Translations under genes and position numbers: made by a program
Part shown: in pieces, positions 1 through 13,855 of the stretch
Layout of the letters: every line of letters starts with the position of its first letter
Position numbering within the stretch: the first letter of the stretch is position 1
The notes under the pieces: model-generated
What the model was told of the DNA's origin: nothing
The model's database searches: none
What the model saw: the letters and a program-made list of their open reading frames with translations, nothing else
NCBI GenBank assembly: GCA_041548245.1
Contig: JBFESZ010000051.1
Span: forward strand, 1-13,855
Length of the DNA: 13,855 nt
Direction of reading: 5' to 3'
Origin: Sulfurimonadaceae bacterium
GTDB taxonomy: Bacteria > Campylobacterota > Campylobacteria > Campylobacterales > Sulfurimonadaceae

Positions 1-77
1 ATATTGTTTCTACTATAATGAGGAAGAAACTGTTTCAAAATAGTCTAAGCATATACTTCATATTGTTATAAAAGTAG

Positions 78-83
78 TATAAT
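78..83 (+). promoter_or_regulatory. Candidate sigma70 -10 box (TATAAT) for the RMD1-family gene
   Basis: Perfect TATAAT at 78-83, 68 nt upstream of the ATG at 151. A second TATAAT lies at 14-19. RBS-like AAAAGG at 137-142. Confidence 0.4.
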
Positions 84-150
84 TTCTTTGTAAAAAATGA
101 ATTGATAGATATAAAACTAGCATGTGTACATACACTAAAAGGTCTTCTAC

Positions 151-954
151 ATGAAAACACAAATGGAACTTGTTTCATTTTATCTTTCAAAGCCTTTTAC
201 ACGGGATGATATCGAACGTAGATTGGGTATTGAGCTTGTTAAAAGTATTGAAGCGACTTTTTACGCTGAGACAGACAATAGTATGATCATGTACACGCAA
301 TTTAATGTTTTGACGATGATCAACTGGCCGCGAATAAAGATAGTGGATGCCTTGAAATCACTCGATATCGATGAAGCAGAAATCTTTGATCAGCAAGATC
401 TCTGTCAGGACTATCCTATCTGCATCGATGATGAGCTTTCTGTCAATTTTGTTCTGGATAATGATACGATCACTTTGCAAAAGTATTCGCATATCAGTTT
501 AATCATTATTGCCCATGTTGTTTCCCAAAGCGTTGCTCTTGGACTTTATGAACAAAAACTTACGAACTATTATGAACAGAGTCGTAGCCTCATCGATGCA
601 GCAGACACCTTTTCGATTTTCAAACGGACACGTTTGGCACGTTTTGCCAAGCAGTTGGTACTGATACGCCATGATATGCTTATTGAACTACATCTTCTGG
701 ATAAACCAAATATATTATGGGATAATGAAGATGCTGAACTCTTGTATAACAGACTTGCCTATGCTCTTGAACTAAAGGACAGGTTTGATGTTGTTGAATA
801 CAAACTTAATAATATCAAAGATGATATCGTGATGGTAATGGATTTGACAAACCATAATCACAGCTCTTTTCTTGAGTGGATAATCATTGTTTTAATCGCA
901 GTAGAAATTATGATGGGGCTGTATGAGTGGTTTGGACCGGGCTTTACTCATTGA
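151..954 (+). CDS. RMD1/YagE family (DUF155) protein with C-terminal TM helix
   Basis: 267 aa. Contains AHVVSQSVALGLYE, LLDKPNILWD, LELKDRFDVVEYKL and C-terminal SSFLEWIIIVLIAVEI, which match the RMD1/DUF155 pattern. AAAAGG RBS upstream. Confidence 0.88.
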   Translation: MKTQMELVSFYLSKPFTRDDIERRLGIELVKSIEATFYAETDNSMIMYTQFNVLTMINWPRIKIVDALKSLDIDEAEIFDQQDLCQDYPICIDDELSVNFVLDNDTITLQKYSHISLIIIAHVVSQSVALGLYEQKLTNYYEQSRSLIDAADTFSIFKRTRLARFAKQLVLIRHDMLIELHLLDKPNILWDNEDAELLYNRLAYALELKDRFDVVEYKLNNIKDDIVMVMDLTNHNHSSFLEWIIIVLIAVEIMMGLYEWFGPGFTH

Positions 955-971
955 TGCAGCAGCATAGCCTT

Positions 972-1367
972 TTATTGGCTAAGTTGCTTGTGTAAAGAGT
1001 TGAGGTCTCCAAGAACATTGATACTGCTTATTTTCCCATTTTTAAAATGAAAAAACGAAGCACCTGAATAACAGATGCGGTTTCCAGTAGGTTTGTAATT
1101 AAATACAGGACCTTCATGTGTTCCGGTATAGGTAACATAAACAGCAGCCATATTCCCTTCGACCACAGACATCTCCGTCGCATGATAGAGGTTGGGGAAG
1201 GCCGTCATAATCATTTTGGCATAATCTAAAAATCCTTCAATACCATTGGCTGTAATATCCAATGAACCGCGAAAACGGATATCACTATCAAGCAGTTCTA
1301 CCGCCTTATCGAAGTTGTGTTCATTCCACATATCATAATATGCACGGATCAGCTCTTTGTTGTTCAT
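972..1367 (-). CDS. SnoaL-like ester cyclase (NTF2-like fold)
   Basis: 131 aa. NKELIRAYY...TAFPNL...EGNMAAV...TGTHEG...PTGNRI...FKNGKI is the typical ester cyclase pattern. AAGGA RBS overlaps the stop of the upstream gene (8-nt gap). Confidence 0.88.
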   Translation of the reverse strand: MNNKELIRAYYDMWNEHNFDKAVELLDSDIRFRGSLDITANGIEGFLDYAKMIMTAFPNLYHATEMSVVEGNMAAVYVTYTGTHEGPVFNYKPTGNRICYSGASFFHFKNGKISSINVLGDLNSLHKQLSQ

Positions 1368-1375
1368 TATGTTCC

Positions 1376-1624
1376 TTAGTCTATGTAAGATCTTTTATGA
1401 GGGAACTTTTCAACAGAAGCATACCCGTCATCTTCCCAGTCATCGTATTCATCATACGCATCATAATCCACTGTGAAAATCTTTTCATAACCTCTTTTTT
1501 GAAGTTCATCATCTATAAGTTCACTATTAAAACCTTTGTCTTCACAAAGTTTTACGATCTCGGCAATCACTGCCTCATCAACGCCATTCAATTCCATTTC
1601 TAATGTAATATCAGAAACATTCAT
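1376..1624 (-). CDS. Small highly acidic hypothetical protein (82 aa, MNVSDITLEMELNG...)
   Basis: Start moved from the ORF-track GTG (1789) to ATG 1624, which has a GAGGG RBS just upstream. 24 Asp/Glu of 82 residues, DYDAYDEYDDWEDD tract. Ends 8 nt before the ester cyclase start. Confidence 0.75.
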   Translation of the reverse strand: MNVSDITLEMELNGVDEAVIAEIVKLCEDKGFNSELIDDELQKRGYEKIFTVDYDAYDEYDDWEDDGYASVEKFPHKRSYID

Positions 1625-1659
1625 TGTGCCCTCGATAACAAATAATAAGTAAATCTGCA

Positions 1660-1775
1660 AGAGAAAACGTTTGATAGAAGATATCAAACACAGCCAAAAA
1701 AAACAGGAACACCAAGCAGTGATCCAATACGACTCATTGACTTTTGATTCAAGATAAAAAGTCATCGATTTGAGT
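1660..1775 (-). ncRNA. Candidate structured sRNA or attenuator leader (three hairpins, two followed by U-tracts)
   Basis: Lies directly downstream of a minus-strand TATAAT (1781-1786). Hairpin TGACTTTT/AAAAGTCA with outer ACTCA/TGAGT (1732-1775); GGA-T-CACT-gctt-GGTG-T-TCC followed by TG and T8; GTTTGATA/TATCAAAC (1669-1689) followed by GTTTTCTCTT. No known RNA family recognised. Confidence 0.35.
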
Positions 1776-1780
1776 ACATA

Positions 1781-1786
1781 ATTATA
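1781..1786 (-). promoter_or_regulatory. Candidate -10 box (TATAAT, minus strand)
   Basis: Plus-strand ATTATA at 1781-1786 reads GGTG-TATAAT on the minus strand. Predicted TSS near 1774, just before the first hairpin. Confidence 0.5.
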
Positions 1787-1984
1787 CACCTTTTTTGTAA
1801 AAATATATCCATAAAAAGCAGTGGTAAAGATGAGGCATTTGATAGGCCTGTTTTTATAAAAATAACGGGGGCTTTTTAGTGTTTTTTTTTGATATTATTT
1901 TACGGTATTATCCACTTAAACGGCCTAATCTTGGGCGGTTTATTGCTTAAGAAAACATTTAGCTTAAAAATCTTTTTTTGGGAG

Positions 1985-1990
1985 TATAAT
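1985..1990 (+). promoter_or_regulatory. Candidate -10 box (TATAAT, plus strand)
   Basis: TATAAT preceded by a T7 tract (1973-1979), resembling Campylobacterota sigma70 promoters. Predicted TSS near 1997. Confidence 0.5.
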
Positions 1991-2023
1991 TTCTGTTACG
2001 GATAGAAAATAGAAGGTTTTTTT

Positions 2024-2060
2024 GTATATCGATACGGCTTGGCGGTTAGTATCGATATAC
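2024..2060. repeat. 12-bp perfect inverted repeat (hairpin) GTATATCGATAC-N13-GTATCGATATAC
   Basis: Arms at 2024-2035 and 2049-2060 are exact reverse complements. No downstream U-tract on either strand. Confidence 0.8.
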
Positions 2061-2180
2061 GTCTGTTAACCACACGTGAATGTCGTTTTGTTCAGATCAG
2101 TTTCAATATTTAAAACTGTAATTGAATCCTAACAAAACAATCTTATTAAAATATTAACTTATTCATTAAGGAATTGTTAG

Positions 2181-2402
2181 ATGAAAGCTATTCAACTGTT
2201 GAAACCTTTTCTGTTTGCTGCACTGCTTACTGGCTCATTGTTGGCTAATGATGACGCGCCTGTTAGTCCATGTGAAGAAAAGTATGATGCTTGTATAGAA
2301 AAGTGTGATGCAAAAGGTAAAGATACAGAAAAATGTTACAGTAAATGTGACAAGAAAAATGAACAATGTCTTGAAAAAGAAGAAGAAAACGAAGATAACT
2401 GA
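2181..2402 (+). CDS. Small secreted cysteine-rich protein (73 aa; signal peptide plus C-x6-C-x3-C-x9-C-x3-C-x6-C)
   Basis: AAGGA RBS at 2168-2172. N-terminal MKAIQLLKPFLFAALLTGSLLA resembles a Sec signal peptide. Six Cys with mirror-symmetric spacing and an acidic tail. Confidence 0.8.
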   Translation: MKAIQLLKPFLFAALLTGSLLANDDAPVSPCEEKYDACIEKCDAKGKDTEKCYSKCDKKNEQCLEKEEENEDN

Positions 2403-2486
2403 TCGTAGACACAATTTATATTTATAACAAATGCATTCTATCCGTATGCATGACTTATAAAAAAACTCCGAAAATCCTCCTAATAA

Positions 2487-2512
2487 CTTGGAAGAGGGAC
2501 TCCTCTTTCGAG
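2487..2512. terminator. Stem-loop between convergent genes (possible terminator or 3' stabilising hairpin)
   Basis: CTTGGAAGAGG-gact-CCTCTTTCGAG gives 11 bp with 2 G-U pairs on the + strand. On the - strand it is a 6-bp core followed by TTATT. No strong U-tract. Confidence 0.35.
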
Positions 2513-2563
2513 AATCTCAATTTTATCATGAATTAGTCAATATGACACTTTGAGTTAAGGTGT

Positions 2564-3538
2564 TTACCAAAGTTCAGTGCCATTTTCCTGGTGCCAGAGT
2601 ATGATACCGTCCCATATTTCCTGAGCATTTTCAGCATACCAAAAAAGTTTCATGTCTTCGGCATCGATGACGCCTTCATCAAGCATATGATTAAAGTTTA
2701 TCACTCCATTCCAGAACTTTTTTCCTACAAGGATAATAGGGAAAGGAGGAATTTTGCGTGTCTGTACCAGAGTTAAGGCCTCAATCAATTCATCAAGGGT
2801 ACCAAAACCACCTGGGAATGCCACCAATGCTTTTGCCCGTCTAAAAAAATGCAGCTTTCTCATACTGAAGTAATGAAACTGAAAGCATAGTTCTGGAGAA
2901 ATATAGGGGTTTGGAAACTGTTCATTGGGCAGTTTGATATTCAGTCCAATGGACTTTGCTCCTACTTCATAGGCACCGCGGTTGGCAGCTTCCATAATAC
3001 CGGGACCACCACCTGTCATCAAGGTGACATAGGTATCGCTTGGGCCTTGTCCTGACGTCCCTACAATCCTTCCAAACTCACGTCCTACCTCATAATAATG
3101 GCTTTTTTCTAGGACTCGCTTCGCAACTTCATATTTGTGCAAAAGCTTTTGATCATGAGTGTTTCCATTTTCCAATGCTTTCTTTATCTCTTCTAGGTTC
3201 TTTTTTGCTTCGAGCTCCTCTACAATACGAGTACCTCCAAAGACTGCAATCGTATGTTCAATTCCATATTGTTTTAAAAGTAGTTCTGTTTTGAGATAAT
3301 CGACTTGTATTCTTACGCCACGGGCCGCATCTTGTTTTAAGAAATCTGGGTCCTCGTCAGCACGGCGATAGTTCGGGCTGTTTAGGAGTGTTTCAATGTT
3401 CTTTGGTGCGTCTGGGTCTTCCCATGCAGGTTTAGGTCGCTGAGAAGGGAGTATTTCCTGTCTGCATGTCTTTTGCGGAGGTTTTGGAACCTTGAGTTCA
3501 TGAAGTGCTCTTTTTCGGTTCATCCCTGTTTTTTGCAT
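2564..3538 (-). CDS. LOG family (TIGR00730) nucleotide 5'-monophosphate phosphoribohydrolase, long type-II-like form
   Basis: 324 aa. IAVFGG, TGGGPGIMEAANRGA, EQFPNPY, FSMRK and PGGFGTLDE motifs, with catalytic Arg/Glu retained. AAAGG RBS. Confidence 0.92.
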   Translation of the reverse strand: MQKTGMNRKRALHELKVPKPPQKTCRQEILPSQRPKPAWEDPDAPKNIETLLNSPNYRRADEDPDFLKQDAARGVRIQVDYLKTELLLKQYGIEHTIAVFGGTRIVEELEAKKNLEEIKKALENGNTHDQKLLHKYEVAKRVLEKSHYYEVGREFGRIVGTSGQGPSDTYVTLMTGGGPGIMEAANRGAYEVGAKSIGLNIKLPNEQFPNPYISPELCFQFHYFSMRKLHFFRRAKALVAFPGGFGTLDELIEALTLVQTRKIPPFPIILVGKKFWNGVINFNHMLDEGVIDAEDMKLFWYAENAQEIWDGIILWHQENGTELW

Positions 3539-3555
3539 AATATCGCCTTTTGTTT

Positions 3556-5382
3556 TTATTGTATAGAGGGTGCTTCTTTGACGTATAGATCGAGTTGAGG
3601 AAATGGGATCTGAATGCCATGTTTGCGTAATGCATTGTAGATGAGGATAAGAAAGTCTGATCGCAGAGCATTAGGACGAAACTTACTTGCCCACTCGACC
3701 CAGACCAAAAGTTCAAAGTCAACACTGCTACTGTTCATGGCTACCATCCATACTTCAGGAGTTTTGTCTTGATTATTCTTGATATAGACAAGATTACTTG
3801 AGCTTAACTCATCCAGTATGGCTTTTTTGACATCTTCGACTTCCGTACCGTAAGCAACACCGAAAGGGATATGTATACGTCGTGTTTTGTCTTCCAGAGT
3901 CCAGTTGATAACATTATTTTGGATGAAAGAAGCATTGGGTACAACGATGTCAACATTGTCAAAGGTCTGAATAGTAGTCGAACGGATACGCATATCTGTC
4001 ACACGGCCGCGCAGGGTGTCACTGAGTTCAATCGTGTCGCCGATACGTATTGTCCTCTCAAACATGAGTATGATACCGGCTATGAGGTTTGATACAACGG
4101 TCTGAAGGCCAAATCCCACACCGATTGAAAGGGCTCCGGCTATAAGAGAGATCGACGTCATATCGATTCCAATGCTAGAGATCGCAATCATTACACCAAT
4201 GAAGACGATGAGATAATAACCGATATTGGATGTCAGTCGAATGGCCATCTGACTCATATCAGGCCATCGGCGTGATATACGCATAATCCATTTTCTGTAA
4301 AAGTTCCCGATAATAAAACTTAAAACGATCAGAAAGATGACCTTGGCAAGACTAAAGAGACTGATTGGCTGTTCATTAAAGACAAAAAGCGTAGAAAACA
4401 TATGTGATTTGATCTGTGCCAGGCTTTGAAGTATCTCATTCTGAGTGGCGCCCAAGAAAAGCCTTGTGCTTCCAAAAACATCCTTCGCTATCTCTTTAAG
4501 AACCCCTTTGTGCTTTTCGAAGTAGGCACGCTGCTTATCAGAGAGCAGCTGTACATTCTTGTCAATAAGCACAAGAAGGTTAAAAAACTCTTTGTTCTGT
4601 CTGGTTTGAAGAAGGCATACTGACTTATAGGTCATCAAGATGGTCTTTTTAACGATGGCGTTTTCTAGTTCATCAAGAATCTGTGTCCACTTTTTTTGAA
4701 GAGATTCGGCATTTTTAGTATCGTCTAAGACCTCTTTCTCGCGTTCGATCTCAAGAAAGGTTTTCTTTTTCTCCAGTTCTGAAATCCGGTTTTGTGCAAT
4801 CTGGACCTCTTCATCAAGATTTTCTATGACATAGCATATAACGGACGGCAGGGATTGCTTGAGTGATTGTATGAGTTGAAGTTCATGCTCTTTTAATAAG
4901 CTCTTTTTTAGCTCATTGTTTTTTTGTTGTGTCTTATAGTATGCAAACTGCAATTGATAAGACAAAAGGTTCTTTTTTTCATCTTCAGTTATGTTTTCTA
5001 TCTGGTTCTTTGTATAGGAGATTTTCGATTGCAAGCGTTCAATGGAGTGATGATACCTGTCTATGTCTAATCGCACATTCGCAAGGAACATGATGGCATC
5101 TTGGAAGTTGTCTTGTGAGATATTTTCCTTGTTCTTGATCAGGTCAAGGTCATACGTTTCAATATCGACTTTTGTTTGGAACTCATGTTGCAACCTTGAG
5201 AGCAGTGCCTTCTGTGTCTTGGCAATCTCCTGATTAAGAGAACCGTTTTTTACAGAGGCATCGATTTTCAAGCCGATCTCTTGATAATAAGAAGTTCTCT
5301 CCTCACCTTCAAAAAGATTAAGGTCGATTTCTGCGGAAAAAAAGGTTTTTGTAAATATTAAAAATAGTATGATGTATTTCAT
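3556..5382 (-). CDS. MscS-family mechanosensitive channel with long N-terminal periplasmic coiled-coil region (MscK-like)
   Basis: 608 aa. Signal-like N-terminus and helical/charged region, then 3 TM segments and MscS core GALSIGVGFGLQTVVSNLIAGIILMFERTIRIGD...IRSTTIQTFD...VPN...NWT...GVAYG...GIQIPFPQLD. Confidence 0.93.
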   Translation of the reverse strand: MKYIILFLIFTKTFFSAEIDLNLFEGEERTSYYQEIGLKIDASVKNGSLNQEIAKTQKALLSRLQHEFQTKVDIETYDLDLIKNKENISQDNFQDAIMFLANVRLDIDRYHHSIERLQSKISYTKNQIENITEDEKKNLLSYQLQFAYYKTQQKNNELKKSLLKEHELQLIQSLKQSLPSVICYVIENLDEEVQIAQNRISELEKKKTFLEIEREKEVLDDTKNAESLQKKWTQILDELENAIVKKTILMTYKSVCLLQTRQNKEFFNLLVLIDKNVQLLSDKQRAYFEKHKGVLKEIAKDVFGSTRLFLGATQNEILQSLAQIKSHMFSTLFVFNEQPISLFSLAKVIFLIVLSFIIGNFYRKWIMRISRRWPDMSQMAIRLTSNIGYYLIVFIGVMIAISSIGIDMTSISLIAGALSIGVGFGLQTVVSNLIAGIILMFERTIRIGDTIELSDTLRGRVTDMRIRSTTIQTFDNVDIVVPNASFIQNNVINWTLEDKTRRIHIPFGVAYGTEVEDVKKAILDELSSSNLVYIKNNQDKTPEVWMVAMNSSSVDFELLVWVEWASKFRPNALRSDFLILIYNALRKHGIQIPFPQLDLYVKEAPSIQ

Positions 5383-5422
5383 TTAATGTCCTGATAAATA
5401 AGTATGAATACCGTGATTCATG

Positions 5423-5431
5423 ATTTTATCA
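5423..5431 (-). promoter_or_regulatory. Extended -10 (TGaTAAAAT) for the mscS-LOG operon, inside a 9-bp dyad
   Basis: Minus strand reads TGATAAAAT about 40 nt upstream of the mscS ATG. It overlaps the left arm of TGATTTTAT-N9-ATAAAATCA (5421-5447). Confidence 0.5.
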
Positions 5432-5467
5432 AAATAAAATAAAATCAAATGTAGATATTTTTTGAGT

Positions 5468-5473
5468 TATAAT
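5468..5473 (+). promoter_or_regulatory. -10 box TATAAT 5 nt before the kinase ATG (leaderless configuration)
   Basis: TATAAT-CAAGC-ATG with an upstream T-tract and no SD. Confidence 0.55.
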
Positions 5474-5478
5474 CAAGC

Positions 5479-7233
5479 ATGAAAAATTTTACTAACATGT
5501 CATATCAAAGTAAATTATTATTTGCTTTTGTCAGTTATAGCCTCTTTATTATTTTGATAATTACCATCTTTATGGTCATGTTTGTTGAGAAAAAACATAC
5601 ATCTAGAAGAATGCTACAAGCTGAAGAAGTTCATAAATATAAGGTAGATGGGTTTATCGAGCGTATTTCAAGAGTTGATGGTGCTCTTGTCGCACTTAAA
5701 GCCTCAACCTCTTTAAAAGAGTATCTAAGCCATCCTAATGAAGCTGACTTAAGGGGAGTCAAAGAACTCTTCTTTAGCATAACATATGAAAATAGCCATA
5801 TAATGCAGTTACGATATATTGATGAAAATGGTATAGAACGTATTCGAATCAATAGAGCTGACTCGGATTCTTACCCTAATGTTGTATCAGAAGATGCACT
5901 TCAGAATAAAAGTCACAGGTACTATTTTAAAGAGGTAATGCAAATAGATGAGAATAAAATATGGTATTCTAAAATTGATTTGAATGTAGAGCACGAGCAG
6001 ATCGAACGACCGATAAAACCTGTATTAAGAGTCGCATTAAGAGTGTTTAACGACAGTATTCCTAAAGGGATTATTATCGTTAATGTTTTTATACAAGGTT
6101 ATTTGGATACTTTAGTCTCATCTAAAGAAAATGATATATACTTGATTGACAAAGAAGGAAACATCCTAGTCTCTTCTGACCATCAGCATGATTGGCGTCA
6201 ATATATTGCTGAGAATGAATCAGGTTTAGATTCTTCCCATGTTAATAATTTGAATTTGCAACAATCATATTATGTAAAAGAACTTGGGCTTGACAACGGT
6301 CAGGAACTGAAGTTGATTGTAAAGCCTCAGTATGTAACATTGCTTGAAATCGTTAAGGCTGAATTGGATGGAGTGATTATAGTACTTCTATTGGTGTACC
6401 TAATGTCGTTTCCTTTGGCTTACGTTTTTTCAAGATATCCTGCCAGACTTGAAAAAGAGGTTGAAGAGCACAACATTTATTTACAAATGCGTATCGACAA
6501 GGCAATTGAGCAGTTTGCCGAAAATCAGCGGATATTGTTACATCAACATCGATTGGCACAGATGGGTGAGATGCTAAGTATGATTGCGCATCAATGGCGA
6601 CAACCTCTTTCTACTATTACAGGGATAATAGCCGCTATTAAAACCATGATATTTTTCGAGAAAGATTGTGATGCAGAAAGCTTGGGAAATGAGCTTTCGA
6701 AGATTGAGCTACAGACTCAAAACCTCAGCGCTGTTATAAGTGATTTTCAACACTTTTATGATCCTGAGCGTCCAAAGGAAAATGTGAGTATGAACGCACT
6801 GATAGAGTCAGCATTAAGTATCTTCGCATCTCAGTTAAAATCTAATAAAACAACACTCCATACAGATCTGAAGGCTGATAAGCCTATCAATGTCTATGCC
6901 AATCATCTGAAACAGGCCATATTGACTATTCTACAAAATGCATTGGAAGCTTATGCTTCTTATGAAAGTAATGAAAAGATACTTGAAATAAAAACATTCA
7001 TCAATGAGAGATCACATGTCATTGAAATTGGCGATCATGCTGGTGGTATACCAGATGAGATTATTGATGATATATTTATGCCTTATTTTTCGACTAAGAA
7101 AGATAAACATGGTACAGGGATAGGACTTTATATGACAAAGACAATTGTTGAACAACAATGTGGAGGAAGTCTTTCTGTTAGAAATGAAAGTAATGGAGCT
7201 GTGTTTACGATTCTTCTTCCGGAAAATGATTAA
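5479..7233 (+). CDS. Membrane sensor histidine kinase with periplasmic Cache-type domain (no adjacent response regulator)
   Basis: 584 aa. TM1; Cache-like QLRYIDENG...LQNKSHRYYF...SKIDLNVE...PVLR...GIIIVN; TM2; H-box SMIAHQWRQPL; N-box ILQNALEA; DHAGGI; IFMPYFSTK; GTGIGLYM. Confidence 0.93.
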   Translation: MKNFTNMSYQSKLLFAFVSYSLFIILIITIFMVMFVEKKHTSRRMLQAEEVHKYKVDGFIERISRVDGALVALKASTSLKEYLSHPNEADLRGVKELFFSITYENSHIMQLRYIDENGIERIRINRADSDSYPNVVSEDALQNKSHRYYFKEVMQIDENKIWYSKIDLNVEHEQIERPIKPVLRVALRVFNDSIPKGIIIVNVFIQGYLDTLVSSKENDIYLIDKEGNILVSSDHQHDWRQYIAENESGLDSSHVNNLNLQQSYYVKELGLDNGQELKLIVKPQYVTLLEIVKAELDGVIIVLLLVYLMSFPLAYVFSRYPARLEKEVEEHNIYLQMRIDKAIEQFAENQRILLHQHRLAQMGEMLSMIAHQWRQPLSTITGIIAAIKTMIFFEKDCDAESLGNELSKIELQTQNLSAVISDFQHFYDPERPKENVSMNALIESALSIFASQLKSNKTTLHTDLKADKPINVYANHLKQAILTILQNALEAYASYESNEKILEIKTFINERSHVIEIGDHAGGIPDEIIDDIFMPYFSTKKDKHGTGIGLYMTKTIVEQQCGGSLSVRNESNGAVFTILLPEND

Positions 7234-7263
7234 GTGCTATAAGATATTGTGATAGACTTATAT

Positions 7264-8082
7264 TTATTTGATAATCTGCCTAAGAGCACTGAAGAGATCC
7301 TTATAAGCGAAAGTAAAGCCTGCATCTAGAAGTGCTTTGGGATAGACCTCTTTGGAAGCGGTGAGCACTGATGCCGCTTCACCATACATAATATCTAAGA
7401 CAAACTCTGGTATAGGCAGTATAGTTGGCCTGTGAAGCACTTTTCCCAAGGTTTTGGTAAAAGTATAATTGCTAACTGGATATGGAGAGACTGCATTAAA
7501 CACTCCCGTGAGTCTTTTTTCAATAATAAAACGGTAGATACGCATAAGGTCTTCCAGATGTATCCAGCTTGTCATCATCTTTCCGTTGCCGATGATACCT
7601 CCGACACCTAGTCGAAATGGTGGTAGCATCTGAGCAAGAGCACCGCCATCCCTTCCAAGAATCACTCCAAAACGCAGCAGGCTTGTGGGCTTTTGGCATT
7701 GCAAGGCCTCTTGTTCCCATTGATAGGCAAGTTTCCCTAAAAAATCGTCTGAGATCTGTTCACATAACTCATCACATGAGGTGTTGTCTGGATAGATTCC
7801 AATGGCAGAGGTTGATATGAAATGCTTGATATTGCTTTGATTGACAGCCTTGACAAGTTCCTGGGTCGTTTCTATTCTACTTTGAAGAAGAACTTTTTTA
7901 TAAGGGTCACTCCAGCGTTTGATGATGGGTGCTCCAGCAAGGTTTATGACGACATCAACATCGCTGAGTTTTTGAAGTATGCTCTGTTCATTATCATGAC
8001 GCGAGATGATGACACATTCATTAAAACTTTTTTGTATTGCGGTTCCAACGAACCCACTGGCTCCAGTTAATGCGATCTTCAT
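7264..8082 (-). CDS. yfcH: TIGR01777 family NAD-binding epimerase-like protein (YfcH-like)
   Basis: 272 aa. TGASGFVG Rossmann motif, VINLAGAPI, SRIETT, STSAIGIY, FLGKLAYQWE, LRFGVILG, SWIHLEDL, FNAVSP. AAGGAG RBS. Confidence 0.92.
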   Translation of the reverse strand: MKIALTGASGFVGTAIQKSFNECVIISRHDNEQSILQKLSDVDVVINLAGAPIIKRWSDPYKKVLLQSRIETTQELVKAVNQSNIKHFISTSAIGIYPDNTSCDELCEQISDDFLGKLAYQWEQEALQCQKPTSLLRFGVILGRDGGALAQMLPPFRLGVGGIIGNGKMMTSWIHLEDLMRIYRFIIEKRLTGVFNAVSPYPVSNYTFTKTLGKVLHRPTILPIPEFVLDIMYGEAASVLTASKEVYPKALLDAGFTFAYKDLFSALRQIIK

Positions 8083-8203
8083 TCATACTCCTTATTTATT
8101 GAAGTGTGGAAAGTATGTGTTGTAAAGTATATCTCTTTTTAGAAATATTTTCCAGAATATCTGTCTTGACAGGAGTGTATGGTCGATCTGAGCGGAGGTT
8201 TTT

Positions 8204-8212
8204 TGCTAGAAT
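8204..8212 (+). promoter_or_regulatory. Extended -10 (TGcTAGAAT) for the DUF808 gene
   Basis: TGCTAGAAT preceded by a T-tract, 27 nt upstream of ATG 8240. Confidence 0.5.
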
Positions 8213-8239
8213 ACAGCAGTAAAAATGATAAGGAATCGT

Positions 8240-9112
8240 ATGGCTATGGGTTTTTTTGCGGTATTTGATGATATCGCGGTACTTTTGGATGATGCAGCAG
8301 CAATGAGTAAGATCGCTACGAAGAAGACGGCAGGTGTCCTGGGAGATGATTTGGCTGTAGGTGCAGAGAAGGCATCGGGGTTTTCTGCATCAAGAGAGCT
8401 TCCTGTTTTGTGGGCAATCACAAAGGGTTCTTTTAGAAATAAACTGATTGTATTACCTATAGCTTTTCTTCTGAGTGCTTTTGCTCCATGGATCATCATA
8501 CCCATATTGATGATGGGAGGCCTTTATCTGGCTTTTGAGGGTGCAGAAAAGATTTATGAGTATTTTGTTCCGCATGAGACGATAAAAGAGAAGGTGGAAT
8601 CTTTGTCCCAAGAGAAAATCTTGGAGTATGAGGCGAAGAAAGTCAAGTCTGCCATATTAACAGACCTTATACTCTCGGTGGAGATTATCGTCATTGCTTT
8701 GGGCACGGTACTGGAAAAGCCATTAGCCGTACAGATCATTGTCGTTACAATGATTGCCATCCTGGCTACAATAGGTGTTTATGGCTTTGTTGCTTTGTTA
8801 GTTCGTATGGATGATATCGGTCTTAAGATAATTGAAATGGCCAAAGAAGAGAAAAAAGTTTTTAGAGCCCTCGGAGAGTTCCTTGTTATTGCTTTGCCAA
8901 AGGTTATCAAATTATTGTCGGTCGTTGGAACTCTGGCGATGATTTTGGTGGCGGGAGGCATATTTATGCATAATGTAGATCAATTACATGATCTTTTACA
9001 TTTTATGCCGAGTTTATCAGCTGAATTGTTTACAGGTTTGGTTGTCGGCTTCGCTGTTTTGATGCTAGAAAAAACTTTTATGAAAATACGTCAGAATAGA
9101 CATAATCTTTAA
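8240..9112 (+). CDS. yedI: DUF808 family inner membrane protein (YedI-like)
   Basis: DDIAVLLDD...KKTAGVLGDDLA...RELPVLWAITKGS...FEGAEK...AILTDLILSVEI...LVRMDD signature. Start placed at ATG 8240 because AAGGA (8230-8234) precedes it; 290 aa. Confidence 0.92.
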   Translation: MAMGFFAVFDDIAVLLDDAAAMSKIATKKTAGVLGDDLAVGAEKASGFSASRELPVLWAITKGSFRNKLIVLPIAFLLSAFAPWIIIPILMMGGLYLAFEGAEKIYEYFVPHETIKEKVESLSQEKILEYEAKKVKSAILTDLILSVEIIVIALGTVLEKPLAVQIIVVTMIAILATIGVYGFVALLVRMDDIGLKIIEMAKEEKKVFRALGEFLVIALPKVIKLLSVVGTLAMILVAGGIFMHNVDQLHDLLHFMPSLSAELFTGLVVGFAVLMLEKTFMKIRQNRHNL

Positions 9113-9164
9113 GAAAGCTTTCCAAAGGTAATTTGAAAAGTAATTAAGTCAAGTTAAATATGGA

Positions 9165-9170
9165 TATAAT
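9165..9170 (+). promoter_or_regulatory. Candidate -10 box (gaTATAAT) for the EAL-HDOD gene
   Basis: GGATATAAT ending 31 nt upstream of ATG 9202. Confidence 0.5.
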
Positions 9171-9201
9171 TATGATTTAATATTTATTTGAGTGAGTTTT
9201 A

Positions 9202-10449
9202 ATGTCTACAAATTTTTATCTGGCCAGACAGCCGATCTTGGACAGAAAACAGAAGATTATCGGTTATGAACTTTTATATCGTGACAGTGAAAAGAGTGCT
9301 GATTATGCCAATGAACGTCATGCGACAGCGGCACTCTTGGTTAATGTCCTCAATCAGGCAGGTTTGAAAAATGTCGTGGGGGATGCTCTGGCCTTCGTCA
9401 ATATCGATGATAGCTTCTTGCGCCATGAGATCGTTAATACCATTCCTTCCAAAACCTTTATCTTTGAGATAACAAGCAGTAGTAATTTAGATGATCTGAC
9501 CGTCGAACGTATCGAAGTACTGCATAAAAAGGGTTATGAGTTCTGTCTGGATGCTGCCAACTCTGAGCATCTTTCCGAGTATAAAAAACTCTTTCCCTAT
9601 CTTAACTATTGTAAAATAGACACCGTTACTTTCGAGCAAAAGTTTATGGAAGAGATTGTCAACACACTCCATACGAATGGAATCAAAGCTATTGCCAACA
9701 AGGTAGAGACAGAAAAAGCATTTGAAACCTATCAAACACAAGGGTTTGATGCCTTTCAAGGGTACTATTTTGCTGAACCGAAGATCATTCAAGACAAGAA
9801 GTTTGAAGCAGACCAGGCTTCATTGTTCAAGCTGTGCAATCTCCTGCAGACCGGTGGTGATACGAGGGAGATCGTTCAATCGTTTGAGAGAAGTCCCAGT
9901 CTAACTCTGCAATTGCTGCGATTTATGAACTCGGCCGCTTTCCATTTCAAAAATCCTATTTCGTCTATCCAGCAGGTGATCACGCTTCTGGGAAGAAATG
10001 CCTTAAACCAGTGGCTTATGCTCCTTCTGTATTCTAAAACAGCTTCGGGAAAGGGGAGTTTTGACAATCCTCTGATCCTGATGGCCAAACATCGAACGGA
10101 CTTGATGGTCTCTCTTCTTAAAATGACCAAAAAGAACTGTACGATGGACGAGCAGAGTGAGGCCTATTTTGTGGGGATTCTCTCTTTGATGGATACCTTA
10201 TTGCATATGCCTTTAGAAAAGATCATCGATGAATTTTATGTGGAGGAGCGTGTCAAGAACGCACTGTTTAAGCAAGAGGGCATACTAGGAGAACTTTACC
10301 GTATTGTAATCGCTATCGAAAAATTTGAGACAGAAAAAATCGATGCACTTGTAGAAAAATATGCACTTGACCGCACAGAGTTTGAGACGATGATGCTTTC
10401 AAATATTCAAGCGTCCACAGAGTTCGCTAAGACCACTTTAAACGAATAG
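9202..10449 (+). CDS. EAL + HDOD domain protein (YuxH/PdeH/CdgJ-like architecture), EAL active site degenerate
   Basis: 415 aa. ARQPI...GYELLYR, FVN, YCKID, KVET, FQGYYF (EAL); SPSLTLQLLRFMNSAAF...ISSIQQVITLLG...YFVGILSLMDTLL (HDOD). Confidence 0.92.
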   Translation: MSTNFYLARQPILDRKQKIIGYELLYRDSEKSADYANERHATAALLVNVLNQAGLKNVVGDALAFVNIDDSFLRHEIVNTIPSKTFIFEITSSSNLDDLTVERIEVLHKKGYEFCLDAANSEHLSEYKKLFPYLNYCKIDTVTFEQKFMEEIVNTLHTNGIKAIANKVETEKAFETYQTQGFDAFQGYYFAEPKIIQDKKFEADQASLFKLCNLLQTGGDTREIVQSFERSPSLTLQLLRFMNSAAFHFKNPISSIQQVITLLGRNALNQWLMLLLYSKTASGKGSFDNPLILMAKHRTDLMVSLLKMTKKNCTMDEQSEAYFVGILSLMDTLLHMPLEKIIDEFYVEERVKNALFKQEGILGELYRIVIAIEKFETEKIDALVEKYALDRTEFETMMLSNIQASTEFAKTTLNE

Positions 10450-10451
10450 TA

Positions 10452-11534
10452 TCAGTTAAAGAGTCCAAGTCTATTCATGATAGGATCGATCCCAAGACCG
10501 GTCGTATCCTTTAAGTGTATTGTGTCATGCCGCATGTTGAACGGCTTAAGAAGAGGATGTTCTTGAAGATACAGGGGTGAGTCCAGATCGGCCATTGTGA
10601 TGTTTTTTTGAGAAAGGCCAAAATGTGCGGCAGCCACAAGGCTGATCGGCCCTTCAAGCATAGAGCCTATCATACAGTTTTTATCATATTTAACAGCCAG
10701 TTTTGCGATCTTTAAAGCTTCATATATTCCGCCACATTTCATCAGTTTGATATTTAACATATCTGCGATATCTTCATGAAGAAGTTTGAGAGCATCCTGG
10801 GTATTAAAGAGTGACTCATCTGCTAGAACAGGAATCAGTGAGTGCCGCTTTAGCTGTTTCATAGAGTCAAGGTCTTGGGCTGCAAAGGGTTGCTCAATAC
10901 ATTCGATATTGTCATTTCTTATGTGTGAGATCATCTTAAGGCATCCATCAAGCGTAAGGGATTGATTCGGATCCAAACGTAATGTATTGCCTTCATTCAA
11001 GACTTCGTTGATTCTTCTTAATCGCTCAATATTCGCGTCTATATCTTTATCAAGTTTAATTTTAAGGATATTGAACCCTTCATCAAGGGCAGTAAGGGTC
11101 TCATTCTGCATTTTCAACGGTTCATCTACCGAAATAGTCAGGTCTGTTTGAAGATCACAACGTTCTGAACCCAAAAATTGATGCAGACTCTGATTCTTTT
11201 GCTTGGCGAGAAGGTCAAACAGAGCAATGTCGACGCAGGCCATAGTCTCCGGGCTTATGTTCATGGCATGGAGCCGCTTGAAAATATCTTCTGCGTCCAT
11301 TGGATTGTGAATCAGTGAAGGAAAAACAGTGTGACTGAGCTCATTGACAACATCTTCGTTAGTCGTACCCGTTATGGCTGTAACAGCGCAGGCCTCTCCA
11401 TAACCGACAATTCCTGTATCCGTATGAACCTTTATGATGACATCCTTGACACAATCAACACGTCTTAGTGCTGTGATGAAAGGCTTTTTAAGAGGTAGTC
11501 TAAGTTCTGCTATATCAAAACCTGTGATTTTCAT
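10452..11534 (-). CDS. Dipeptide epimerase, L-Ala-D/L-Glu epimerase (YkfB/YcjG-like, enolase superfamily)
   Basis: LKIKL (KxK), LDPNQ, IEQP, ADES, NIKLMKCGG, GSMLE, and DLD motif typical of dipeptide epimerases. N-terminal PFITALR keeps the Arg seen in YkfB. Start moved to ATG 11534 (ATGA overlap with the DUF819 stop, AGGTGG RBS); 360 aa. Confidence 0.92.
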   Translation of the reverse strand: MKITGFDIAELRLPLKKPFITALRRVDCVKDVIIKVHTDTGIVGYGEACAVTAITGTTNEDVVNELSHTVFPSLIHNPMDAEDIFKRLHAMNISPETMACVDIALFDLLAKQKNQSLHQFLGSERCDLQTDLTISVDEPLKMQNETLTALDEGFNILKIKLDKDIDANIERLRRINEVLNEGNTLRLDPNQSLTLDGCLKMISHIRNDNIECIEQPFAAQDLDSMKQLKRHSLIPVLADESLFNTQDALKLLHEDIADMLNIKLMKCGGIYEALKIAKLAVKYDKNCMIGSMLEGPISLVAAAHFGLSQKNITMADLDSPLYLQEHPLLKPFNMRHDTIHLKDTTGLGIDPIMNRLGLFN

Positions 11535-12667
11535 GTCAGCCACCTGAGTACTTCCGTCAGTAAGAGGGCGGAAAAGGTACCGATGATATAACCGAGTGTC
11601 GCCATTAAGACACCGATGCCCACCAGGCTTTGTGCATAAGCAGCTGAAAGAATCGGTGCAGAAGCGATACCTCCGACATTGGCCAGGGATGCGACACAGA
11701 TACTGAAAAGGTCAAGTCTAAAGACTCTGGCGGAGAGCAGCATAAGCAGTGCGTGCATCAACAAGATACTCATACCAATGAGAATATAAAGTAGCAGTCC
11801 CATATCAAAATGGATATCGGCTCTGGAAGCAATCAAGGCAATCAAAAGATAGAGCATGGAGCCGGCCGTGGATTGCAGTCCTCGTATTTTGGCCAATGGG
11901 CTAAAGGAGAAGAGTACACCGGCAAGGGTAGCTAGAACAACTGACCAGGTTGTCGCTGTGCCAAAGAGATGCTGGGATAAAAAGATACCGCTGAGCTGAG
12001 TGATGATAGAAACGCCAATGGCTGAGAGAATAAGCCAGAAATAAGCACGATACGAGAAGTGCAGGGTGCATTGACTCTCCAAAGTAATATCCTCTACCGG
12101 ATTGGACGCTTTGGTATACCGGTTGAATTGTGGGGCATAAGGTACGAGCAGGAGCAGTAACATAACCCAAAGGCTATAATCGACCGAGTCGATGAGCATG
12201 ATAATGCCAACGGCATCCTCACTGCTTCCAACGACTGAAGTAACGGCTACCATATTAGCTGTCCCTCCCATCCAAGAACCTGCAAGCGGGGCTAGGATGG
12301 CAATGTCTGAATAGGAGAGATGAAAGAGCAAGAAGGAGAGAACAAACGCGATGAAAAGAGTAGCACTTGCAAGGAAAAAAGTCAGTAGCATCTTAGGGCC
12401 TAGTTTGACAAGCGCAGTGATTTTATGTGGAAGCAGCATCAGAAAAAGCATGGCAGGCAGCAGGTTGCTCTTGAGTGTGAGGTAGCTTTCCGTAATAGCT
12501 TCATTTTTTTCATACAGCCCCCAAGAGCTTAAAAGCATAACGGTTAAGTACAGCAGAACAATGGGTGGAAGGTATTGGAGGCTTTGATATTGCTGTTTGG
12601 ATAAAAAAAGAGCCAAGGCAGCCAATAGGCCCAAGCTGATAAGATAGAGGCTGGGATCTGTTATCAA
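11531..12667 (-). CDS. DUF819 family (YjcL-like) multi-pass membrane protein, putative transporter
   Basis: 378 aa, about 10-11 hydrophobic segments. LLPAMLFLMLL, LGPKML, AGSWMGGTANMVAV, SLANVGGIASAP and GYIIGT match DUF819 motifs. TTG start overlaps the amidase TGA (TTGA), with GAGG RBS. Confidence 0.87.
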   Translation of the reverse strand: MITDPSLYLISLGLLAALALFLSKQQYQSLQYLPPIVLLYLTVMLLSSWGLYEKNEAITESYLTLKSNLLPAMLFLMLLPHKITALVKLGPKMLLTFFLASATLFIAFVLSFLLFHLSYSDIAILAPLAGSWMGGTANMVAVTSVVGSSEDAVGIIMLIDSVDYSLWVMLLLLLVPYAPQFNRYTKASNPVEDITLESQCTLHFSYRAYFWLILSAIGVSIITQLSGIFLSQHLFGTATTWSVVLATLAGVLFSFSPLAKIRGLQSTAGSMLYLLIALIASRADIHFDMGLLLYILIGMSILLMHALLMLLSARVFRLDLFSICVASLANVGGIASAPILSAAYAQSLVGIGVLMATLGYIIGTFSALLLTEVLRWLT

Positions 12668-13314
12668 CGGATAGCCTCAGGTGAGCTTTTAAGCTCTGTA
12701 AAGTTTTGACGGATTTTTTGCATGAACCTATCTCCCGGGTCATGTTTGATCGTTCTGTATGATTCGTCCGTTTCAAGCCAAAGGTAGTGGTCTGAAAAAT
12801 CCGTATATTCATGATGACCAATAAGGTATTCAATGGTTGCATATTTTTCTTTTAGATAGGCCACCAACTCTATATTTGATTTGAGCTGTTCGGGTGTAAG
12901 ATTATCTTTGCTGTTTTTTCCTCCAACGTTTTCAATTCCGATAGAGCAATAGTTAAGACCTATGACATGTCGCGCCATGAGTGTCTCATCCATCAGCCTA
13001 TAAATACATCCATCCCTGTCGATAAGAAAATGAGCTGAAACATTCAAAGGCGAGGCTTCTTTGATATCAGGTCGGGTTGAGGCTAAAGTTGGTTTTTTGA
13101 AACACTGTATAGACTTATTGAGGTCATTCATTGTTGTCCAGTGTATGACTATGATACGTGGTGTTATATTGATGTCATCGACATTCAGATCATAATGCTC
13201 TTCAATGTACTTTTGAGTAAGGTCAATCCGGCGTTCATTAAAGATGATGCGCTTATCGACAATGGATATGGCAAAAAGATCATAGGCGATCAGTACAAGA
13301 AGAAAGAGTCTCAT
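12664..13314 (-). CDS. Secreted N-acetylmuramoyl-L-alanine amidase (Amidase_2/PGRP family)
   Basis: Signal peptide MRLFLLVLIAYDLFA. IVIHWT (Zn-His), VSAHFLIDRDG, ARHVIGLN, SIGIENVG (catalytic Glu), IGHHE (Zn-His), KHDPG (Zn-Asp). ATG 13314 overlaps the upstream TGA by 1 nt; the alternative start is TTG 13317. Confidence 0.92.
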   Translation of the reverse strand: MRLFLLVLIAYDLFAISIVDKRIIFNERRIDLTQKYIEEHYDLNVDDINITPRIIVIHWTTMNDLNKSIQCFKKPTLASTRPDIKEASPLNVSAHFLIDRDGCIYRLMDETLMARHVIGLNYCSIGIENVGGKNSKDNLTPEQLKSNIELVAYLKEKYATIEYLIGHHEYTDFSDHYLWLETDESYRTIKHDPGDRFMQKIRQNFTELKSSPEAIR

Positions 13315-13855
13315 CAAACACCCCTTATGACAATTTTTGAGATTTCACTTGGTGCAAGCACGCGTATAGGAGGACCCCAATATCCAGCTCCACGGCTTAC
13401 GAATATTTTCTGCTCGCTGGTATGTTGGTAGAGACCGGAAAGATAAGGCTGATCGATCATCACCAGAAGACCAAAGGGAAAGATCTGGCCACCATGCGTA
13501 TGTCCGCTCAGCATCAGATCACAGGGCATGTTTTCAAGTCTGAGGATTGTTTTGGGCTGATGGGCTAGGACTAAAGTCGGCAAGGAAGGCTCAATACCCT
13601 GATAGGACTTTTCTATGTCAATGGGATACTCACCGATTCTCTCGCCAATGACATCTGTCATTCCCACCAAATTAAAGCTGACTTCATTTGTTTCTATGCG
13701 GACATTTTCATTAAGCAAAACCCTTATACCAAGGGTTTTTACATAGGCAATAGTGGCATTGGCACCGTGAAAATACTCATGGTTTCCCAAAATAAAATAA
13801 CACGGAGCTGAGATGTCTTTTAAAGGCTTTAGATCTTCTTTGATTTTGTCTAGAT
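13314..13855 (-). CDS. YkuE/YaeI-like metallophosphoesterase (calcineurin-like), 5' end outside the window
   Basis: The frame stays open to the window edge (LDKIKEDLKPLKDISAPCYFILGNHE...). Motifs GNHE, LLNE, LAHQP, LSGHTHGGQ, VSRGAGYWGPPIR. Confidence 0.9.
   Translation of the reverse strand, partial: LDKIKEDLKPLKDISAPCYFILGNHEYFHGANATIAYVKTLGIRVLLNENVRIETNEVSFNLVGMTDVIGERIGEYPIDIEKSYQGIEPSLPTLVLAHQPKTILRLENMPCDLMLSGHTHGGQIFPFGLLVMIDQPYLSGLYQHTSEQKIFVSRGAGYWGPPIRVLAPSEISKIVIRGV

Follow-up and report, generated by a model that had tools for sequence, protein, structure and literature searches.

A putative murein-peptide salvage operon of Campylobacterales with a DUF819 protein as candidate L-Ala-D-Glu importer

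Introduction

Bacterial cell-wall recycling has been mapped well only for cases in which import falls to AmpG, Opp-MppA or YejBEF. On the peptide route of the YkfB/YkfC type, the accessible part of PMC2954226 attributes murein-peptide uptake to 'an unidentified permease', and that of PMC4600125 proposes the oligopeptide permease BT1086 as the importer. A 13,855-nucleotide stretch of DNA (the window) from a sulfur-oxidising, Sulfurimonadaceae-like marine bacterium encodes a DUF819 membrane protein between an Amidase_2 protein and a dipeptide epimerase, which raises the question of what this protein might carry. The open literature searched assigned no substrate to DUF819 (YjcL, PF05684, COG5505), and none of the open papers searched gave it a role in murein-dipeptide import. 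The analyses presented here make it probable that the genes belong to a murein-peptide salvage operon in which DUF819 imports L-Ala-D-Glu.

Results

Overlapping genes form a chain at the end of the contig

The two stop/start overlaps by which the original prediction chained the three genes are both read directly in the sequence (Table 1). A further overlap of one base lies upstream: the A at 13314 belongs both to the phosphoesterase stop TGA (13314-13316) and to the amidase ATG. Four genes are therefore chained, the first of them cut by the contig end. The phosphoesterase scores 95 bits with the YaeI model NF008460, below the cut-off of 188, and among relatives only the four closest (L032-L035) have it conserved upstream of the amidase.

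Table 1. Features of the gene chain in the window.
Feature	Position	Strand	Remark
YaeI/LpxG-like metallophosphoesterase, 3' part, 179 aa	13314..13853	-	Metallophos E 1.2e-5; cut by contig end
Amidase_2 protein (N-acetylmuramoyl-L-alanine amidase fold), 216 aa, predicted cleavable leader, predicted periplasmic	12664..13314	-	
Amidase leader MRLFLLVLIAYDLFA, residues 1-15, signal-peptide-like	13270..13314	-	Hydropathy heuristic and alignment
DUF819 membrane protein, 378 aa, TTG start	11531..12667	-	Proposed L-Ala-D-Glu importer
Enolase-superfamily dipeptide epimerase, 360 aa, ATG start, without leader	10452..11534	-	L-Ala-D/L-Glu epimerase residue set
TTGA, DUF819 TTG start overlapping amidase TGA stop	12664..12667	-	Read directly
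ATGA, epimerase ATG start overlapping DUF819 TGA stop	11531..11534	-	Read directly

An in-frame TTG is also present 3 bases upstream of the amidase ATG, and in the ORF listing the epimerase frame is extendable to a GTG at 11543. The called starts are supported because M1-I2 is conserved among DUF819 homologues, the alignment of PDB epimerases begins at the M at 11534, and GGGG, GAGG and AGGTGG are found 7-14 nt 5' of the three starts. Inside the chain, neither promoter-like sites (9 versus 8.0 ± 2.6 in shuffles) nor terminator-like sites (1 versus 3.0 ± 1.6) were in excess. Adjacent DUF819 and epimerase genes of relatives overlap or abut in 20 of 29 pairs, with ORF starts as called in this analysis. 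Among the listed sequencing runs, none of RNA contained the stretch, which occurs in a single DNA run from a marine metagenome, probably the source sample.

The amidase has an AmpD-like active site and a signal-like leader

The amidase matches Amidase_2 (PF01510; E 2.7e-21, 76.7 bits against a gathering cut-off of 26) and is the only such match of a profile search of the whole genome. Its AF2 model (pLDDT 78.3) found Amidase_2 endolysins, AmpD, T7 lysozyme, PGRPs and AmiD as top Foldseek matches, with E down to 3e-7, and the modelled fold is that of PGRPs and T7 lysozyme; the sequence alignment to T7 lysozyme spans residues 85-172 only. H58, H116, E128, H167, K190 and D192 are invariant in an alignment of 15 orthologues (15/15). 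We take H58, H167 and D192 to be the AmpD-type zinc ligands His/His/Asp, and E128 and K190 to be the catalytic Glu and Lys; with this assignment the zinc site would be intact, as originally predicted.

The original prediction also gave the amidase a signal peptide. What stands is a signal-like leader, short, hydrophobic and ending in A or S in 15/15 orthologues; its cleavage, at MRLFLLVLIAYDLFA|IS, is predicted by hydropathy (maximum over 12 residues, 2.5), a heuristic only. On this basis the amidase is predicted to be secreted, and its location would be periplasmic.

E. coli AmiD, P. aeruginosa AmpDh2 and AmpDh3, and cytoplasmic AmpD have the Amidase_2/PGRP fold in common with this protein, which shows an AmpD-like pattern (VSAHFLI, GHHE, KHDPG) with the invariant His/His/Asp, Glu and Lys. 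It scores only 31.9 bits with the AmpD equivalog NF008758 (cut-off 143), which stands for a cytoplasmic enzyme specific for 1,6-anhydro-MurNAc. It has no lipobox and carries its own conserved 40-residue N-terminal extension, and it is much shorter than AmiD (216 aa, against about 256 aa for the matched chains).

The epimerase retains the YkfB active site

The epimerase matches MR_MLE_C (1.5e-44) and MR_MLE_N (1.6e-14), and its closest PDB relatives are dipeptide epimerases, namely 3jva (1.7e-60) and YkfB (1jpm/1tkk, 2.9e-58). K158/K160, D188, E214, D239 and K263 align with YkfB K160/K162, D191, E219, D244 and K268, and both D316/D318 (YkfB D321/D323) and R24 are present. According to the accessible part of bioRxiv 10.1101/2022.05.01.490185, YkfB holds the dipeptide ammonium with D321/D323 and the substrate carboxylate with R24. 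The full set, including R24 and the DxD pair, is kept in 47/47 epimerases, comprising the window enzyme and 46 linked to DUF819 (at least 300 aa; five shorter or cut ones excluded). The description of a leaderless enzyme with intact catalytic motifs is thus borne out.

The enzyme falls under the NCBIfam equivalog cut-offs (188 of 500 bits for NF041118; 111 of 343 for NF011708), and substrates differ across dipeptide epimerases: a Thermotoga member prefers L-Ala-D/L-Phe, Tyr and His, as stated in the available part of PMC5808125. L-Ala-D-Glu is for these reasons assigned from R24 and gene context, and the protein is classed as a dipeptide epimerase, its substrate probably L-Ala-D/L-Glu, rather than as a proven equivalog.

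DUF819 resembles citrate and glutamate symporters

The central protein matches DUF819 (PF05684) over profile positions 6-377 of 379 (E 9.3e-67; 226 bits, cut-off 27), a family for which the search gave 1065 cluster representatives (E ≤ 0.001). It has ten transmembrane helices and two re-entrant hairpins with the G-rich motifs GSWMGGTANM (130-139) and ASLANVGGIASAP (326-338), which are conserved among relatives. Its AF2 model (pLDDT 94.1) placed CitS Na+/citrate symporters on top of the Foldseek matches (5a1s, TM 0.67); below them came Na+/H+ antiporters and AspT, an Asp:Ala exchanger. The modelled fold is therefore of the secondary carboxylate transporter type with re-entrant hairpins, in agreement with PMC8396727, where DUF819 is grouped with Glt_symporter in the CPA/AT re-entrant fold. 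DUF819 has ten helices, two glycine-rich hairpins and inverted repeats in common with CitS (a 2-hydroxycarboxylate transporter) and GltS (a Na+/glutamate symporter); it differs in identity (12-16% only), in forming a separate Pfam family and in having one helix fewer than CitS (PMC8396727). The counts of loop K/R residues only (8 versus 3) suggest an N-out topology.

Relatives of DUF819 lie beside epimerases and murein endopeptidases

DUF819 neighbourhoods were collected from the best 80 of 596 related loci (40-77% identity), 79 of which have a DUF819 gene model. The search was built on a 9-sequence alignment, and this narrow base means that the counts hold for the subfamily whose members share about 40% identity or more with the window protein. 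An epimerase lies within ±3 genes of DUF819 in 51/79 loci, on the same strand in 48 and directly downstream in 29. An SH3_6+NlpC/P60 protein, that is, a secreted gamma-D-Glu-diaminopimelate endopeptidase, does so in 15/79, and one or both in 57/79. Peptidase_M20 (7/79) and the present amidase (8/79) are rarer. Beyond ±3 genes only one extra epimerase match appeared (52/80 loci anywhere). Neither linked gene was seen in 22/79 loci, partly because of short contigs; where at least three genes were called on both sides, one or both were present in 38/47. The strong enrichment expected by the original prediction beside genes of murein-peptide breakdown is therefore found, both with the epimerase and with gamma-D-Glu-A2pm endopeptidases.

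The 79 loci span at least nine phylum- or class-level groups, and the linkage extends to 24/30 loci outside Campylobacterota, which come from Clostridia, Alteromonadales, Psychrobacter, three alphaproteobacterial genera, Synergistota, Spirochaetia, Desulfobacterales, Wallbacteria and Riflebacteria. The partners also differ in sidedness: leaders or lipoboxes are carried by 14/15 neighbouring NlpC/P60 proteins and by 0/12 epimerase N-termini inspected. Among 16 distant Bacillota DUF819 loci no epimerase was found nearby, and a Peptidase_M19 dipeptidase adjoins DUF819 in 4/16. The epimerase linkage is thus limited to one subfamily, and the DUF819 family is therefore not monofunctional.

Other Campylobacterota neighbours (RNase_T/ExoX, DUF4139, patatin, NhaA, DEAD helicase and PLD) were considered as partners and set aside, as they appear to reflect lineage synteny. 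A 356-aa neighbour in one genus is presumably IspG, judging by its N-terminus.

Co-occurrence and natural fusions tie DUF819 to murein-peptide enzymes

Among 201 Campylobacterales genomes, DUF819 occurs in 30, and all 30 encode the epimerase (30/30), which occurs without DUF819 in only four. The amidase orthologue is present in 24 genomes, 23 of which (23/24) have both DUF819 and the epimerase. This co-occurrence holds even in genomes with the amidase elsewhere on the chromosome.

Two proteins, P0158 and P0270, are natural DUF819+SH3_6+NlpC/P60 fusions, 63% identical along their whole length, and P0269 combines a lipobox, a Beta-lactamase-family domain and DUF819; a search for longer fused DUF819 forms gave one further fusion only. 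In P0158 and P0270 an extra hydrophobic segment separates DUF819 from the peptidase that follows it, so that these fusions are silent on which side of the membrane the peptidase sits.

In the original prediction DUF819 does the importing, placed between one step outside the cytoplasm and one inside it. Neighbourhoods, co-occurrence, fusions and fold all support that placement, while transport itself is predicted.

An unlinked DvLysin-type lipoprotein may make the dipeptide

The host genome is a MAG (95.95% complete, 5.67% contamination), so that 'not found' in it does not equal 'absent'. With this proviso, the AmpG-AmpD-Mpl recycling pathway was not recovered, as AmpG, Mpl, LdcA, AnmK and NagZ were not found by profile search: TIGR00901, PF02016, PF03702 and PF00933 had no match, and the Mpl model TIGR01081 reached 88 bits at most against a cut-off of 388.7. 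One gene for an Opp-type binding protein (SBP_bac_5) is present. The route had been predicted to bypass both AmpG and Opp; the genome agrees as to AmpG and Mpl, but with this gene present 'Opp-independent' is not supported.

No gamma-D-Glu-diamino acid peptidase adjoins the epimerase in the window, as one does in the ykfABCD and mpaA-ycjG clusters. Three NlpC/P60 matches occur in the host genome, two of them complete lipoproteins and the third a contig-end fragment. One, a 456-aa lipoprotein on contig C81, matches PF00877 and DvLysin (D. vulgaris, 3m1u; 3.9e-78) and carries the YGWG, RDCS, PRNS, GEGYPFD and GH motifs listed for DvLysin (PMC4600125). The available part of that paper shows DvLysin cleaving gamma-D-Glu-A2pm in free peptides as well as in peptidoglycan and muropeptides, and names H. 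pylori HP0087 as an orthologue. The only candidates for the dipeptide-releasing cut thus appear to be exported NlpC/P60 lipoproteins, above all the C81 orthologue, which would supply the activity that the operon lacks. This type of gene is unlinked to the operon here and widespread, of a housekeeping type (115 of 201 Campylobacterales genomes), and so it is not peculiar to the module. Trimming by a Csd4/Pgp1-type M14 peptidase was also considered as a source of dipeptide stems and set aside, as Peptidase_M14 (PF00246) had no match in the host genome; the model may miss divergent Csd4 relatives.

The module is therefore not self-sufficient, since it needs this lipoprotein from another contig and a dipeptidase. 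Given also the fourth overlapping gene upstream, the label of a minimal three-gene module is not supported as it stands.

Discussion

A proposed route for L-Ala-D-Glu salvage

In the route that we consider probable as a whole, the DvLysin-type lipoprotein would cut the gamma-D-Glu-diaminopimelate bond in the periplasm and the predicted secreted amidase the MurNAc-L-Ala bond, in either order, to yield free L-Ala-D-Glu. DUF819, as a CitS/GltS-like secondary carrier, would bring this dicarboxylic dipeptide into the cell, with Na+ or H+ as the probable coupling ion. The cytoplasmic epimerase would then produce L-Ala-L-Glu from it, and an ordinary dipeptidase may split the product into alanine and glutamate.

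It is unlikely that DUF819 instead imports longer stem peptides (tri- or tetrapeptides) freed by the amidase, with trimming to L-Ala-D-Glu inside the cell, a version close to the wording of the original prediction. The amidase alone would free whole stem peptides, and YkfC of B. subtilis lacks a signal peptide, according to the accessible part of PMC2954226. The extra hydrophobic segment of P0158 and P0270 would put their peptidase in the cytoplasm if the DUF819 C-terminus lies outside, and a cytoplasmic peptidase there would favour tripeptide import. Against such trimming, no cytoplasmic gamma-D-Glu-A2pm peptidase, Peptidase_M14 or LdcA was found in the host genome, whose two complete NlpC/P60 proteins are both lipoproteins; 14/15 linked NlpC/P60 proteins have leaders, and the CitS-like fold carries small carboxylates.

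Also unlikely is another small acid or dipeptide as cargo, such as D-Glu, L-Glu, another L-Xaa-D-Xaa dipeptide or a MurNAc-derived acid, with an epimerase that prefers a different dipeptide and a cluster for general scavenging of D-amino-acid peptides. The missed equivalog cut-offs and variable specificity in the epimerase subgroup allow for it, as do the Peptidase_M19 genes at 4/16 distant Bacillota loci and the M15 peptidase beside DUF819 in N. meningitidis (PMC12671195). The invariance of R24 and the DxD pair in 47/47 epimerases argues against it, and so do recurrent partners that are murein-specific (Amidase_2 and gamma-D-Glu-A2pm endopeptidases). Adjacency without a shared pathway, or export by DUF819, is very improbable: we infer the direction of transport, and the upstream phosphoesterase overlaps too although it is clearly no conserved partner, but linkage across many phyla, the 30/30 co-occurrence, the pair of conserved fusions, and the division of partners into secreted ones on one side and a cytoplasmic one on the other all speak for a common import pathway.

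Relation to known salvage systems

Downstream of the amidase, the chemistry of the proposed L-Ala-D-Glu route resembles that of B. subtilis ykfABCD next to dpp, E. coli mpaA-ycjG with PepD, and Bacteroides BT1313-BT1314. In those systems gamma-D-Glu-diamino acid cleavage is followed by conversion of L-Ala-D-Glu to L-Ala-L-Glu by a YkfB/YcjG-type epimerase and then by a dipeptidase, as described in the available parts of PMC2954226, PMC4600125 and PMC5808125, and the window epimerase keeps every YkfB active-site residue. They rely on ABC or unidentified permeases, whereas the window operon has the DUF819 secondary carrier. The operon also differs from ykfABCD-type clusters in linking an Amidase_2 instead of an endopeptidase, and LD-carboxypeptidase was not found in the genome.

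AmpG, Opp-MppA and YejBEF-YepA (the last a muropeptide importer in the accessible part of PMC9790009) occupy the same slot, the return of cell-wall turnover products into the cell. These are MFS or ABC systems that carry anhydromuropeptides, or tripeptide for re-use by Mpl; the proposed DUF819 route would differ in being catabolic, down to Ala and Glu, in a genome where AmpG and Mpl were not found. If it is correct, a new transporter fold joins peptidoglycan salvage, a widespread domain of unknown function gains a testable substrate, and chemolithoautotrophic Campylobacterales that lack the classical pathway would nonetheless regain alanine and glutamate from their wall.

We are evenly divided on a broader proposal, that the GSWMGGTxNM + VASLANIGGVASAPIL subfamily of DUF819 is an elevator-type, ion-coupled murein L-Ala-D-Glu permease from Campylobacterota to Clostridia and alphaproteobacteria, and that the wider family serves small D-amino-acid-containing products of cell-wall breakdown. 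Such a role, if true, could explain why land plants keep genes for both an L-Ala-D/L-Glu epimerase and DUF819. What is new here is the amidase-linked Campylobacterales form of the DUF819-epimerase chain, and the DUF819 subfamily together with an epimerase and a secreted amidase or endopeptidase would provide a simple genomic marker.

A four-gene chain carrying amidase, DUF819 and epimerase genes

The window is an entire 13,855-base contig (C51). Its own genome is a 2.16-Mb metagenome-assembled genome (MAG; 95.95% complete, 5.67% contamination), and the named relatives of the window's proteins come from Sulfurimonas, Sulfurimonadaceae, Arcobacter and Sulfurovum MAGs. Four genes form an unbroken chain on the minus strand (see table). 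The stop/start overlaps reported in the original prediction, TTGA at 12664-12667 and ATGA at 11531-11534, are both present on direct reading of the window, and the metallophosphoesterase stop and amidase ATG have one base in common (TGATG). A purine-rich stretch lies 7-14 nt 5' of each start, and the chosen starts agree with homologue alignments. Promoter-like and terminator-like sites within the chain showed no excess over shuffled expectation.

Beside the amidase, the metallophosphoesterase recurs in just the four closest relatives (loci L032-L035), where a MoCF_biosynth gene lies 5' of it, and it shows no evident tie to the pathway. At the other end, an EAL+HDOD gene runs tail to tail with the epimerase gene and ends two bases from its stop, too close for a terminator to fit; L032 has this gene in the same place.

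Coordinates of the chained genes and of other features discussed
Feature	Location	Strand	Remarks
YaeI/LpxG-like metallophosphoesterase	window 13314-13853	-	gene cut by contig end
Amidase_2 protein	window 12664-13314	-	216 aa counted from ATG; Pfam Amidase_2 2.7e-21
DUF819 membrane protein	window 11531-12667	-	378 aa, TTG start; Pfam DUF819 9.3e-67
Enolase-superfamily epimerase	window 10452-11534	-	360 aa; Pfam MR_MLE_N 1.6e-14, MR_MLE_C 1.5e-44
EAL+HDOD gene	window 9202-10449	+	
Partial DvLysin-like gene	G000:C130:3235-3936	-	own genome; at contig end
DUF3870 protein	L075:8187-8513		108 aa; one of seven loci

DUF819 genes are linked to murein-peptide genes

Genomes (one per species) were scanned with a 9-sequence DUF819 alignment, giving 596 confirmed loci, and the best 80 of these (40-77% identity) were analysed. 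Open reading frames were called crudely and labelled by phmmer; the remainder were clustered and the clusters named by Pfam. Counts in this section cover the 79 of these best 80 loci that have a DUF819 gene model. An epimerase lies within three genes of DUF819 (hereafter, linked) in 51/79 loci, 48 times on the same strand and 29 times directly downstream, and 20 of the 29 directly adjacent DUF819-epimerase pairs overlap or abut. Almost none is farther out: an epimerase anywhere in the locus was found in 52 of all 80. A ~470-aa SH3_6+NlpC/P60 protein is present in 15/79 loci, and 57/79 have this peptidase, the epimerase or both. The same is true of 38 of the 47 loci with at least three genes called on both sides and of 24/30 outside Campylobacterota, the latter in Clostridia and relatives, Alteromonadales, Psychrobacter, three alphaproteobacterial genera, Synergistota, Spirochaetia, Desulfobacterales, Wallbacteria and Riflebacteria. 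DUF819 relatives are therefore enriched beside murein-peptide genes, as expected from the original prediction.

Other neighbours are less frequent. Peptidase_M20 occurs in 7/79 loci, as does a small DUF3870 protein of Clostridia and Psychrobacter, which usually sits between DUF819 and epimerase and may be a module component there that has so far escaped notice. The amidase occurs in 8/79, always directly upstream and in Campylobacterota only; the Campylobacterales form is distinguished by a predicted secreted Amidase_2 as the linked extracytoplasmic enzyme.

Co-occurrence and domain fusions

Among an even sample of 201 Campylobacterales genomes, whose related members are non-independent, a full DUF819 gene was found in 30, all of which carry the epimerase, and 167 have neither. 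The epimerase occurs without DUF819 in four; two of these copies are partial or stop-interrupted and the genome of a third is only 74% complete. The amidase orthologue is present in 24/201 genomes, 23 of which have both other genes, and lies elsewhere on the chromosome in 11 of the 23.

Two library proteins, P0158 (50%-identity representative library) and P0270 (90% library), join DUF819 to SH3_6+NlpC/P60. This fusion is real, since the two align from end to end, across the junction, at 63% identity; they are silent on the side of the peptidase because an extra hydrophobic segment comes after the DUF819 part. A third entry from the representative library, P0269 (827 aa), carries a lipobox leader, a Beta-lactamase-family (PF00144) domain and a 'GSQANIGG'-type DUF819, a layout consistent with N-out topology and with a predicted hydrolase outside the cytoplasm that feeds the carrier. 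In four genomes of the order sample (G003, G103, G142 and G116), open frames of 444-882 aa span amidase, DUF819 or epimerase matches; these are probably stop/start overlaps read through, true fusions being a possible alternative.

DUF819 is a predicted secondary carrier

The DUF819 model (pLDDT 94.1) has ten long helices plus a pair of helical hairpins, in which the family's conserved glycine-rich motifs sit. Foldseek ranked the Na+/citrate symporter CitS first (TM 0.67), followed by Na+/H+ antiporters and the Asp:Ala exchanger AspT. This modelled fold agrees with the published placement of DUF819 in the CPA/AT re-entrant fold, beside the glutamate:Na+ symporter family and with a predicted N-out topology (PMC8396727). 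Under that topology, 8 loop lysines and arginines would lie inside versus 3 outside. The CitS-led matches together with the CPA/AT placement suggest that DUF819 is a secondary carrier of the small-carboxylate kind.

Enzymes predicted on either side of the membrane

The amidase shows an AmpD-like sequence pattern, and H58, H116, E128, H167, K190 and D192 are invariant in 15/15 orthologues. Its AF2 model (pLDDT 78.3) matched Amidase_2 endolysins, AmpD, T7 lysozyme, PGRPs and AmiD. Each of the 15 orthologues opens with a short leader that is basic and hydrophobic and has a small residue at its end (MRLFLLVLIAYDLFA in the window), heuristically read as a putative signal peptide. The window's amidase gene is the one Amidase_2 gene found in its genome.

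The solved structures nearest to the epimerase are dipeptide epimerases (3jva, 1.7e-60; B. subtilis YkfB 1jpm/1tkk, 2.9e-58). The KxK pair, three metal ligands, second lysine, DxD pair and Arg24 are all kept in alignment with YkfB, and R24, DxD and the catalytic set are kept in 46/46 linked epimerases that are 300 aa or longer. Passages of two sources describe the DxD pair as holding the dipeptide ammonium and Arg24 as binding the substrate carboxylate (bioRxiv 10.1101/2022.05.01.490185; PMC5808125). No leader was found on the window epimerase. Because its scores fall below the NCBIfam equivalog cut-offs (188 of 500 bits; 111 of 343), it is named from its sequence a dipeptide epimerase, probably acting on L-Ala-D/L-Glu, and not a proven equivalog.

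The operon has no enzyme cutting gamma-D-Glu-diaminopimelate, so the three genes are not the minimal module first proposed; a DvLysin orthologue is encoded on contig C81 instead. Peptidase_M14 and LdcA had no match in this 95.95% complete MAG, which has three NlpC/P60 matches: a 153-aa lipoprotein (C37), a contig-end fragment (C130) and a 456-aa lipoprotein (C81). The last matched DvLysin (PDB 3M1U) at 3.9e-78 and keeps the YGWG, RDCS, PRNS, GEGYPFD and GH motifs given for DvLysin orthologues in PMC4600125, where DvLysin is shown to be a lipoprotein that cuts gamma-D-Glu-A2pm not just in peptidoglycan but also in muropeptides, MurNAc-peptides and the free tetrapeptide. DvLysin orthologues occur in 115/201 genomes of the order, including 30/30 with DUF819, and 14/15 DUF819-linked NlpC/P60 proteins of other genomes have leaders or lipoboxes. 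The partial DvLysin-like gene on C130 shares 68% identity with the one on C81, has a TAG within the matched stretch and could reflect a paralogue, strain heterogeneity or MAG contamination.

The dipeptide as proposed cargo and the rest of the pathway

Since endopeptidase and amidase are both predicted to act outside the cytoplasm, free L-Ala-D-Glu would form in the periplasm in either cutting order, and the epimerase would need it inside the cytoplasm. The dipeptide is preferred as DUF819 cargo mainly because it would be made in the one compartment and used in the other; its size and two carboxylates would also suit a CitS-like carrier. The proposal that DUF819 imports between an extracytoplasmic and a cytoplasmic step is thus supported at its core by linkage, co-occurrence, fusions and carrier fold, with cargo, module completeness and Opp independence amended.

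Searches of the same 95.95% complete genome gave no match to AmpG, LdcA, AnmK or a family-3 glycosidase (NagZ) and none above cut-off to Mpl, so the E. coli route of sugar and tripeptide re-use appears to be missing. The pathway looks like catabolic recovery of Ala and Glu, with two M20 peptidase genes as candidates for the last, dipeptidase step. The predicted independence from AmpG fits these results; that from Opp is not retained, as one SBP_bac_5 gene makes Opp/Dpp-type uptake possible too.

A murein-linked subfamily within DUF819

Across 58 linked DUF819 proteins, the motifs GSWMGGTxNM and VASLANIGGVASAPIL of the hairpins hardly vary. They differ in sixteen distant DUF819 proteins taken from a 301-genome sample of the Bacillota side, and none of the sixteen has an epimerase nearby; the association with murein-peptide genes is that of one DUF819 subfamily. 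Peptidase_M19 (membrane dipeptidase family) adjoins DUF819 in 4/16 of these distant loci (L141, L142, L144 and one more), which hints at dipeptide import as a wider theme of the family.

No paper giving DUF819 a substrate or murein-peptide link was found among main texts of the open literature; parts of the YkfC papers refer to an unidentified permease (PMC2954226) or guess at an oligopeptide permease (PMC4600125). The window adds the Amidase_2-linked Campylobacterales form, the three-way co-occurrence and the link to a DvLysin orthologue, new features of a known pathway that give a DUF family a putative, testable function. An M15-DUF819 gene pair is reported in N. meningitidis (PMC12671195), and land plants are described, in parts of two papers, as carrying DUF819 (YjcL-like) genes as well as bacterially derived genes for L-Ala-D/L-Glu epimerase (PMC3605383; PMC6121227).
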